In this document: positions 1 through 64,000 of the stretch, one piece after another
Layout of the letters: the number at the start of each line of letters is the position of its first letter
Numbering within the stretch: position 1 is the first letter of the stretch
Assembly (NCBI GenBank): GCA_038046005.1
Contig: JBBSXB010000001.1
Location: 107,213-171,212, forward strand
Direction: 5' to 3'
DNA from: Nanobdellota archaeon
GTDB taxonomy: Archaea > Nanobdellota > Nanobdellia > Pacearchaeales > GW2011-AR1
DNA: 64,000 nt
Notes under the pieces: model-generated
Told to the model about the DNA's origin: nothing
The model's input: only the letters and a program-made list of their open reading frames with translations
The model's database searches: none
Translations under genes and position numbers: made by a program

Positions 1-1247
1 CCAGAAGAAGCTAAAAGAAAAATAGCTGCTATGTTTAGTAAGATATTTAAGATTATTGAAAAGACTAGTGAAAAAATAACTTTTCGCAGTTTTCCCTGTG
101 AAATGTAAAGAGAAGAATAAAGTGAGATTATCGGGGATATCAACAGCACGACAGAGAATATTCTAAGAATGTTTGCTGATGAAATGTATTCTTCGCCAAA
201 AATGATTTTTACTAAAAGAGGAGAAAAAACTAAAGTGAATAAAAATGCGAATATTCCAAGCAAAATGGTAATATTACGAGCTTTTTGAAACCCTTTATAT
301 AATCTTTTGCCTTTCAATTTTATAAATAGGGGAAAAAGAACACTTGAGAATGTTAACAGAGGGATAGCAGAAGTAATCAAACTCAAAGCTGCCCTGTAGT
401 AGGCAATAAATTCTGCGTCAACGAATCTCCCGAGAATTATTATGTCTATATAACCAAACAAAAGCCCAGAGAGAGTTAAAGCAGATAAAGATATGATAAA
501 TTTGTTAACAATACTCTTTTCATTTTTTTTCAATCCATCATTTCTTTTTTTTAGAAAGTTAATTTCTTTTTTGGCACTAAAAAAAATATACAAAAACACA
601 GTCAAATAGGAAAAAGAAAGTCCAAGGATTACTGAGGCTATCAAAATATCCGAAGAAAGACGTGATATAAAAAGTAGTATTAGTAATGGCACTATGATAA
701 GACGTAAAACTTGAAAAATAATTTCTTGGAAAAGACCTTTTTTAAAATTGTTTAAAGCCGGAAAAAGGCTTGCAAAAAGAGAATTCAGAGAATTAAAAGC
801 GATATAAAAGCTTCCAGCAATTAAAGCATAAAATATGGGTTTTTCATAGTAATAATTTGCTATAAAATATGATAATAAGATCATAATGAGGATTAATGAG
901 GAGGTTAGAATAACTTTAGTTTTTAATAAGTAAGAAAAATATGCTTTAGACTTTTTTTCAGCCCTTGATGAAACGACGAATTTTATTAAAGTTTGCCCAA
1001 TACCGAGATCAGAAAATAATGCAAAAAGAGATATTGTTGAAAGTGCTAAAGAATACAACCCAAAAAGTTCAGGCATTAACAATCTTGCAGTAATTATCGT
1101 AAATATCAGAGAGCCTATTTTAGAAACTAAAATTGTTGCGGTGGTCCAGCCTGAATTTTTAATTGCCTGGCCGGTATTGCCAGAAAAATTTCGCTTCTTT
1201 ATCCTTATCAACACATCTTGCAAAAAAAAAGGTGTTTTTTTTAACAT
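1..1247 (-). CDS. Oligosaccharide flippase (Wzx/MATE-like), 3' end runs off the window
   Basis: Manual translation from ATG at 1247: ...IKNSGWTTATILVSKIGSLIFTIITARLLMPELFGLYSLALS...SDLGIG, a typical Wzx N-terminus; multi-TM; absent from the ORF track because no stop falls in the window. Confidence 0.8.
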   Translation of the reverse strand, partial: MLKKTPFFLQDVLIRIKKRNFSGNTGQAIKNSGWTTATILVSKIGSLIFTIITARLLMPELFGLYSLALSTISLFALFSDLGIGQTLIKFVVSSRAEKKSKAYFSYLLKTKVILTSSLILIMILLSYFIANYYYEKPIFYALIAGSFYIAFNSLNSLFASLFPALNNFKKGLFQEIIFQVLRLIIVPLLILLFISRLSSDILIASVILGLSFSYLTVFLYIFFSAKKEINFLKKRNDGLKKNEKSIVNKFIISLSALTLSGLLFGYIDIIILGRFVDAEFIAYYRAALSLITSAIPLLTFSSVLFPLFIKLKGKRLYKGFQKARNITILLGIFAFLFTLVFSPLLVKIIFGEEYISSANILRIFSVVLLISPIISLYSSLYISQGKLRKVIFSLVFSIILNILLNIAAIFLLASS

Positions 1248-1312
1248 AATTTAAACAAAAGCTTAACACTTTAAAAAATGATCTTATTATAAATAATGTT
1301 TTTTTCTATATT

Positions 1313-2107
1313 TCACTCTTCAATTTTTCTTATAAGGTCTGTAAATGCAGGTCTTGTGATTAAGACACCTGCGGTGATTCCTATTAATGTTGTAACTGCA
1401 AAACCTTTAAGCAAGCCTGCTCCAGCCCACAATAAAGGCAACAATGAAACAAAAACAGTGAAATAAGAACCGAGTATAATTGCAAATGCTCTCTTCATTT
1501 TTTCTTTAAGACTAAGGACCTTTCCATGTTTAGCCTCATCTATGACCACAATTTGCTGATCGACTCCAGTACCAATAGTTGCAAGTATTCCTGCAATTCC
1601 GGGAAGGTCAATATTCCATTTTATCAAAGCAGCAATTCCCAGAATTATTATCACTTCAGAAAAGCTTGTCAACAACAATGCAAGAGAAGTTTTGATTTTT
1701 TTGTATCTTACAAAGATTATTATAGAGACTGCCAAGAAAGAGGCGATGCCTGTAATAAAAATGGCCCGTGTAAAATCCTTTCCATCATTATCTCCTTGGT
1801 ACATACATCCGCTGCCAAGATGAACAAAGTAAATTCTTCTTAGTGCACATTCTGTGGATAAGTTTATCGCAGCGCTTACATTTGACTGTAGAGTTTCCTC
1901 TTTATGTTTTTCACACCAGTCAATGTTGGGTTTACCAGTTTTGCCAATAGCATTTATAACAACTGATGGTTTTGTTTCATCTAAGAAAGAGGCTAGATCT
2001 TTAATATTCGTTGGATCGACAATTTCTCGGTCAACTATTTCATAACCTAAACTGCTAGAAATTCTCGTACCCAAAAATCCTTTGCCAAAAACAATTTGTT
2101 CATCCAT
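1313..2107 (-). CDS. Chimeric ORF: N-terminal RmlD/NRS-ER-like reductase fragment fused to a SecD C-terminal membrane domain
   Basis: aa 1-110: GKGFLG, VINAIGKTGKPNIDWCE, HLGSGCMY (rhamnose epimerase/reductase-like); the rest aligns without gaps to the C-terminus of SecD at 3210..4730 (FVRYKKIK, WAGAGLLKGFA, LITRPAF). Confidence 0.8.
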   Translation of the reverse strand: MDEQIVFGKGFLGTRISSSLGYEIVDREIVDPTNIKDLASFLDETKPSVVINAIGKTGKPNIDWCEKHKEETLQSNVSAAINLSTECALRRIYFVHLGSGCMYQGDNDGKDFTRAIFITGIASFLAVSIIIFVRYKKIKTSLALLLTSFSEVIIILGIAALIKWNIDLPGIAGILATIGTGVDQQIVVIDEAKHGKVLSLKEKMKRAFAIILGSYFTVFVSLLPLLWAGAGLLKGFAVTTLIGITAGVLITRPAFTDLIRKIEE

Positions 2108-3114
2108 CTTTCAAAGGTCTCCACCAAGATTCATTTTCTCTATACCATTCCACTAAATTTTTTAAACCTGTGTTAAAATCTGAATGTTTTGGCTCAAAAC
2201 CTAGCCCTCTAAATTTTGAATCATCTATAGAATATCTAAAATCATGACCCTTTCTGTGATCTACTCTTTGCACCATTTCTTCACCAACCCCAAATATATC
2301 GAGAAGTGTTTTAGTAACGTCAGTATTTGTTCTCTCATTTCTTCCCGCAATGTTATAAATTTCTCCAGGTTTTCCTTTTTGGGATAGATGTCATATTGCT
2401 CTACAGTTATCCTTTACATCCAGCCAATCTCTAACATTTAATCCAGGATTTTCTAGAGACCACATCAAGGGAACTTTCTTTCCATCAATAAGATGTGTTA
2501 TAAACAAAGGTAAAAATTTTTCAGGAAATTGAAAAGGGCCGTAGTTGTTTGCACTTCTTGTCACAATTACTGGAAGGCCATGAGTATAAAAATAAGATCT
2601 TGCAAGATGCTCCGCTGCTGCCTTTGTTGCAGAATAAGGGCTTCTAAGGTTTAGCACATCACCTTCTTTTGAAGATGGGCTAAACTCATCTAGACTTCCA
2701 TACACTTCGTCTGTTGAAACTTGTAAAAAAAGACTAACATTACTTTTCAAAGAAGCTTCTAATAGATTACGCGTACCCCTAACATTTGTTTCAACAAAAG
2801 AAGAAGAATCACCAATACATCTGTCAACATGAGTTTCTGCCGCAAAATGAAAAACTATATTAGGTTTATATTCATTAAAAATTTCAGACACTTCTGGTGA
2901 ACAAATGTCTACTTGCTTGAATTTATATCTTGATCGCTTCCCAGTCCCAAGGCCTAATATGCATGCACTCTAAATTTCTTCCCTGCCCCGCGTATGTTAG
3001 ATTATCAACATTGCAAACTTGGTTTTCTTCTTTAAATTCTGGGTCGTGAAGTAAATACTCAATAAAGTTGCTCCCTATAAACCCGCTTCCGCCTGTGACT
3101 AGAATTCTTGGCAT
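2100..3114 (-). pseudogene. rmlB: dTDP-glucose 4,6-dehydratase, disrupted
   Basis: VTGGSGFIGS, FAAETHVDR, STDEVYG, YSATK, NNYGP, DHRKGHDFRY motifs; frameshift near 2925-2965 and in-frame TGA at 2391-2393 (probable Trp position), after which the frame continues to 2100. Confidence 0.85.
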
Positions 3115-3209
3115 TTTAAAAGCCAACAAAAAAAACTATTTAAAGTATTATGTAGCAGGAATATATATTATTCACTTCTAGATTTTATTCTACAAAATCA
3201 GCTATTTTT

Positions 3210-4730
3210 CTATTCGTGTATCCTTCTAACAATATCTGCAAATGCGGGCCTCGTGATCAATATTCCAACAGTAACACTTAGTATAGTTGTTAAAGCAAAT
3301 CCTTTTAACATTCCTGCCCCTGCCCAAAATAAAGGGAGCATTGCTGCTATAATTGTGAAGAAAGCTCCAAAAATAATGAACAGGGCCCTTTTTATCCTTT
3401 CTTTTGCACTTAAATGTTTATTAGAAGTAGCTTCATCTAGTATAACAATTTGGTCGTTTACCCCCGTTCCCATTCCAGCTATTATTCCCGCGATACTTGG
3501 AGCGTCTAAATTCCAGCCTATTAAAGCAGCAATTCCCAAAGTTATGAATGCTTCTGAGAACATTGTTAAGATTACAGAAAGGGTTAATTTTATTTTCCTG
3601 TATCTAACAAATAAAATAATTGAGATTATTACAAATACTAAAATTCCCAAAAAGATTATGTTCTTGGTAAACTCTTTCCCAAGATTAGGAGATAAAGTGT
3701 CCAGCTTGACAATTTCCAGTTTATAAGGAAGACTCCCAGTTATCAGTATAGTTTGAAGATTATGCATTGATTCTTCAGCAGCAGTATAAGCATCTTCTTC
3801 TGTTGCACCAGAGCCAGAACCAGAAATAGATATTTGTGTTGTGACTCTTCCCTTAAGGCTGTCCCCAATTAAAAGAGTGTCAACAAGATTGTCATCTAGA
3901 TAAAGGTCTAAATTTTTAGACAAATAACTTCCCTGCGCAGTTAAGTTTACGCTAAGATTTTTTGTTAAGTCAGCATGTCTTTGTGCTGCTTGTTCACTTA
4001 GATAAACTGAAAATCTGAAACTACAGAAAAATCCTCCAGATTGCGAGGGAAAACAGCTTTCCACTCCTGCACAAGTTGCATCATTTCTGCAAACAGAGGT
4101 TATGTCTTTGTCTCCGCCTACAAAAGCGGTGTCGTTCCCTATTTTAGCTTCAAATTTCCCTTGTTGGGAAATAAGAGTTTCCAAATCTTTAGGTGTTGCA
4201 CCAGCTATTTCAATTAATACAAAATTATTTCCGCTCAAATCTGAAACTGGAGCAATAACCACATCCGCAATTCCATAAACATTAAACCTATTACTGATTA
4301 CATCCACAAGATCTGTCATTTCTGAAGAAGTAAGATCTTTCTCCTTGGCTTTTATCAAAGCCCTAGACCCTCCAGAGAGATCAAGTCCCGTCTTGATATT
4401 TGTTTTAGGGATAGAAGAGACTGTTAAACCCAAAGATTGATTAGAGTAAACAATAAACTCTCCCTCATTTGTTGTTATTATTGTTTTTAAATATTGATTT
4501 GAATAATTTTTAGCGCCGACAATTTTGGAAAAATCTTCTACACTAGAAATTTTTTCACCATCAATAAAAGTAATAACCTGGCCCTGCCTAAGCCCCTCCG
4601 ATAATTCTGTGGAATTTCTTTCAACACTTGTTATCACAACCCCCTTTTCTAAAGACTTCCAAGGAGCGATTATTAAAAAGGCCAAAAGTAAAACAGTTAG
4701 CAAAATCCAAATCCTAAGCCCTAATTTCAT
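3210..4730 (-). CDS. secD: Protein translocase subunit SecD with PDZ-like N-terminal insert
   Basis: GLDLSGGS motif, large extracytoplasmic domain, C-terminal TM bundle, adjacent to secF. Confidence 0.92.
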   Translation of the reverse strand: MKLGLRIWILLTVLLLAFLIIAPWKSLEKGVVITSVERNSTELSEGLRQGQVITFIDGEKISSVEDFSKIVGAKNYSNQYLKTIITTNEGEFIVYSNQSLGLTVSSIPKTNIKTGLDLSGGSRALIKAKEKDLTSSEMTDLVDVISNRFNVYGIADVVIAPVSDLSGNNFVLIEIAGATPKDLETLISQQGKFEAKIGNDTAFVGGDKDITSVCRNDATCAGVESCFPSQSGGFFCSFRFSVYLSEQAAQRHADLTKNLSVNLTAQGSYLSKNLDLYLDDNLVDTLLIGDSLKGRVTTQISISGSGSGATEEDAYTAAEESMHNLQTILITGSLPYKLEIVKLDTLSPNLGKEFTKNIIFLGILVFVIISIILFVRYRKIKLTLSVILTMFSEAFITLGIAALIGWNLDAPSIAGIIAGMGTGVNDQIVILDEATSNKHLSAKERIKRALFIIFGAFFTIIAAMLPLFWAGAGMLKGFALTTILSVTVGILITRPAFADIVRRIHE

Positions 4731-5680
4731 TTTATTCCTCTTTTGTCACAGTACCATTTAATTATACTGGCGTTTGTGAGCCATGTGTTGAAGATATCTG
4801 CGCATAAACCGATAGCCAGTATTAAAAAAATCTGCCTAAATGAATCTGGAAGACCGGTGACTAGGAAAAAAGCAGGAAGTACGGCTGCCAAGGCAGTTAA
4901 AGTCATTAATATACCTGTTTTGAATGCACCGTAAATTCTTTTGTTCAAAGAATCTTCATGAGATTTTAATGCCCTAGATGTTAGCAATATGTCTGTATCA
5001 ACAGAATAACCTATAAGCATTAAGAAAGCTGCAATTCCTGCGGCAGATATTTTTACCTCGAAAAAGTTTAATACTGCTAAAGGCATAACTATGTCTGCAA
5101 AGACTGCAAATATGACTGCAATGCTTGGAATAAATGTTCTAAAAAGAAATAATATAACAAAAGACATTAAGATAAATGATATTATAAGAGCCATTATTAA
5201 TTGCTTGTAAAAACCTTGACTCAAAGTTGATCCGGTAAACTCTATTGTAGAATTTGCATCTGTTAATTCATAACCAAGTACTTTTTCAATTTCTAGTTTT
5301 AATGTTTGTGGTTCTGCCGAGCTTTCAATTATTAGTGCAATTTGTTTTTGGGATGTAATATCACTAAGACTTGTGAATGATACATCTGGAAATTTTGTTT
5401 TTAGTCCTGTTTCTAAGACTTCCCTGTTTATGTTTCCTTGCAATGTTATGGATGACCCACCTGAGAGAGAAACATCTTTGTAAATGAAATCGCCATGATT
5501 TTGATAGAATATAACTAAATAGACCAGACATAAAGCCAGGACAATTAGAGGAATTAAAAGCAGAGTCTTATGGTGTTTGTCATACCAATGTTTATGTTCT
5601 TTGAATGTTTTATGTTTTTGCTCTTGCGCATGCTCTTTTTTTTCTTCTGTTTTTTCCGCGTGTTGCTCGCTGTTTTCCAT
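4727..5680 (-). CDS. secF: Protein translocase subunit SecF
   Basis: DVSLSGG, AAFLMLIGYSVDTDILL motifs; overlaps secD start. Confidence 0.92.
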   Translation of the reverse strand: MENSEQHAEKTEEKKEHAQEQKHKTFKEHKHWYDKHHKTLLLIPLIVLALCLVYLVIFYQNHGDFIYKDVSLSGGSSITLQGNINREVLETGLKTKFPDVSFTSLSDITSQKQIALIIESSAEPQTLKLEIEKVLGYELTDANSTIEFTGSTLSQGFYKQLIMALIISFILMSFVILFLFRTFIPSIAVIFAVFADIVMPLAVLNFFEVKISAAGIAAFLMLIGYSVDTDILLTSRALKSHEDSLNKRIYGAFKTGILMTLTALAAVLPAFFLVTGLPDSFRQIFLILAIGLCADIFNTWLTNASIIKWYCDKRGIK

Positions 5681-5709
5681 TTTTTAATATAATAAATTGC
5701 CTTATTAAA

Positions 5710-5780
5710 TGCGCCGGCCGGGAGTCGAACCCGGGCAATTTGCTTGGAAGGCAAATGTCATACCGTTAGACCACCAGCGC
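5710..5780 (-). tRNA. tRNA-Gly(TCC)
   Basis: Cloverleaf GCGCTGG...TTTGC-CTTCCAA-GCAAA...GGTTCGACTCC...CCGGCGCA. Confidence 0.95.
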
Positions 5781-5834
5781 GAGTAAATTACAAATATAGC
5801 AGCGAAAAACAAGTTTTAAAGGTTTTCTGTAAAG

Positions 5835-6263
5835 TTAAAGAATATTGTGCTTCTTGAGAAATTCCAGATGAGTGGGAATTATATTATTTATTTCATTTTT
5901 TGTAAGAATTAACTCGCTCGCCTCATCATTAAGGAAAATTTTTCCGGGTTTTAATCCACAAAGAAAAACCAGTGAAATTGCATGCTGACCGCCCCTTTTC
6001 CAATCATCAAATTCCATAAATCCTAAAAATTTTTTAACATCTAAACCAATTCCTAACTCTCTGCCTGAAATTCTTTGAATTGATTCTTGGACAATTTCAC
6101 CAAACAAGACAGTTCCTCCAGGAAGATGCCATTTTCCTAAGTAGGGAGGGATTGACCTTTTAGTTAGTAAAATTCCTTCTTTGCTTTTTATAATTAGATC
6201 AACACAAAGTCTGGGAACCTTTGAGTAAATTTCCTTAAATTCTTCAGGCGAAAGTTTTTTCAT
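5835..6263 (-). CDS. NUDIX hydrolase (GDP-mannose mannosyl hydrolase-like)
   Basis: VPRLCVDLII and WHLPGGTVLFGE...RELGI Nudix-like box. Confidence 0.85.
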   Translation of the reverse strand: MKKLSPEEFKEIYSKVPRLCVDLIIKSKEGILLTKRSIPPYLGKWHLPGGTVLFGEIVQESIQRISGRELGIGLDVKKFLGFMEFDDWKRGGQHAISLVFLCGLKPGKIFLNDEASELILTKNEINNIIPTHLEFLKKHNIL

Positions 6264-6296
6264 TCTACGAAGATGAAAATTTATTTTAAATAATTA

Positions 6297-6371
6297 TGCC
6301 CGAGACAGGAGTTGAACCTGCGACCCCAAGGTTAGGAACCTTGTGCTCTATCCAGGCTGAGCTACCCGGGC
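6297..6371 (-). tRNA. tRNA-Arg(CCT)
   Basis: GCCCGGGTAGCTCAG...CAAGG-TTCCTAA-CCTTG...GGTTCAACTCC...CGGGCA. Confidence 0.95.
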
Positions 6372-6381
6372 TTAAACTAAA

Positions 6382-6465
6382 TGCGGAGTACAGGATTTGA
6401 ACCTGCGCAGGCACTAAGCCAATGGAGCCTTAATCCATCCCATTTGACCACTCTGGCAACTCCGC
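6382..6465 (-). tRNA. tRNA-Leu with AAG anticodon as sequenced
   Basis: Long variable arm TGGCTTAGTGCC shared with the Leu(CAA) gene; anticodon arm ATGGA-TTAAGGC-TCCAT; discriminator A. Confidence 0.9.
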
Positions 6466-6591
6466 GTAAAAACCTACGGTTTTTTATCCCTCAAGCAACT
6501 TCCTCTCTTTGCCTCCAAAGGAAGTTTTAACAAAATTATCAAATATTAGCTGTATAAAAAGCTTTATAAATGCTATAAATCATAAACTTTT

Positions 6592-6706
6592 GGAGACGGC
6601 CATAGTAGATTGGAAACACCTGGTCTCTTTCCGAACCCAGAAGTTAAGCTTTCTACGCCGTTGGTGTTAGTGGCCGAAAAGCTGCGAAGCTTCGGTGCTG
6701 TCTCTC
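6592..6706 (+). rRNA. rrf: 5S rRNA, unlinked from 16S/23S
   Basis: GGCCATAG, CCGAACCCAGAAGTTAAGC hallmark, terminal helix GAGACGGC/GCTGTCTC, followed by a T-run. Confidence 0.92.
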
Positions 6707-6761
6707 ATTTTTTTTCTTAAGTTTTCGCAAAGAATATAAAATAGTTTTAATTGATATAATA

Positions 6762-7073
6762 ATGAAGAAAAAAATAACAAAAAAAGAAGCTGAGAAACAA
6801 GTAGAAGAATTCTTCCATAATATTCATGAAAAAAGTTCTAAGGATGTCAAAAAAATAAAAAGACTTGCAATGTCATACAATATAAAACTTGGAGAAAAAA
6901 GAAAATTATTCTGCAAAGAGTGCTTTACCCCTTACAAAGAACCAAGTGTTAGAATCAAAAATGATTTTATAACAATAACCTGCGACAAGTGTGAGCATAA
7001 AAACAGATGGAAATTTGAAGGGGAATTAGACCTTAGCTCAATGACTCATGAAGAAGATGAATGTGAGTGTTGA
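6762..7073 (+). CDS. RNase P protein Rpp21 (Rnp4)-like
   Basis: KRKLFCKEC...ITCDKC zinc ribbon, basic. Confidence 0.7.
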   Translation: MKKKITKKEAEKQVEEFFHNIHEKSSKDVKKIKRLAMSYNIKLGEKRKLFCKECFTPYKEPSVRIKNDFITITCDKCEHKNRWKFEGELDLSSMTHEEDECEC

Positions 7074-7274
7074 CTAACTCTTCTTGAATTTTCCAATCAA
7101 TTCTATGTAATCAGCTTGTCCTAGCAACATTGATCTGCAGCAATATCTTTCAATTCCGAGTTCTTCGAAAACTTTTTGAGCAGACTCTCCGTTTTCATTA
7201 ACTCTTTTCTTGAATTCTTCCCATAAATGTCCTATGGGTTTACCGCATGAAAAGCATCTGACTGGAACTATCAT
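7074..7274 (-). CDS. rpoN: RNA polymerase subunit N (Rpo10)
   Basis: MIVPVRCFSCGK...RYCCR. Confidence 0.97.
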   Translation of the reverse strand: MIVPVRCFSCGKPIGHLWEEFKKRVNENGESAQKVFEELGIERYCCRSMLLGQADYIELIGKFKKS

Positions 7275-7348
7275 AATAATAAACCTGGATGTTGGTTTTT
7301 AAAGTTTACTATAGATAACTTTAAATAAAATGAGTGAAAAATAATATC

Positions 7349-8091
7349 ATGACTCCAGACAAGTTAATAGAACTAAAAAATGTTGCAAAGTATTATGAGA
7401 TGGGCTAGGCGACAGTCAAGGCTCTTGACTCCATTAATTTAGTAATAGAAAAGGGGATTTTGTCGCAATTATGGGGCCCAGCGGATCTGGAAAAAGCACA
7501 GCAATGAATCTAACAGGAAGTCTTGATTTGGCGACGAAAGGAGATATTTTTCTTTCCAATGAAAACATTGAAGATATGACTGAATCTGAACTGGCACAGC
7601 TGCGCGGGAAAAAAATAGGATTGATTTTTCAGCAATTTAACCTTATCCCAAATTTAACTGCGAAAGAAAATATAATGCTGCCAATGTTATTCCAGGGCAT
7701 TAGCAAAGACGAAAGAGAAAGAAAAGCTAAAGAACTTTTGAAGCTTGTAGAATTGACCGACAGAGAAGAACATTACCCAAACCAGCTTTCCGGAGGGCAG
7801 CAACAAAGAGTGGCGATTGCTCGTTCTTTGGCTAATGATCCAGAGATAATTTTAGCAGATGAGCCCACGGGAAATTTAGACAGCAAGACCGGTAAAAAAG
7901 TCATGGAATTTCTAAAAAAACTTAATGAAAAAGATAGAACAATAATAATTGTGACGCACGATCCAAATTTAGCTAGAGAGTATGCAAAAACAATTTATTC
8001 TCTAAGAGATGGAGTAATTGAGTCAGTTGAGAGAAAAACAAAAAATTCTTGGAAAAAAATAAGGGAAGAGAAAAACAAAAAAGGGGGATAA
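7349..8091 (+). pseudogene. LolD/MacB-type ABC ATPase, 5' end disrupted
   Basis: Natural start ATG 7349 (MTPDKLIELKNVAKYYEMG), in-frame TAG at 7406-7408 and a frameshift at GGGG 7453-7456; Walker A GPSGSGKS, LSGGQQQR and DEPT downstream. Confidence 0.8.
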
Positions 8092-8126
8092 ACTGTCAAA
8101 ATTGATTCTGGCTTTTAATTTTTACA

Positions 8127-9345
8127 ATGATTAAAGATTATTTTACACTTGCTTTTGGGAGTGTCAGGCATAGGGGGTTAAGAAGTTGGCTCACGATGCT
8201 TGGGGTTTTTATTGGAATCGCTGCAGTTGTTTCATTAATCTCCATGGGCCAAGGATTGAAAACAGCCGTTACTGGCCAATTTGGAGCTTTATCAGTTGAC
8301 AAATTAACTATCCAGAACAAAGGAACAGCATTTGGGCCTCCTGGAAGCACTGTTGTTGAAAAATTAAATGACGGGGATGTAAGAATAATAACAGAGGCTA
8401 GGGGGGTTGATAAAGTGGTCACGAGGCTGATAAGAGTTGTAAATTTAGAGTATAATAAAGTTGCAGAGTTTACGTATATGGGAGACATTCCCAATACTCA
8501 AGAAGGAGCAAATTTGGTTTATACAAGTCTTAATGTTGGCGCAAAAGAAGGCAGACTTTTAAAACCTGATGACAGTGGAAAAGTCTTATTGGGAAATAAT
8601 TTTGAAAACAACCAAAATTTTGGGAAGAAAGTTCAAGTTGGGAAAACAATAAAATTAAACGGAAAAGATTTTGAGATTGTTGGAATTCTTGAGAAAAGCA
8701 GCAGTTTACAAATTAATGGAGTAGCTTTAACCACAACTAAAGATTTGGAAGATTTGCTCAATATAAAAAATGAGTATGATTTGATTATTGCACAGGTAAC
8801 AGATCAAAATGAGATAGAAAGTGTTGCAGCAGATATTGAGAACAGACTAAGAAAAGCTCGGAATGAAAAAGTTGGGGAAGAAAGTTTTAGTGTACAAACG
8901 CCCATTGAGGCATTGGGTTCTGTCACAACTATACTAGATATTGTCAACATAGTGGTTGTGGGTATTGCAATGATTTCATTGCTCGTCGGAGGAATTGGAA
9001 TTGCAAACACAATGTACACAAGTGTAATTGAGAGGAGAAAACAAATAGGCGTAATGAAAGCTGTTGGAGCAAGAAATAAAGATATTTTACATATTTTTGA
9101 TTGAGTCTGGGCTTTTGGGTTTCACTGGAGCAGCTATGGGGGTTTTATTGGGATTTTTAGCGAGCAAAATGATAGAGTACATTGCAATTAATATGTTAAA
9201 AACAAATTTGCTTCAAGTTGCCGCGCCAGTTTACCTTATTTTAGGGTGTTTAACTTTTGGTTTTTTAATTGGGGCTATATCTGGGACTTTCCCAGCAATA
9301 AGAGCGTCAAAAGTTAACATTGTTGATGCTTTGCGTTACGAATAA
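8127..9345 (+). pseudogene. MacB/FtsX-type ABC permease, frameshifted near 9090
   Basis: RSWLTMLGVFIGIAAVV, GGIGIANTMYTSVIERRKQIG; C-terminus (IFLIESGLLG...DALRYE) lies in another frame; may be a sequencing indel. Confidence 0.8.
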
Positions 9346-9432
9346 TTAAAAAATATTAACAAACAGTGAACACAAATCTTTATAAATAGGATTTTACTTT
9401 GAAAGACTAATAAAAAGAAGTTGGAAAATAAA

Positions 9433-9624
9433 ATGAAAAAGTGTATTTATTGCAGTGCCGAAATTCCTTCTGAGAGTGTAATTGATTTCTGCCACAGATG
9501 TGGTGTTGGTGTTTGGGGAGAAAAAATGTTCAAAGCAATACTTCAAAATATGGAGGATGCAAGAGCTAAAGGAGACCTTTGTGATCCTGGAAACACAAGA
9601 GGCGAGATTTCTGGAAGAAGATAA
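9433..9624 (+). CDS. Small zinc-ribbon hypothetical protein
   Basis: CIYC...CHRC; TATA-like TTTATAAA upstream. Confidence 0.6.
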   Translation: MKKCIYCSAEIPSESVIDFCHRCGVGVWGEKMFKAILQNMEDARAKGDLCDPGNTRGEISGRR

Positions 9625-9662
9625 ATCAATAGTTTTTTAAAGGAACTTTTTCTGACTAATTC

Positions 9663-9926
9663 ATGAGAAAAAAACCTGTTAAACAAAAGGGAAAATTAAG
9701 CTTTAGTAGGTACTTTCAAGAGCTGAATCCAGGAGATTTTGTTTCAGTTATAAAAGAGCTGTCAGTTCCATCAACCTTCCCAAAAAGACTTCAAGGCAGA
9801 ACTGGAGTTGTTGAAGGAAAAAGGGGAAGAACCTATGTTGTAAATATAAAAGACCAGGAAAAAAGTAAGAAATTTTTGATAGAAGCCATACATTTAAAAA
9901 AAATAAAAGCTATGGAGAAAGCATGA
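9663..9926 (+). CDS. rpl21e: 50S ribosomal protein L21e
   Basis: QGRTGVVEGKRGR, IHLK; synteny with rpoF and DUF655. Confidence 0.93.
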   Translation: MRKKPVKQKGKLSFSRYFQELNPGDFVSVIKELSVPSTFPKRLQGRTGVVEGKRGRTYVVNIKDQEKSKKFLIEAIHLKKIKAMEKA

Positions 9927-10228
9927 TAAAAAACACCGAAGCCATAAGTATGGCAGAATCAATAGAATATTTAAAAGAAGCAAAAGATGAAGGAAAAGAA
10001 ACAATTGCTTTTATAAAAAAGTTCAACAAACTTTCACCAAAAGATGGAAAAGAAATGAGGGCAAAATTGGAGAAAGCAGATATTATAAAACTTGATGAAA
10101 AAAGCATAAGCAAGATAATTGATGTTTTACCAGAAAATGCTGAAGAGATAAACAAAATTTTTGTAGGAGTAAGTTTAGATGAAGAAGAGAGCAAAAAAAT
10201 AGTAGAAATTGTAAAGGGGATTAAATGA
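9923..10228 (+). CDS. rpoF: RNA polymerase subunit F (Rpo4)
   Basis: KIIDVLPENAEEI HRDC-like motif; synteny. Confidence 0.88.
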   Translation: MIKNTEAISMAESIEYLKEAKDEGKETIAFIKKFNKLSPKDGKEMRAKLEKADIIKLDEKSISKIIDVLPENAEEINKIFVGVSLDEEESKKIVEIVKGIK

Positions 10229-10291
10229 CACCACATGAAACAACATCAAAGATTTTCATTCACCAAGATAAAAGCGAGAGGATTAATTTAA

Positions 10292-10825
10292 ATGAAAGAG
10301 GAATATGCAATAATACTAGAATTTTTACCAAATGGCTATCCTTTAGAGAGAAAAATGATGCCGATAGCACAAGCTATAGGAAAAAGTCATTTAACTCTTT
10401 TGGAGCTAGTTCCCCGAAGAGGAATTTCTTTGGAAATTGGGGAAGAAGTTTATATTGGTGAAGGTAAAAGACCAAAAGTTTATTATATTTTTGGTAGGTT
10501 GGACCGGGAAAGACTTACCGAAACTGCAAAATCACAACTACAGGAGTTTATAGAAAAGGTAGTAGCTGAAAAGGAAAAAGATTATGTTGCGTTTTTCAAT
10601 AAAGCTGAAGCGATAAATAAAAGAATACACCAGATTGAGTTAATTCCAGGATTGGGAAAAAAACACATGCAAGAAATAATAAAACAACGAGAAGAAAAAT
10701 TATTCGAGTCATTCGAAGATTTGAAAAAAAGAATACCAAATCTTCCAGACCCTAAAAAAGCAATAGAGAAAAGGATTTTTAAAGAGCTGACAACAATCGA
10801 GAGATATAATTTATTTGTAATATAA
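10292..10825 (+). CDS. DUF655 family RNA-binding protein
   Basis: KEEYAIILEFLPNGY, HQIELIPGLGKK. Confidence 0.9.
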   Translation: MKEEYAIILEFLPNGYPLERKMMPIAQAIGKSHLTLLELVPRRGISLEIGEEVYIGEGKRPKVYYIFGRLDRERLTETAKSQLQEFIEKVVAEKEKDYVAFFNKAEAINKRIHQIELIPGLGKKHMQEIIKQREEKLFESFEDLKKRIPNLPDPKKAIEKRIFKELTTIERYNLFVI

Positions 10826-10826
10826 A

Positions 10827-11315
10827 ATGGAAGTAAAAATACAAACACCAAAAGATGAAGGAAGAGTAGTTAGAATTTTGTCAAAAGATATAGAAGGAAA
10901 AATGAAGATGTATGTGGGGTTGACAAAAATAAAAGGAATATCTTGGAGTTTGTCGAATGCTATTTGTAGAAAACTTGGAATTGATAAAAATAGAAAGATA
11001 GGATCTTTGAGTGATGAAGAGATAAAAAAGGTTTCTGAGTTTGTGAAAAATCCAGATTTACCAAAGCAAATGTTTAACAGACAAAAAGATTTTGAAAGCG
11101 GAGAAAACAAGCACCTTGTTGGAAGCGATTTTGACCTGAGAAGAGATTTCGATATAAAGAGACTTAAACAAATTAAAAGTTATAGAGGGGCAAGGCACAC
11201 AAGCAAACTGCCGGTAAGAGGACAGAGAACCAAAGGCCACTTTAGATCAAACAGAAAAAAAGGTTCTGGAATTAAAAAGAAAGTTACAGTCGAAACTAAA
11301 AAAAATATAAAATGA
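10827..11315 (+). CDS. rps13: 30S ribosomal protein S13
   Basis: SYRGARH..LPVRGQRTK. Confidence 0.97.
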   Translation: MEVKIQTPKDEGRVVRILSKDIEGKMKMYVGLTKIKGISWSLSNAICRKLGIDKNRKIGSLSDEEIKKVSEFVKNPDLPKQMFNRQKDFESGENKHLVGSDFDLRRDFDIKRLKQIKSYRGARHTSKLPVRGQRTKGHFRSNRKKGSGIKKKVTVETKKNIK

Positions 11316-11335
11316 AAGCAAATATAAAATTTTCA

Positions 11336-11357
11336 TCCATTAGAAATGAAAAGGGAG
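11336..11357 (+). promoter_or_regulatory. ORB-like sequence between rps13 and rps4
   Basis: ATCCATTAGAAATGAAAAGGGAG; the 12-mer TCCATTAGAAAT is identical to the ORB at 20961. Confidence 0.4.
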
Positions 11358-11367
11358 AATATTCCAA

Positions 11368-11853
11368 ATGAAGAGAAAACACAAGACATATTCAAGGCCA
11401 AAAAGACCTTTTGATAAAGTAAGAATTGAAGAAGAAGGAAAAATAAAAGAAGAATTTGGACTCAAAAATAAAACTGAGATATGGAAGGCTGAAGCTAGGG
11501 TAAAAGATATAAGAGAAAAAGCGAAAAAGCTTATTAAATCATCTCACGAAGATCAAAAAGTACTTTTTGCAAAACTTCAAAAATTGGGTTTCAAAGTTAG
11601 CTCAATTGGTGAGGCATTGTCATTAGACAAAAAAGATTACCTAAATAAAAGACTTCAGACAATTGTTGCAAGAAAAAAAATTGCGCCAACAATCAAATCT
11701 GCAAGACAATTAATAACACATAGAAAAATATTAGTTGATGAACGAATAGTTGACAGTCCCTCTTATATTGTTCCTATTGATCTTGAAAATAAAATATCTA
11801 TCAGAAAAAATAATAAAGTTAAGGTCGCACAAAAAATCGGAGTAGAAGAATGA
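11368..11853 (+). CDS. rps4: 30S ribosomal protein S4
   Basis: FGLKNKTEIWK, RLQTIV, ARQLITH. Confidence 0.97.
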   Translation: MKRKHKTYSRPKRPFDKVRIEEEGKIKEEFGLKNKTEIWKAEARVKDIREKAKKLIKSSHEDQKVLFAKLQKLGFKVSSIGEALSLDKKDYLNKRLQTIVARKKIAPTIKSARQLITHRKILVDERIVDSPSYIVPIDLENKISIRKNNKVKVAQKIGVEE

Positions 11854-12323
11854 CTGAACAAGAAGTTGCAGAACTGAAAAAAGATGAAGTGGTTGAGTCT
11901 GACTCTGAAGAAAAAAACAAAGATAAGGAAAAAGTAAAAAAGAAAGGACAAGAGATAGAGGCAGTTGTGAATATTTATACTTCTTTCAATAACACAATAG
12001 TTCATGTGACTGACATGTCTGGAAAAACCATAACAAAGGTTACTGGGGGTATGATAACAAAACACGACAGATTAAAGGCTAATCCGACAATAGCAATGTT
12101 TATTGCAAAAAGAGTTTCAGAAAACATAAGAGAGCTTGGAATAAAATCTCTTTATATAAGAATAAGAGCAAAAACAAATAGTCCTGCGCCAGGCCCAGGG
12201 GCTAACGCATTAATAAAAAGTCTCTCTAGAGAAGGATTTAAAATTTTGAATATTCTTGACACAACAAGGATGCCTAGAGGCGGACCAAAGAAAAAAGGAG
12301 GAAGAAGAGGAAGAAGAGTTTAA
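11850..12323 (+). CDS. rps11: 30S ribosomal protein S11
   Basis: SFNNTIVHVTD, PGPGA, GGRRGRRV. Confidence 0.97.
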   Translation: MTEQEVAELKKDEVVESDSEEKNKDKEKVKKKGQEIEAVVNIYTSFNNTIVHVTDMSGKTITKVTGGMITKHDRLKANPTIAMFIAKRVSENIRELGIKSLYIRIRAKTNSPAPGPGANALIKSLSREGFKILNILDTTRMPRGGPKKKGGRRGRRV

Positions 12324-12376
12324 ATCTTCCAAAACGGTTTACTTTGTGAAAACGTTTAGAGGAAGAAGAGTTTAAA
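12306..12376 (+). repeat. 19-bp direct repeat duplicating the 3' end of rps11
   Basis: AGAGGAAGAAGAGTTTAAA at 12306-12324 and 12358-12376. Confidence 0.8.
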
Positions 12377-12399
12377 AAGCTCTTTTATCAATTTTTAGT

Positions 12400-13116
12400 A
12401 TGGAAATAATAGAAAAGAAAGAAAATAAGATAATTTTTAAGGCAAAGATGGACACAAGCTTAAGCAACGCTATAAGAAGATATGTTTTTCACATTCCTGT
12501 TTTAGCGATTGATGAAGTGGAAATACACAAAAATGATTCTGCCCTATATGACGAAACAATAGCCCACAGAATAGGATTGATTCCATTAGACTCAAAAAAA
12601 GTTTCTCAAAAAAAAGAAGTTAATCTGAAGCTTGATGTTAAAAAAGAAGGCATTGTGTACAGTGGAGAATTTCATGGAGACGTAAAGCCAGCATATGACA
12701 AAATCCCAATAACTTCTTTAGGTAAAGGGCAAGAGATAGAATTAACAGCAATAGCCAGAATGGGCCAAGGAAGCACTCATGCAAAATTTTCTCCAGGGTT
12801 TATGACCTATAGAGAAGCTATGGAAGTTAAGGTTGATAAAAATATTCCGAAAGAATTTTTGGATGAATTGCCAGAACAAGTTGTAAAAAAAGGAGAAGCC
12901 ATTGTTTATGATCCTTCTGTCTTGGAAAAAGTTGAATATTGTGCAGAAATAGCAAATAAAAAAGATAAAGAGTATGTAAAAATAACTCCTAGTGGCGAAG
13001 TGGTATTGAGTGTTGAAAGCTTTGGGCAAATTACTCCCGAAGAAATTTTTAAGAAAGCCATGGAAGCTTTAAAAGATGATATGGAAGACTTATCTAAATC
13101 TATTTCAAAATCTTAA
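12400..13116 (+). CDS. rpoD: RNA polymerase subunit D (Rpo3)
   Basis: NAIRR, NDSALYDETIAHRIGLIP, HAKFSP. Confidence 0.96.
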   Translation: MEIIEKKENKIIFKAKMDTSLSNAIRRYVFHIPVLAIDEVEIHKNDSALYDETIAHRIGLIPLDSKKVSQKKEVNLKLDVKKEGIVYSGEFHGDVKPAYDKIPITSLGKGQEIELTAIARMGQGSTHAKFSPGFMTYREAMEVKVDKNIPKEFLDELPEQVVKKGEAIVYDPSVLEKVEYCAEIANKKDKEYVKITPSGEVVLSVESFGQITPEEIFKKAMEALKDDMEDLSKSISKS

Positions 13117-13163
13117 TTCTAAAGGTTTTTATATATAAGAGACGCGTTTTTTATAGACAATCC

Positions 13164-13247
13164 GCAGGAGTAGCGAAGTGGTCAAACGCGTAAGACTCAA
13201 AATCTTATGGCTTAGTGCCTTCAGAGGTTCGAATCCTCTCTCCTGCA
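13164..13247 (+). tRNA. tRNA-Leu(CAA)
   Basis: GCAGGAG...TAAGA-CTCAAAA-TCTTA, variable arm, GGTTCGAATCC...CTCCTGCA. Confidence 0.96.
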
Positions 13248-13292
13248 TTTTTGAGAAAGAAAAAATTTAAAAGAGAGAGAGTTAAATTATAC

Positions 13293-13621
13293 ATGGGAGA
13301 AAAGAGAGAATGGAGTAAACTAGCTGTTTGGAGTTTTGTTTTAGTTATTTCATCAATAGTTCTTATGAGTCTAGCATATATTTTAGAGATAATCAGTTCA
13401 GACAGATACTACTCATTTTATTCCGAATTTCCTGCATTTATATTTTTATTTGGGCTTCTTCCATTATATCTAACTTTAGTGGGCTTATTTTAGCAATAAT
13501 TTCGCTGAAAAAAATAAAAAAAGAAAATTTAAGAGGAAGGGTTCTTGCCTGGATTGCGATAGTCATACCTGTTATAATATTTTCTATACAAATAATCATG
13601 ATTTTCCTACCTTCACAATAA
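13293..13621 (+). pseudogene. DUF4190-like small membrane protein, frameshifted
   Basis: MGEKREWSKLAVWSFVL in one frame and GLILAIISLKKIKKENLRGRVLAWIAI in another; one missing base near 13487 would join them. Confidence 0.65.
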
Positions 13622-13677
13622 CACCCAAATCGAACATTTTATAAACCCATTTCTTCTCCAAATTTTACAACCTGCGA

Positions 13678-13714
13678 GCTAACGCGATAGTAGGCAAAAA
13701 CTACTTCTGTTAGC
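13678..13714 (+). promoter_or_regulatory. Structured 5' leader of the rpl18e-rpl13-rps9 operon
   Basis: GCTAAC/GTTAGC and AGTAG/CTACT stems closing a GCAAAAA loop, downstream of TTTATAAA at ~13638. Confidence 0.45.
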
Positions 13715-13721
13715 AATTAAG

Positions 13722-14090
13722 ATGAAATCGAAAACAAAAATTAATAAACAATTACAGAGAAAAACAAATTCAAGTTTAGTTGAAACTGTAAGAGGCGCTG
13801 CAAAAAATGAAAAATGGAAAGAAGTTGCAAACATTCTTTCTTATCCTAGAAGACAAAGAACAGAAGTGAATCTTGATAAATTAAGCTCAGAATCTAAAGT
13901 GGGAGAAGTTGTAATTATTCCGGGAAAAGTTCTTTCTAATGGAGAAATAAATAAAAAAATAAAAGTGGCGGCATTTTCTTTTTCACAAAAAGCCAGGGAA
14001 AAGTTATTAAGTGCTGGCTGTCAAGTTTTAAGTATTGAAGAAGAAATTAAAAATAATCCAGAAGCAAAAGGAGTGAAGATTCTAAAATGA
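13722..14090 (+). CDS. rpl18e: 50S ribosomal protein L18e
   Basis: EVNLDKL, PGKVLS.G, VAAFSFS. Confidence 0.96.
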   Translation: MKSKTKINKQLQRKTNSSLVETVRGAAKNEKWKEVANILSYPRRQRTEVNLDKLSSESKVGEVVIIPGKVLSNGEINKKIKVAAFSFSQKAREKLLSAGCQVLSIEEEIKNNPEAKGVKILK

Positions 14091-14476
14091 AAATAATCGA
14101 TGGAAAAAATGCAGTTCTTGGAAGACTTGGAGCTTATGTCGCCAAAGAGGCATTAAAGGGAGAAGAAATTGTGGTTTTAAATTGTGAACAAATTATAATT
14201 ACTGGGAATAAAAAAGAGATACAGGAAAAGTTTAGGGAAAAAAGAACAAAGATTGGAAGCGGGCAAACAGGGCCAAAACATTCAAGGCTTTCCCACTTGA
14301 TTGTAAAAAGGGCAATAAGAGGAATGTTGCCAAGAGCCAGTATGGGACGAGGCAGGGAAGCGTTTAAGAGAATAAAATGCTATTCTGGGGTTCCAAAAGA
14401 ATTTGAACAGGCAAAAAAAATATCTCTTGATGAGAAAAAAAGTAAATTTATATTAGTCAAAGAAATTGTAGAATGA
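14087..14476 (+). CDS. rpl13: 50S ribosomal protein L13
   Basis: IIDGKNAVLGRL, RAIRGMLP. Confidence 0.96.
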   Translation: MKIIDGKNAVLGRLGAYVAKEALKGEEIVVLNCEQIIITGNKKEIQEKFREKRTKIGSGQTGPKHSRLSHLIVKRAIRGMLPRASMGRGREAFKRIKCYSGVPKEFEQAKKISLDEKKSKFILVKEIVE

Positions 14477-14874
14477 AAAAAATAGTCAAATCAGGAAAAA
14501 GAAAAATGGCAGTTGCAAGAGCAGTGTTAGTAGACGGAACAGGAAAAATTATGATAAATAAAAAAGACTACAAAAATTTACATATTTTTGACAAACTTAA
14601 AATTGAAGAACCTTTGAGAATCTATCAGGCAATGATTGGAGATTTAAATTTTGACGTCGAGATATTTGTAAGAGGTGGTGGAGAAAAGGGACAAATAGAG
14701 GCTGCGAAAATTGCTTTGTCCAGATCGATTATTGAATTTGCAAAATCTGCCGAATTAAGAAAAGCATTCATAGAATATGACAGAAGTTTACTTGTTGCAG
14801 ATGTAAGAAGAAAAGAAGCTTACAAACCTGGAGACAGTAAGGCAAGAAGTAAAAGACAAAAGTCGTACAGATAA
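14473..14874 (+). CDS. rps9: 30S ribosomal protein S9
   Basis: SGKRKMAVARA, VRGGG, KARSKRQKSYR. Confidence 0.97.
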   Translation: MKKIVKSGKRKMAVARAVLVDGTGKIMINKKDYKNLHIFDKLKIEEPLRIYQAMIGDLNFDVEIFVRGGGEKGQIEAAKIALSRSIIEFAKSAELRKAFIEYDRSLLVADVRRKEAYKPGDSKARSKRQKSYR

Positions 14875-15654
14875 TCAATCTTTTATTTTATTTATTCCCA
14901 GCGTTTCAAATTTATTCTGGACATGATTAAACAGCGTCGAGGAAATCAAAGGTTGATGCACTCCGGGATGTGTTTGATTATCAAATTTTACTTTTCCCAA
15001 ATAAGCCTGATTAGTGAGAATTTTCTTTAGGCCGTTTACAGAAAAACCATATTTTTTTGACAGCTGTGTTAAACTTATTTTCTGGTTTAAAAAATCTTGG
15101 AATACTTCATTGACAAGGTAAGAATTTTCTGCTGGAATAAGTTTTTTATCGACCATTTTATAGCCAAATGGTGCCCTCGTTATTGGATTTCCATCACGGG
15201 CTTTTTTATCCATACTGAACTTTGTTCTTTCCCCAGTAACATTTCTTTCAAATTCTGCAAAAGCAGATATTATATGAAACATTAACTTTCCTGAAGCGCT
15301 TGTTGTTTCAATTTTGTCCTGCAAAGATATGAAATCAACACCCCATTGTTTTAGTTTTTCTATGGTTTCTATTAAATCTCGCAAAGAACGGGAAAATCTA
15401 TCAAGTTTGTATACGAAAATTGCCTGGAATTTGTGATTTCTCGCATCTTCAAGTAACTCAACTATTTCTGGCCTACCTTTGATATCTTTGGCAGACTTAC
15501 CTTCGTCTTTGTATATTCTTAGAACTTCGTAACCTAAAGCAGAAGCATAGTTTTTAAGTGCTTCTTCTTGTGCCGACATCGAAATTCCATGCTTGACTTG
15601 TTCTTCTGTTGAGACTCTTATGTAAATTGCTGCTAGGGGTTTTATTTGATTCAT
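14875..15654 (-). CDS. Serine recombinase (resolvase domain plus recombinase domain)
   Basis: YIRVST catalytic Ser motif, KLDRFSRS, AEFER, APFGY; no zinc-ribbon/coiled-coil tail. Confidence 0.93.
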   Translation of the reverse strand: MNQIKPLAAIYIRVSTEEQVKHGISMSAQEEALKNYASALGYEVLRIYKDEGKSAKDIKGRPEIVELLEDARNHKFQAIFVYKLDRFSRSLRDLIETIEKLKQWGVDFISLQDKIETTSASGKLMFHIISAFAEFERNVTGERTKFSMDKKARDGNPITRAPFGYKMVDKKLIPAENSYLVNEVFQDFLNQKISLTQLSKKYGFSVNGLKKILTNQAYLGKVKFDNQTHPGVHQPLISSTLFNHVQNKFETLGINKIKD

Positions 15655-16301
15655 GCTTTCACGCCTATCAAAACCGTCCAAACAGGACCAACAGATTTAA
15701 TTTTCAGGTCTTGGCAATAATTTGAAAGAAGAACCTTAATGTTAGTTAAGTCTACTCTATCAAATGAAGCTTTGTCTAAGACAGTTTTGTCTTCCTTTAT
15801 AGACATAACCTTAAAGCCCAAGTAGGAATAATATTTTCTTAAAAAGGTTGTTGTTCTTTTGTCTCTTTTCCAAGTGAATATCAAAATTGTGCCTCCTCTT
15901 TTTGTTACTCTTAAAATTTCTCTTAATAGTTTCTCTTTGGAATCAATGCTTCCAATGAGATTATAAGCCGCATAAGTTACGTCAAAAAAATTGTCTGGAA
16001 AAGTCATGTTGAAAGCATCCATGTTTAAAATCTCAACATTAGGAGAGTTTGCAAGATTTTTTCGAGCAATTTTTAATACTGATTCGTTATTATCTATGCC
16101 AACAAGTTTTTTCACGAACTGAAACAACTTGTCTGCAGGTCTACCTGTCCCACAACCAACATCTAGGACAACTTTGTTTTGGCATATTTTTTTTAAAAGG
16201 TTGAACTCATATTTGAATGACTCTTTAGCCTCCTTTAATGGTTTTTCTACTGCTTTTACTTGCTCTCTGACATACTCTTGACCATAATCTCTCTTTTCCA
16301 C
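15651..16301 (-). CDS. Class I SAM-dependent methyltransferase
   Basis: VLDVGCGTG, FPDNFFD, RVTKRGG; stop overlaps the recombinase start. Confidence 0.9.
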   Translation of the reverse strand: MEKRDYGQEYVREQVKAVEKPLKEAKESFKYEFNLLKKICQNKVVLDVGCGTGRPADKLFQFVKKLVGIDNNESVLKIARKNLANSPNVEILNMDAFNMTFPDNFFDVTYAAYNLIGSIDSKEKLLREILRVTKRGGTILIFTWKRDKRTTTFLRKYYSYLGFKVMSIKEDKTVLDKASFDRVDLTNIKVLLSNYCQDLKIKSVGPVWTVLIGVKA

Positions 16302-16309
16302 ATACTTAT

Positions 16310-16368
16310 TTGTGCACTTAGGTTTAAAAAGTTATTGTGCACGTGGATTTAGGACACCCTAAGTGCGC
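16310..16368. repeat. Inverted GTGCACTTAGG / CCTAAGTGCGC sites over the methyltransferase-recombinase promoter
   Basis: TTGTGCACTTAGGTT 16310-16324, TTGTGCAC 16335-16342, CCTAAGTGCGC 16358-16368, with TATA-like TTTAAA between. Confidence 0.7.
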
Positions 16369-16470
16369 GTTTTTAACGAGGGAAATGTGGTTTTTGAGGA
16401 TTTTGGGAGTAATTTTATGAACTAAGATAAGCAAAGTGAAGAGAAGAAATATCTAAATAGCGTAAATAGA

Positions 16471-16776
16471 TTATTCTGCTTCTTTAGAGATTACTTTAAC
16501 TAAGTCATATCTTGAAGAACTTGCGTCAGCTGGCGGATTTTTAATTTTTGTTATTTTTACTTCAAGAACATATGAATATCCTTCTTCATAATCAAATCCA
16601 TCAATAGAATTATAGAAACGTTCCCCATTCACTATCAAACACTTCATTGGGACTCCACCAACACAATCAACCTTATTTGGACCAATAGTAATGGTTTCAG
16701 TACTAGGAAAAGTTGTAAAGAGTAGTATTATTATAAAAATTATAATGTAAAACCACCATTTTTTTAGTAAATTCAT
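16471..16776 (-). CDS. DUF4377-like secreted protein
   Basis: Signal anchor, DCVGGVPMKCL, IDGFDYEEGY, NPPADASS. Confidence 0.8.
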   Translation of the reverse strand: MNLLKKWWFYIIIFIIILLFTTFPSTETITIGPNKVDCVGGVPMKCLIVNGERFYNSIDGFDYEEGYSYVLEVKITKIKNPPADASSSRYDLVKVISKEAE

Positions 16777-16838
16777 AATTAGTTTAATAAAACAGAGTTT
16801 AAAATATTTCCCCTAAAATTTTCCAATTTCTTTTGTGA

Positions 16839-16871
16839 CCTGCCATGGTTGTGCACTTAGGTTGGCTAAGT
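16839..16871 (+). repeat. 33-bp palindromic direct repeat, copy 1
   Basis: CCTGCCATGGTTGTGCACTTAGGTTGGCTAAGT. Confidence 0.9.
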
Positions 16872-16951
16872 GAATACGCAAAATACAGAGATATTAGAAA
16901 AAAAATTGAAATAAGTTTAAAGAAAAAATAAAATTAAAGATCGAACTGGAA

Positions 16952-17119
16952 CTATTTCTTTCTCGATTGATAGTTTCTCATCAATTTGCCTACACCTACA
17001 ATGAGCCAAGCCAAAGCAATTAGCCATGCGGAAAGTGTTATACCAATATCAAGGCCAATAAGTGGTAGTATAAGTAAAACACCGACTAATGTGACAAGCC
17101 AAGCTGTTACCTTTGCCAT
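16952..17119 (-). CDS. 55-aa two-helix membrane protein (not in ORF track)
   Basis: MAKVTAWLVTLVGVLLILPLIGLDIGITLSAWLIALAWLIVGVGKLMRNYQSRKK; strong SD AAGGAGG; paralog at 39415..39561. Confidence 0.8.
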   Translation of the reverse strand: MAKVTAWLVTLVGVLLILPLIGLDIGITLSAWLIALAWLIVGVGKLMRNYQSRKK

Positions 17120-17304
17120 TTCAACCCTCCTTTGATATACCCTAAAGAAAACAAGGGTTATAAGGTTTTTGCTAGCTTGAAGATTAGAGATTCAATTGTG
17201 TTATTAATTTGTAAAACATACAATTAATGCGGCGAGAGTTGGAATATTCTGATAACAATAATCTTACAAATTTCGCGCCATTTTTCGACATCAATCTCTT
17301 TAGG

Positions 17305-17337
17305 CCTGCCACAGTTGTGCACTTAGGTTGGCTAAGT
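17305..17337 (+). repeat. 33-bp palindromic direct repeat, copy 2
   Basis: CCTGCCACAGTTGTGCACTTAGGTTGGCTAAGT, 31/33 identical to copy 1. Confidence 0.9.
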
Positions 17338-17370
17338 ATATGCTGAGCTAGTTAAGACATGTAGAAAATG

Positions 17371-17545
17371 GTTGTTTAAACATGTGTTTTTGTGTTTAAT
17401 CGACGGAAAAATTGATTAGAAATCGCTAAGAAAAACAGGTGTTGATTAGGGTGTTTGTCCGTTTAAACAGTGTTTATGGTTGTTTTAAACAGCTGTTTTG
17501 CCATTAAAAATAGGGAAAAACATCATATTTTAAGACAAAAACATG
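17371..17545. repeat. Dense TGTTT/AAACA (GTTTAAAC) motif array
   Basis: About a dozen TGTTT or AAACA copies in ~175 bp, including GTTTAAACA and AAACAGCTGTTT. Confidence 0.65.
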
Positions 17546-17666
17546 CTAAAAAATAAATGAATTTCCCTCCAAAAAATTGGGTGCGAGATAGATAAAAATT
17601 GAGGTAAGATGAAATTTACGACGTAAAAAAAGAAATATTTATAAAGGTTGAAAATCTAAATTGAGT

Positions 17667-18299
17667 ATGTTTGATTGGTTCTTTAAAAAAAGAGAGAAAA
17701 AAGAGTTAAAACACATAGAAGAAGATACAAAAAAGGGTTTTGAAAGTGTCAAAAAAGATATAACAGCTGTAATAGGATGGATCAAACACCTAGATTCTGA
17801 GAAAAATCTGCAACAAAAAGAGATTGAAGACATAAAAGAGGATTTGTCGACGGTAAAAAATGACATTGAAAGCATTAAAAATATCATAACTATGATGAAT
17901 GAATTAAAACCTCAAGGAGTGTTTAAAACAAACAGACAGGTGTTTAAAGAACAAACACCTGTTTATGCTGTTCAAACAGTTGACCAAACAGGCGTTCAAA
18001 CACCAAATTTAAACCAATTTTCAGTAACTGAAAGAGCAATTCTATGGATTCTCTTAAACTCAGAAATGAAACTGGGATATGAAGATCTAGCTGCAATGTT
18101 GGGAAAAGAAAAGTCCACCATAAGGGGGCAGATAAATAGTATAAAACAAAAAAGTGAAAATTTGATAAGTGAAATTACTGAAAAAAATGGAAAAAAGAGA
18201 GTATATATAAGTGAAGAAATGAGGGAAAAAATGCTGAAAAAGTCAAAAGTGAGAGTTGGAAATAAGAAAAAAACTGAGAAAAAAGAAGAAAAAGTCTGA
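17667..18299 (+). CDS. Coiled-coil plus C-terminal winged-helix protein
   Basis: Heptad-rich N-terminus, VQT-rich linker, TERAILWILL...GYEDLAAMLGKEKSTIRGQINSIKQK helix-turn-helix. Confidence 0.8.
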   Translation: MFDWFFKKREKKELKHIEEDTKKGFESVKKDITAVIGWIKHLDSEKNLQQKEIEDIKEDLSTVKNDIESIKNIITMMNELKPQGVFKTNRQVFKEQTPVYAVQTVDQTGVQTPNLNQFSVTERAILWILLNSEMKLGYEDLAAMLGKEKSTIRGQINSIKQKSENLISEITEKNGKKRVYISEEMREKMLKKSKVRVGNKKKTEKKEEKV

Positions 18300-18497
18300 A
18301 AAGTAAGGAAAAATCAATAAAAAACGATTAAAAAAACAAAAAGTGAGAGTTAAATTACAAGAAAAACAATAAAAAATAAATTACTAAGTGAAAAGTGAGA
18401 TGAAAAAATAAAAATGAATTTAAAAAGATTACAAAAGTCTGAAAATGAGAGATACAATAAATGGTAAAAACATAGTTAAAAATAGAAAAATGAGAGA
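18239..18497 (+). repeat. Phased AAAGTGAGA / AAAGTCTGAAAA repeat array
   Basis: Copies near 18246, 18291, 18340, 18392, 18435 and 18489, spaced about 45-55 bp on an A-rich strand. Confidence 0.6.
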
Positions 18498-18641
18498 AAA
18501 ATAAACTTTGAAAAATTGGACTAACTTGAAAAATTAAAAAATAGGCTTTTTAGGGGCTAAAAAGACAAAATTTATAGGTATGAAAAAATAAACAAGAAGA
18601 AAATGTTCTATTAGAAATTGTTTTGTTGAACGAATAACTAT

Positions 18642-19373
18642 TTACAATTCTCTAAGTTTTAATATTGTTTGAAGGGAGGCAATTTTCTTTAAGCCGGCTG
18701 AAACGTTTAAATGGACATTCTTATTGTTAAGTTTGATTTTATCGACGGGAATTCCCTTTGAGATGATCTTACTGATATAATCTCTTATGGAGCTTTCAGT
18801 AAGGTTAAGCTTCAGGGCAATGGCCTTATAATCAGCATATCCTTGCTCTTCCTCTAGCTGGTATAATGTTGAAAATACTAAAATTTCCTTTTCTGTAAGC
18901 TTCTTGAATTTCAGCCTTATTTCTTTTTTTAAGGTATCTAAAGATTCAAGTATTTTGGAGGCATCGTGAAGGGTAGTTTTGGGAATCTCTAAAGGAAAAA
19001 TCAAGCTATTTTGTGTCTGTTGGTCTGTCTGTTGGTCTGTCTGTCTGTCTGCTGGAACCCCATCATTTCCTATGGAAATAGCTTGATTTTGGGGTTTTAA
19101 AGCCTTAAAAGACTCATTATCTGCTGGGCTTTGTGTTGAGGTTGTCTTATTCTCCAAACTATGTGATGGAGTTAAAAAAGTTGAATTTTGAAGTATTTTA
19201 GAAGAAATAGAAATTAATTCCCTGTTTAAATCCTTTAACTCTCTAACCTCTTCCCCTAAATTGGAAAGTTTCCAATTCAACTCCACTAGGTTGGTTTTTA
19301 GAGAATTTAACTCGTAACTAAGAGAAGAGATGTCTTGTTTAACTTTTTGAAAGGCCTCTTTTATCTCATCCAT
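18642..19373 (-). CDS. Coiled-coil plus C-terminal winged-helix protein, similar architecture to 17667..18299
   Basis: IKEAFQKVKQDI N-terminus, DRQTDQQTDQQT linker, LTEKEILVF...YKAIALKLNLTESSIRDYISKI HTH. Confidence 0.8.
   Translation of the reverse strand: MDEIKEAFQKVKQDISSLSYELNSLKTNLVELNWKLSNLGEEVRELKDLNRELISISSKILQNSTFLTPSHSLENKTTSTQSPADNESFKALKPQNQAISIGNDGVPADRQTDQQTDQQTQNSLIFPLEIPKTTLHDASKILESLDTLKKEIRLKFKKLTEKEILVFSTLYQLEEEQGYADYKAIALKLNLTESSIRDYISKIISKGIPVDKIKLNNKNVHLNVSAGLKKIASLQTILKLREL
19014..19078 (-). promoter_or_regulatory. Intragenic ORB-like box followed by ACAG/ACC repeats
   Basis: Minus strand TTTCCATAGGAAATGATGGGGT (19078-19057), then CAGACAGACAGACAGACCAACAGACAGACCAACAGACA. 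Confidence 0.6.
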
Positions 19374-19422
19374 TTTAATTTATAATAAAAAGAGTATAAA
19401 AAGATTATAGTAATGGAGAATA

Positions 19423-19701
19423 TTAAAAATTTTGAGGTTGACTTTTTTTATAGGAGGAATAAGCTTCATCGCTTAATTTCCACCGGGATCTTCTTAGATA
19501 GACTTTTCCGAGTGGATTTTTGTTTACCTCTACAATAAGTTTCTTGGCTTTCAGATCCTTGAGAAGTCTTTTAACAAATTCCTCATCCCGAGCTATTTCT
19601 CTTGCTACATAATACGTAAACATAGGTTGGGGTGAAACAGAATAGAGAAAAGCTAGAATCTGTTCGCATATCTTCTGCTTTTTCTCTTTTGATATGTACA
19701 T
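19423..19701 (-). CDS. Small winged-helix protein
   Basis: MYISKEKKQKICEQILAFL...VAREIARDEEFVKRLLKDL...RRSRWKL. Confidence 0.7.
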   Translation of the reverse strand: MYISKEKKQKICEQILAFLYSVSPQPMFTYYVAREIARDEEFVKRLLKDLKAKKLIVEVNKNPLGKVYLRRSRWKLSDEAYSSYKKSQPQNF

Positions 19702-19759
19702 TAAAGGAAAAATAAAAGGGTTTATATAAAGGTTTTTGAAAGAAAGATTATTATGGGGG

Positions 19760-20176
19760 TTAATTCTCAATCTCGTCCTTTTTTAAAGAAGGTAATTGAA
19801 TATGGAGGGGTATGCCCAGCTCTTCTTCTAATTGAAGCGCCTTGAGGGTCGATTTCCTTAAAATAGAGTTAAGGATAAAGAGATTGAAGGCTTCTGGAGC
19901 ATTTTTATCCTTCCATGTACTCAACACTTCTTTGGATATTTTAGGGTCAACAGAAACAAGAGTATTTCCCTCAAAAAAGATCTTGGCGAAGTCCGGTTCA
20001 TAATTAAGAGAAAAACTGAATTTCAAGTTCAAAAGAGATTCTTTAGAGTTAAATATATCTGCCTTAGCTTCACTGATATCGAGTATATCCATTTTGGTGT
20101 TTATATTTACACCTTTAAAGTTGGTGGAATTTCGTTCCGCGTTTATCCTTGTAAAATTAAATCCTAAGAGTTTCAT
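19760..20176 (-). CDS. Conserved hypothetical protein, possibly SecB-like fold
   Basis: Beta-rich N-terminus followed by a helix; TATA upstream; fold assignment is a guess. Confidence 0.55.
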   Translation of the reverse strand: MKLLGFNFTRINAERNSTNFKGVNINTKMDILDISEAKADIFNSKESLLNLKFSFSLNYEPDFAKIFFEGNTLVSVDPKISKEVLSTWKDKNAPEAFNLFILNSILRKSTLKALQLEEELGIPLHIQLPSLKKDEIEN

Positions 20177-20215
20177 ACTAAATGGTAAAGAAAATTATTT
20201 TTAAATATTTAGGTA

Positions 20216-20485
20216 CTAAATTAAGTCTTCCTCAGATACTATAACAAAATCGCCTATGGCGATTATAGCACTATAAGGGACTAATAAGTCATTTGAAGAA
20301 GTTTTTTCAAGATTTAAGTTCCTCGTGTAAGGTGTTGCATCTTTAACAACTAAACTGATAAGCTCACCAGATCTAGTCTCAAAGGTAACATCTTTGACAA
20401 AACCAAGTCTTTTACCCTCTTTCGTGACAATCATCTTGCCTAAAAGCGCACTAAATGGATTTTTATTGTCTTGCATGTTAAGCAT
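20216..20485 (-). CDS. PRC-barrel protein (CdpB-like)
   Basis: LLGKMIVTKEGKRLGFVKDV...VPYSAIIAIGDFVIV. Confidence 0.88.
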   Translation of the reverse strand: MLNMQDNKNPFSALLGKMIVTKEGKRLGFVKDVTFETRSGELISLVVKDATPYTRNLNLEKTSSNDLLVPYSAIIAIGDFVIVSEEDLI

Positions 20486-20576
20486 AGAAGAGATTTGTTT
20501 ATAAATTTTTCTGTACCAACAAATAGATTTGAAAGAATATAGATAACTGGATTAATGGAAGATAATAACGAGCAGA

Positions 20577-21085
20577 CACACTCCTTGATTTCGTTTGGAA
20601 AAGATTTATAAAGGATTTTTTAATTTTTTTTGTTTTTGTTTTATTTATAAATTTTTCTATAATAATATAATATAATATAATATAATTAACTTATCTTGAA
20701 TTATTATTATTATTATTATTATTATTAATTTGTATTAAGCCGCTAATTTTATTGTGGGATTTAAAAGAACAAAATGCTAATCTGGAGTTCACAAGGACTT
20801 TAATGGTTCTTATTCATGATAGTTATTATTAAATTTTCTAACAAAAGATATTCCAATCTCCCATATAACATTAAAGTTGAAGTTTTAAAAATTAAAATTA
20901 TCATAAAAGCCATGATAACTTATATTTACCAATAATCATCTTATCTTTAAAGAAGCGTTTTCCATTAGAAATTAAGGCGTCTTTCTTTCTTAGTAGTCAT
21001 AATCCTTTATAAAAAGAATACTTCTTTTTCCGTTGAGGAAATTTTTGAATAAACAATCTCCAGTGGAAATTAGCGTGTGGGTGTG
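20577..21085. other. Putative replication origin oriC
   Basis: ORBs: TTTCCAAACGAAATCAAGGAG (minus, 20581-20601), TTTCCATTAGAAATTAAGGCG (20959) and TCTCCAGTGGAAATTAGCG (21057); AT-only TATAA and TTA repeats at ~20655-20730; adjacent to orc1/cdc6. Confidence 0.85.
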
Positions 21086-21096
21086 AAAAGAATAAA

Positions 21097-22308
21097 ATGA
21101 CTAACGAACTAGACCAAATTTTTGAATCGTTTACGAAAAATAATATTTTCAAAGATAAATCTCTATTACAGGCCTCATATAAACCGGACAAAATTCTTCA
21201 TAGAGATCAACAAGTCAACCAGATTGCGTCTATTTTAGCCCCCGTTCTCCGAGGAGAGAAAACCAGTAATTTATTTCTTTATGGAAAAACTGGGACTGGG
21301 AAAACCCTTTCTGTTTATTATGTTAGGGAAGAATTGATGAAGAGAATTAATAAAAGCGAGGATTTTAAATTGAGAATAGAATATCTCAATTGTAAATTAA
21401 AGAAAGTTTCAGACACCGAATATAGAATTTTGGCAGAACTTGTAAAGAAATTTGGTGGAGAAGTGCCTGCAACGGGGCTTCCTACAGAGTCTGTTTATAA
21501 TAAATTTATAGAACTCATAGACAAAGAGAAACAAATTATAGTCTTGATTTTAGATGAGATTGATCAAACTGTCAAAAAGATTTCTAGCGATTTTTTGTAC
21601 AACCTAACAAGGTTAAACTCAGAACTTTCAAAAACGCAACTTTGCATTGTTGGAATAAGCAACAATTTGACTTTTTTGGAGGAACTTGACCCAAGAGTCA
21701 GGAGTTCCTTATCTGAAGAAGAAATTGTTTTTCCACCTTATAATGCTTTACAACTTAAAGATATCTTAAACCGGAGATCAGAGCACGCATTCAAGGAAGG
21801 AGTTTTACAACCTGGAGTCATTGACAAATGCTCGGCTTTTGCAGCAAGGGAGCATGGTGATGCAAGAAGGGCCTTGGACCTTTTGCGAATTGCTGGTGAG
21901 CTGGCCGAAAGGGAAGGGAGTAAAAAAATTTTGTTAAAACATATTGATGAGGCAAATGACAAAATTGAGAAAGACAAAATACTAGATGTTATAAAAACAG
22001 AGCCAAAACAATTCCAACTTGTTCTTTACTCTATAATGAAACTTTCAGACAAAAAAAACGGAGAGCCCCTGTTTACTGGAGATGTCTATAATTTGTATCA
22101 GGAAATTTGTTTAAAAAATAAACTAGAAGTTTTAACCCAAAGAAGGATGAGTGACATAATCCAGGAATTTGACATGTTGGGGATTATTAATGTTAAGGTT
22201 ATTTCAAAGGGGAGAGGGGGGAGGATGAGAGAAATTAAACTGGCTATCTCGAAGGATGTTCTCTTCAAAGCAAGAGAAATTGTTGAAGATTCTTTAGATT
22301 ATAAATAA
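21097..22308 (+). CDS. cdc6: Orc1/Cdc6 replication initiator
   Basis: YGKTGTGKT, ILDEID, DPRVRSSL, GDARRALDLLR, C-terminal winged helix. Confidence 0.97.
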   Translation: MTNELDQIFESFTKNNIFKDKSLLQASYKPDKILHRDQQVNQIASILAPVLRGEKTSNLFLYGKTGTGKTLSVYYVREELMKRINKSEDFKLRIEYLNCKLKKVSDTEYRILAELVKKFGGEVPATGLPTESVYNKFIELIDKEKQIIVLILDEIDQTVKKISSDFLYNLTRLNSELSKTQLCIVGISNNLTFLEELDPRVRSSLSEEEIVFPPYNALQLKDILNRRSEHAFKEGVLQPGVIDKCSAFAAREHGDARRALDLLRIAGELAEREGSKKILLKHIDEANDKIEKDKILDVIKTEPKQFQLVLYSIMKLSDKKNGEPLFTGDVYNLYQEICLKNKLEVLTQRRMSDIIQEFDMLGIINVKVISKGRGGRMREIKLAISKDVLFKAREIVEDSLDYK

Positions 22309-22313
22309 CTAAA

Positions 22314-23864
22314 ATGGACGCAAAAGAAATACTAAAATTTTGTTTAGAAAGAGGACTTTTAGTCGATCAAGAAGTTTTAACTTTGCTTAGTGGCGAGTCT
22401 GATTTAGAGTCTGTTAAACTTATGATTGAAAAAATAAAGACCCATACACAAAAAAAGATTATAACTAAAGAACTTTTTATTCAAAATAAAGATAAAGTCG
22501 GCAAATTTTTTTTAACTCTGCCGGAAGAGAACCAACAACAACTTGAGAAGCTGAAAATAAAACTTGGATTAAGCATAGAAATATCTAAGGAAATTTCTAT
22601 TTCTGGCGAGAAAACAATCCCAGATGACATCGGACATAAAGGAGATGTTAAAATTTTGTCGCTTAGCGGGCCTATTGGAAAAAGGTTTGATTCTGGAGAT
22701 TTTGTTAACTATTTCAAAGGGAGATTTTCTGAGATGAGGGGATTTTTACAGAGCAATCCTATTCTTGAAAATTTAGTTTCAATAGACAAGATATCTGGAG
22801 TTCGTCATGGAATTTCTATAATCGGGATGGTTTATGAAAAAAGAGTCACTAAAAATCAGAATATTATTTTAGATATTGAAGATTCTACTGGAACAATAAA
22901 AGTTTTAATCAATAAAGACAAAGCGGAACTTTTGAAAAAAGCTGAGGAAATTGCATTGGATTCTGTAATTGGTTTTAAATGTTCTGGGGGCAGGGAGATG
23001 CTTTTTGTCAATGATATAATTTTTCCGGAGGCAATGTTATTAGAAAAAAGAAAATCTCCTGTCGAAGAATATGCTTTGTTTGTAAGCGATGTTCACTATG
23101 GCAGCAAGAATTTTATGAAAGAAAATTTTTTGAGATTTATTGATTATCTAAATAGTGATGACCTTGAAGTTTCAAAAATAAAATATGTTTTTATAATCGG
23201 TGATTTGGTTGCGGGTGTTGGGGTTTATCCTAATCAAGAAAAAGATCTAGTAGTTGTTGATTTAGAAGATCAGTACACTGGAATTGCCGAACTTCTTGGA
23301 AAGATAAGGAAAGACATAATATTGATAATTTCAACAGGAGATCATGAGGGAGTAAGAATTATGGAGCCACAACCTCTTTACGATGAGAAACATGCTTGGG
23401 CCTTGCACCAAATGGATAATGTCATTCTTACTGAAAATCCTGCTTTGGTGAGTGTTGGGACAAAAAAGGATTTTTCTGGAATTAAAGTTTTATCTTATCA
23501 CGGTCATTCTTACCCATTTTATGCCAATAGTGTCCCAAGGCTCATGAAGATGAAAGCAATGAATTATCCTGAAAAAATTATGGAATACTTGCTTAAACAT
23601 AGACATCTTGCACCAACTCATGGGTCAACACAGTACTTTCCGACAAAAGATGTGCATATAATCAGAGAAATTCCAGACATTTTTGTTTCTGGACATACCC
23701 ACAAAAGCGGAGTTACTTATTTTAATAACGTACTCGTTATTTCGTGTTCGTGCTGGGAAACTCTTACTTCTTACCAGGAAAAAGTAGGCAATATGCCTGA
23801 CCATTGCAAAGTTCCTTTAGTAAATTTGAAGACGAGAGCAGTTAAAATTTTGGACTTTGAGTGA
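22314..23864 (+). CDS. polB: DNA polymerase D small subunit DP1
   Basis: OB fold, SDVHYGS, GDLV.GVGVYP, RHLAPTHG, GHTH. Confidence 0.93.
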   Translation: MDAKEILKFCLERGLLVDQEVLTLLSGESDLESVKLMIEKIKTHTQKKIITKELFIQNKDKVGKFFLTLPEENQQQLEKLKIKLGLSIEISKEISISGEKTIPDDIGHKGDVKILSLSGPIGKRFDSGDFVNYFKGRFSEMRGFLQSNPILENLVSIDKISGVRHGISIIGMVYEKRVTKNQNIILDIEDSTGTIKVLINKDKAELLKKAEEIALDSVIGFKCSGGREMLFVNDIIFPEAMLLEKRKSPVEEYALFVSDVHYGSKNFMKENFLRFIDYLNSDDLEVSKIKYVFIIGDLVAGVGVYPNQEKDLVVVDLEDQYTGIAELLGKIRKDIILIISTGDHEGVRIMEPQPLYDEKHAWALHQMDNVILTENPALVSVGTKKDFSGIKVLSYHGHSYPFYANSVPRLMKMKAMNYPEKIMEYLLKHRHLAPTHGSTQYFPTKDVHIIREIPDIFVSGHTHKSGVTYFNNVLVISCSCWETLTSYQEKVGNMPDHCKVPLVNLKTRAVKILDFE

Positions 23865-24447
23865 AATGGAAGAAAAAAGAAAAATAGGTATTGATATTGA
23901 TGAATGTGTGGTGGAATTTGTAAGAGGTTATTTAGAAATTTATAAAAAAAGTTCTGGAAGAGAATTCTCTTTTGATCAAATCACTTCTTATAATTTTTGG
24001 GAGTGTTTGCCTATCTCTAAAGTTGAGGCCATCTCTTTAGCAAACATATTTTATGAAAGTGATAGATTTAGAAATCTTCCTTTAATTGATGGCGCAAAAG
24101 ACGCATTACGTTGCCTTTCTACAAATTATAATCTTTTTCTCATAACTTCTAGACCAATTAAAGTAAAAGATAAGACTCAGGATTTTTTTAAACGAAACTT
24201 TCCAGTAATGGATTTAAAAATCCTTTTTTCAGGAGATTTTTTTAAAGGAGGGCTGAAAAAATCTGAAATTTGTAAACAAAGGGGAATTGAGATAATGGTT
24301 GAAGATAATGGAGTTTACGCGGAAAATTGTGCTAATGCTGGGGTTAGTGTTCTCTTATTAGACAAACCTTGGAATAGGGGATATAATCATAACCAAAACA
24401 TACACCGAGTTAAAAATTGGGGAGAAATTTTACAACATTTAAAATGA
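23857..24447 (+). CDS. HAD-family 5'(3')-deoxyribonucleotidase-like protein
   Basis: IGIDIDECV, ITSR, VEDN, DKPWN, RVKNW. Confidence 0.85.
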   Translation: MSEMEEKRKIGIDIDECVVEFVRGYLEIYKKSSGREFSFDQITSYNFWECLPISKVEAISLANIFYESDRFRNLPLIDGAKDALRCLSTNYNLFLITSRPIKVKDKTQDFFKRNFPVMDLKILFSGDFFKGGLKKSEICKQRGIEIMVEDNGVYAENCANAGVSVLLLDKPWNRGYNHNQNIHRVKNWGEILQHLK

Positions 24448-27400
24448 ACACGCAACAATATTTCAAACATATTGAGAAAGAAGTCAAGAAAGTTTATGAG
24501 GTGGCTGAGATGGCAAGGGCTAAAGGGCTGGATCCAGTCGACAAAGTTGAGATTCCATTAGCTATGTCAATGGCTGAAAAAGTTGTTGGCCTTATTTCTA
24601 CAATATACCCTCAGATGGAAGGAAGCGGTATTGCCAAAAGAATCTTGGATCTTGAAAAAGAATACGGTAAATTGGATCCTGCTGTCTGTTTACAAATTGC
24701 GGAAGAAGTTGCAAAACAAAAGTTTTGCAAATTTTCAAGCATACTAGAATCTATAGACGCTGGCGCGAGAATTGGCTTTGCTTACATAACTTTAGGTGTG
24801 GTGTCTTCCCCAATTGAAGGGCTAACTGAAATCAAGATTGTAAAAACAAGATGGGGAAAAGATTATTTATCTGCTTTCTTTTCAGGCCCAGTAAGAAGTG
24901 CCGGTGGAACAGGAGAAGCCTTCTCTGTAGTTATTATAGACCATCTAAGAGAAATTTTTGGTTTTGAAAAGTATGATCCTACTGAGGATGAAATTAAAAG
25001 AACAGTCGCTGAACTTAATGACTATCATGAAAGAATTACTAATTTGCAGTATATGCCAACAGAAGAAGAAATAATATTTTTGGCAAAAAACATTCCGATT
25101 CAAGTTAATGGTGAACCTTCTGAAAAACTTGAAGTTTCTAATTACAAAAATCTAGACAGAATAAATACAAATTTTTTGAGGAGCGGATTTTGCCTTGTTC
25201 TTGGAGAAGGTATTGCTCAAAAAGCTGCAAAAATTAAAAGATATATTACTGCTTTGCGTATCAAAGGTTTTAAATTGACTGGATGGGATTTTTTGGAGGA
25301 ATATTTAAAGATTCATGATAAAAGAGAAAAAGGGAAATCAGATGATTCTCCGACTTATATAAAAGATTTAGTCGCAGGCAGGCCAGTATTTGGACATCCT
25401 AGCAGAAGCGGAGGATTTAGATTCAGATATGGGCGTTGTAGGACTAATGGATTTAGCGCGACTTCTATTCATCCAGCAACAATGGGAATAACTGAAGGAT
25501 TTATTGCTATAGGTACTCAGTTAAAAATTGAAAAACCTACAAAGGGTTGTGCTGTAACTAGTTGTGATGGGATTGATGGCCCAATAGTTAAGTTGTTTAG
25601 CGGTAGTGTAACAAAAGTTAATACTAAAGATGATGCAAAAAAACTTTATCCTGATGTTGAAGAAATAATTTATTTAGGTGACATGCTTTTTCCTTTTGGA
25701 GATTTGGCCAATAGAAATGCTGATCTAATTACTCCCGGATATGTTGAAGAATGGTGGAAGTTGGACCTTAGAAAAGTTAATGCAGATTTCGAAAAAACCA
25801 TTGATCCTTTTAATATTAATTTTGAAGAAGCTGTAGAAATTAGTAAAACGTTTGGAGTTCCATTACATCCTAAATATATTTTTTACTGGACTCAAATTTC
25901 TAAAAATGAATTTAGAGATTTGATGGATTGGATTAAATATGCTAGATTAGAGGATAAAATAATTCTTCCGTTTACAAAGAAAGATCAAGAGAGATTTGGG
26001 CTGGGCAAAAGAGCTTTAGAACTTTTAGGTGTTGAACATGATGTTACAATTGAAAACGTTGTCATAAACAAAGAGAATAGCAAGGCATTACTTTTTAATA
26101 TCGGAGTTGATCCGAGAATTTTAGTCAAACAAAATTTATTGGGGGAAGAGTCGAATTTTGGAAACTATGATTTTGAAAAAGACCCTTTAGAACTAATTAA
26201 CTCTGTTTCAAAAGCTAAAATAAAAGATAAGGCTGGAGAGTTTATTGGTACAAGAATGGGTAGGCCAGAAAAAGCCAAGCTTAGAAAATTAATAGGAAGT
26301 CCCAATGTTTTATTTCCGGTTGGAAGTGAAGGCGGAAGGTTGAGAAGCGTTCGTGAAGCCTGCAATGTTGGAAAAATTAGGAGTTCTTTTCCGTTGTTTT
26401 ATTGTCAGTCTTGCAAAAAGGAAGGAATTTATAATTCTTGCGAAGTTTGTGGCAGTAACTGCGTTAAACAGTTCTTTTTTTATGAAACAAAAGAGAAAAA
26501 TTTTTCTAGCCATATTAATGGGATTGAAAAAAAGGGCGTACCATATTCTATGCAAGATTTAGATATTAATTATTATTTTAACACCGCAGTTCAAAAAATT
26601 GGGCTCTCTAAAAATGAGATTCCTGTTTTGATTAAAGGTGTGAGAGGCTTAAGCTCTAGTGATAAGAGTGTTGAGAATTTGGCTAAAGGGCTACTTCGCG
26701 CCAAGTATAATTTACAAGTAAACAAAGATGGTACAATTAGATATGATGTTACCGAATTGCCATTGGTTGCATTTAAGCCCAAGGAGATTTCTGTTAGTGT
26801 AGAAAAACTTAGGGAGTTAGGTTATGCTGAGGACATTCATGGCAAACTTTTAGAGGGAGATGATCAAATTCTGGAATTAAAACCACATGATATCTTATTA
26901 CCAAGTTGTCAGGATTCTTTGGACGAAAAAGCTGATGATGTCTTTATGAGAATTTGTGATTTTATAGATGAGGAATTGGGAAGATTTTACAATCTGAAAA
27001 GTTTTCATAATATAAACAAAAAAGAAGACTTAGTTGGGCAGATTGGAGTTTGCATGGCCCCACATAATTGTGCAGGTGTCGTCTGTAGATTTATTGGATT
27101 TTCTAATACTCTTGGGTTGATGGCAAGTCCATTTATGCATGCTGCGATAAGAAGAGATTGTGACGGAGATGAAGCTGCAATAATGCTGCTTTCTGATGTT
27201 CTTTTAAATTTCTCTAGAAAATTTTTACCAAATCATAGAGGTGGAACTCAAGATGCTCCTTTAGTTTTGAATGCTAAAATGGATGCTGGTGAAGTTGATG
27301 AACAGATATTGGATTTAGAGATGGTGAAAGAATATCCTCTTGAGCTTTATGAGGCTGCAGAAAGAAAAGAACATTCTTCTAAAATTAAAATTAAAATGGT

Positions 27401-27911
27401 GAGAGATATTTTGAGGGGCGAAGGGGATCCATTTACAAACTTATTTTTTACACATAATACCTCAAACTTTAATGAAGGTGTTTCGTGCTCCAGCTATAAG
27501 ACTTTGGCAACTATGAAGGATAAAGTTGAACACCAAATGAATCTAGTGGAAAAAATAAGGGCTGTGGATACTTCTGACACTGCTAGACTAATTATTGAGA
27601 GACATTTTATAAAAGATTTAAAGGGTAACCTTAGGAATTTTTCAATGCAGAGTTTTAGATGCGTTTCCTGCAATGAAATTTATAGGAGACCTCCTTTAAA
27701 AGGGATTTGTCGAATGTGTGGTGGGAAATTGATTTTTACTGTTAATGAGGGGGGCATAAAAAAATATCTTGAGCCTGCTCTTGAATTGGCAAAGAAGTAT
27801 GAGCTTTCTCCATATATAAAACAAAATCTGGAACTTATCAAAAGTTACATCGATAGCATTTTTGGGAAAGAACTTGAAAAGCAAAAAACTATGTCTGATT
27901 GGTTGAAGTAG
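24444..27911 (+). CDS. polC: DNA polymerase D large subunit DP2 (no intein)
   Basis: GPVRSAGGT, GGFRFRYGR, RMGRPEK, RRDCDGDE, C-terminal zinc finger. Confidence 0.97.
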   Translation: MNTQQYFKHIEKEVKKVYEVAEMARAKGLDPVDKVEIPLAMSMAEKVVGLISTIYPQMEGSGIAKRILDLEKEYGKLDPAVCLQIAEEVAKQKFCKFSSILESIDAGARIGFAYITLGVVSSPIEGLTEIKIVKTRWGKDYLSAFFSGPVRSAGGTGEAFSVVIIDHLREIFGFEKYDPTEDEIKRTVAELNDYHERITNLQYMPTEEEIIFLAKNIPIQVNGEPSEKLEVSNYKNLDRINTNFLRSGFCLVLGEGIAQKAAKIKRYITALRIKGFKLTGWDFLEEYLKIHDKREKGKSDDSPTYIKDLVAGRPVFGHPSRSGGFRFRYGRCRTNGFSATSIHPATMGITEGFIAIGTQLKIEKPTKGCAVTSCDGIDGPIVKLFSGSVTKVNTKDDAKKLYPDVEEIIYLGDMLFPFGDLANRNADLITPGYVEEWWKLDLRKVNADFEKTIDPFNINFEEAVEISKTFGVPLHPKYIFYWTQISKNEFRDLMDWIKYARLEDKIILPFTKKDQERFGLGKRALELLGVEHDVTIENVVINKENSKALLFNIGVDPRILVKQNLLGEESNFGNYDFEKDPLELINSVSKAKIKDKAGEFIGTRMGRPEKAKLRKLIGSPNVLFPVGSEGGRLRSVREACNVGKIRSSFPLFYCQSCKKEGIYNSCEVCGSNCVKQFFFYETKEKNFSSHINGIEKKGVPYSMQDLDINYYFNTAVQKIGLSKNEIPVLIKGVRGLSSSDKSVENLAKGLLRAKYNLQVNKDGTIRYDVTELPLVAFKPKEISVSVEKLRELGYAEDIHGKLLEGDDQILELKPHDILLPSCQDSLDEKADDVFMRICDFIDEELGRFYNLKSFHNINKKEDLVGQIGVCMAPHNCAGVVCRFIGFSNTLGLMASPFMHAAIRRDCDGDEAAIMLLSDVLLNFSRKFLPNHRGGTQDAPLVLNAKMDAGEVDEQILDLEMVKEYPLELYEAAERKEHSSKIKIKMVRDILRGEGDPFTNLFFTHNTSNFNEGVSCSSYKTLATMKDKVEHQMNLVEKIRAVDTSDTARLIIERHFIKDLKGNLRNFSMQSFRCVSCNEIYRRPPLKGICRMCGGKLIFTVNEGGIKKYLEPALELAKKYELSPYIKQNLELIKSYIDSIFGKELEKQKTMSDWLK

Positions 27912-27953
27912 TTTTAGTATAAAAGTATTTAAAAAGAGATTTTAGCATGAGTT

Positions 27954-28238
27954 TTGATGATAAGGGCTAGAACAGATTCAACAATTAACCGATCTAGGAC
28001 CACTCTTGTCATTCCAGAATATCTGAATTCGATTCTTGATCTTTACTCTATTTATTCTAGGCTGGGGGAGAATAAAGAAGGCATTCCCAAAAGTAAAATA
28101 TTTCAAATTTCTTTAGAAAACTTTTTGCTAAATGATGGAGAGTTTATAGAATTCCTTTCAAAATTTAGTGAATTGAATCCGCGATTTAAAACGTTTTATG
28201 ACCAATTAGTTGCTTCTCGTGATGAAAGAAATAAATAA
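27954..28238 (+). CDS. Hypothetical protein, possibly ribbon-helix-helix
   Basis: Own TATA (TTTAAA ~27928); RTTLVIP strand followed by helices. Confidence 0.5.
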   Translation: MMIRARTDSTINRSRTTLVIPEYLNSILDLYSIYSRLGENKEGIPKSKIFQISLENFLLNDGEFIEFLSKFSELNPRFKTFYDQLVASRDERNK

Positions 28239-28248
28239 TAATTTCTTT

Positions 28249-29433
28249 TCAAAACAAATACAAAATTATTGTTGGAATCAACAAACAGGCCATCATATTT
28301 GTCCTCCTTACCCCTAAAGAAATGCAGTAAAATCCCGTTAAAGTTGAAATTATGAAAATAATAAGCCCCAGAAATCCGGAAAATAAAATTACTACTAAAG
28401 TTATAAATATTATAACAAAATATTGAAGTTTTGTATAATTTATTTTTGCAAATATTTTTATAAATCTTTTTGCCAAAAATGAAGTTAGAAAGAAAGATAT
28501 GACCCCCGCCATAAAGGATGTTGCAAGTATGAGAATCAAAATATTTTTATCTAAAGACCCAATAAGGTTGTTTATCGTTGCCGCAGAACCTGTTCTCATT
28601 TTATGAATAGTATATAGGGAGATAAAAGAAAAACCCATAACTAAAGTGTTGGTTGCTCCAATCAAAGTTAAAAATTCTTTTTTGTCAGAATTGACTATTG
28701 TGTTCCCAACGACTGCTGCTTGACTGCTTCCCAAGCCAGGAAGAAATCCGCAAAGAGGGGATGCAATCATCGTAGCTAATATTGGCTTTAAGAATTTTGG
28801 TTTTATTTTGGAAATTTTTTGCTTTGGAATTTTTACTTTTGTCTTGATTGATATCAATAATGAAGATGCCCCAAACAGCCCAGATAATAGCGGAAGCAAA
28901 GATTCTTTCATGTTTAAATTAAGAGTAATATAACCTAAAACTCCTGTGATGGCTATTACAAAAAATGCTAATACTTTTTTGCTTTCAGAAAAAATCATAA
29001 AGAAAACGACAAATATTAAAATGTAGGGAATAAAACTTTTTATTAGATTATATCCTTTTTCAACAAATAAAATCAAAGGAATAGAAGTCAATAACAACAA
29101 AAAAACTGCGATTAAACCTCCGTAAACTGCAAGCATTATGGCTTCATACCCATTCCCTTCTTTTAACAGTTCGTGCCCAGGCAAGACTGAAAGAGCAGTA
29201 TCTGTGTCGGGGCATCCCAAAAATACGGATGGAATAAAGTCTAAAAAAGTGTGGGCAATAGACATTGTTACAACAAATACTACAAGGTAGATGGGGTTTA
29301 TCGGAGAAAGAATGCCTATTGAGAGAGAAACAAGAATCGCGCCAACCAAGTTTATATGGATTCCGGGCAGTAAGCCCGTAATTGTGCCAGCAATAAGGCC
29401 TGCACTTAAAGCCAAAAATAATTCAATTAACAT
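28249..29433 (-). CDS. TctA/DUF112-family membrane protein
   Basis: GLLPGIHIN, FLDFIPSVFLG, SVLPGH. Confidence 0.85.
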   Translation of the reverse strand: MLIELFLALSAGLIAGTITGLLPGIHINLVGAILVSLSIGILSPINPIYLVVFVVTMSIAHTFLDFIPSVFLGCPDTDTALSVLPGHELLKEGNGYEAIMLAVYGGLIAVFLLLLTSIPLILFVEKGYNLIKSFIPYILIFVVFFMIFSESKKVLAFFVIAITGVLGYITLNLNMKESLLPLLSGLFGASSLLISIKTKVKIPKQKISKIKPKFLKPILATMIASPLCGFLPGLGSSQAAVVGNTIVNSDKKEFLTLIGATNTLVMGFSFISLYTIHKMRTGSAATINNLIGSLDKNILILILATSFMAGVISFFLTSFLAKRFIKIFAKINYTKLQYFVIIFITLVVILFSGFLGLIIFIISTLTGFYCISLGVRRTNMMACLLIPTIILYLF

Positions 29434-29516
29434 CTTATTTTAATTGTACTAGGCTTGTAATCCTTTAAAAAGATTAGTAACTTTTATAAATGGCTGTTAT
29501 ACTGGTAGGCTAGCAA

Positions 29517-30269
29517 ATGAAAACTCACAAATATCCCAAGATTGCTGTTGCCCAGATAAAGTATTTTGATATTTCTAGAAGAAATAATGTTGAAAAAATA
29601 AAAAAATATATCAGAAAAGCAAAGAAATTAAATGCAGATATTGTGTGTTTTCCAGAATCGTGTGTTCACAAAACCGAAACCCTTTATTTTAATGACACTT
29701 TGATCAGAGAAATAAAAGAGGAGTGCAAAAAAAATTCTATTTGGTGTATAATCACTGAAGATTTGGAAATAAGAAAGAAAAAGTATAATACTTCTATCCT
29801 GATAGACCGGGAAGGAAACATAAAGGGGAACTATAAAAAAATACATCTTTATGGAGACAAAGTTGATGCGGGCTCGAGAGTTAAAATTTTTGATACTGAT
29901 TTTGCTAAAATTGGAATTGTCATATGCTGGGATTTAGCATTTCCTCAGATGTTTAGGAAGCTAAAACAAGCTGGGGCAGAAATAGTCTTTTGTCCCTCAC
30001 AATGGGAATATGAATCCAGGGCCCACAAGGAAAAACCTAAAGCAATGGAAGAAAAACTTTTAGAGTCTGTAATTATGACCAGAGCTTTTGAAAATATCTA
30101 TTTTGTAGCGTTATGCAACCCCGTAATGGACTCTAAGTTTCAAGTTTCATATTCAGCTATAGCAGGCCCCCACAAAATTCTTAAAAAAATTGTTGGCAAA
30201 GAAGGGTTAATAGTGGCTAAGATAAACCTCGATGAGATAAAAAGGGTTGAAAAAATTTATAATAGTTAA
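29517..30269 (+). CDS. Carbon-nitrogen hydrolase (nitrilase family)
   Basis: E-K-C triad: FPE, YKKIHL, ICWD. Confidence 0.92.
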   Translation: MKTHKYPKIAVAQIKYFDISRRNNVEKIKKYIRKAKKLNADIVCFPESCVHKTETLYFNDTLIREIKEECKKNSIWCIITEDLEIRKKKYNTSILIDREGNIKGNYKKIHLYGDKVDAGSRVKIFDTDFAKIGIVICWDLAFPQMFRKLKQAGAEIVFCPSQWEYESRAHKEKPKAMEEKLLESVIMTRAFENIYFVALCNPVMDSKFQVSYSAIAGPHKILKKIVGKEGLIVAKINLDEIKRVEKIYNS

Positions 30270-31114
30270 TTTCTAGCTTCTTTCTTAAGAAAATCCAGGA
30301 CTTTGCCAAGTATCTTCTCCCTTTCCGATTCAAAAAAATCAAAACCTGGGGCAGAGTTTATTTCAAGTGCAAGCCATTGGCCGTCTTTTTTTAAAAAATC
30401 AATCCCACAAATTTTTATTTTTGAAATTTTATTTATTTTTTTTATAATATCATTTAATTTTTTGTCTATCTTAAATTTTTTAATTATTTTTGCATAAACT
30501 CCTGTTGCTTTCCACCCTTTGCTTTGTTTTAAAGCTGTTTGGACAATTTGATTGTTTATAAGTGTGACTCTGTAACTGGGTGATTTTATGAATTCTTGGG
30601 CAATTATAGGTATGGATGAATTCTTTTTACCCCATTTTTTAATTATTTTTATTGATTCCGCTATAGTCTCTGTCTTTTCCACAAATTCTCCGCACGTTCC
30701 TTCAACCCTTTTTAGGACCACTGGCCATTTATCAAAATTCTTTAGTTCTCCCTTTACTATGTTCAAATCATCCGAAAGAAGTATTGTTTCTGGTGTAGGA
30801 ATTCCATGTTCTTTGCATTTTAAATAAAAAATCCATTTATCTTCGTTGGTGTAATGTGTTCTTGTCGTGTCTATAACCTTTTTCCCAAGCTCTTCAATTG
30901 TTTTTTCAAATTCAATTGAGAAATCTTCGGCACTATTGTTGTATATTACCTCACATTTTTTTATTTTTTCTTTTAATTTTCCTTCATCTAAATCTCTTTC
31001 CAAATCAAGAAAAACCATCTCAATATTTTTTTTCTTTGAGAGCTTAATAAACATTTCCTCGTCTTCTCCCAAATATTTTCCTTTGAATATACATCCAATC
31101 ACTACTTTTTTCAT
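30266..31114 (-). CDS. RimK-like ATP-grasp ligase
   Basis: IPTPET, PVVLK, QEFI, GIDF, LEINSAPG. Confidence 0.88.
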   Translation of the reverse strand: MKKVVIGCIFKGKYLGEDEEMFIKLSKKKNIEMVFLDLERDLDEGKLKEKIKKCEVIYNNSAEDFSIEFEKTIEELGKKVIDTTRTHYTNEDKWIFYLKCKEHGIPTPETILLSDDLNIVKGELKNFDKWPVVLKRVEGTCGEFVEKTETIAESIKIIKKWGKKNSSIPIIAQEFIKSPSYRVTLINNQIVQTALKQSKGWKATGVYAKIIKKFKIDKKLNDIIKKINKISKIKICGIDFLKKDGQWLALEINSAPGFDFFESEREKILGKVLDFLKKEARN

Positions 31115-31131
31115 AATTATTTTGTAAAATT

Positions 31132-31932
31132 TTAAATATAAGGCGAAATATAAACTTCAATCAGGCCGGCTAATATCAATATAAAAATAGAAATTGCTAT
31201 AAGGATAAGGACGTCTATCATAAGCTTTTTCTTCTTTTCTTCAGTTTTTAAATTTCCTTTCCAAATTGCAGAGTATATTAATCCCCCAGCAAGAGCCGTC
31301 ATCAAATATGCCAACATTTCAGGTATTCCATGGACAAAATATTTTGCAAACGAAATTGGCAATGCTGTGATTCCTAAAGTGTTTCTTGCAAGATTTCCAA
31401 TTACAAAACCCATAACACTCGCGTTCCAAACCAAGACATATATTGCCCCTGCTCCATAAAACAAAGCGAAAATTAATGATATTAGAAGGACCTTAATATT
31501 ATTGAAAAGAATTGCCAAGAATGTGGAAGATGATGAGAATGATCCGACTATCGCTGCTCTTATTCCCTCCACTGTCGTTTCTTGGAATGAGAAAATGCTT
31601 GAGACTTTATCTACTGGAAGCAAAAAACTCCATAATGTGAATGAAATGGTAAACCCTAAGAATAAAAATAACAACAAGTAAATGAGCTTAGAATGTTCTT
31701 TCAGAAGGGATTTTTCTGACCTATTTGCTTCTTTTTTCTCCTCTATATTTATTGCGCTTTGAATCAAGTAAAGACAGGAGAACACTGTGAGAAATATCAT
31801 CGCTATTGATGCATAATTTGGAAATATCCATAGTGCAAAGAGTATGGAAAATGAAGAGTAGACTATAGCTATAAAGAGAACTTCTAGAGGATGTCTTTCG
31901 GCTTTTTTAGGATTGAAAATTAGTCTTAGCAT
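31132..31932 (-). CDS. SpoIIM/DUF95-family membrane protein
   Basis: ILFNN, WNASVMG, HGIPE, AGLIE. Confidence 0.85.
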   Translation of the reverse strand: MLRLIFNPKKAERHPLEVLFIAIVYSSFSILFALWIFPNYASIAMIFLTVFSCLYLIQSAINIEEKKEANRSEKSLLKEHSKLIYLLLFLFLGFTISFTLWSFLLPVDKVSSIFSFQETTVEGIRAAIVGSFSSSSTFLAILFNNIKVLLISLIFALFYGAGAIYVLVWNASVMGFVIGNLARNTLGITALPISFAKYFVHGIPEMLAYLMTALAGGLIYSAIWKGNLKTEEKKKKLMIDVLILIAISIFILILAGLIEVYISPYI

Positions 31933-32006
31933 AATTTAAAACAGAAAAGAAAATTTATAATTGTTTGGGTGGAAAGTTTTAATAACTAAAAAGAGTTATT
32001 TTGTTT

Positions 32007-32972
32007 ATGGTGCTGAATAATGAAGAAAAGCTTGAATTAATCAAAAAAAATACTGAGGAAATAGTCAGTTTTGATGCTTTGAGAGAAATTTTGAAAAAGA
32101 AAAAAAATCCCAGGGTTTACTGCGGCTATGAACCTAATGGGCCTTTGCATCTTGGTCATTTTGTCACGATAACTAAATTGATGGACATGCAGAAAGCAGG
32201 TTTTGATGTTGTTATTTTACTGGCAGACATTCATGCCTTGCTCAACAGAAAGGGGCAAGAAGGCGAAATAAAAAAAGAAGTGGAGAATTGGAAAAAAACT
32301 TTGAAAGCAATTGGCGTTAAAGCAGAAATTGTTCTTGGCAGTGATTTTCAGTTCAATAAAGATTATCAGTTAGATGTCATGAAACTTGCACAAAATTCTA
32401 CAATCAACAGAGGATTGAGGAGCATGCAGGAAATTGCAAGAGATGTCGAGAATGCAACAATTTCTCAGTTATGGTATCCTCTGATGCAGGTAGCTGACAT
32501 TAAACACCTGAAAGTTGATGTTGCTTTGGGTGGCTTAGAACAAAGGAAGATTCACATGATGGCTAAAGATATGGCAAAGACTTTGAATTATGAGTTTGTT
32601 GCCTTGCATACTCCATTAATAACTTCTCTGAAAGGACCTGGGCAAAAAATGTCAAAGAGCGTTCAAGGATCAGGAATTAGTGTTACTGATTCACTTGATG
32701 AAATTAAAAAAACAATAAAAGACGCATATTGCCCAGAAAAAGAAATTAAAGACAATCCTATCTTGCAAATGTCAAGATTGATAATCTTCCCAAGGTTTGA
32801 AAGTTTTGAAGTTAAAAGACCTGAAAAGTTTGGGGGGAATTTGGACTTTAAAAATTATGAAGAATTGGAAAATATTTACGGCCATGGAAAATTACATCCT
32901 CTTGATTTGAAGAATGCAGTCGTAGATTATCTTTGGAAGATAATTGAGCCTATAAGAAAGAAGTGGGTGTGA
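32007..32972 (+). CDS. tyrS: Tyrosyl-tRNA synthetase (archaeal type)
   Basis: YCGYEP, HLGH, YPLMQVAD, KMSKS, LHPLDLK. Confidence 0.96.
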   Translation: MVLNNEEKLELIKKNTEEIVSFDALREILKKKKNPRVYCGYEPNGPLHLGHFVTITKLMDMQKAGFDVVILLADIHALLNRKGQEGEIKKEVENWKKTLKAIGVKAEIVLGSDFQFNKDYQLDVMKLAQNSTINRGLRSMQEIARDVENATISQLWYPLMQVADIKHLKVDVALGGLEQRKIHMMAKDMAKTLNYEFVALHTPLITSLKGPGQKMSKSVQGSGISVTDSLDEIKKTIKDAYCPEKEIKDNPILQMSRLIIFPRFESFEVKRPEKFGGNLDFKNYEELENIYGHGKLHPLDLKNAVVDYLWKIIEPIRKKWV

Positions 32973-33887
32973 TTATCTAGTCTTAAATTCAACAACATCC
33001 AAGTCTTTTAGTTCATGATTCAATGAAACTTTTTGGCCTGGGAATTTTGAGCTTGGCCCCCATATCTTTGTTTCCTTTATTTTTGAGGCAAATCCTTTGA
33101 ATATTTTTTCAGCTATGTTTTTTATTGTTGAGCCCGGCCTAAGAATTATTGGATTGTTTGACTTCTCTTTTCCCGGCTCTTTTGTGAAAACTCTTATCCT
33201 GTCAAAACTTAAAAATAATTTTTCTTTTAGCTCATTTATTCCTTCTTTGGTTTCTGTTGATATCATAACAAAATTGTATTTCTTGCTTTGCAAGTTTGCA
33301 TAGATTCTTCTTTTTTCTTCGTTGTTTAATAAGTCTGTCTTATTGAAAGCTATGATTTTTTTACCTGGAATATTCTCCATCAAATCTTGTATTTTTTGGA
33401 TCTGGGATAAACTTTCTATTAAAATTATTATGGAATCTGCAATATGTGTTATGCTTCTGTCATAAAATTCCGACTCTATTGCGGGAATTTCAACAAGCTG
33501 AATTTGTATCCCCTGATATGACATCATTCCCACTATTGGTTCTCTTGTTGCAAATTCAATTCCCGATATCTTTGGATTAGCATTGGTCAACAAAGAAAGC
33601 AATGAAGATTTTCCGGAGTTTGTGAAGCCGATTATTGCGGCCTGCATCTCTTCTTTTTTGATTCCTGGTTTTTTGGAGCCTTTAGAAGTTTTTCTTTGGG
33701 AAGCTATTTTTTCTTTTAGCTTTACGTATCTTGTTTTAAGATTAGCAAGCATTTTTTCAGATGATTTATGTTTAGGACATTCCCGCATCATTTCTTCAAG
33801 CCACTTTAATTTATCTTCATTAGTCTTAGAGTTTAAGAATTTTAACTCTGCCTGTTTGTAGAATGGGGACTGATTTGTTGATGCCAT
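32973..33887 (-). CDS. DRG/OBG-family GTPase with TGS domain
   Basis: GFTNSGKSS, NKTD, TKEPGK, HELKDLDVVE. Confidence 0.9.
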   Translation of the reverse strand: MASTNQSPFYKQAELKFLNSKTNEDKLKWLEEMMRECPKHKSSEKMLANLKTRYVKLKEKIASQRKTSKGSKKPGIKKEEMQAAIIGFTNSGKSSLLSLLTNANPKISGIEFATREPIVGMMSYQGIQIQLVEIPAIESEFYDRSITHIADSIIILIESLSQIQKIQDLMENIPGKKIIAFNKTDLLNNEEKRRIYANLQSKKYNFVMISTETKEGINELKEKLFLSFDRIRVFTKEPGKEKSNNPIILRPGSTIKNIAEKIFKGFASKIKETKIWGPSSKFPGQKVSLNHELKDLDVVEFKTR

Positions 33888-33939
33888 CTTGGTTTTGTAT
33901 ATAATTTATAAATAATCATTGATTAAAAATTTTGTTAAT

Positions 33940-34710
33940 ATGGAAAAAGATGAAATAATCAAAGAAATCATGAAGAAAAGAGAGTTTTCACAACTTCCCA
34001 TTAAAGATGTTGGAGTAGCTTACTCTATCTTTGAGAGAAGACAGGTTGGTGAGGAAGAAAAAATAAGACTTACTAGGGAGTTTTTGCATAAGATTTTTGG
34101 AGCTTTTTTAAGTAAAAAGCTTTTATCCTTAAAAGATAAAGATTCAGACTGGATTTTGAGAAAACATCTTTCAACTAGAGAAAGGTTACCTTATTATGGG
34201 GAGTTGTATAACAGGATTTTTAAGAATTTTAATGAAAAAAATATAACAATTTTTGATCTAGGTGCTGGAATTAATGGGTTTAGCTATAATTATTTTGGCC
34301 ATAAAGTAAGATATATTGGGGTTGAGGCTGTTGGGCAGTTAGTTGACTTAATGAACTATCATTTCAAGAAAGAAAAATTAAATGCTTCAGCGATTCATGA
34401 AAGCTTATTTGAATTAGAGAAAATAAAAAAAACAATTTCAATGCAAAAAGGAAAGAAAATTGTGTTTTTGTTCAAAGTTCTAGATGCTTTGGAAGAATTT
34501 GAAATAGATTATTCTAAAAAACTTCTAAAAGAAATCACTCCTTTAGTTGATATGGTTGTTGTTAGTTTTGCAACAAGAAGCATGATGGCTAAAAAGAAGT
34601 TTAAAGTTAACAGGAATTGGATATTTGATTTCATAAAACAGGAATTCAATGTTTTGGATGATTTTGGGCTGGGTGGGGAAAGATATATTGTTTTTGGGAA
34701 ACAGATTTAA
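33940..34710 (+). CDS. ArmA/Rmt/FmrO-family rRNA methyltransferase homolog
   Basis: HLSTRERL, DLGAGING, LFKVLDALE, VVVSFATRS. Confidence 0.75.
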   Translation: MEKDEIIKEIMKKREFSQLPIKDVGVAYSIFERRQVGEEEKIRLTREFLHKIFGAFLSKKLLSLKDKDSDWILRKHLSTRERLPYYGELYNRIFKNFNEKNITIFDLGAGINGFSYNYFGHKVRYIGVEAVGQLVDLMNYHFKKEKLNASAIHESLFELEKIKKTISMQKGKKIVFLFKVLDALEEFEIDYSKKLLKEITPLVDMVVVSFATRSMMAKKKFKVNRNWIFDFIKQEFNVLDDFGLGGERYIVFGKQI

Positions 34711-34734
34711 AAACTTGATTTGATTCTATGAATC

Positions 34735-35940
34735 ATGAAACCAAAATTTTTCAGAAAAGTCTTGAAAAATGGAATGACTGTGCTTTTTGAAAAAAGAGAG
34801 CTTCCTGTTGTCAGCGTTGCCTTTGCAGTTAGATGCGGAGGAATCAATGAAGATGCCAAAGAAAAAGGAATATCTCACTTTATTGAACATATGCTTTACA
34901 AAGGAACTCCTACCAGAAATGCAAGCCAGATTTCCACTGAAATAGAAAAAAATGGAGGAGTTCTGAATGGTTTTACTTCTGAAACCATTACTGCTTACTG
35001 GTGCAAGATGCCTTCAAATAAAATAAATGTCGCTTTAGATGTTTTGAGTGATATGGTAAAAAATCCGCTATTTAATGAGGCAGAAATGAATAAAGAAAGA
35101 AAAGTTATTTTTGAGGAAATAAAAATGAGAAAAGACAATCCCAGAATTCATGTTGATGATAGGATACAAAATTTTCTCTATGATGCCCCTTTAGGAATTG
35201 ATTTAATCGGGACCCATGAAACCATGAATCCAATAAACCGAGAGAAAATGCTGAAGAGGTTTAATGAAGTTTACAATCCAAATAACATGATTCTTTGTGT
35301 TGTTGGGGATGCTGATTTTGAAAAACTTGTTGAGTTTTCTGAAAAAAACTTTAATAATAAAGCAGGAAAAATTCCTGAGTATAAAGTAAAGAAAAAAAAT
35401 AATTCTGCAGTAGAAAAAAGAAAAGGATTGGACCAGGCTAATGTTGTTTTTGCTTATCATGCCCCATTGTCAAATGATAAAAAAAGCTATGCTGCGAGAG
35501 TCTTAAGCGCCGTTCTTGCAGAGGGAATGTCCTCCAGACTATTTTCAGAGATAAGGGAAAAAAGAAATCTGGCCTATTCTATTTCTGGAGAGGCTACTTC
35601 ATGCAAATATTTTTCATACAATAAAATTTATGCTGGAACCCAGAAAGAAAATATTGGTAAAGTCAAAGAGTTAATTCTTGAAGAGTTTAAAAAAGTTGGG
35701 GCTGGATTGGAAGAAAAAGAGTTGAGAAGCATTAAAGAGCAGTTAATTGGAAATTATAACATTGCGATGGAGGAATCTGTCTCTCAAATGGCTAATCTTC
35801 TTTACTATGAGGCTGATGGAAATGCACAAGAATTTTATGAATTTGAAAAGAACATAAAAGAAGTCAAGCTGGAAGATGTGAAAGAGCTGGCAAAAAAAGC
35901 CATTAAAGAATACAGCTTTTTTGCGTTGGTGCCTGAGTAA
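34735..35940 (+). CDS. M16 family zinc peptidase
   Basis: HFIEH inverted zinc motif, NGFTS, SSRLFSEIREK. Confidence 0.95.
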   Translation: MKPKFFRKVLKNGMTVLFEKRELPVVSVAFAVRCGGINEDAKEKGISHFIEHMLYKGTPTRNASQISTEIEKNGGVLNGFTSETITAYWCKMPSNKINVALDVLSDMVKNPLFNEAEMNKERKVIFEEIKMRKDNPRIHVDDRIQNFLYDAPLGIDLIGTHETMNPINREKMLKRFNEVYNPNNMILCVVGDADFEKLVEFSEKNFNNKAGKIPEYKVKKKNNSAVEKRKGLDQANVVFAYHAPLSNDKKSYAARVLSAVLAEGMSSRLFSEIREKRNLAYSISGEATSCKYFSYNKIYAGTQKENIGKVKELILEEFKKVGAGLEEKELRSIKEQLIGNYNIAMEESVSQMANLLYYEADGNAQEFYEFEKNIKEVKLEDVKELAKKAIKEYSFFALVPE

Positions 35941-35958
35941 GTTTTATAGAAAAGTTTA
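35918..35958 (+). repeat. 41-bp direct repeat, copy 1 (peptidase 3' end plus promoter)
   Basis: TTTTTGCGTTGGTGCCTGAGTAAGTTTTATAGAAAAGTTTA. Confidence 0.92.
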
Positions 35959-35986
35959 TAAGTAAGGAAATTCTTACTCTGTTATT

Positions 35987-36220
35987 ATGGAAGTAAAAAT
36001 AATAAAAGTTACGGATAAGGGGCAGATCTCTTTACCAATTGGAATGAGAGAATCTTTGAAGATTAACAATGGTGATGAATTAATCATTGCAAAAAATGAA
36101 GATTCAATTGTAATTAAAAAAATTAGGAGATCTGATTTTTCAGATTTATTAAAACACTCTGAGAAAGTTGCAAAAAAACTTTGGAGTAATAAAGAAGATG
36201 AAATCTGGAATAACATATAA
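35987..36220 (+). CDS. AbrB/MazE-type antitoxin
   Basis: KVTDKGQISLP swapped-hairpin motif. Confidence 0.9.
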   Translation: MEVKIIKVTDKGQISLPIGMRESLKINNGDELIIAKNEDSIVIKKIRRSDFSDLLKHSEKVAKKLWSNKEDEIWNNI

Positions 36221-36545
36221 ACAAGGAGAGATATTAATAGTCCCATTTCCTTTTTCTGATTTAAGCAGCATTAAACAAAGGCCAGTTTTAGTCTTGTCAA
36301 AAAATGATTATAATGATAAATATGAAGATATTGTCACTTGCGGAATAACCTCTAATCTAAAAGATCCAAGTTTTTCTGTTTTAATTGACAATAACAGTTT
36401 AGATGAAGGAAGTGTTCCTGTGAAAAGCAGAATAAAAGCTGATAAGTTGTTTACAATTAATAAAGGTGTAATAAGGAAGAAGATTGGCAGGATTAATAAA
36501 GAAACTTTTTTAAGTGTTAAAAAAGAATTCTTGACACTAGTTTAA
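36198..36545 (+). CDS. PemK/MazF-type toxin
   Basis: QGEILIVPFPFSD, KQRPVLVLS, ITS. Confidence 0.92.
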   Translation: MKSGITYKQGEILIVPFPFSDLSSIKQRPVLVLSKNDYNDKYEDIVTCGITSNLKDPSFSVLIDNNSLDEGSVPVKSRIKADKLFTINKGVIRKKIGRINKETFLSVKKEFLTLV

Positions 36546-36557
36546 TTTTGAAAAAAC

Positions 36558-36598
36558 TTTTTGCGTTGGTGCCTGAGTAAGTTTTATAGAAAAGTTTA
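36558..36598 (+). repeat. 41-bp direct repeat, copy 2
   Basis: Identical to 35918-35958. Confidence 0.92.
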
Positions 36599-36626
36599 AA
36601 TATGTGTTTGTATTGCAAATATTACA

Positions 36627-36878
36627 ATGTCAGACATAACTATTTCAGTAAGAATTGACAAAAGCCTTTATGAAAAGATGAAACTTCATGAACATTTAAA
36701 CTGGAGTGCTCTGCTTAGGAGATATCTTTTGCAGCAAGTAGAAAAACTAGAAGAAATTGACACAGAAAAAGCAAAACAAGCTGCAGATATAATGGATAAA
36801 ATCCGCAAATTAAATGCTTTTGATAGGGGGAAATCTGGCACAGAGATAATAAGAGGATGGAGAAACAAAAGAAAGTAG
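36627..36878 (+). CDS. VapB-like ribbon-helix-helix antitoxin
   Basis: TISVRID...NWSALLR, TEIIRGWR; overlaps a PIN toxin. Confidence 0.85.
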   Translation: MSDITISVRIDKSLYEKMKLHEHLNWSALLRRYLLQQVEKLEEIDTEKAKQAADIMDKIRKLNAFDRGKSGTEIIRGWRNKRK

Positions 36879-37264
36879 TTGATGCTTCGGTAATTGTAAA
36901 ATGGTTTGTTAGTGAAAAGGATTCTGACAAGGCTGTAAAAATAAGGGATGAGCATGTTGCAGGAAAAACTCTTCTAATAGCCCCAGAATTAGCATTTATT
37001 GAAGTTCTCAATGCCTTAAAATACAAAGGAGTGAGCGAGGAAAAACTTCTTGAAGTTAATAAATCGCTTTGGGATTTACAATTAAAGATAGAGAATATTC
37101 GCGCTTCCTTACTAGATAAGGCAATCAATTGCTCTTTAAAAAATAAAATAACCCTTTATGATGCTATTTATGTGGTTTTGGCGCAAATGTTTGGCAGTGA
37201 ATTAATAACTGCAGATTCAGAGCTTTATAAAATTCCAAATGTTGTTCCTTTGGAAAAGGCCTAA
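36857..37264 (+). CDS. VapC PIN-domain toxin
   Basis: VVDASVIVKW, YDAIY, LITAD. Confidence 0.92.
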   Translation: MEKQKKVVDASVIVKWFVSEKDSDKAVKIRDEHVAGKTLLIAPELAFIEVLNALKYKGVSEEKLLEVNKSLWDLQLKIENIRASLLDKAINCSLKNKITLYDAIYVVLAQMFGSELITADSELYKIPNVVPLEKA

Positions 37265-37347
37265 GATTTTTTGTTACAACTTTTTTGCTCAAAATTTGCC
37301 CAGCTAAAAAAAAAAACATTTATATACTTTTAATTTGTAGATAAGTT

Positions 37348-39351
37348 ATGAAAAGAGGGAGTAGATTATTTCTTGGTGTTGTAATTTTATTAGTAATTTT
37401 ATCATTATCTGTTGTTTCTGCGTCATGGTTTTCTGATGTGTGGGGAAAGATTACCGGGCAGCCTGTTAAAGTTGTAGATGATGGAAGCTTTGTTGGTTCA
37501 ACAGCATCAACACCGTCTTGCACTGATTCTGATGGTGGGTTGAATTATATTTTGAAAGGAACTGTTTATGGGCAGGATACAAATTCTACTAACTATATTA
37601 TAAATGATTCTTGTTCAGGCAACTCTGTGGTCGAATATTATTGTAATCAGAATACTTCAAGCTTTGCTGCTGTGACTTATGCCTGCACTAATTTAGGAGC
37701 AAATTATGTTTGTAGTAATGGGGCTTGTATAAATAGCAGTCAAACAAATACTACATCCTATTTTGACTTGGCAACGACGGCAATTACATTTTCAGATAAC
37801 ACTCCTGAAGTTGGACAATTAGTTATGATTACTAAAACGGTAAAAAATCTTGGAAATGTTAATGGGTACATTACAGGAGGATCTGCTTCAACATGTCTTC
37901 TTGGTGATTCTAGTGGTTGTGCTGGAGGAGGTTGGGGTAGTAAGAGTCCGGGCGAATTAATTTTGGCTGGAGGAATAAAGTACGATTATGAGAATTACAC
38001 ATTCAATAAAGCTGGTACATGGGAGTTAAAGAGAAGTTATAATGGGAAAGGCATTCATAACGAGACTGATATAAATTTGGCAAATAATTTTAAAACAGTT
38101 TATATTAATGTTTCTGCAAATTCAACCCACGTAACATGCGCTGATAGTGATGGTGGTTATAATTATAATATTCAAGGAACAGCAACTTATCAAGGACAAA
38201 CTTATAATGACTACTGTGTTCAGAATGGAACGTATGCTGGCTGGGTTTATGAGTATGCTTGCAATAGTGGGGCTTTGGGAACGGGGGTTTACAATTGCGC
38301 TTCTAGTGGTGGTGTTTGTAACAATGGGGCTTGTGTGAGTTCCAACAATACTTTCAGTTGGAATCCTTTCTATTTGACTTACATATCTTATCCTGGTTCC
38401 TCCATTTTAGATGTTATATGGTTAGGAGATATCCAAACCTATTTGAGCAGTAAAAACATCCCTTCTTTGATTGTCGACAGCAAAAATGTTACTAGACAAA
38501 AAATATGGAATACTACTTCCGTGATTTCTGTCAATAAGAGCACGATTGTTGTTTATCCTGGAAACTGGATGTCGATCTTGTATGCGGTAGAAGCCGGAAA
38601 TATTCAAACTTACCTTAAATCTTATGTTGATTCTCATTCAGGGTTTAGGACTTGTAATCAATTAATTAGTGCAGAAAGCTTAACAAGTGACAATTTCAAT
38701 GACGCTTTTAGCCTATGTTCTTCTTGGTATGGATTTTCTTCAACATGTACCGTAACTTCGTCAGACGTTAAAGAAGTCCCTGAAGGAACAACTAAATCAA
38801 TTTTAGGTCTTAATGTTTATGTTGCTTCTGCTGACGAAAATAATCTGGTTTTGCGTGCAATGATAAGTGTGAATGGGCAATATTTTAATCTGTCTACTGA
38901 TCCCTTAGGTTCTGATTTATCTTTTAAAATCATCTCTGTTGATGGTGGAATAAATTGGTATAGGATTGATCTGGTTTCAGCTTCAGATACAATGGCCACA
39001 ATTAAAGTTGGTTCTTGTGCTTCAAGTGATATGACTTTATCTTGTTCCGACTCCGACGGAGGATGGTATCCGTATGCAAGAGGAACAGCAACAGTGGGAA
39101 GCAACCCTGAATTAAGGTATACTGATTTTTGTTTGGCTAATGGTTCTAGTAACACTTTGCATGAATATTCGTGTTCCGCTGATAATATTCTGGCTGGTGG
39201 AGATTTTGCATGCCCATATGGGTGTTTAAATGGAGTATGCAAGACAAATCCTCAATCAAAATGCACTTTCTTCGGAAGGATCTTTAAATCTGCTGCATGT
39301 AAAGCTGCTGTTGCTGCAGAGAAAAGCACAGGGTCTGATCTGAATAATTAA
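37348..39351 (+). CDS. Secreted Cys-rich surface glycoprotein with CxDSDGG repeats and a CARDB-like domain
   Basis: Signal peptide, three CxDSDGG...EYxC...CxNGxC modules, many NxS/T sequons. Confidence 0.8.
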   Translation: MKRGSRLFLGVVILLVILSLSVVSASWFSDVWGKITGQPVKVVDDGSFVGSTASTPSCTDSDGGLNYILKGTVYGQDTNSTNYIINDSCSGNSVVEYYCNQNTSSFAAVTYACTNLGANYVCSNGACINSSQTNTTSYFDLATTAITFSDNTPEVGQLVMITKTVKNLGNVNGYITGGSASTCLLGDSSGCAGGGWGSKSPGELILAGGIKYDYENYTFNKAGTWELKRSYNGKGIHNETDINLANNFKTVYINVSANSTHVTCADSDGGYNYNIQGTATYQGQTYNDYCVQNGTYAGWVYEYACNSGALGTGVYNCASSGGVCNNGACVSSNNTFSWNPFYLTYISYPGSSILDVIWLGDIQTYLSSKNIPSLIVDSKNVTRQKIWNTTSVISVNKSTIVVYPGNWMSILYAVEAGNIQTYLKSYVDSHSGFRTCNQLISAESLTSDNFNDAFSLCSSWYGFSSTCTVTSSDVKEVPEGTTKSILGLNVYVASADENNLVLRAMISVNGQYFNLSTDPLGSDLSFKIISVDGGINWYRIDLVSASDTMATIKVGSCASSDMTLSCSDSDGGWYPYARGTATVGSNPELRYTDFCLANGSSNTLHEYSCSADNILAGGDFACPYGCLNGVCKTNPQSKCTFFGRIFKSAACKAAVAAEKSTGSDLNN

Positions 39352-39414
39352 AAATTAATTCTTAGACCTTACTTATTTTAAAGAATAATAAAAAATAAAA
39401 ATAAAAAAGCGTTT

Positions 39415-39561
39415 TTATTTGGCTGTGATTTTAAGTACACCAATTACAACAAACGCAAGCATCGTGAGCCAACCTCCTAATGTACCTACGCTAACTCCAA
39501 TTAAAGGGAGCAACATAAGGATACCGATAAGAAGGAATAGCCATCCGGTTATTTTGTGCAT
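39415..39561 (-). CDS. 48-aa two-helix membrane protein (not in ORF track)
   Basis: MHKITGWLFLLIGILMLLPLIGVSVGTLGGWLTMLAFVVIGVLKITAK; SD AAGGAGG; homologous to 16952..17119. Confidence 0.8.
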   Translation of the reverse strand: MHKITGWLFLLIGILMLLPLIGVSVGTLGGWLTMLAFVVIGVLKITAK

Positions 39562-39676
39562 TTTATCTCCTCCTTTCAACCTCTTGTTATAGTTATAGGG
39601 GAAACTCTATTTATATGCTTTTTGCTCTTTGGAAGTTAGGAGGTAATTTTTTAAATTATGATTATTAGAAAGTATT

Positions 39677-40474
39677 ATGTTTATTGTCAAAGTTCCTGGA
39701 GTTAATGGCGGAAAAGACTGCGAGAAGGCGGGAAACGCCATTATAGAGAAACTTTCTGCATTCGGAAGCAATGAGCAAGGCAAACTAATTGACAAGAATT
39801 TGTTAGATATAGAGGAAATTCATGTTAATAATAAAGATTTGGAACTAACTAATAAGTTAATTTATGAAAATGCTTTGGAAACTTTTGAGGCGAAGCCAAA
39901 ATCTATTTTTTTGGGTGGTGATCATTCTATAAGCTACTCTTTGGTCAGAGCTTTTCTGAATTATTGCAGAGATGAAAGCAAAGAGCCTTGTTTGATAGTT
40001 TTTGATTCAAATCCAAATTGCGAGGTACCAGATAATTTTCCCAACAATAGGCAATGGCTTAGAAAAGTTATAGAAGCTGGTTTTCCAAAAGAAAATGTAT
40101 TGCTTGTTGGGGTCAGGAATTCCGGAAGAGAGGAGCTAATCTTCTTAAAGGATAAAAAAATTAAAGTGATAGACACTAATAAACTCACTCTTGATATTGA
40201 GAATATCTGTGACACTATCATGGAATTTTCAAATAGAAAAGAGCTGTATCTTTCAATAGACATTAGTGTTATTGACCCTGCCTTTGCTCCGTCCACTTCT
40301 TTTAATGAGCCGGGAGGTTTAACAAGCAGGCAATTTATTTATCTAATCCAAAGACTGAATAAAGTTAATGGGCTTAGGGCTGTTGATATTGTCGAAATTA
40401 ACACTCAGAAGGATAAAACAAACGGCAATATTACAGCCAATCTTGGCGCTAAAATTTTAGGGGAGTTTTTATGA
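39677..40474 (+). CDS. Arginase/agmatinase-family protein with degenerate metal site
   Basis: LGGDHSIS, DPAFAP, EPGGL, DIVEIN; DAHxD is DSNPN and DxD is DIS. Confidence 0.85.
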   Translation: MFIVKVPGVNGGKDCEKAGNAIIEKLSAFGSNEQGKLIDKNLLDIEEIHVNNKDLELTNKLIYENALETFEAKPKSIFLGGDHSISYSLVRAFLNYCRDESKEPCLIVFDSNPNCEVPDNFPNNRQWLRKVIEAGFPKENVLLVGVRNSGREELIFLKDKKIKVIDTNKLTLDIENICDTIMEFSNRKELYLSIDISVIDPAFAPSTSFNEPGGLTSRQFIYLIQRLNKVNGLRAVDIVEINTQKDKTNGNITANLGAKILGEFL

Positions 40475-40995
40475 CGCGAACTTTCATATCAATAGATTTG
40501 CCTGAAAATGTTAAGAAGGAAGTGCAAAAAATTCAAAATCAATTACCGGAATTTTTTGGGAAGAAAATAGAACTGGGCAATTTGCATTTAACCCTTAAAT
40601 TTCTTGGTGAGATTGATGAAGAAAAAATCAAACTTGTGAAAGAGAAACTCAAAATAATAAACACTTCAAGTTTTGACTTAGAACTAGATGAAATTGGAGT
40701 TTTCTCCCCCCATCATATTAGAATAGTTTGGCTTCACATTAAAGGGGCTGACGAATTACAAAAAGTTGTTGACAGTGTTTTGGGAGAGATATTCAAACCA
40801 GAAGAAAGATTTATGGGACATCTGACTATTGCAAGAGTTAAGAATATTAAAAGTAAAAAAGAATTTTTGGAAAGCCTGAGAAAAATAGAAATACCGAGAA
40901 TAAAATTCAAAGCACATTGTTTTAGACTTATGAAGTCAGAATTAAGGCCAGATGGCCCAATTTACAGTGTTCTAGAAGAATATAAGTTGAAATAA
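40471..40995 (+). CDS. thpR: RNA 2',3'-cyclic phosphodiesterase (2H family)
   Basis: HLTLKFLGE and HLTIAR 2H motifs. Confidence 0.92.
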   Translation: MTRTFISIDLPENVKKEVQKIQNQLPEFFGKKIELGNLHLTLKFLGEIDEEKIKLVKEKLKIINTSSFDLELDEIGVFSPHHIRIVWLHIKGADELQKVVDSVLGEIFKPEERFMGHLTIARVKNIKSKKEFLESLRKIEIPRIKFKAHCFRLMKSELRPDGPIYSVLEEYKLK

Positions 40996-41096
40996 AAAAT
41001 AATAAAGCATTTTGTCTTTTATATGATTGTTGAATTCTAAAATATATATTGCAGTATATAGCTTATTATAAACATAAAAAGTTTTTCTTTATTTTA

Positions 41097-41345
41097 ATGG
41101 ATGAAGAAAGAGACAAACCTGGTGGAATGGAATGCAAGGTTATCAAGATTGATGATACTAGTGCAGTTGTTTTTGCTGGCATTGATTCAATTTTTTTCTC
41201 CCAGTGGTATGCCCAATTACAAACCTTTAGAAATTATGGCGGATTTCAATCGCACATTCATCCAGAAGTAGAAAAAATAGTGCGGTCAGGATTTAACATT
41301 AACAAATATTATCTTAACAGTAACGATGTTTGGACAGCTTCCTAG
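41097..41345 (+). CDS. Hypothetical protein
   Basis: Open frame in an intergenic gap; no recognised motif. Confidence 0.4.
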   Translation: MDEERDKPGGMECKVIKIDDTSAVVFAGIDSIFFSQWYAQLQTFRNYGGFQSHIHPEVEKIVRSGFNINKYYLNSNDVWTAS

Positions 41346-42019
41346 TAATTATCATTAATTATTCTGAAAATTTCCGCCTTTTTTCCAATAATCTCTTGAA
41401 GCTCTTCTAATGGAGAATTAAAAATTTCGTGCAGTGTTTTGTATTTTTCAAGAAGTTTTTTTGCTGTTTTTGGGCCAATGCCCGGAAAACCTTCAAGAAT
41501 AAACTGCATTTGCTCTTTTTTATTCAGAGATTTCTTTTTTACATTTAGAGACATTTCTGATTCTTTCTTTTTTGCAAGCAAGAAAATAAATTTGGCAGTG
41601 TCTTCAGAATTTTTTGAAAAGATTATTGGGACTTTGTGTTTTAAAACTATTGAAAGCAAAAAACCTCTTATGGCATTTCCATTTATTCCTTCAGCGTCGT
41701 CATTGTAAAGTTCTTTTTCGTCCATTCCTTCTATTATCAGAAGTCTATTGGGATATTGTCCTAGCTCTTCTAATTGTTTTAATAATCTTTTGTTTATCAT
41801 TGAAGAAATAAAATCCGAAACTGTCTTTCTTTCAATAGCGACGTTATTAACAATATAGTCTGCAACTTTTAATTCTTTAACTTCAACATCTATCCCTAAA
41901 GAAATTAGTTCGGATATAACCAGCGAGTTTTTCTCTCTATAATCTGCAATTATTTTTAATTGCTCTTTTATTATTTTTTCTGGCCTTTTGGAAAAAATAT
42001 CCAAGAATTTTGGGGTCAT
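41342..42019 (-). CDS. ERCC4/XPF nuclease with HhH domain (Hef nuclease half)
   Basis: ADYRE, ADY, IERKT..DF, GFPGIGPK. Confidence 0.92.
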   Translation of the reverse strand: MTPKFLDIFSKRPEKIIKEQLKIIADYREKNSLVISELISLGIDVEVKELKVADYIVNNVAIERKTVSDFISSMINKRLLKQLEELGQYPNRLLIIEGMDEKELYNDDAEGINGNAIRGFLLSIVLKHKVPIIFSKNSEDTAKFIFLLAKKKESEMSLNVKKKSLNKKEQMQFILEGFPGIGPKTAKKLLEKYKTLHEIFNSPLEELQEIIGKKAEIFRIINDNY

Positions 42020-42546
42020 TTTAAAAATTTCAGCAATTTATCTGCTGTTTCATTTATTGACAAGTTGGTTGTATTTATCTCTATATCATACTGTGATTTG
42101 TCTAAAAAATTAATTTTGTAGTACTTTTTAAATTGGGCATATGTCTCGTTTAATCTATTCTTTAACAATTTTTGCATCTCTTCTATTGTTTTGCAATAAG
42201 GCTCATCTTTCCTCTGGTCATTAAAAATTCTTTCTGCCCCAATTTTTTCACTAACTTCTAAAAAAATCTTTTTTGAATTTTGGATAAAGTGGTAGGCTAT
42301 CCATCCTTCAATTATAAAATTATCTTTTGTTTTTCCAATCTCAATAGTCTTTTTATCTGCTTCTTTATGGGCCCAACTTTCCCTTTCACCAATTTTGTTC
42401 AATTCATCAATTGTAAGCCCCTTTTCCGTCGCTATCTCTCCTCTCAACTCGCCTATAGAAATAAATTTGTAGCCAAGTCTTTTTGCCAGCTCTTTTCCAA
42501 CACTTGTTTTTCCCGCCCCCTGTTTTCCAGAAATCGTTATTATCAT
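42016..42546 (-). CDS. cmk: Cytidylate kinase (archaeal type)
   Basis: ITISGKQGAGKT P-loop, YDIEINT. Confidence 0.85.
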   Translation of the reverse strand: MIITISGKQGAGKTSVGKELAKRLGYKFISIGELRGEIATEKGLTIDELNKIGERESWAHKEADKKTIEIGKTKDNFIIEGWIAYHFIQNSKKIFLEVSEKIGAERIFNDQRKDEPYCKTIEEMQKLLKNRLNETYAQFKKYYKINFLDKSQYDIEINTTNLSINETADKLLKFLK

Positions 42547-44093
42547 AATGTTTTTTGTTCTTCTTGTTTATTTTTTAATCCTAAAGATTCTTTTATGCTG
42601 CTTATCGCTGCGTGCATTTCTCTCTCTTTTGATCTTGAAACATAATAAAATGCCTCGTCCCTTGTCCCTTTTGTTATGAGTATTATAAGTTTTCCTTTTA
42701 TTAACCTGGCTGTTCTTCCTGCTCTTTGAATTGATCTTATCGCCGAAGGTACTGGCTCGTAAAAAATCACCCCATTAACTTCCGGGATGTCCAATCCTTC
42801 TTCTCCGATAGATGTTGCGCATAAAATATTTACCTCGCCCCTTTCAAATTCAGATATTATTCTTTTTTGATCTTTTTGACTTAATCCAGAGCCTGACTTT
42901 TTTGCTTGCCCGACGAAAACCCTTGCCCTTATTCCATGAATCTTGTTTAGGCCATTTGTTATCTCCAAAGCGGTGTCTCTAAATTGTGCAAAAACAATCA
43001 TCTTGAAATTTTCGTTTGATTTTTGTTCACTTGTGATAATATCCCGTAATATCTTCATTTTAGGATGCTCAAAATCTTTGGCTAGAAGTTCATTCACCTT
43101 TGAATAAACAAAATTGAATTCCTGCTTTGAGACGAGTTTAACTACTCCTTTGCTTTGTTTTTTTGCGGCTTGCTCGAATAACGCCTTTAGATATTTATTC
43201 AGACTTGGAAGAGTCTGGGTTTCTAATAATTCTAAAGCATGCTGTAACTTGATTGCTTGGGCACATGCACTTGCTCCCAACAAATATTGGAAGTTTTTAT
43301 TGCCTCTGGCTATTGTGGCAAAAATTTTCTTTTGCAGATTAATGAGCCCTATTTTTGTTGCCGGGCCAAACAAGACTTTTCTGAGCCTTAATTCTTCCAC
43401 ATACTCTTCATAAATTTTCTTTAAAACATGTCTTAATTCTTGCAGTTCTGTGGGAAAGTCTATTAAGACTTTTTCGAATTTTAGCTCTTGGAGGTATATT
43501 CTTACATCTTCACTTTCTCTTGTCCTTAATTCTACAGCTTCTATGGCGAGGTTTTTGCATATATCTCTTATCTTTTGAGCCTCTGATCCTGGGGAGGCTG
43601 TTAATCCTATTATTCTTGGATGTTTTGCTTCTTCTATGTATCTCTTTGCTATGAAATTATAGTCATAATTTCTTATGCATCTATGTGCCTCGTCTTCAAC
43701 GAGAAGGCAAACTTCCTTTAAATTATACAATTCATTTTTTAAATCATTTGCAATGCATTGTGGCGTTGAGAAAATTATATTGGCATTTTCCCAAATTTTT
43801 CTTCTTAAATTAGGCTCTACAGATCCTGTGAAAAGCTGGAGTTCTGCAAAAAGTTCTGTAAGATGTTTTCTAAAATAATTTAAGTGCTGTTCTGCAAGAG
43901 GTTTTGTGGGAGCTAAGAAAACTATTTTTTCTTCAGGGAATTTTTGTAACCTTTCTACTACCAACATCAGCGCTATAAGTGTCTTACCCAGTCCTGTTGG
44001 GAGAACCACAAGGCAATTTTTTTCGGAGCAAGTTTGATATATAGATTTTTGATATTCTCTTGGTTCTATTCCCACAAGAAATTTTGTTGGCAT
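42543..44093 (-). CDS. Hef/FANCM-like DEAH helicase lacking the nuclease domain
   Basis: PREYQ, LPTGLGKT, DEAHR, LTASPG, EEGLDIP, QRAGRT. Confidence 0.93.
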   Translation of the reverse strand: MPTKFLVGIEPREYQKSIYQTCSEKNCLVVLPTGLGKTLIALMLVVERLQKFPEEKIVFLAPTKPLAEQHLNYFRKHLTELFAELQLFTGSVEPNLRRKIWENANIIFSTPQCIANDLKNELYNLKEVCLLVEDEAHRCIRNYDYNFIAKRYIEEAKHPRIIGLTASPGSEAQKIRDICKNLAIEAVELRTRESEDVRIYLQELKFEKVLIDFPTELQELRHVLKKIYEEYVEELRLRKVLFGPATKIGLINLQKKIFATIARGNKNFQYLLGASACAQAIKLQHALELLETQTLPSLNKYLKALFEQAAKKQSKGVVKLVSKQEFNFVYSKVNELLAKDFEHPKMKILRDIITSEQKSNENFKMIVFAQFRDTALEITNGLNKIHGIRARVFVGQAKKSGSGLSQKDQKRIISEFERGEVNILCATSIGEEGLDIPEVNGVIFYEPVPSAIRSIQRAGRTARLIKGKLIILITKGTRDEAFYYVSRSKEREMHAAISSIKESLGLKNKQEEQKTL

Positions 44094-44124
44094 TTCTCAG
44101 AAAAATTGTTATAGTATAAATAGA

Positions 44125-44352
44125 TTATTCTTTCCTAACTATTGCATAAATTATCAAAATTGTCGAACAAACAACTAGAAGCAATCCGATTACTGAAACA
44201 AGATCGAATGGCGTCGAGCCGTTTGAAACATAATTTCCAGTAACTTTCCCTGTAAGATAGCTTTCATTTAAGAAATAAAACCCTCCTAAAAGGGCTAAAA
44301 CTCCAAATGCTGCCACAACGCTTCTTTTCTCAAAAAAACTTTTGTTTGTCAT
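44125..44352 (-). CDS. Small two-TM membrane protein
   Basis: Two hydrophobic helices separated by LTGKVTGNYV. Confidence 0.65.
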   Translation of the reverse strand: MTNKSFFEKRSVVAAFGVLALLGGFYFLNESYLTGKVTGNYVSNGSTPFDLVSVIGLLLVVCSTILIIYAIVRKE

Positions 44353-44353
44353 G

Positions 44354-44980
44354 TTATATCAGTAAAAAAGCATATCCTAATCCTATTAAAGTCAGAATTG
44401 CTAAGAAACTCCAGAGCACAATGCTCCCGAAGAATATCTTATTTCCGTCAAGGTCTGAGATTGGAAGCATATTGAAGAAAGCATAGAATATGCTTATTCT
44501 TGCAAAGCTTTCAAAGCCTAGAAGATATCCAACTAGAGCGAAAAATAAGGTAGCAAAAATTCCTGCTGCGGCGATTATTCCTATGTGCCCTTCAGTCATT
44601 TCAGAGAAAGCATAGATTCCCCATCTTTTGGCTGTTCTTGAAACATTTGCCTTTACCTCAAAGATTAGGGAAGCGAGCCAGTAGACTTTTCCAACGGTTA
44701 TGAACACTATAAGCAAGGGGAAGATGATTCCTGCTGGAATTGGTTTTCTGAACATTTGGGGGGGTTTAAACCCATATCTGCTTATTTCCCAGAGCTTAAT
44801 GTCTATTCTGGAGTCAAGAATGAAAGCGGTTATTTTTTTAACTAAACTGTTTATCAAAATTATCACAAAAACTATAAGAAGAACGGTGAAAAAAGATTTC
44901 AGCGACGTTAATAGTGTAATTGTAAATGCTAAAACTACAGATGCCAACACCACAAAACTGATTTCTTTTACATTCATCAT
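44354..44980 (-). CDS. M50 peptidase-like membrane protein lacking HExxH
   Basis: AFFNMLPISDLDG..IF motif and IAAAG; no HExxH. Confidence 0.65.
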   Translation of the reverse strand: MMNVKEISFVVLASVVLAFTITLLTSLKSFFTVLLIVFVIILINSLVKKITAFILDSRIDIKLWEISRYGFKPPQMFRKPIPAGIIFPLLIVFITVGKVYWLASLIFEVKANVSRTAKRWGIYAFSEMTEGHIGIIAAAGIFATLFFALVGYLLGFESFARISIFYAFFNMLPISDLDGNKIFFGSIVLWSFLAILTLIGLGYAFLLI

Positions 44981-45076
44981 TATAAAGCTAGTTTTTAGTT
45001 TTTTATAAATTTTGTTATTGAATATCTTATAATGCATTACGGAAAAGTATTTAAATAAATAAATAGTGAATTTTAT

Positions 45077-45358
45077 ATGCGATTAAGAAAAATAAGTGAA
45101 GTTATAGGACTTAAGGTGTTTACAGATTCTGGTGAATACTTTGGAGAGGTCGAAGAAGCCAATCTTCTTGAAAACAAGATCGATGGTTGGAGGATAAGAG
45201 TTGGTGGATCTGTTACTTCTTTGATTGGTGGCGCAAGAGGAGTTATAATTCCTCACCATTTCGTCAAAGCTATAAGTGATGTTTTCATTATAAGCAAAAC
45301 CGCTCTTCCAAACCCCATAGAATCTGAAATGGATGAAGTTCCTGAAGAAATGCTTTAA
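45077..45358 (+). CDS. PRC-barrel protein (CdpB-like)
   Basis: GLKVFTDSGEYFGEV...IIPHHFVKAISDVFII. Confidence 0.88.
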   Translation: MRLRKISEVIGLKVFTDSGEYFGEVEEANLLENKIDGWRIRVGGSVTSLIGGARGVIIPHHFVKAISDVFIISKTALPNPIESEMDEVPEEML

Positions 45359-45432
45359 CAAAGAGAGGTATTTGCTAAAAGCTTAGTATATTTGAAAAGA
45401 TATAAATAGTGAGCCTACATTTTTTAAACATA

Positions 45433-45930
45433 ATGGCAGACAATATTTTACAGAGTCCTGTTCTTACGAATTTTATATATCCATTTTTGCTGATATTTTT
45501 CATAGCTTTTGCCATACTCGAGAAGACAAAAATTTTCGGAAGTGATAAAAAACAAGTTAATGCATTTACTTCTTTAGTTATTGGGTTGATTTTTGTTGGG
45601 GCTATTTTTCCAAAATACATAGTAACTAATTTAGTTCTATTTTTGTCTGTTGGATTGGTCATAGTATTTGTTGTTCTTCTACTCTGGGGATTTATAACGG
45701 GTGGTGAGGCTAAATTTGAAGGAAAAGGCATAAAGATTGGTGCAGGAATAGTTGTTATTCTTGCTGTTGTTATTGCTCTGTTTTTGATTACTGGAATATG
45801 GGATGACGTCATCAATACTTTATTCAAACAAAGCTGGAGCAGTGATGTTTGGAGCAATATAATACTCGTAGTTTTGATAGCTGCAGCGTTAGCTATTGTT
45901 TTATCTAGCAGCAAGAGTGGTGAGAAGTAA
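45433..45930 (+). CDS. Multi-TM membrane protein, paralog of 46443..47009
   Basis: YPFLLIFFIAFAILEKTKIF...VNAFTSLVIGL. Confidence 0.75.
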   Translation: MADNILQSPVLTNFIYPFLLIFFIAFAILEKTKIFGSDKKQVNAFTSLVIGLIFVGAIFPKYIVTNLVLFLSVGLVIVFVVLLLWGFITGGEAKFEGKGIKIGAGIVVILAVVIALFLITGIWDDVINTLFKQSWSSDVWSNIILVVLIAAALAIVLSSSKSGEK

Positions 45931-45996
45931 TTTTGGATTAGATTTGGATAGTTTATAGAAATAAGTGATTGGATTTGATGGGATATTTATCTTTAA

Positions 45997-46320
45997 CTAA
46001 ACTTCAATTTCAATATTCCAATCCATAGGGATAAGAGTTAGGTTTATTTTATGGTCAAAAAGCTTTTTCTTTTTCCAATTTTGCAATTCGGTTTTTATTT
46101 CTTTTATTAATTTGTCACGGTTTTCTATTTTATGCGCACTCATTCGAATAAAAATTTCAATTGGTGCAATCTTTACCTTAATTTTAGATGAATTTGCATA
46201 AACAAAAACATCATTAATATTGGTAGATTTTGAAACAATCTTTTGTATAGCTTCTGAGAGCGATAATATTTCCTGTTCCTCTAGTCTTTCATCGTTATAC
46301 TCAATATTGATCATTGGCAT
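45997..46320 (-). CDS. Tautomerase/MIF-fold-like protein
   Basis: N-terminal Pro (MPMINIEY), beta-alpha-beta pattern. Confidence 0.55.
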   Translation of the reverse strand: MPMINIEYNDERLEEQEILSLSEAIQKIVSKSTNINDVFVYANSSKIKVKIAPIEIFIRMSAHKIENRDKLIKEIKTELQNWKKKKLFDHKINLTLIPMDWNIEIEV

Positions 46321-46442
46321 TCTTTATTTTATGAACCCTAATTTATAAAAGAATCGGAACTTTTCAATTCGTTAAAAGCTCACTTTATTCATCTTGGTTC
46401 ACACATAGAAACATATTTAAAATAATTTTGTTTAGTAACGGC

Positions 46443-47009
46443 ATGATAGAGGTGGGTTTTTTAGCATGGAGTGGTTTCTATGGCGGGACTATTGGAAACT
46501 TACTGCTTCAATGGGAGCAATTTGGAATTTTTAGTTATCTTATTCCATTCTTAATGATTTTCGCACTTGTATTTGGAATACTAAATCAGATGAAGCTTTT
46601 CCAAGAGAATAAAGCAATCAATTCTATTCTTGCTTTGGCTGTGGGATTAATGTCTTTGCAGTTTGATTTCGTGCCGAGATTTTTTTCAGAAGTGTTTCCT
46701 AGGGTCGGAGTTGGATTAGCAATAATACTTGTTATAATAATACTTGCTGGGTTATTTATAGATCCTTCAAAACCTGGGATTGGTTGGACGCTTTTGGCTG
46801 TGGGGGCTGTAATAATTATTGTCGTGTTAATTAATACATCTACATCTTTAGGATGGAACATTGGATCTGGCTGGTTGCAACAGAATTGGGATGTCATACT
46901 TGGGCTTATCATATTCTTGGTCTTGATTGGGGTAATTGTTGGTTCTAGCAAGCCTAGGAGTGACATGAAACCATATGCCCCAGTAATGTTCAGGCACTAT
47001 AGTCATTAA
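46443..47009 (+). CDS. Multi-TM membrane protein
   Basis: IPFLMIFALVFGILNQMKLF...INSILALAVGL. Confidence 0.75.
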   Translation: MIEVGFLAWSGFYGGTIGNLLLQWEQFGIFSYLIPFLMIFALVFGILNQMKLFQENKAINSILALAVGLMSLQFDFVPRFFSEVFPRVGVGLAIILVIIILAGLFIDPSKPGIGWTLLAVGAVIIIVVLINTSTSLGWNIGSGWLQQNWDVILGLIIFLVLIGVIVGSSKPRSDMKPYAPVMFRHYSH

Positions 47010-47095
47010 GGTTGGTTTTTGTAAGAAATTTTTTTGATGTTTATGTTTTACGCAATTTGACAATATAGATGAAGGTTTATACTTAGTAATGTCAA

Positions 47096-47764
47096 CTATC
47101 TTCTGGGGTCTACCATCTTACTGAAAGATGACTGCATCATTTCCATTTCTTTTTTTATTGAGTTAAGATTACTGCCATACGAGCCGATTTTGTCAAGTAT
47201 AGAAATCTGAAGACTGTCTATTATTGATTCAATCCTCTGAAGCTTTTCTTCCATTATTTTCAATTTTGTTTCTGACAAAACTTTGAATTCGTTTAAAGCA
47301 TCTAGTGGCCTTTCAATTTTTTTTATTTTATCAGAAAATACCTGTTCTGCAACTTCTATAAGGGTTGACGTATCTGTTCCAGATGAAGTGTATTCTTGCT
47401 CTTGGGGATAATATTCTTGTGTTTCTTGAGGATAATAAGTATTATCTTGCTGATAATTTTGGTATTGCTGTGGGTACTGTTGTTGGGGTTGGTAAATTTG
47501 CTGTGTCGCCTGATTTTGGGAAAGGTTATTTGGCTGGGGGGCATAAGTATCTTGATTAGACGAAGGATAAGCCTCAGGGGACTGAGAGTAATCTATTATT
47601 GACTGCTGCATCTCATCTCCATAAACTGCGTTTTTTATTTGTGCCTGGTTTAATGCATCCTGAATCTCTTTTGGAGGGACTCCCTGATTTTGGAGATACC
47701 TAATTATCTCAGAGTCATTCTTTCCAGAATTTTTCATCTGCATCACATAATCTAACACTCCCAT
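47096..47764 (-). CDS. Hypothetical protein with Q/Y/P-rich linker and coiled coil
   Basis: Low-complexity QQYPQQ middle; heptad C-terminus. Confidence 0.7.
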   Translation of the reverse strand: MGVLDYVMQMKNSGKNDSEIIRYLQNQGVPPKEIQDALNQAQIKNAVYGDEMQQSIIDYSQSPEAYPSSNQDTYAPQPNNLSQNQATQQIYQPQQQYPQQYQNYQQDNTYYPQETQEYYPQEQEYTSSGTDTSTLIEVAEQVFSDKIKKIERPLDALNEFKVLSETKLKIMEEKLQRIESIIDSLQISILDKIGSYGSNLNSIKKEMEMMQSSFSKMVDPRR

Positions 47765-47801
47765 TTTTCTTTTTTACCTTTTTTGTTAATTTAATGAGTT
47801 C

Positions 47802-48143
47802 TTAGTTCTTTTTTAATTTTTCTAAGTCTGATTTTCTTAAAAAATCCAAAGGCTGGAACATTTTTGCCTGTTTTGACAATATTTCCAAATCTTCTTTCCT
47901 TGCAAATTTAGAGAACTCTGAAGAAGCTGTTTCAACAAAATTTTTTAACCTGTTTAATGTTGATTTTATTTCTTCAAAGTCTTTTTTTAATATTAACACA
48001 TCTTGGGTGAAATTTTCTTTTACTTCTACTAAGTTTTCACCTATCAAAAGAAGTCGGTCTTTTAGTATCCTATTTTTTTCTTCGAGGTCCCTGAGCTTCA
48101 AATTGATGTCTGTGTAATACTGGAAATTATAGTCTTCAGTCAT
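47802..48143 (-). CDS. Coiled-coil hypothetical protein
   Basis: LRDLEEK...FARKEDLEIL. Confidence 0.7.
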   Translation of the reverse strand: MTEDYNFQYYTDINLKLRDLEEKNRILKDRLLLIGENLVEVKENFTQDVLILKKDFEEIKSTLNRLKNFVETASSEFSKFARKEDLEILSKQAKMFQPLDFLRKSDLEKLKKN

Positions 48144-48225
48144 TAGATAGTTAGTATTTATGAGTTTAAAATGTTTTTCGTGTTGATATACAAAATAATT
48201 TAAACTTTCAAATACTCTTCAAACA

Positions 48226-50511
48226 ATGATACCCAATGAAACGCAATTATACTCTTCTGAGGTGAAAAGACAGGGGGGAGAGGATGTTCTTTACATTAAC
48301 TATCTTGGTGCACCTTTTGTTCCAGATGTCGCCGAAAGTCCAGAAGTTATGGAAAGAGTAGTTGACTCTTTGATAAAAAATCCTAACGTTTCGAGGGTTG
48401 TTTTAGTGCAACAAAAAAATTATAATTATGATTCTAGGGAAGTTAATTTTCTTTTAGAGACTGCTCAGCTTTATGTTTTCCTGATAAAACAGGAAAGAAT
48501 TCTTTCTCAAGATAAAATTGTGACTAATATTCCCCAATTTTTTGCAGAAAGATACAACAGGCTTTTTTCGTTTTTGTTTTTGCTGAAGAAAGATCCAGTC
48601 TATGCCTACTTTGAACTGAGGAAAGATCTGATTTCAGCGAGAGTCATGCTTGAAAGAGTCGATGCTTTTTATAAACTGGACCAGGCTAATTATGTTCACT
48701 TTTTAGAGAAGATATTTCAGTTACTAGAAAATTCTAGGCTAATACAATTTCTTCTTCCTTATTTTGAAGATTATAAAAGTGGAAGCAGAGAAATTTATCA
48801 TAAAATATTCAAGCCTGACGTGATACCAAATTTTACTTTTACCCGGCTGGTTTCTGATCTTCCAGATGATGTGGAAATTATTGACCAATACAAAATTAAT
48901 CCTGAAAATTTTGAGGAAGCCATTGTGACAATATTAAAAAGAAAGAATGATGCGAAACTGATATATCATTTAGTTCCTCCTGAAAATTCCCTTCCAGAAG
49001 AACATAACATTCTTTTGAATCTCGCGAGAAGAGTTCTTATAGAGCATCAGCCAAAGGCGGAAGAATTCACAGACACTGAAAGAACTAGGCAGGTTTTTTT
49101 CAACATTTCCAAAGATTTATTGCAAGACTTGGCACAAAGCCAGAGAATAAAACTGAATTATGATGATCTTAATAAACTTGCGACTATTTTAGTAAGACAC
49201 ACTATTGGATTTGGTATTGTTGAAGTCTTGCTTCAGGATAAAAATCTTCAAGATATCTCTCTCAACGCACCAATTTCTCAAACCCCGATTTTTGTAAGAC
49301 ATCAAAAATATGACGAGTGTGTGACAAATGTTTTGCCCAGCCAAGAGGATGCTGATTCTTGGGCAGCCAAATTTAGAGTTATTTCTGGGAGACCTTTGGA
49401 CGAAGCTAATCCTATATTGGACACTCAGCTTGAAATTGGGAAAATTCGAGCGAGAATTGCTATCATCCAGAGACCTTTGTCTCCTGATGGTTTAGCTTAT
49501 TCAATAAGGAGGCATAGGGATGAACCATGGACGCTACCATTGTTTATACAAACAAAAATGTTAAATCCATTTTCGGCCGGGCTTTTGAGTTTTTTAATTG
49601 ATGGGGCAAGGACAATGTTGATAGCCGGAACAAGAAGCTCTGGAAAAACTTCTTTGCTTGGAAGTTTGATGTTGGAGATAATTCCTAAATATCGGGTCAT
49701 TGTTATTGAAGATTCCTTAGAGCTGCCTTTTGATTCCTTAAGGAAATTGGGTTATGATATTTTAAGAATGAAGGTCCGGTCATCTTTACTTAAGGAAACT
49801 TCAGAAGTTTCTGCAGATGATGGAATAAGGACTAGCCTGAGACTTGGGGATTCTTGTCTGATAATTGGGGAGGTCAGGAGTCTTGAAGCCAAGGCCCTTT
49901 ACGAAGCTATGAGGGTTGGTGCACTGGCAAATGTCGTTGCTGGAACAATACACGGAGCCTCACCTTACGGAGTTTTTGACAGGGTTGTAAATGATCTCGA
50001 AGTGCCTGCAACAAGTTTTAAAGCAACAGACATTATCGCTGTTGCGAACCCTATTAAAACTGCTGATGGCCTGCATTCTTGGAGAAGACTTGTCCAGATT
50101 TCTGAAGTCAGGAAACACTGGAGAAAAGATCCATTGGAAGAAAAAGGGTTTGTTGATTTGCTTAACTATAATGTTGAGAAGGATGAGCTAGAGGCCAGCG
50201 AAGATTTAATCAATGGGGACAGCGAAATTATAAAATCAGTTGCCTCAACAGTCAAAGGCTGGGCGGGAAATTGGGATGCAGTTTATGATAATGTATTATT
50301 AAGGGCCAACATAAAAAAAGAAGTTGTTAATATGGCTGAGAAATTAAAAAATCCTCGGCTTCTTGAAGCCGAATTCACTGTCCTGGCCAATGATGCTTTT
50401 CATAAAATATCTTCTAAGGTCAGAGAAGAGATTGGATTGCCATTAAGTGAGAGGGTTTTTCCAGAATGGCAAAAGTGGTTGAACACACAAATTAAGAAAA
50501 AGACAATTTGA
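48226..50511 (+). CDS. Type II/IV secretion / pilus assembly ATPase
   Basis: GTRSSGKTS, VIEDSLEL, LRLGD...GEVRS, GTIHG. Confidence 0.93.
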   Translation: MIPNETQLYSSEVKRQGGEDVLYINYLGAPFVPDVAESPEVMERVVDSLIKNPNVSRVVLVQQKNYNYDSREVNFLLETAQLYVFLIKQERILSQDKIVTNIPQFFAERYNRLFSFLFLLKKDPVYAYFELRKDLISARVMLERVDAFYKLDQANYVHFLEKIFQLLENSRLIQFLLPYFEDYKSGSREIYHKIFKPDVIPNFTFTRLVSDLPDDVEIIDQYKINPENFEEAIVTILKRKNDAKLIYHLVPPENSLPEEHNILLNLARRVLIEHQPKAEEFTDTERTRQVFFNISKDLLQDLAQSQRIKLNYDDLNKLATILVRHTIGFGIVEVLLQDKNLQDISLNAPISQTPIFVRHQKYDECVTNVLPSQEDADSWAAKFRVISGRPLDEANPILDTQLEIGKIRARIAIIQRPLSPDGLAYSIRRHRDEPWTLPLFIQTKMLNPFSAGLLSFLIDGARTMLIAGTRSSGKTSLLGSLMLEIIPKYRVIVIEDSLELPFDSLRKLGYDILRMKVRSSLLKETSEVSADDGIRTSLRLGDSCLIIGEVRSLEAKALYEAMRVGALANVVAGTIHGASPYGVFDRVVNDLEVPATSFKATDIIAVANPIKTADGLHSWRRLVQISEVRKHWRKDPLEEKGFVDLLNYNVEKDELEASEDLINGDSEIIKSVASTVKGWAGNWDAVYDNVLLRANIKKEVVNMAEKLKNPRLLEAEFTVLANDAFHKISSKVREEIGLPLSERVFPEWQKWLNTQIKKKTI

Positions 50512-50624
50512 TTAATGTTGATTCTTTAATTCACTAACTTTATAAATTATCATCGCTATATTGGCCAGACTGAAATTCCTTGAATTTCGTCAAATCAGTT
50601 TATTGCAGGAGGTTAAAACGTATT

Positions 50625-51650
50625 ATGAAGAGGTGGCTCAGTCTTGTATTCGGTCTTTTGGTGATAGGTATCTTAGTTTACGTACTAAAGGATATTGATT
50701 TATATGAGCTTTATCTTATATTTACTTACCTTAATCCATTTTGGCTTTCTTTGGCATTTATTGCAATGTTCTTGACTTTTGTGATATGGGCTCTGAAATT
50801 GATTTATATTTTTAGGCCGTACATAAAGGGAAATTTTTGGTTCTTTCTCCAGGCAATTTTCGCAGGAGCTTTTTTTGCAACGTTAACCCCAGATCCTGGT
50901 TTTAGCGCTGAGCCCGTTAAAGCTTATTTTATTTCTGAGAAATACAAAAAACCAAAAACTAAAGTTTTCAGCTATGTCTTAGCAGAGGCTTTTTTCAGAA
51001 TCTTAGCCTTAATTTTGCTGACATTTATTGCAGTTTTTCTTGTTTTTGTATACCTCGACATTTCTGAAACTTTAAGAATTATTTTTTATGCAATTTTGGT
51101 TTCTATCACTTTAGGGTCAGCTATAGCTTTTTATCTTATAATGAAAAAAAGCCATTTTAAAATAGGGGTACTTTTTAAGAGATTGCACATTTTCAGATTT
51201 ATAAAAAAGAGATTCAAAACCGCTGATGATTTTGAGAAATTCATCAATCATCATGTAAGAAGTTTCGTGAATACGTTCAGGAAGATTGTGAAGGATAAAA
51301 AGAAGGCCTTTATCGGCATTTCTCTTTCAATCGTATTCTGGGTGTTAAATTTCTTGGTTGCTTATTTTTTATTTTTATCTTTTGGAAGGGAAGTTAATAT
51401 TTTTTCCATCGCAGTAGTGTTTGTCATGGGGAGTTTAGTCGGAAGCTTTTCGCCTGTTCCTGGAGGAATTGGAATCACCGAGGGCAGCATGACCCTTCTC
51501 TATTCGGCATTGGGTGTCCCTTTTGCGTTTGCTTTGGTCATATCTTTCCTGCAAAGAATAGTATATTATCTATTCTCTTTGGTTGTCGGAGGTATTTGTT
51601 TTATTAATCTCAAAAGGTCAAACAACGGCGGGAAATTTAGCTTATTCTAA
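50625..51650 (+). CDS. Lysylphosphatidylglycerol synthase TM / UPF0104 flippase-like protein
   Basis: EPVKAY, PVPGGIGITEGSM, QRIVYY. Confidence 0.85.
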   Translation: MKRWLSLVFGLLVIGILVYVLKDIDLYELYLIFTYLNPFWLSLAFIAMFLTFVIWALKLIYIFRPYIKGNFWFFLQAIFAGAFFATLTPDPGFSAEPVKAYFISEKYKKPKTKVFSYVLAEAFFRILALILLTFIAVFLVFVYLDISETLRIIFYAILVSITLGSAIAFYLIMKKSHFKIGVLFKRLHIFRFIKKRFKTADDFEKFINHHVRSFVNTFRKIVKDKKKAFIGISLSIVFWVLNFLVAYFLFLSFGREVNIFSIAVVFVMGSLVGSFSPVPGGIGITEGSMTLLYSALGVPFAFALVISFLQRIVYYLFSLVVGGICFINLKRSNNGGKFSLF

Positions 51651-51699
51651 AGATTTATTAATTGTTTTTGGTTTGTTTAATAATAAAAATTGGTGAAAA

Positions 51700-53850
51700 A
51701 TGCCTCCCAGAAAATCTAGTGTTGAAGACATTCTAAAAAAATATGGGGCAAGAATAGAGAGTCAAATACAGACTTCTGATTCTGGCTATAGCAGCGAGTA
51801 TACAAAGTTTAAGGATGAACTTTCTCCTGAACTAACAAGATATGAAAAGCTCTGCAGATCTTTAGGAAGTTTCATCAGATTAAATATTTCTGAAAAAGAT
51901 AAACAAGCCGTAAGTTCTCAGTTGCGAGCAGCCCATGTTGATGTCGAGCCCTGGCAGGCTTTGAATCTGGCTGTGATGTCTTTTGTGTTTGTATTTGTTT
52001 TGGGAATCTTGATTTCAATCGGAACAGTCTCGATTAATGGAGACTTTGCAAGTTTTCCATTTTTGTTTTTTCTGCTGACTATGATTTTAGCAACGTTCTT
52101 GTTTTATTTCATGAAAGGATATCCAGCAAGACTTGCAAACAGATGGAGACTTAAAGCCTCTTCTCAAATGGTTCCGGCGATACTTTACATTGTGATTTAT
52201 ATGAGGCACACACCTAATTTAGAAAAGGCCATAGCTTTTGCTTCGGAAAATTTGCAGCCTCCTTTAGCCCTGGATTTTAAAAAAGTTTTTTATGATGTTG
52301 AAATTGGTAAATTTTCTAGCATAAAAGATAGCTTGGATAATTATCTTGAAAACTGGAGAGGATATTCTACGGAGTTTATAGAGGCCTTTCATCTTATTGA
52401 AAGCAGCTTGTTTGAACCAGACAATTCCAGAAGAATAATTACTCTGGAAAAAGCGTTGCAAGTTGTCTTGGACGGGATTTATGACAAGATGCTTAAATTT
52501 ACTCATACTGTTCGGTCCCCTTTGACTAATGTTTACATGTTAGGAGTTGTTCTTCCAACCTTGGCATTGGCTTTACTTCCATTGGCATCTGCAATGCTTG
52601 GGGGAATTTTAACTTGGGTTCATGTTGTTATAATTTTTAACTTGATAATTCCATTTTTTGTTTTTTATTTAACGGACAAAATTATGTTTTTGAGGCCTGG
52701 TGGGCATGGAGAAACTTCTTTGCTTGAAAGACACCCATTATACAAAGAATATTCCAGCAAGAAACATTATGTCAATACATTTATCTTAAGCTTGCCCCTA
52801 CTAGTCATAGGATTGCTTCCGCTAATATTTCAGTTTACTCCTATTCCTGCAGTGTTAGGGTTGCAGAAAGATTATACATTCTCTCAATTAGGATTAAATC
52901 TTGGTGATGAGTTTGGGAGCCAGTATTTTTTCGGATTCGCTGACGGAAAAGGTCCTTTTGGCGTTGGCGCTTTAATCTTGGGAATGTTCTTTCCTTTAGG
53001 GATTGCAATGTTTTTTTCAATAGCTCATAAAGACAAAACAAGGAGAATTATTTTGGAGAGAAGAGCAACGAAAGAACTAGAAGAAGAGTTTAACAATTCT
53101 TTATTTCAATTAGGAAATAGAATTGGAAACGGTATGCCTCCAGAGCTAGCTTTTGGAAAAGTTGCTGAGTCTTCAAAAGGATTAAGGACAGAGGAATTTT
53201 TCAAAAGAGTTAATTATAATGTCAGACAGATGGGAATGAGTGTTGAGAGTTCTTTGTTTGATAAAGCTAGAGGAGTTTTGATCTATTATCCTTCTGAGTT
53301 AATTTCTTCGAGTATGAAAATACTTGTTGAGTCTTCCAAAAAAGGGCTTAAGATTGCTGCTTCTAGTTTGATGAGCATTTCAGAATATGTCAAAAATATT
53401 CAGAAAATCAATCTGAGGCTTCAAGATATGCTTGCTGAAATTGTATCTGACATGAAAAGTAACATGGCTTTTTTGGCCCCTTTGCTTTCTGGAATTGTCG
53501 TCGGATTATCTGCAATGATAACGACAATATTAAGTAAGTTAGCGATCTGTGATTCTGCGGGGGCTACTTCTGCAATGGCCGGCCTTGATTTATGTGAAAT
53601 TTTTGACTTTACAACAATGATCCCGCCTTATTTCTTACAAATCTCTATAGGAATTTACCTTATACAGATTATTTTTATTCTTACAAGAACTTTGGTCACT
53701 GTTGACTACGGAGAAGACAGGCTTGAAAGATCAAACCAACTTGCAGGAAATTTAAAATCGGGAATTTTGCTTTATTTCCTAACTGCCTTATTTGCAACTA
53801 TGGCTTTGTTTATACTTGCCAGTATAGTCTTAACTGGCATGGCTAATTAG
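51700..53850 (+). CDS. TadC/PilC-like pilus platform membrane protein
   Basis: Two T2SS-F-like repeats (NLEKAIAFA; GMPPELAF), multi-TM, beside the ATPase. Confidence 0.82.
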   Translation: MPPRKSSVEDILKKYGARIESQIQTSDSGYSSEYTKFKDELSPELTRYEKLCRSLGSFIRLNISEKDKQAVSSQLRAAHVDVEPWQALNLAVMSFVFVFVLGILISIGTVSINGDFASFPFLFFLLTMILATFLFYFMKGYPARLANRWRLKASSQMVPAILYIVIYMRHTPNLEKAIAFASENLQPPLALDFKKVFYDVEIGKFSSIKDSLDNYLENWRGYSTEFIEAFHLIESSLFEPDNSRRIITLEKALQVVLDGIYDKMLKFTHTVRSPLTNVYMLGVVLPTLALALLPLASAMLGGILTWVHVVIIFNLIIPFFVFYLTDKIMFLRPGGHGETSLLERHPLYKEYSSKKHYVNTFILSLPLLVIGLLPLIFQFTPIPAVLGLQKDYTFSQLGLNLGDEFGSQYFFGFADGKGPFGVGALILGMFFPLGIAMFFSIAHKDKTRRIILERRATKELEEEFNNSLFQLGNRIGNGMPPELAFGKVAESSKGLRTEEFFKRVNYNVRQMGMSVESSLFDKARGVLIYYPSELISSSMKILVESSKKGLKIAASSLMSISEYVKNIQKINLRLQDMLAEIVSDMKSNMAFLAPLLSGIVVGLSAMITTILSKLAICDSAGATSAMAGLDLCEIFDFTTMIPPYFLQISIGIYLIQIIFILTRTLVTVDYGEDRLERSNQLAGNLKSGILLYFLTALFATMALFILASIVLTGMAN

Positions 53851-53884
53851 TTAAATTTATTAATGCTTTTTGCTTTGATTCTCC

Positions 53885-54373
53885 ATGAAAAAAGCGGTGA
53901 GGAGAAAAGCTGTAAAGATTTTATCTCGAAGAGAAAGTGTTCCTAAAGGGGTTAAGGTCATCTCTGTTTTGTATTATATTGGTGCCGTCTTATCTTTTGT
54001 TTCAGCCTTGGCTTTTCTTGTCATAGGGATTTGGATTTTAATCAATCCTAGCGCCAGCTTGCAATTTAATTCTCTCATGCGGGGCTTATCTGCAACATTT
54101 GGTTCGGACATTGCTTTCTTCAAGGCTTTTTTAATAATTTTTGGAGTTATACTTGCTGCAATAGGAACTCTTGATTTGTTCATAGCTAGGGGACTTGTTA
54201 AAGGCAAAGCATGGACAAGAATTGTTGTCGTGTTAATTTCAGCCTTCGGATTTTTATCTTCTCTTAGTTCTCTGGTTGGGGGAGATTTAAAGGAAATTTT
54301 TGGACTTGTTATTTCTGGAGCAATTTTTGGATATTTATCCTTTTCTCATTCTGTAAGAAAATTCTTCAGGTAA
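53885..54373 (+). CDS. Four-TM membrane protein
   Basis: PKGVKVISVL, GLVKGKAWTR, VRKFF. Confidence 0.7.
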   Translation: MKKAVRRKAVKILSRRESVPKGVKVISVLYYIGAVLSFVSALAFLVIGIWILINPSASLQFNSLMRGLSATFGSDIAFFKAFLIIFGVILAAIGTLDLFIARGLVKGKAWTRIVVVLISAFGFLSSLSSLVGGDLKEIFGLVISGAIFGYLSFSHSVRKFFR

Positions 54374-54428
54374 AATTTTGAGTATTGGCAATAAGAAGAT
54401 TTATTAATAATTTCTTACTTTTCTATAA

Positions 54429-54590
54429 ATGAAAAAAGGTGAGAAGAGGGGAATGGAAATAGAGATGCTTGGCTGGTGGATTTTGGCCATTGCTGTCTTA
54501 GTCATATCAATCGGAATAATCATTGTGCTAAAAGGAAAAGGGACTAATGCTATAGACTTTATAAAAAATCTTTTTAGGTTTGGTAAATAA
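54429..54590 (+). CDS. 53-aa micro-pilin with class III signal (not in ORF track)
   Basis: MKKGEKRG/MEIEMLGWWILAIAVLVISIGIIIVLKGKGTNAIDFIKNLFRFGK. Confidence 0.8.
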   Translation: MKKGEKRGMEIEMLGWWILAIAVLVISIGIIIVLKGKGTNAIDFIKNLFRFGK

Positions 54591-54739
54591 TGGGGACACA
54601 AATAGGCTTTGATAAAATGATTACTACCATACTGATTGTTTTGGTAGTGGCTGCCGTCTTGTTTTTTATTTTCAAGGCAGATCTTATAAAATGGATAAAA
54701 CAAATTTTTCCAGACTTTGTTTTTAGAGGTCTAATATGA
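54590..54739 (+). CDS. 49-aa pilin-like membrane peptide (not in ORF track)
   Basis: MGTQIGFDKMITTILIVLVVAAVLFFIFKADLIKWIKQIFPDFVFRGLI; overlapping start/stop with both neighbours. Confidence 0.65.
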   Translation: MGTQIGFDKMITTILIVLVVAAVLFFIFKADLIKWIKQIFPDFVFRGLI

Positions 54740-55266
54740 GGGGAAAAAAAGGAGAAGAAGATATTACTAAACCAGAAACTGTTAAAATAATAGTGTCTGT
54801 GTTAGGTATAGTAATATTGCTGGGCTTGTTTGTCGCAATCTATTCGTCTTTTACTAAAACTAGGCTAGACCAGGCAATTCCAACATTGGATCAAATTTCA
54901 CAAGTTATAAGAGAGTTGCGGAAAAATGAGTCGAAAAATTATTTAGTTGAAAGTCCGGGTGCCTGGAATTTAGTTTATTTTTCCAAGAGCGATAAAAAAC
55001 CAGTGTCATGCGGGGGAGAAACCTGTCTCTGCATTTGTGACAGTTCTTGGCTCAATAGTTATGATGCTTCAACCTGCAAAGATAAAAATGGGATTTGCAA
55101 AACTATAAATTATAATATCAGTTTTGAAAAGAGGAATTATCTCAATCTTAATAATCTGCCAAGAGAAATAGTGATAAACAAAACAAAAGAAATGGTGGGC
55201 ATAAGATATTTGATCCCTGATAACAATGCTGGAATGACTAAGGTTTATGGAGAGCCTAAGTTATAA
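54736..55266 (+). CDS. Pilin-like protein, class III signal
   Basis: MRGKKG/EE then hydrophobic helix; Cys-rich head. Confidence 0.75.
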   Translation: MRGKKGEEDITKPETVKIIVSVLGIVILLGLFVAIYSSFTKTRLDQAIPTLDQISQVIRELRKNESKNYLVESPGAWNLVYFSKSDKKPVSCGGETCLCICDSSWLNSYDASTCKDKNGICKTINYNISFEKRNYLNLNNLPREIVINKTKEMVGIRYLIPDNNAGMTKVYGEPKL

Positions 55267-55271
55267 ATAAC

Positions 55272-55403
55272 ATGGAAAAAATAATCTTTAATAAAAGAGC
55301 AGAAATGTCAGAGTTGGTTACGATAATAATATGGATAATTGTTTTTATTGGTGTTTTGGCTGGACTTTATTTTTTAACTAAAAGACTTTTTAATTCAGGA
55401 TGA
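55272..55403 (+). CDS. 43-aa micro-pilin (not in ORF track)
   Basis: MEKIIFNKRA/EMSELVTIIIWIIVFIGVLAGLYFLTKRLFNSG; ATGA overlap with the next gene. Confidence 0.75.
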   Translation: MEKIIFNKRAEMSELVTIIIWIIVFIGVLAGLYFLTKRLFNSG

Positions 55404-56365
55404 TAAAACTTATTAAAAGAAAAAAGGGAGAAGAACCGACATCAAATACATTGAGAAATACTATCATAGTGATTATTGGTTTTGCGCTTATACTTTTTTT
55501 GCTTTATAGGTTAGCATTTTCACAACAAATTGACAGGTCAACATGCCATCTTTCTGTCATTGAAAGAGGGTCGCTTCCAGACACACTTAATATAAAAGAT
55601 CTTATTCCACTTAAATGTGAAACTAGGAAGATTTGTGTTACTGATAAATTAATCGGCAAGGGAGATTGTGAAAAAGAACTTGGAGCAAATTTTGACACTG
55701 TTAGAGTCAGCAGCGATAAAATAAAAATGCAGGAAGACATGAACAAAGTTCTTGCACAAGAGCAAGCTGATTGTTGGAGCATGATGGGTGAGGGAAAAAT
55801 ACAGGTCTTTACGAGAGGGGCACAAAACAAAAATAGGTGTGTTGTTTGCAGCAGAATATCTTTTGATAATAGTGTAACGGAGAAAAATAAAGAAATTCAA
55901 GGGTTTGGAAAGTATATGATTAGCAATAGTGTGCCTAACCAAAATATTTCTTATTGGAATTATACTACATCAGGCGTTCTGCCTAAAGAGTATAATGCTA
56001 GTGTTGACAGATTTGCTACGACTCAAAAAGCAGTGTTGTTTACCGAAGCCGATAGGACTGCTGCTTTGAGTATGTTTCAAGGTAGCACTGGGTTTTTAGC
56101 AGGGTGTTATCTTGGGGCTCAAGGGGGGGCCATATTCGGGGCTTTTGTTGGGTTAGGCGTAGGTTCCATTGTTACTGCGCCAGCAGGTGGAATTGTTGGA
56201 TGTATTGGTGGGGGAATTCTTGGAGGCTTAATTGGTAAAGCTTCTGCACAAGAGATTGATTCTGCCTTAGGCAATGTGGATTATATCTCTGGAAATTTCC
56301 TTGTAGACTATAATGGAGAGGGATTCAAAAGCCAGAATTGTGACTCCTTGGAAAGTGTTCCCTAG
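55400..56365 (+). CDS. Large pilin-like protein with C-terminal glycine zipper
   Basis: KRKKG/EE plus TM helix; Cys pairs; GxxxG run at about aa 230-280. Confidence 0.75.
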   Translation: MIKLIKRKKGEEPTSNTLRNTIIVIIGFALILFLLYRLAFSQQIDRSTCHLSVIERGSLPDTLNIKDLIPLKCETRKICVTDKLIGKGDCEKELGANFDTVRVSSDKIKMQEDMNKVLAQEQADCWSMMGEGKIQVFTRGAQNKNRCVVCSRISFDNSVTEKNKEIQGFGKYMISNSVPNQNISYWNYTTSGVLPKEYNASVDRFATTQKAVLFTEADRTAALSMFQGSTGFLAGCYLGAQGGAIFGAFVGLGVGSIVTAPAGGIVGCIGGGILGGLIGKASAQEIDSALGNVDYISGNFLVDYNGEGFKSQNCDSLESVP

Positions 56366-56399
56366 TTAAGTTTATAATATTTCTATTCCTTTTTAAAAA

Positions 56400-56795
56400 A
56401 TGTTTAGAAGAGGGTTAATAATTAGTAAAAGGGGCGAATCTATTGTCATGTCGGAAATTATTTTTATCATTGTGAATTTGTTGTTTTTTCTTGCGATTCT
56501 TTATTTTGTTAATACTTCCTCTAAGGGTGCTTTAGCTTATGAGCAGGTTTATGCAAAACAAATTGCTTTAGCAATTGATTCTGGAAAACCCTACACTCAA
56601 ATTTCAATTGATTTTTCTAAGGCGTTAGACATCACGAAAGGAAACACTGACAATATAGTCAGCTTCAACAATAACGAGGTAATTGTAAATCTTGGAGGAA
56701 AAGGAGGTTATGGTTTCAAATATTTTTCAGATTATGATGTTGAACATTTTTTTGCTGGAAAAGATTTGGTCATAACATTAAAAGATAAAAAATAA
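56400..56795 (+). CDS. Pilin-like protein, class III signal
   Basis: SKRG/ESIVMSEIIFII. Confidence 0.75.
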   Translation: MFRRGLIISKRGESIVMSEIIFIIVNLLFFLAILYFVNTSSKGALAYEQVYAKQIALAIDSGKPYTQISIDFSKALDITKGNTDNIVSFNNNEVIVNLGGKGGYGFKYFSDYDVEHFFAGKDLVITLKDKK

Positions 56796-56801
56796 TTTAA
56801 A

Positions 56802-57326
56802 ATGCAAAACATAATAAAAGACAAAAAAGGCGATGAAAAATATTTTTCACTCTGGTGGTATCTTGTACTTGCAATTGTCGGATTAGGGGTTGTTATAGCA
56901 GTCTTTATTTTTTATTCATCTCCGATTGATGCAAGAGATGTTGAGTCTAAAATACTCTATGACAAAATTTCAGATTGTTTAGTCAGTGGCGGATTTTTAG
57001 AAAGTGATGCATTAAACAGCAATTTTGATATCTTTGAAAAATGCGGCCTTAACAAAGAAATTTTTTCTGGAGAAACTAGCTTTTATTTTAATATCAGCTT
57101 TGTAAGTGAAAACAAAAAAATAAGAACAGATATAATCCAAGGTGATTTTTCCTATGGGCAAGATTGTGAGATTACTCAAAATATTAAAGCAGATAAATTT
57201 CCAGTTTGTAACAGAAATGTCCAGCCTTTCTTTTATTTTGAAAATGGGGAGATGAAGAAAGGGATTCTACAAGTTTTAACAGCATCAAATCAAGAAGGGA
57301 GGAAAATCCCTGGCATCGGAACATGA
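56802..57326 (+). CDS. Pilin-like protein, class III signal
   Basis: DKKG/DEKYFSLWWYLVL. Confidence 0.75.
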   Translation: MQNIIKDKKGDEKYFSLWWYLVLAIVGLGVVIAVFIFYSSPIDARDVESKILYDKISDCLVSGGFLESDALNSNFDIFEKCGLNKEIFSGETSFYFNISFVSENKKIRTDIIQGDFSYGQDCEITQNIKADKFPVCNRNVQPFFYFENGEMKKGILQVLTASNQEGRKIPGIGT

Positions 57327-57811
57327 AAAATAAAAACGCACAAGTTGGATTAACTTTAAGCTGGTTTGTGGCATTTATAGTTATTGCTTTTATAATGATA
57401 ATTTTTATTGTTTTCACTTCATTTTTAGCCGCACACAAAGTCGTTCCTGATTTGGCCATGGACAAAATTGTAAGTGTTGAGTCAGTTGAGAAAACTATCG
57501 GGATGGGTGATATGGAAAGTGAACAAAAATTCCTTTATCTGCTAAACTATCCGATTGGAAAAGGAGATTTTAGGGACCTTATCTTAAAATATAACAAAGA
57601 TTCCAGCTTAAAAGATGAAGTAAATGGAAATGCTTCTGTAATATTGGAAAACAGTATTTTGCCTGGAAGATGTTTCATATTTAATCTTGATGACAACTAC
57701 TTAAGAAATAAAAATTTTCAAGTTGAAAATAGAATTTATCCAGAATTATCAGTTAGAATTCCTGAAAATAAAAACGGAAACCTTGTTGGTTTATACTTTG
57801 GAAAATGTTGA
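57323..57811 (+). CDS. Pilin-like protein, class III signal
   Basis: NKNA/QVGLTLSWFVAF. Confidence 0.75.
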   Translation: MKNKNAQVGLTLSWFVAFIVIAFIMIIFIVFTSFLAAHKVVPDLAMDKIVSVESVEKTIGMGDMESEQKFLYLLNYPIGKGDFRDLILKYNKDSSLKDEVNGNASVILENSILPGRCFIFNLDDNYLRNKNFQVENRIYPELSVRIPENKNGNLVGLYFGKC

Positions 57812-58575
57812 TGAAAAATAAAATCGGGAGCGTGCATGTGACTTTGATAGTTTTCATGATGATTACTACAGTTGTTACTAGCATTTTCATATTCACAACG
57901 AGCGAATCTGGATTCGAGACTAAAATCTCGGATGCTAGGGTTGTCCAGTTCACATCCAATGTTTATGATTTTGGAGAGTTTTACATCAATCAGGCAGGAG
58001 AAAAAGCCTTTGTTGATTCTTATATTGGATTTATACAAGATAATTCTTTCATTGAAAATCCAAAAATGAATTCACAAGGTGATGTAGAATTTACAAAATT
58101 GAGTTCTAACTTAGACAATAGAATGTTAAGAGATATTTCTCCTAAATTTAAGGATAATTTTAATTCATATGAATTCAAGAATAATTTTATGGAAGAAATT
58201 AAAGATTCTATAAACAAAGACAAATTTAGAATTACGAATGAAAACGAGCAATTCAAGATTGTAGTCAGTAATCTAGAATTTAATTTTTCATCCAACAACA
58301 TCAATGTTGTTTATTTTCCAGAAATATCTGATTTATTAGACTTGAACAAAGTAGGATTAAATAGCTTTGATGAAATCTATACCGCTAAAGAAAAATGCAA
58401 AAAGGATGAAAAAATTAAAGAGTGTTTTGAAAAAGAACTAAAAAGCTTTAATGTTAGTGTTGAACAGAAAACAGATAATGGGAATAAGTATTATTTGATT
58501 AAATTATCCAGTAAAAAGGAATTTTTTATCAATGATGAGTTTAAAAGCATAGAACTTAGTTTTGTCGGTGTTTGA
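57805..58575 (+). CDS. Pilin-like protein, class III-like signal
   Basis: KNKIG/SVHVTLIVF. Confidence 0.7.
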   Translation: MLMKNKIGSVHVTLIVFMMITTVVTSIFIFTTSESGFETKISDARVVQFTSNVYDFGEFYINQAGEKAFVDSYIGFIQDNSFIENPKMNSQGDVEFTKLSSNLDNRMLRDISPKFKDNFNSYEFKNNFMEEIKDSINKDKFRITNENEQFKIVVSNLEFNFSSNNINVVYFPEISDLLDLNKVGLNSFDEIYTAKEKCKKDEKIKECFEKELKSFNVSVEQKTDNGNKYYLIKLSSKKEFFINDEFKSIELSFVGV

Positions 58576-58609
58576 AAATATTTATAAATGAGAGTTTACT
58601 ATTTTAGGC

Positions 58610-59041
58610 ATGATAAGAAAGAGGGATAAGAGAGGTCAGGGTTTGTCTTCAGAGACTATCATTATACTGGTTATAGCCGTAATCGTTTTGGTCATAGTTG
58701 TATTAGGATTTACAAGAGGATGGGACTGGGTCTTTGGAGGGTTTGCGAAACTTCCTGGTGATTTGGAAAAGACTGGACAAGCATGTGGTTTTGCTGGCGA
58801 AAATAATTTGAAAACAACATATTGCAATGAATTCAAAGAAGTTAAAATTGCTGGAAAGAATCAGAGAGTTAATTGTGAGTATCTTGCAAAAAATAACTAT
58901 GCAACTTTTACTACGTTGACTGAGGCTTGTGGAAGCATAACAAAACTTGCCCAAGACACTTGCGTTAATGAAAGATTGGATGACCAAAAAGATATGATAA
59001 ATGGTGAGACCTGCACTGTCTGGAAAGCTAAGACTGCTTGA
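58610..59041 (+). CDS. Pilin, class III signal (candidate major pilin)
   Basis: DKRG/QGLSSETIIILVIAVIVLVIVVLGF; own TATA TTTATAAA. Confidence 0.8.
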   Translation: MIRKRDKRGQGLSSETIIILVIAVIVLVIVVLGFTRGWDWVFGGFAKLPGDLEKTGQACGFAGENNLKTTYCNEFKEVKIAGKNQRVNCEYLAKNNYATFTTLTEACGSITKLAQDTCVNERLDDQKDMINGETCTVWKAKTA

Positions 59042-59083
59042 TTCTGGATAAATATTTATAAATGATTCTAGACTAATACTGGT

Positions 59084-59602
59084 ATGGAAAAGAACAGGTA
59101 CATATTTTTATTCTTTGAATTATTAGTGGTTGGTGTTTTTGTCATAGGGATGGTGAGTGCAGATATTTCTTCTTCCTTTAATGATCTTTTTGCAGGAGCA
59201 GATCGGCAGCAAATAATCCTAACATTGATAGTAATCGTTATTCTTTTTGCCGTTCTTTATGATATAACTATGTTTATGCCATTTATAACGAGTAACCCTG
59301 TAAGATACATTGTTGCGGGAGGATTAACTCTTGCTGCGGTAATCACGGGAGGAATGTACAAAATTTATAATGCTGTTTTAGTAGTTGTCGCAAGTTTTGG
59401 CGCTGCTGGAGTTTTTATAGCTATATTCGTGTCTATTGCAATTTTTATTGGCCTAATGGTTGGAAACACTTTCTTGGCAAAATGGGCGGCAAAAATAAAA
59501 GGCCAACAAGAAGAGCTTAAAGCTATCAAGAATGCAAATGAGGCTGGTGCTACAATACAAGCATTAAGAGCATTGAAAAGAACAGGGTTAAGAGGAAATT
59601 AG
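59084..59602 (+). CDS. Membrane protein
   Basis: Signal peptide plus several TM helices. Confidence 0.7.
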   Translation: MEKNRYIFLFFELLVVGVFVIGMVSADISSSFNDLFAGADRQQIILTLIVIVILFAVLYDITMFMPFITSNPVRYIVAGGLTLAAVITGGMYKIYNAVLVVVASFGAAGVFIAIFVSIAIFIGLMVGNTFLAKWAAKIKGQQEELKAIKNANEAGATIQALRALKRTGLRGN

Positions 59603-59647
59603 ACTCTTAATCAAAAACTATTAAAACTTCTTTAGGTTTTTTAAATT

Positions 59648-60322
59648 ATGAAAAAGAGTGGCCTGATGTTAATATTTGTTCTACTGTTAGGATTTGTTCA
59701 TACAAATCTTGCTTTGGCGGCAGGTATCGACACACTTGAAAATGCTGGGAATCGAATTGAGGGTGGTGTTAACACAGTTCAGAATTTCTCAGAGCAAACA
59801 AACTCTGGCTGGGGATATCTTGGAACTGAATGGAAAAATATTTTGTTAAAAAATGAAATTGTTTCCGCAATGAATAATATTTTAATAACTTTCAGCTTTG
59901 TTTTTGTTATTTTATTTGGTGCCCCTTATAGTTTTTCATTAGTCTTATTTTTCATAATAATTTTGTGGTTTTTCTTTTTTTCTAGGTTAAGAAAAATGTT
60001 TAAAACTTTTTCTCCTTTTTCATCTGGTGTTTCCTTAGCTGTTGCAGTATGTCTAACAATAGCTTTGGCACAACTTGGATTATACAAGGTAATAGCTAAC
60101 TTTTTTATGTGGCTGATTTTCCTACCTGGAAACCCTTGGGCTGGTGGCCTGATATTTGTTGGATTGATATTTGGATTGATTTTAATCGCCAAAGCTGTAA
60201 ATTATGTAGATAAATTGCAAGACATGAAAAAAGAGCAATTTGCCAAGGAAATTGAGAAAAGAGACAGGGGAATACTTCACTCTTTTGTTGACACTTTTAA
60301 AAAATCTTTTGGAGGGAAATAA
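59648..60322 (+). CDS. Membrane protein
   Basis: Signal peptide plus several TM helices. Confidence 0.7.
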   Translation: MKKSGLMLIFVLLLGFVHTNLALAAGIDTLENAGNRIEGGVNTVQNFSEQTNSGWGYLGTEWKNILLKNEIVSAMNNILITFSFVFVILFGAPYSFSLVLFFIIILWFFFFSRLRKMFKTFSPFSSGVSLAVAVCLTIALAQLGLYKVIANFFMWLIFLPGNPWAGGLIFVGLIFGLILIAKAVNYVDKLQDMKKEQFAKEIEKRDRGILHSFVDTFKKSFGGK

Positions 60323-60478
60323 AATCGATTACGGATTTGGCGAGAAAAGGAACAAGAAGAAAGGTAAGTTCAAGGAAAGAAAGAAAAACCCTTACAGAAA
60401 AGGCGGCGGAAAGCGAAGCGTGAATGTTTGAGTGATTTTAAATCAAACATTTTTAAACAAGAATTACATTTAAAGAAC

Positions 60479-61315
60479 ATGATAGGGGTGATATTTTTAG
60501 TCTTGCTTGCTTTAGTCTGGATTATTTTTGCTAGTGTGCAGGATTTAAGAAAAAGGGAAGTTGCAAACTGGCTTAATTTTTCTTTGATTATTTTTGCTTT
60601 AGGTTTTAGATTTTTTTACAGTCTTTTTAGCGGAAATTTTAATTTCTTTGCGCAGGGAATTTTTGGGTTAATAATATTCTTTGTGATTGGGAATGTGCTT
60701 TATTATTCTAAAATGTTTGCAGGAGGAGATGCAAAGATGATGATAGCTTTAGGAACTATTTTAGGGTTTAGCGGAAATTTTTTCATTAACTTAAAAATTT
60801 ATTTTCTGTTCTTATTTTTATTTTTGTTTGGTGGGGCAGTCTATGGCATTTCGGCAACACTATACTTAAGCTTTAAGTACAGGAAAAATTTCAAAAAAGA
60901 TTTTGTTAAAAAAATAAAAGAAAACAAAAGACTTATTTTTGCAATCATGGCTTTCGGAATAATATTTATCGGTGTCGGCTTTTTTCAAACCCCTTTGTTG
61001 ATATTTGGAATTCTAATATTCATTCTTCCTGTTTTTTATGTCTATGTCAAGACTGTTGACAGTGCCTGTATGGTCAGAGAGATTGAAACTCATGACTTGG
61101 GCGAGGGCGAATGGCTTTACAAACCTCTCAAAGTTGGCAATAGAATCATAAAGCCGACTTGGGAAGGATTGAGCAAGGAAGAAGTAAATTTGATAAAGAA
61201 AAAATATAAATTCATAAAAATAAAAGTTGGCATTGCATTCCTTCCTGTATTCTTAATTGCATTCTTAGCCTTGTGGTATTTGTGGGAAACTGGATTGTGG
61301 AATTTGTTTTGGTAG
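60479..61315 (+). CDS. Prepilin/preflagellin peptidase (A24, PibD/FlaK-like)
   Basis: SVQDLRKREV and AGGDAK catalytic Asp motifs; AFLPVF C-terminus. Confidence 0.9.
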   Translation: MIGVIFLVLLALVWIIFASVQDLRKREVANWLNFSLIIFALGFRFFYSLFSGNFNFFAQGIFGLIIFFVIGNVLYYSKMFAGGDAKMMIALGTILGFSGNFFINLKIYFLFLFLFLFGGAVYGISATLYLSFKYRKNFKKDFVKKIKENKRLIFAIMAFGIIFIGVGFFQTPLLIFGILIFILPVFYVYVKTVDSACMVREIETHDLGEGEWLYKPLKVGNRIIKPTWEGLSKEEVNLIKKKYKFIKIKVGIAFLPVFLIAFLALWYLWETGLWNLFW

Positions 61316-61981
61316 TCAAGGAAATCTTTTTGGTAGCCAGTGTGTTTTATCAGAAATTATATTTTGTTTTGGTTGTTCTTTAGCAGCTGGTTTTTCTTCA
61401 TGTGATTTTTTCATTCCGCCACCATCTCCCCGACCGCCCACCCCAGGCGTCTTGCTCCCTTCAGATTTTTTTAACAATCTTTCCTGAAGTTTTTTTAATT
61501 CATCTTCAGATTCTTTTTTTCTTTTAGATTTTAAAGATTCATCTTTGTAAATTGGGATGACATTAAGAACTTCATGACCAAACATTTTACTTGGAATTAT
61601 GTCAATTTTTTTTGGTTTCAAAATTTTTAACAATTCAGCAATTTCTTTAGCAAAATCTATTGCCTCTTTTGATGAATCTTCTGAATGAGTTTTTGGAATC
61701 ACGATAGAATGACCTTTTGATGCGGGATTTATCTCCAATACTCCCATTGCACCACTATTTTCTCCAATATAAAAAGATGGAATCTTCTTCTCAACTATAG
61801 AACAGAAAATGCATTCATTATCATCTTTTATCAATTTATTTTGTTTTAGAAAGTTTTCAAGCTCTTCAGCAGTCATATTCTCTATTGATAAAATTAATTC
61901 TTCTTTATTTGGGAGAGTTGAAGATTTAATTTGAGAAATCAGTTCCGATTTTATCTGGTTAGTCTGGTCTTGAGGCAGCAT
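61316..61981 (-). CDS. HIT-family protein with degenerate histidine triad
   Basis: CIFCSIV, INPASKGHSIVIPKTH; triad region reads GHEVLNVIP. Confidence 0.8.
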   Translation of the reverse strand: MLPQDQTNQIKSELISQIKSSTLPNKEELILSIENMTAEELENFLKQNKLIKDDNECIFCSIVEKKIPSFYIGENSGAMGVLEINPASKGHSIVIPKTHSEDSSKEAIDFAKEIAELLKILKPKKIDIIPSKMFGHEVLNVIPIYKDESLKSKRKKESEDELKKLQERLLKKSEGSKTPGVGGRGDGGGMKKSHEEKPAAKEQPKQNIISDKTHWLPKRFP

Positions 61982-61982
61982 T

Positions 61983-62252
61983 TTAGGCAATTTTTCTCAT
62001 GTCAATTACTTGCACTGAGCTTACATTTTTTATTTTCCTGAAAGCTTCTTCAATATGTTCGAGCTCTTTTTCCTCAGGCCACTCAAAAAAAGCTATTATC
62101 GCTTTTAGACCAAACGCTATCGGCTCTATCTCATAATTTCTGTTCCTGCCTCCGCCTTTTTCAACAATATGCATTGCAGATTTTTTTATTATTTCAAGAT
62201 CTGTTGAAGGAGATTCTGGCATCAACTTTATTTTTAGTCCAATTATTCCCAT
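61983..62252 (-). CDS. ef1b: Translation elongation factor aEF-1beta
   Basis: KLMPESPSTDL, EPIAFGLKA. Confidence 0.93.
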   Translation of the reverse strand: MGIIGLKIKLMPESPSTDLEIIKKSAMHIVEKGGGRNRNYEIEPIAFGLKAIIAFFEWPEEKELEHIEEAFRKIKNVSSVQVIDMRKIA

Positions 62253-62362
62253 TGAAAACCTCCCGCGGGTTTTCCATCCAGCATCCTCTCGAATCTTTTC
62301 TTTGCCTCCGACTGATTCGAATAAGAATGTTTAATTTTTTTCTTAATAGACATTCTTTATTA

Positions 62363-62581
62363 TTAAGATGATGGTTTATAAGTTTTTGGTCTTAGTTTTG
62401 TGAGAAAAATAAGGATTATGAAAAATAGAGTTATTATCCCTAAAAAACCTGTTGCAGCTATTCCAGCATTTGACGAAATTGAAAATCCTGTCAATCTTGC
62501 TCCAAAAAACAGCATCATTAAAGGCACGACAAAAACAAAGAAAATCCTGATAACAGCGTTAAAAAAATAATCCCTTTTCAT
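62363..62581 (-). CDS. Small two-TM membrane protein
   Basis: Two hydrophobic helices separated by RLTGFSIS. Confidence 0.55.
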   Translation of the reverse strand: MKRDYFFNAVIRIFFVFVVPLMMLFFGARLTGFSISSNAGIAATGFLGIITLFFIILIFLTKLRPKTYKPSS

Positions 62582-62661
62582 ACAAAAAATACTCAAAAAC
62601 AGTTTAATTATTTTGCCTTTCTTTCCACATATTTTTTAAACTATGGAATATACTCTTTATT

Positions 62662-62967
62662 ATGGTATTTTTAATAGGTGCCGCTTTTTTGCTGCCTTTG
62701 ATTTTGATAGGGGCCCTCTTATTTGTCTTCTGGCTTATAATGCTTATTGACTCAATAACAAGAAAATTCAAAGATGGGAGTCAGAAAATTGTGTGGGTTT
62801 TGGTGAACATCCTTCTTGGGTTTTTAGGAACCTTAATCTACTATTTTGTTATTTTCATAAAAGATAAAAACAGGTCAATAAAATGGCTTTGGTGGACTTT
62901 ATTGGTTGTTTTTTTAGCATGGATTATTTTTGTGGCATTCTTTTTTTCTCAGTTATTTAATGCTTAG
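62662..62967 (+). CDS. PLDc_N-like membrane protein
   Basis: FWLIMLID...KIVWVLV...LGTLIYYF. Confidence 0.75.
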   Translation: MVFLIGAAFLLPLILIGALLFVFWLIMLIDSITRKFKDGSQKIVWVLVNILLGFLGTLIYYFVIFIKDKNRSIKWLWWTLLVVFLAWIIFVAFFFSQLFNA

Positions 62968-62970
62968 TTT

Positions 62971-63950
62971 TCACTCTTTAATTTTGTAGAAAATTATCAA
63001 TGATGTTATGAAGTAGATTAATAAAGAAGCCATTGCAGTTCTTTGACTTCCTGTTAATACAGAGATTGTTCCGAAGACTAAAGGTCCTGTTAAGGCAGCT
63101 ATTTTATTTGCGAATCCATTGAATCCGAAAAATTGGTTTAATTTGTTTTTGGGGATTATATCAATAAACCATGCTCTTGCAACTGATTGCCCAGAACCAA
63201 CAACCATTCCTGTGAATATTGCAATAATATAAAAGATTATTTTTGAATTTGCTAGTGATGTTGCTAAAACAATTAAGCACCAGATTATAAGGGTAGCTAC
63301 AAGTATTTTTTTATGACCTTTTCTATCGCTTAACCAACCAAAAAATATTGTTGCTGGAAATGCTATTATTTGAATTAGCAAGAGTATTATTGCAATTTCA
63401 GAAATTGAAAATGAAAGAGTATTCTTGGCGTAAATAGATACAAACGCAAATAATGTTGCTAATCCATCATTCATAAGATAAAATGCCAACAAAAACCAGG
63501 CAATTTTTTTGTGTTTTTTTACTTGCTTTATTGTTTTAAAAACAGATGCAAAACTATGCTTTAATCTTTTTAAAAATGATTCTTTAGGAATATTTTTTGT
63601 TTTTTCTTTTATAAAGAAGAATGAGGGGAGAGCAAATATCAAGAAAATAATGGCAGTTAACGGAAAAGTTAAATTGTGAAGTGATTGTGACTCATAAATT
63701 GGTTTTAGTATTAGCATTGAAACTATTCCCCCTAAATAGCCAAATGCGTAGCCTAACCCTGAGATTCTTCCTTTTGTTTCTTTTGTTGAAACTTGATTTA
63801 AGAAAGAATCATAAAGTGTTTGTGAAACTTCAACACAGAAATTTGTTGCCATAAAGATTAACATGCTTAGTACAAACAAATTCGGGCCAGAAAAGTATAG
63901 TGATGCTGTTCCAATTATTGCAATTATTGTAAATAAAATTAGTTTATTAA
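62971..63950 (-). pseudogene. MFS transporter (UMF1/ATG22-like), 5' end interrupted
   Basis: GRISGLGYAFGYLGG, GWLSDRKG; frame extends upstream (KLILFTIIAIIGTASLYF) until an in-frame TAG inside the hairpin at 63958-63979. Confidence 0.7.
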
Positions 63951-63979
63951 TCGTTATACCCTACAGCTTGCTGTAGGGT
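63947..63979. mobile_element. Perfect hairpin, probable end of an IS200/IS605-like or REP/MITE element
   Basis: TTAATCGTTAT followed by ACCCTACAGC-TT-GCTGTAGGGT, located where MFS coding character ends. Confidence 0.55.
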
Positions 63980-64000
63980 GAAAGCTAAAGAAAATCTATT

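Follow-up and report, generated by a model that had tools for sequence, protein, structure and literature searches.

Predicted protein-binding DNA sites within the linker coding sequences of a gene pair beside the inferred replication origin of a Nanobdellota archaeon

Background

When short DNA repeats encode part of a protein and the gene lies next to a replication origin, the question arises whether the repeats serve as peptide or as DNA. This question is raised by a locus of an uncultivated Nanobdellota archaeon (Pacearchaeales; GW2011-AR1). The whole stretch of DNA analysed, referred to here as the window, comprises 64 kb (GCA_038046005.1, contig JBBSXB010000001.1, positions 107,213-171,212 of the forward strand) of a genome totalling 875 kb, and all coordinates below are positions in the window. 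A first-pass annotation had proposed that two proteins encoded near oriC bind repeat arrays in and around their own genes and form an undescribed replication-control or partition system.

To our knowledge, origin positioning and segregation in archaea are largely unknown beyond a few model species, and in DPANN archaea, with genomes of less than 1 Mb, they are unstudied ground. Our literature search returned no paper linking DPANN either to origin recognition boxes (ORBs) or to the palindrome described below.

Results

Layout of the locus and the inferred origin

Gene A (17667-18299, plus strand; 210 aa from its ATG, within an ORF that starts from a TTG at 17661) and gene B (18642-19373, minus strand; 243 aa) form a convergent pair. 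They are separated by a spacer of 342 bp with a GC content of 0.21, the length of which ranges from 88 to 653 bp in relatives. Five direct copies of AAA(A/G)TGAGA(G/T), about 50 bp apart (18246-18497, plus strand), start in the last codons of A and run into this A-rich spacer. Upstream of A lies a conserved gene for a small serine recombinase (14875-15681); this arrangement is shared by 55 of 80 near loci but by just 3 of 20 distant loci.

Three minus-strand genes lie between B and the inferred origin, each present in 70 of 80 related loci. Gene C (19423-19695; start uncertain, ORF extending to 19770) encodes a small conserved protein, listed as a winged-helix protein at first pass, that matched no Pfam or NCBIfam family, and a single-sequence PDB search with it likewise gave nothing significant. 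Gene D (19760-20176) encodes a conserved archaeal protein of unassigned family, for which a SecB/DUF1149-like fold is the sole lead. The third is a PRC-barrel gene (20216-20485; Pfam PF05239, E-value 2.2 × 10−9). No match was obtained when the region was scanned against Rfam (16.5-21.2 kb) and for tRNA genes (14-22 kb), and a sigma-70 promoter scan, a model not applicable to archaea, gave counts equal to chance. Eight DNA sequencing runs from two studies and no RNA run are listed for the organism; contigs from four sequencing runs across 17100-21200 break at repeats (19019-19056 and 20613-20738).

We infer an oriC at 20577-21080 from three ORBs (20577-20602, minus; 20957-20982, plus; 21055-21080, plus), an AT-rich core (20600-20740, GC 0.085) and the adjacent orc1/cdc6 gene (21097-22308, plus strand), the only one in the genome. 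GC skew in the 64-kb window gave no origin signal. A PRC-barrel gene before oriC had already been noted by the first-pass annotation; this gene and cdc6 were both confirmed.

The A/B pair lies about 3 kb from cdc6, and this distance was 2.8-6.0 kb in 53 of the 55 near relatives for which the downstream sequence extends over 6.5 kb or more. In near relatives synteny is conserved over the whole region (a 15-kb block, ribosomal genes included), and thus the linkage to cdc6 there partly reflects relatedness. The pair was also retained in 19/20 distant relatives, so that origin linkage of homologs, a test set by the first-pass annotation itself, was upheld. Distant lineages carry extra genes between B and cdc6 (3-7 kb), and the origin block is inverted in two near loci; both observations weaken a strictly structural reading of the region as one extended origin.

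Genes of partition systems were also searched for. No Walker-type ATPase gene was found between 14.8 and 28 kb, and ParA/MinD-like genes were absent from the cluster, occurring in the genome only on contigs C7 and C8. No match to the ParB, RHH or SegB families exceeded the cut-off (HTH_ParB, E-value 0.059; 14 bits where 22.6 are required). As the cluster contains no partition ATPase, the partition system was not sustained in the form first stated.

Proteins A and B are distant paralogs

In the AlphaFold2 models, A consists of a helix (residues 3-80), a disordered linker (81-114), a winged helix (120-180, pLDDT >90) and a basic tail, and B of a helix (2-63), a disordered linker (64-134) and a winged helix (161-224). 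BLASTP detected no similarity between the two (E-value 0.14), and profile-profile comparison with hhalign aligned them colinearly (probability 91.6 %, E-value 8 × 10−7). A and B are distant paralogs that share the plan of helix, disordered linker and winged helix; a common architecture of coiled coil, linker and winged helix had been recognized from the sequence at first pass. Each is present as a single copy in the genome.

The N-terminus of A carries a conserved M-F-x-W-F-x-K-K motif. The best Pfam and NCBIfam matches of A were all below the curated cut-off, and its winged helix is generic, with Lrs14/AbfR2, MarR (MepR) and SmtB as the nearest folds (Foldseek E-value about 5 × 10−4). PDB sequence searches with the A and B profiles gave nothing significant. 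Both proteins are widespread, with more than 1,700 relatives each, and the family is uncharacterised. A mobile-element origin was considered and rejected: searches of phage records and IMG/VR with A, and of plasmid records with B, yielded no relatives.

The linkers, called low-complexity at first pass, are not variable low-complexity spacers. Although predicted to be disordered, they are among the best conserved parts of A and of B. The recognition helix of A is almost invariant among 47 sequences with a mean column identity of 35 %, and so is the palindrome site. The recognition helix of B differs between lineages, as do the repeats in gene B. Covariation of helix and repeat type is visible in 240 proteins but was not counted as independent evidence, since it tracks lineage and is not one-to-one; KQTN, for example, occurs with H, G or F.

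A palindrome array in and upstream of gene A

The repeat unit at gene A is a 12-bp palindrome, AAACA-NN-TGTT(T), more generally RRACA-NN-TGTYY, and TRF reported a period of 12 at 17970-18002. TGTTT and AAACA together occur 13 times in 17340-17560, the maximum among 1276 same-size tiles of the window (mean 1.37), and 9 further times in 17918-18005; the upstream cluster had been noticed at first pass. Four of the six distinct palindrome sites in the window are at 17378, 17433, 17487 and 17953, and nine strand matches were counted vs 2.1 expected. Three palindromes (17378-17389, 17433-17444 and 17487-17498; spacing 55 and 54 bp) lie in the 540-bp non-coding stretch before A. The in-gene array occupies 17920-18003 of the linker coding sequence, with its best copies at 17934-17945 and 17953-17964 and weaker ones at 17974-17997. 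The strict form, AAACA-NN-TGTTT, has two sites in the 875-kb genome, both at this locus.

At least one upstream copy was present in 56 of 70 related loci, and palindrome density in relatives was 3.45/kb upstream vs 0.24/kb in the background. The spacings of the upstream copies peak at a 10.5-bp period (R 0.46, n = 73), i.e. they are helically phased, but the sequences compared are kin and the nominal p-values of this phasing and of the entropy contrasts given below are therefore overstated. Only 2 of 20 distant loci have upstream palindromes, which are otherwise confined to the family of the window and its close kin and so are not part of the ancestral design.

The copies within the gene are more widely retained. 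The A linker contains 2-7 palindromes in 69/70 near loci and 19/20 distant loci, and the distant loci gave 66 in-gene matches vs 3 in about 178 kb of background. In relatives the array is held at fixed codon offsets (237, 258, 277, 298 and 310) in two reading frames, with copies spaced 12 and 21 bp apart and a variable central dinucleotide (in-gene counts: GG 111, GC 71, CC 14).

Nucleotide-level constraint in the A linker

Codon usage in A was analyzed for 72 of 81 loci, nine being dropped as they had no peptide anchor for A; the same nine were excluded from the density count above. Leu85 and Leu92 are encoded by CTG in 18/19 and 21/26 cases, compared with 4 % elsewhere in A, and Gln84 and Gln91 by CAG in 26/28 and 40/41 (27 % elsewhere). 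At Gln103, Gln107 and Gln111 the codon is CAA in 71/71, 70/70 and 70/70 sequences. Residues 98, 105 and 109 differ between sequences (G/A/P), while their codons all end in T. One and the same 12-mer encodes K-Q-(L/V)-F in one reading frame and Q-T-x-V-(Y/Q) in another, and in distant orthologs the same DNA encodes V-Q-T-A-V-Q or S-K-Q-L-S-K. Third-position entropy is 0.34 in the linker vs 0.79 outside. Codon usage across these loci demonstrates nucleotide-level selection on the palindrome array, with the motif forcing rare codons.

An origin recognition box and repeats inside gene B

A complete ORB was found in the linker coding sequence of B (19054-19079, minus strand), where it encodes I-S-I-G-N-D-G-V. 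It consists of a dyad core TTCCA-N3-GGAA(A/T), a short spacer and then a G run, and is an exact match to TTCCANNGGAAAT; the consensus over 48 genomes is ATTTCCAYWGGAAATGAAGGGGTTCC. A matrix derived solely from the B box was so tight that it missed the origin boxes. It was replaced by one based on 127 sites in the origin spacers of 56 other genomes, to which the B sites did not contribute. With this matrix the B box scores 29.1 bits, the second best value in the 875-kb genome behind one origin ORB. The top four matches genome-wide are the B box and the three origin boxes, and the next match reaches 13.2 bits. Of 265 strong ORB matches, 250 fall either within the origin spacer or within B, and 13 of the remaining 15 are intergenic. 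The B box sits in coding sequence and not in the DNA flanking the unwinding element; its median distance to the closest origin box is 1608 bp. A precedent for ORBs within a gene is Pyrococcus dp1, which in the available text of one study holds a cluster of them bound by Cdc6 (PMC1904270).

The box was present in 76/80 near loci, counted from tblastn coordinates at all 80 loci with B (a peptide anchor for B had matched in 49 of 81), and in 17/20 distant loci, and the peptide that it encodes was retained in 232 of 240 B-family proteins. Ser100 is encoded by TCC in 49/49 sequences vs 13 % elsewhere and Asp109 by GAC in 45/45 vs 25 %, and third-position entropy is 0.13 in the box region vs 1.07. 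Codon choice in these sequences demonstrates that the B box is under nucleotide-level selection, which overrides codon preference. Both the A-linker palindromes and the B box persist in orthologs with only 26-49 % protein identity.

Read along the coding strand of B, the box is followed immediately by GACA-type 4/12-nt repeats (19014-19051, minus strand; TRF period 4/12), which encode DRQTDQQTDQQT; the repeat unit at this place differs between lineages.

The first-pass annotation had thus correctly placed short repeats inside both linkers, and the linkers proved to be conserved at the DNA level, overriding codon preference and irrespective of reading frame, as it had suggested should be checked. 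Together with origin linkage, this makes a DNA-level role of the repeats well supported. The first-pass annotation had both proteins bind arrays in and around their own genes; the conserved linker element of B is an ORB, the expected site of Orc1/Cdc6, and hence not necessarily B's own.

Discussion

Interpretation of the locus

We give about an even chance to the reading that an extended origin neighbourhood reaches from about 17.4 kb up to cdc6, in which predicted cis-acting protein-binding sites are dual-coded in the linkers of A and B. A might dimerise through its 80-residue helix and bind its own palindromes, several dimers assembling into one complex along a single face of the DNA, both before gene A and within it. 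The box in B would be bound by Orc1/Cdc6, and B may bind the lineage-specific repeats beside it. The three proteins could then build a nucleoprotein structure that lies 1.5-3.5 kb away from the unwinding element, on one side of it, and that would feed back on expression of A and B and modulate either origin firing or origin positioning. The lone outlying ORB in B could also simply be a regulatory Orc1 site.

A purely transcriptional account is doubtful but deserves real weight. A would be an autoregulator acting by activation or roadblock through the upstream and intragenic palindromes, the B box would let Orc1/Cdc6 tune transcription of B, and the position beside oriC would be inherited synteny, with no role in replication or segregation. 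The generic winged helix (Lrs14/AbfR2, MarR and SmtB by Foldseek), the conserved 15-kb block in near relatives, the lack of a linked partition ATPase and the restriction of the palindrome to A's own gene, as an autoregulator predicts, are all in keeping with it. However, the ancestral and universal copies lie in coding sequence, at +237 to +320 from the start, and none overlaps the promoter; arrays of 2-7 sites at 12- or 21-bp spacing exceed the needs of an operator, and the pair stays origin-side even at 26-49 % identity. If conservation acted on the mRNA, as a structure or translational control element, rather than on double-stranded DNA, tandem GC-centred copies could pair in RNA, and a terminator-hairpin scan does flag the region, on the opposite strand. 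We consider this highly improbable because the free central dinucleotide would break the pairing between copies, no compensatory changes between paired copies were seen, further copies lie 10.5-bp phased in upstream DNA that looks untranscribed, and there was no Rfam match. It is barely credible that the repeats have no DNA-level function at all and arise from peptide repeats in a flexible linker combined with AT-rich codon bias and slippage. The codons run counter to the bias of the genes themselves (CTG, CAG, GAC, TCC, GGG), the third base is fixed while the amino acid varies, the motif occurs in two reading frames and in non-coding copies, and an independent matrix recognizes the B element as an ORB. 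Such an origin had been conceivable insofar as VQT and DRQT repeats could be peptide motifs and the repeats after the B box differ between lineages like neutral microsatellites; it is contradicted for the palindromes and the box and possible for the tetranucleotide tract alone.

Two further readings concern the DNA around the pair. The A-B spacer with its flanking arrays might be a second or the true replication origin, with the B box as recognition site and the A-rich spacer as unwinding element; its length (342 bp here, 88-653 bp in relatives), its GC content of 0.21, the repeats at about 50-bp spacing and the full ORB 400 bp away are suggestive of this. We regard it as improbable, since only one ORB is nearby and its dyad end faces the cdc6-side origin, like that of the left origin box, an inverted partner box was not found among the 265 strong ORB matches, the spacer shrinks to 88 bp in relatives, and the spacer beside cdc6 has the classic three boxes and a GC content of 0.085. 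The palindromes could also be recombination sites of the small serine recombinase (14875-15681), which would switch A on or off by exchanging the upstream copies with those in the gene. Serine recombinase sites are 26-50 bp long, a 2-bp crossover being flanked by half-sites that each measure at least about 12 bp. At this locus a complete site measures only 12 bp and neighbouring copies can follow one another every 12 bp, which is too short, and the reading appears quite improbable despite the recombinase gene upstream of A (55/80 near and 3/20 distant loci) and the dimer-type shape of the palindromes, whose central dinucleotide is free and which occur in both orientations (GG and CC centres). 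In addition, 18 of 20 distant loci lack the upstream partner copies, every A gene recovered is intact, and strand-switch joints were not seen in contigs over the locus, which is weak evidence as the contigs break at repeats.

The reading of the region as an extended origin neighbourhood can be taken further, in a form that we consider rather unlikely. A and B would be the trans-acting halves of a ParA-independent DPANN origin-organising system with its cis sites in their own linkers, a minimal archaeal centromere. B would act in cis as a cofactor of Orc1/Cdc6 at the outlying box and read repeats that co-evolve with its recognition helix, and A would coat the palindromes and, through its hydrophobic-basic N-terminus and a 12-nm coiled coil, anchor the origin either at the membrane or at the PRC-barrel/FtsZ division apparatus.

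The sites coded in the two linkers point to an undescribed layer of origin control. The locus offers an uncharacterised and widespread protein pair, a candidate binding site unique in the genome and a bona fide ORB in coding sequence. It is a clean natural case of dual coding, in which regulatory DNA in disordered linkers dictates both peptide and codon choice. For genome annotation, this means that conserved linker 'motifs' may be DNA sites, and dual-coded linkers bear on how extreme genome compaction is accommodated.

Comparison with known systems

In the ParB-parS system a parS site lies inside the spo0J/parB gene, and ParB nucleates a larger complex from palindromic sites on the origin side. 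The palindromes at gene A are likewise clustered origin-side, some of them inside the gene of the presumed binding protein. However, A and B lack a ParB fold or CTPase domain (HTH_ParB is sub-threshold) and a linked ParA, they have a long coiled coil, and the A sites are 12 bp long and arrayed. With ParABS and SegAB the locus shares a cluster of repeated sites beside and inside the gene of a candidate binding protein, A, but has no adjacent Walker ATPase, and the fold is a generic winged helix. Haloferax HpaAB, as presented in the accessible part of PMC13722703, is a ParA/RHH pair and unrelated to A and B.

MarR and Lrs14 regulators resemble A in their winged-helix fold and in dimer-type palindromes near their own gene. 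A adds an N-terminal helix of 60-80 residues and a long linker, its sites are inside the coding sequence and not over the promoter, and no family model reaches its cut-off.

In phage lambda, the iterons of ori lie inside the O gene, in the part encoding a linker-like portion of the protein. Gene A similarly carries repeated candidate binding sites in its own linker coding sequence. In contrast to O, there is no AT-rich tract inside A, the A-rich spacer beginning 300 bp downstream, and a chromosomal origin with Orc1 boxes is found 3 kb from A, which is not indicated as an initiator.

RacA (HTH and coiled coil) and Noc (HTH and N-terminal membrane-binding helix) of Bacillus subtilis bind regional palindromes and tie the region to the cell envelope or the division machinery. 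A combines a coiled coil and a winged helix with an N-terminus that is conserved as hydrophobic and basic, and the A/B cluster includes a gene of the PRC-barrel family, members of which function in haloarchaeal cell division. No sequence relationship exists, and the A palindromes are confined to one locus and not spread over the origin region. As pure conjecture from this analogy, A might contact the membrane or the divisome.

The dp1 gene of Pyrococcus and Thermococcus, which encodes the PolD small subunit, holds its cluster of ORBs and mini-ORBs a few kb from oriC; in the portion of Matsunaga et al. 2007 (PMC1904270) available to us, this cluster is conserved among related genomes and lies in a region occupied by Cdc6/Orc1 in vivo. 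Gene B differs from dp1 in having one full box, in another gene and on the other side of oriC; this box lies in the disordered linker of a DNA-binding protein, adjoins 4/12-nt repeats and overrides codon preference. The likeness extends to the site itself, as the P. furiosus ORB oligonucleotides given in the same portion of that paper share the TTCCA-N3-GGAA core and the G run with the B box.

Gene order and linkage to the origin

The source genome of the window is archaeal, 875 kb long and 98% complete, and its relatives carry the labels Nano-, Pace- or Woesearchaeota. The gene order around the convergent coiled-coil/winged-helix pair A and B starts with the ribosomal genes L18e-L13-S9 (+), followed by a small serine recombinase (14875-15681, -), a methyltransferase, a DUF4377 protein and a 55-aa membrane protein (all -), and a 540-bp spacer before gene A (17667-18299, +). 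An A-rich spacer of 342 bp separates A from gene B (18642-19373, -). Next are the small gene C (19423-19695, -), gene D (19760-20176, -), a PRC-barrel gene (20216-20485, -), an AT-rich spacer of 611 bp, and orc1/cdc6 (21097-22308, +), which is the sole copy in the genome and precedes the PolD small and large subunits. The gene C reading frame reaches back by 25 codons beyond the likely ATG (19695-19770), overlapping the end of gene D, and its start is uncertain. For gene D, a member of an archaeal family that has no name, an Atlas structure search gave a weak resemblance to models of the DUF1149 and SecB kind (TM 0.49-0.63), taken as a lead only.

Two sets of A loci were compared. In the near set (80 species-level genomes, A at 61-88% identity), B was convergent with A in 79 loci, C, D and the PRC-barrel gene were each found in 70, and cdc6 was found in 56; missing neighbours were mostly due to contig ends. 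When at least 6.5 kb was available downstream of A, cdc6 was present in 53 of 55 loci (median 3334 bp from the A start), and in the two exceptions the polymerase gene, at +7.2 kb, is inverted. In loci L041 and L043 the block of origin and polymerase genes seems inverted relative to A-B, with the PolD large subunit at +7.2 kb encoded on the opposite strand; both the palindromes of A and the origin recognition box of B, described below, are kept there. In the distant set (20 orthologs, A at 25-46% identity), the convergent pair was kept in 19 loci, and within the 7-8 kb or so fetched per locus the PRC-barrel gene was found in 10/20 and cdc6 in 6/20, with extra genes inserted. The linkage to cdc6 expected in the first-pass annotation was thus observed: judged by gene order, the origin-side position of A/B is conserved, and in the near set it is inseparable from general synteny.

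The serine recombinase (268 aa) has resolvase and recombinase domains, is without the zinc-ribbon part and lies directly after S9. This position is kept in 55/80 near and 3/20 distant genomes, which suggests a resident, domesticated recombinase and not a mobile element.

Proteins A and B

A and B are each encoded once in the genome, and the protein collection contains over 1,700 relatives of each. No Pfam family above threshold was assigned to either, no curated model for the A/B family was found, and PDB and NCBIfam sequence searches gave no significant matches. When 1.84 billion cluster representatives were searched with a profile, only 259 matched at E ≤ 0.001. Among 401 sampled genomes of the phylum, 69 had a match, 44 of them full-length with E ≤ 1e-30, a level reached by 25/27 genomes of the window's own family. 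No relatives were found in phage, plasmid or IMG/VR records.

AlphaFold2 predicted an identical domain plan for the two proteins, consisting of an N-terminal helix (A 3-80, B 2-63), a disordered linker (A 81-114, B 64-134) and a winged helix (A 120-180, B 161-224). Profile-profile comparison gave a colinear alignment of the families that starts in the N-terminal helix and reaches the recognition helix (probability 91.6%, E 8e-7), and we read A and B as distant paralogs. The DNA-binding domain of A is a generic winged helix, likened to AbfR2/Lrs14, MepR/MarR and SmtB. Its recognition helix hardly varies among 47 sequences with 35% mean column identity, and A's palindrome is similarly stable. 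The A N-terminus M-F-x-(W/F)-F-x-(K/R)-(K/R) (residues 1-13, 17667-17705) is conserved in orthologs down to 31% overall identity and is missing from B; as speculation, M-F-x-W-F-x-K-K may be a short anchor for a membrane or partner.

Palindromes in and upstream of gene A

TRF, tile counts and palindrome mapping agree that the repeats noted in the first-pass annotation are real. TRF reported repeats of period 12 (17970-18002) and of period 4/12 (19014-19051), and TGTTT/AAACA occurs 13 times in 17340-17560, the maximum among 1276 tiles of that size, which average 1.37. The repeated element is a palindrome of 12 bp, AAACA-NN-TGTT(T), found at 17378, 17433 and 17487 (spacing 55 and 54 bp) and at 17953, with close variants at 17934 and 17986. 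In its strict form, AAACA-[GC][GC]-TGTTT, it has two sites genome-wide, both at the A locus, with 0.4 expected.

The A linker peptide is nearly invariant despite its predicted disorder. When codons were aligned for 72 loci (9 of 81 without the peptide anchor motif were dropped), palindromes were found at fixed offsets of 237, 258, 277, 298 and 310 from the A start, using two reading frames. In the frame K-Q-(L/V)-F, Gln is CAG in 26/28 and 40/41 (27% elsewhere in A) and Leu is CTG in 18/19 and 21/26 (4% elsewhere in A); in the frame Q-T-x-V-(Y/Q), Gln is CAA in 71/71, 70/70 and 70/70, and Thr is mostly ACA. The variable residue, Gly/Ala/Pro, is coded GGT/GCT/CCT (31/32, 20/21, 11/12, 43/44, 22/23, 40/42 and 30/30), so that the third base is fixed and the two bases forming the free centre of the palindrome vary. 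Third-position entropy at conserved codons was 0.34 in the linker against 0.79 outside (nominal p 5e-5, inflated by kinship). Among distant orthologs, RRACA-NN-TGTYY gave 66 in-gene matches in 19/20 loci against 3 in ~178 kb of flanking DNA, and the same motif DNA is translated as V-Q-T-A-V-Q or S-K-Q-L-S-K in different lineages. Because third bases are fixed, two frames are used and translations differ between lineages, peptide-level selection cannot, on these alignments, explain the A linker, and the proposed nucleotide-level conservation regardless of frame is borne out.

Among 70 near loci, 56 have non-coding palindromes 100-300 bp before the A start, and 46 have two or more; the palindrome density there is 3.45 per kb, compared with a background of 0.24 per kb. 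The spacings of these upstream copies peak at a 10.5-bp period (R 0.46, n=73), as would be expected for proteins on one face of duplex DNA. Since upstream copies were found in only 2/20 distant loci, the in-gene array is the ancestral part of the set.

Over the A linker (17922-18058), the summed word depth of contigs goes up in each of the four metagenome runs (in run X1, for example, 276 against about 160), which fits identical linker DNA common to other organisms in the samples. Direct repeats of AAA(A/G)TGAGA(G/T), about 50 bp apart, run from the last codons of A through the A-B spacer (18246-18497); 4 of the 13 copies in this genome lie in that interval. At the end of A the repeat is read as K-V-R-V, where Lys is almost always AAA and Val almost always GTG. 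In 46 loci the repeat core occurs at 5.6 per kb in the A-end/A-B spacer against 0.07 per kb elsewhere.

Origin recognition box in gene B

In B, the conserved stretch I-S-(T/I)-G-N-E-G-V-P-T-D-R-Q-T is coded by ATTTCCAYWGGAAATGAAGGGGTTCC, followed by GACA-type repeats. Codon choice in this stretch is fixed against B's own usage: Ser TCC 49/49 (13% elsewhere in B), Gly GGG 48/49 (25%), Pro CCA 43/44 (22%), Asp GAC 45/45 (25%) and Gln CAG 47/49 (25%). With third-position entropy at 0.13 inside and 1.07 outside, the B linker, too, is conserved as nucleotides.

The same motif is present in a fixed layout in the PRC-cdc6 spacer of 57 genomes, where cdc6 is preceded by two origin recognition boxes (ORBs) on its own strand, at distances of about 135 and 35 bp, and a third is found across the AT-rich core on the opposite strand. 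An ORB matrix built only from 127 origin-spacer sites of 56 other genomes was scanned over the whole 875-kb genome and gave four strong matches, at 20578 (29.5 bits), 19055 in B (29.1), 20957 (27.4) and 21055 (19.7); the fifth-best reached only 13.2 bits. Across 81 loci, 265 matches of at least 18 bits fell in the origin spacer (167), B (81), other intergenic DNA (15), cdc6 (1) and PolD small (1), the origin-spacer counts being circular with the matrix and those in B not. The box, at 19054-19079 in this genome, was found in 76/80 loci with B; the nearest origin box is 1608 bp away (median). A strict pattern finds it in 17/20 distant loci; L086 has a variant, L093 has no box and L102 is without B. 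Its peptide is kept in 232/240 B-family proteins. The box is oriented as the left origin box, with the dyad end towards the AT-rich core.

In a Pyrococcus study (PMC1904270), ORB oligonucleotides have the core and G run in common with the box in B, and an ORB cluster lies inside the dp1 gene, within the region that Cdc6 occupies in vivo. By its sequence the box in B is an ORB, placed within a gene and not in the usual non-coding position.

A 4- or 12-nt tandem tract lies directly 3' of the box G run in every lineage (L083-L101; 19014-19051 in the window). Its unit is lineage-specific (GACA, CATT, CAAT, CACT, CAAA, GCAC or a 12-mer), giving different four-residue peptide repeats in B. Repeat type follows the type of B recognition helix, but as it also follows lineage and is not one-to-one, the correspondence is treated as a lead only. 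Within a reading frame, a tract with a 4-nt unit might in principle cause frame switching.

Proposed mechanism and alternatives

Sequence comparison, with statistical values computed on related sequences, shows that both linkers are constrained at the nucleotide level, that the palindromes are unique to this locus in the genome, that B holds a sequence-perfect ORB and that the origin-side position is conserved. The first-pass annotation had proposed that A and B bind arrays in and around their own genes and act in initiation control or origin segregation. We suggest that A would dimerise through its long helix and bind the palindromes, with several dimers next to one another, spaced by 12 and 21 bp within the gene and helically phased upstream of it, that Orc1/Cdc6 would bind the box in B, and that the repeats beside the box may be bound by B. 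Together they would form a complex on one side of the unwinding element, at a distance of 1.5-3.5 kb, which could act as feedback on the expression of A and B, as a modulator of initiation or as a means of keeping the origin region in position. This combination of A on palindromes, Orc1/Cdc6 on the box and a complex beside the origin is given about an even chance. Division roles are described for the PRC-barrel family in haloarchaea, and the PRC-barrel gene in the cluster might, speculatively, be a division link.

The main alternative, that A is a plain autoregulator, is possible but rather doubtful. A second origin at the A-B spacer is improbable, and palindromes serving as recombinase sites are slightly more so. 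An RNA element appears very improbable, as the centre dinucleotide is free (in-gene GG 111, GC 71, CC 14), which argues against an RNA helix. Least credible is a lack of any DNA function in the linkers, since the pattern of the A linker goes beyond peptide-level selection.

Comparison with known systems

A literature search, with supplements outside its range, found no paper on DPANN origins or the A-locus palindrome. The suggested partition system does not hold for the ParABS/SegAB kind: no ATPase is linked to A/B, ParA-like genes of the genome being only on contigs C7 and C8, and neither protein has a ParB or RHH fold. In lambda O/ori and in parS-in-parB, sites lie inside the gene of a DNA-binding protein. 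The A/B locus appears analogous to both in carrying sites inside genes of putative DNA-binding proteins.

Follow-up and report, generated by a model that had tools for sequence, protein, structure and literature searches.

Why should a protein-coding gene carry an ORB? ORBs are known as intergenic origin elements, and the one well-documented cluster of them within a gene, that in dp1 of the Thermococcales, has no assigned function. The question is raised by a 64,000-nucleotide stretch of DNA from a Nanobdellota archaeon (the whole stretch analyzed, called the window here), in which a near-consensus ORB sits within a gene close to orc1/cdc6. The genome itself is small, 0.87 Mb with 33% G+C on 15 contigs, and 98% complete. 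Our answer is that this 22-bp box is likely a genuine, functional element of the ORB class, and most probably a high-affinity site for Orc1/Cdc6 embedded in DNA that encodes a protein linker. Much of what follows is about how the box is conserved, what else could account for that conservation and which known systems it resembles.

The box, TTTCCATAGGAAATGATGGGGT, lies at 19057-19078 on the minus strand, where it provides codons 99-106 (ISIGNDGV) of a 243-residue open reading frame (18642-19373, minus strand) that belongs to no named family. An earlier note on this DNA had picked it out as a near-consensus ORB on the minus strand inside coding sequence, and so it proved to be. It consists of a dyad, TTCCA-TA-GGAAA, a spacer, TGAT, and a G run, GGGG-T. 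The dyad core, TTTCCATAGGAAAT (19065-19078, minus strand), has the invariant TTCC...GAA of a mini-ORB, and across 32 loci TCCA and GAAA hold 1.8-2.0 bits of information per position. The polar G-string of a full ORB is present as well: GGGG follows 4 nt past GGAAA, and in the same 32 loci each of its four positions carries 2.0 bits. The departure from a textbook ORB is in its location, since the box lies inside an open reading frame 1.5 kb from the AT-rich region at about 20601-20740 and not in intergenic DNA flanking a duplex unwinding element.

How unusual is such a sequence? The pattern TTCCANNGGAAAN{2,6}GGGG matches once in the window, where 0.04 matches are expected and 4 of 100 shuffles do as well, and once in the whole 874,611-base genome, while TTCCANNNGAAANNNNGG matches three times in the window against 0.05 expected, a count reached by none of 100 shuffles. 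The latter has four genomic matches, three of them within 1.9 kb beside orc1. When the background is gauged with a matrix from 30 relatives, the box's own genus excluded, the box comes first in its genome at 37.9 bits and ten Markov-simulated genomes give maxima of 10.4-24.1 bits; the high scores of intragenic boxes with intragenic-box matrices are circular, because the matrices are built from them, whereas matches next to orc1 are not. In its own genome the box is single copy.

The neighborhood is that of a putative origin. The orc1/cdc6 gene (21097-22308, plus strand), with Cdc6_C, Cdc6_lid and AAA domains, is the sole Cdc6_C-bearing gene found in this 98%-complete genome and is followed by the gene for the small subunit of PolD (22314-23864). 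Upstream of orc1 is a 610-nt region with three ORB-like sites and a very AT-rich stretch. The distal site, TTCCAAACGAAATCAAGG (20583-20600, minus strand), is second in the genome at 17.2 bits and has the polarity of the box, just as the earlier note had observed. It abuts a putative unwinding region (20601-20740) containing (ATAAT)5 and (ATT)9, where public assemblies break. The proximal site, TTCCATTAGAAATTAAGG (20960-20977, plus strand), is inverted relative to the distal one and ranks sixth at 12.6 bits, and the third, TCTCCAGTGGAAATTAGCGTGTGGGTG (21057-21083, plus strand), ends 13 nt before the ATG of orc1; a displaced G run keeps its matrix score under 10 bits. The box does have a better G-string than these three, as had been claimed for it: GGGG compared with GGAG, GGCG and GCGTG...GGGTG. 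Since the 12.6-17.2 bits of the intergenic sites fall within the range of the simulated genomes, their identity as ORBs in this genome rests on position and arrangement. Genes to the left of the intergenic region point left and those to the right point right; GC skew is too coarse to tell this region from the host gene.

Relatives carry the same arrangement. A second matrix, made from the 32 intragenic boxes alone, was run over both strands of the 32 loci (414,069 bases) with a threshold of at least 10 bits. It returned 66 other matches, 56 of which fall within 800 nt upstream of orc1, in 31 of the 32 loci, and form inverted pairs, with a '-' copy proximal (median 130 nt) and a '+' copy distal (median 334 nt). 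The remainder are five extra copies in the linker-coding DNA, at most 120 nt from the box, and five matches elsewhere. The consensus of the intergenic sites is TTTCCA..aGAAAT.aaGGGGT-like and is without the tail that follows the box (described below). The inverted ORB pairs on either side of the AT-rich region ahead of orc1 and the box belong to a single motif class.

The weight of our argument is carried by the codons. We compared 109 homologues: the window's own gene, 21 loci from relatives' genomes, 80 genes from species-representative genomes and 7 from other orders. Loci L021-L030 were omitted because they are probable duplicates of species already among the 80, and, relatives not being independent samples, the counts given here imply more independent events than there were. 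The proposal had been that synonymous variation is suppressed over the S-x-G-N-x-G-V codons, and it is, strongly. Serine is TCC in 108 of 108 homologues (6.4% of serine codons genome-wide) and the first glycine GGA in 104 of 104 (54% of glycine codons); asparagine is AAT in 95 of 107 (72%), the second glycine GGG in 108 of 108 (15.6%) and valine GTT in 99 of 102 (53%). Not one of the 109 keeps the peptide in codons that destroy the box. The codon 3' of the serine begins with A in all 109 while its residue varies (T/I/S/N/K), and the codon 5' of it mostly retains a T at its third base while its residue varies (I/F/S/V/L); the spacer codon, which separates AAT from GGG, is unconstrained (E/Q/R/K/G/D). 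The positions that vary are the dyad centre and the spacer between dyad and G run, and those that are fixed are the dyad and the G run. Read from the alignment, variation runs opposite to what protein coding would give.

Twenty family-level homologues, whose proteins are about 50% identical, tell the same tale in a codon alignment over a longer block, I-S-T-G-N-x-G-V-P-T-D-R-Q, which is conserved as nucleotides. Conserved residues within it use essentially one codon each, compared with 3-6 codons for invariant residues of the C-terminal domain. A co-occurring strain of about 84% identity, found in contigs of four public runs, differs from the box at 19072, the dyad centre, and at 19062, in the spacer; it is not independent evidence, as it is probably a same-genus relative already analyzed. 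Because letters are retained across the class, silent codon positions included, the DNA itself is under selection: on the evidence of these alignments, selection is shown to act on DNA letters and not on the peptide.

Extra copies of the box make the same case from another angle. Two genomes (G017 and G018) have a further direct copy, 43 nt upstream and read in another frame (VPQEIGGLK versus ISTGNRGGPT). Two loci (L044 and L047) have an inverted copy 62 nt upstream, within the open reading frame, and another (L041) has one 58 nt downstream, inside the gene. Two linker copies are present in 5 of the 32 loci in all (L031, L032, L041, L044 and L047). The same DNA word is evidently retained whichever peptide results, which excludes explanations at the level of the peptide or of rare codons.

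How far does the element extend? The host gene is found in 50 of 61 relatives, and its family, found only in Nanoarchaeota/Nanobdellota, includes genes from MAGs labeled Candidatus Pacearchaeota, Woesearchaeota or Nanoarchaeota. A 27-nt pattern of core plus tail, allowing up to two mismatches, occurs in 49 of the 61 relatives, nearly always once (reversed control, 0), and in all 80 further homologous genes from species-representative genomes. Among 401 genomes sampled across the phylum it occurs in 48 (reversed control, 4), including 25 of 27 in the organism's own family and sporadic cases elsewhere. Of ten fetched matches that come from beyond the order, seven fall within homologous coiled-coil/wHTH genes (27-40% identity) with the same codon phase, and three do not. 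The element is best regarded as ancient within Nanoarchaeia.

The gene also keeps company with orc1. Gene and orc1 are on the same contig in 32 pairs, all no more than 14.8 kb apart. In the 31 pairs that were fetched and the window's own, the two genes are divergent and the box is 1.6-14.6 kb from the start of orc1, with distances of 1.6-2.9 kb in eleven close relatives and 5.6-14.6 kb in the 21 remoter loci. One pair outside the fetched set (G007) is on a single contig about 2 kb apart, and in other orders all three same-contig pairs are close (6.9-14.3 kb) and divergent. The remaining gene-bearing genomes have orc1 on a different contig or, in one case (G041), none was found; several of those orc1 contigs end at the origin region, as do public assemblies of the present organism. 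The earlier note had suggested that the box extends the origin by about 1.5 kb. That suggestion is weakened, since the same box in the same gene stands 5.6-14.6 kb from orc1 in the remoter relatives and therefore goes with the gene, not with any set distance to the unwinding region. Distances that vary tenfold (1.6-14.6 kb) make it less likely that the box is a structural part of the unwinding region itself, and the conserved proximity to orc1 could be plain inherited synteny combined with replication-coupled gene orientation.

What sort of protein does the gene encode? Apart from the box, the gene is fast-evolving. An AlphaFold2 model, built with a 32-sequence alignment, predicts a long N-terminal helix that forms a coiled coil (residues 2-63), a disordered linker with pLDDT below 50 (residues 64-133) and a C-terminal MarR/CodY-like winged helix-turn-helix domain with pLDDT 73-95 (residues 135-242). 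Residues 99-106, which the box encodes, are predicted to fall in the middle of the disordered linker. Foldseek's best match was 1s3j, YusO (E 2.7e-4), and the C-terminal domain of CodY gave an rmsd of 3.6-4.1, which identifies a generic wHTH only. The best Pfam scores were 19.4 bits for HTH_36 and 19.3 bits for HTH_11, both under the cut-off of 25; no NCBIfam model came near its cut-off, and in the ESM Atlas the protein matches only hypothetical HTH proteins of Nanobdellota. Its recognition helix, L(T/S)ESSIRDY, is largely constant among homologues.

Conservation does not stop at the G run. The box is followed by a conserved tail, TCCAGCA (19050-19056, minus strand), which in relatives is mostly TTCCAACA or TTTCGACA, counted from the preceding T. 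Only the intragenic box has this tail, which the intergenic ORBs lack, and the intragenic site may therefore be recognized by another protein, either instead of Orc1 or along with it. Then comes an imperfect (GACA)n tract, also readable as a 12-nt unit (GACCAACAGACA), at 19014-19049 on the minus strand, which encodes DRQTDQQTDQQT. This is the ACAG tract that had been described as directly following the box; it does follow, in imperfect form and with TCCAGCA in between. Over 19014-19051, a period of 4 (TGTC on the plus strand) gives 9.5 copies with 76% matches and the 12-mer gives 2.6 copies with 100%. The unit depends on the lineage: (RACA)7-10 in the organism's own family, 11-nt units repeated three to four times in other families and, in other orders, (AACA)n, (AATC)n or a 15-nt unit. 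That a period of 11 nt occurs within an open reading frame shows that the repeats arise at the DNA level. Such lineage-specific, homogeneous repeats may be slippage-driven linker sequence without function and, since slippage alone yields them, an iteron role for the tract is not assumed here.

Several further observations belong to the repeats. The word TYCRACA occurs in the 32 linkers 100 times in the sense orientation and once in the antisense, a density of 14.9 per kb against a background of 0.57 per kb. As an origin motif it was rejected, being enriched in the linker only and found at 0.45 per kb at the orc1 intergenic region; it may be a slippage-homogenized (P/S)-T-(D/H) peptide repeat. 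Where the unit is CTACGTCA, in three loci, the recognition helix and wing differ as well, but these loci are of one lineage, and the association is confounded. Repeats of AAGTGAGAG downstream of the gene, considered as a general signal, turned out to be local only (8 in the genome against 7 for a control word). As to features of phase variation, the tract is imperfect (76%, period 4) and in all 109 homologues the frame runs through the box without a stop. Public contigs from four runs break at the tract, at 19019-19056.

What, then, binds the box? The most economical reading would seem to be that Orc1 binds within the host gene, because the box shares its motif class with the ORBs next to orc1 in these same genomes. 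We regard the box as an accessory ORB that is probably bound by Orc1/Cdc6. The competitor that survives best has some other protein at the site, perhaps the wHTH protein that the gene encodes, which would make the box an autoregulatory, centromere-like or iteron-like site. On that view specificity would reside in the tail and repeats, and the ORB-like core would be either shared or a coincidence. This is unlikely in our view, though there is a fair amount to be said for it. The tail (TTCCAACA/TTTCGACA) is restricted to the intragenic site, oriented tandem repeats come after it (11-nt units in several families, and TYCRACA with its 100 sense to 1 antisense copies in 32 linkers), and the host protein is predicted to be of a DNA-binding type, a wHTH with a coiled coil. 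Sulfolobus origins, moreover, employ an extra sequence-specific factor, UBP, as its description has it (PMC12141716). Yet the part of the element that is invariant is exactly the ORB dyad and G run, the same motif appears in both orientations beside orc1, and ORBs are described as Orc1/Cdc6 sites in lineages without this protein family (PMC1904270). The repeats weigh against it too: the intergenic region at orc1 shows no enrichment of TYCRACA (0.45 per kb), units vary by lineage while the recognition helix stays largely constant, differences in the helix are confounded with lineage, and slippage alone would also produce lineage-specific repeats in a disordered linker.

Might the constraint act instead on the mRNA of the linker-coding region, through a structure, a motif bound by protein or a signal for recoding or pausing? 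We think this very unlikely. The box and the TYCRACA repeats are indeed strand-specific within the gene, TTTCC could pair with GGAAA and GGAA with TTCC, and (ACAG)n encodes the same TDRQ repeat in all three frames. Against these points, the predicted fold of 19000-19110 (minus strand) is no significant improvement over shuffles (z-score -1.30, with 19 of 200 at least as good), and a search of 18000-21500 on both strands gave 0 Rfam 15 matches at E up to 1. An RNA signal would also not explain the untranslated copies on the orc1 side or the inverted copies in L044, L047 and L041. The stems, being invariant, provide no covariation information either way.

Still less probable, to the point of being hardly credible, is selection on the peptide S-x-G-N-x-G-V-P-T, with its codons reflecting bias or a rare-codon pause between domains. 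The peptide is conserved, and TCC and GGG are rare codons (6.4% and 15.6% shares) placed between two folded domains. The common codons GGA, AAT, GTT, CCA and ACA are, however, fixed equally strictly, and in the neighboring codons individual bases hold constant even where the residue does not. Further copies of the motif are found in another reading frame, in reverse orientation and between genes, and the region is predicted to be disordered (pLDDT below 50). The reading is contradicted by the frame-independent copies and by the 109 homologues, none of which has the peptide in other codons. A chance resemblance to an ORB in an AT-rich genome, suggested by the abundance of short dyads such as TYCCANNNGAAA (39 in the genome), has next to no probability, given that the full pattern is unique in the genome, that the box scores 37.9 bits against a simulated maximum of 24.1 and that conservation in 109 homologues refutes it.

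The preferred reading, an accessory ORB bound by Orc1, can be set against systems that are better understood. The 22-bp ORB of Aeropyrum has a spacing between dyad and G run identical to that of the present box. Like the ORBs of Sulfolobus oriC1 and Pyrococcus oriC, the box is polar, has a dyad with TTCC and GAA and has its G run at a fixed distance; as at those origins, inverted copies of the motif flank an AT-rich region beside orc1 in these genomes. Unlike them, it is intragenic, single, 1.5-15 kb from orc1 and without an adjacent AT-rich unwinding region, and it has an extra conserved tail and then tandem repeats. The Pyrococcus study describes binding of Cdc6/Orc1 to ORBs in which the motifs 'TTCC' and 'GAA' are perfectly conserved, with good binding to single full ORBs (PMC1904270). 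The ORB1 and ORB2 oligonucleotides printed there have a C/G run a few bases from the dyad, and in these P. furiosus sequences (PMC1904270) 8 nt separate GGAAAT from the run, compared with 3-4 nt in the box. For Sulfolobus, the account is of one Orc1-1 monomer per ORB with a defined polarity and of inverted ORBs flanking an AT-rich region (PMC12141716).

The nearest precedent is the Cdc6-bound ORB cluster in dp1 of the Thermococcales. There, too, ORB-class sites (ORB3 and mini-ORBs, in Pyrococcus and Thermococcus) occupy coding sequence by the origin and cdc6. Matsunaga et al. (2007, PMC1904270) report that this cluster in the dp1 coding sequence is conserved across the order and that Cdc6/Orc1 binds it both in vivo and in vitro. 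The present box differs in its host gene, in lying on the opposite side of orc1 and in being one full ORB where dp1 has several sites; in its own genome there is no matrix match in or near the dp1 gene. A comparison can also be made with UBP of the Sulfolobales, whose ucm is placed inside the unwinding region whereas the box is in a gene (PMC12141716). The UBP study asks whether divergent lineages have analogous origin proteins (Dhanaraju et al. 2025, PMC12141716). In our searches of the literature on archaeal and DPANN ORBs and on intragenic Orc1 sites we found no description of the present element, and two 11-nt dyad words turned up only in ORB-bearing papers on Methanomassiliicoccales and Thermococcus barophilus.

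Analogies beyond the archaea are looser. Bacteria have DnaA-box clusters outside oriC, such as datA in E. coli and the origin-proximal clusters of B. subtilis, some of them intragenic, and these modulate initiation by titrating or inactivating the initiator. The box, as a candidate initiator site outside the origin proper, resembles them; it differs in being a single site and not part of a bacterial DnaA system. The iterons of the lambda origin, inside gene O, and parS, inside spo0J/parB, are sites bound by the product of the gene in which they lie. As in those cases, the box is a DNA site in coding sequence near an origin, is conserved at the nucleotide level and falls in or near a flexible part of the encoded DNA-binding-type protein. 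Unlike them, its invariant core is an ORB and its expected binder is Orc1.

If Orc1 is the binder, it would engage the box as a monomer whose polarity is set by the G run, as at characterized ORBs, and the box would then be an accessory initiator site outside the unwinding region. Two roles strike us as the most likely. The box could be an operator or roadblock that couples expression of the wHTH protein to occupancy by Orc1, a coupling that the earlier note had also raised, or it could bind Orc1 in an auxiliary or titrating capacity and so modulate the origin nearby, in the manner of the bacterial DnaA-box clusters. A linker tolerates almost any peptide, and this would explain how 22-27 bp of fixed sequence can be accommodated within an open reading frame of a very compact genome.

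A more ambitious reading, doubtful but worth stating, is that this linker segment is a dedicated cis-acting control locus of Nanoarchaeia chromosomes, with the encoded wHTH/coiled-coil protein as its partner. The locus would comprise the invariant Orc1 box and the lineage-specific oriented repeats, with a second direct or inverted box in some lineages. The gene would be both a trans factor and the carrier of its own site, like lambda O/ori and spo0J/parS. Together they might form an initiator-coupled module for regulation, secondary loading or segregation, one whose place beside oriC would predate the divergence of the orders within the class.

Whichever role applies, the finding is of an ORB that a whole class of not-yet-cultivated DPANN archaea has retained, at the level of nucleotides, within one particular gene. 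It offers a clean natural example of a DNA site, putatively of the protein-binding type, that overrides the degeneracy of the genetic code. The box is of practical use too: unique in most of the genomes searched, it can mark the origin-proximal region in fragmented Nanoarchaeota MAGs, and as a short duplex it would open the initiator biology of DPANN archaea to cell-free study. It also points to a candidate functional link between Orc1 and an uncharacterized, origin-linked wHTH protein, at a time when accessory origin factors of archaea, such as UBP in the Sulfolobales, are only starting to emerge.

Besides the box itself, the 22-nt ORB-class sequence at 19057-19078 (-) that is a putative Orc1/Cdc6 site, the neighborhood of the host gene (18642-19373, -) contains another word at the nucleotide level, the 11-mer TTAAAACGAAC, usually followed by TTT. 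Nine of the 21 remoter loci we fetched (L031-L051) carry it in the DNA encoding the disordered linker, all nine in relatives from other families (L037, L038, L041, L042, and L044-L048). There it lies at offsets of -26, +63, or approximately +74 from the box and is translated in two frames, as IKTNF or LKRTF. Ten loci have an inverted copy immediately beyond the host gene's 3' end, 570 to 1150 nt downstream of the box.

The linker-coding DNA holds a shorter word as well, TYCRACA, which is identical to a word in the tail, the conserved bases directly after the G run of the box. Across the 32 loci with an intragenic box, between -130 and +80 from the box, we counted 100 copies on the sense strand vs one on the antisense. 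Offsets of about -94, -73, -64, and -50 are favored, and the rare serine codon TCG is frequent within the copies. TYCRACA may be a (P/S)-T-(D/H) repeat homogenized by slippage, or it may be an oriented DNA repeat.

At three loci (L133 in G254, L134 in G280, and L141 in G310), a nearly perfect box that retains most of the tail is located outside any host-gene homolog. These copies sit in short ORFs or in AT-rich noncoding DNA, lack an orc1 gene in the surrounding 2 kb, and may be either ordinary origin ORBs or relocated copies of the box element.

On the 3' side of the host gene, an A-rich spacer of 340 nt separates it from a convergent gene (17661-18299, +). The G+C content here (18240-18500) is the second lowest within the window, and five copies of AAARTGAGAG, all on one strand (+), recur through the same interval at spacings of roughly 46 to 93 nt. 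AAARTGAGAG is not a common word, matching eight times genome wide vs seven for a control word. At the equivalent spacer position in relatives, AAAGTGAGAG and a TTAAAACGAAC word occur about 13 nt apart. On the other side, the host gene is separated from the origin region by three small genes (19423-20485, -). One encodes an 89-residue PRC-barrel protein (PF05239, E 2.2e-9); the other two products, of 115 and 138 residues, have no match in Pfam or NCBIfam.

The genome of the window has a single Cdc6_C gene. Five genomes from other orders of the class (G117, G193, G200, G290, and G337) encode a second, distant Orc1/Cdc6 paralog, on another contig and 28 to 34% identical to the window's protein.

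Public-assembly contigs of the window's organism break off at 19019-19056, by the imperfect ACAG repeat tract, and at 20613-20738, by the AT-rich origin stretch. In several metagenome-assembled genomes of relatives, the orc1-bearing contig stops no more than a few hundred bases from where orc1 begins. Assemblies of these genomes seem to break systematically at origin regions.
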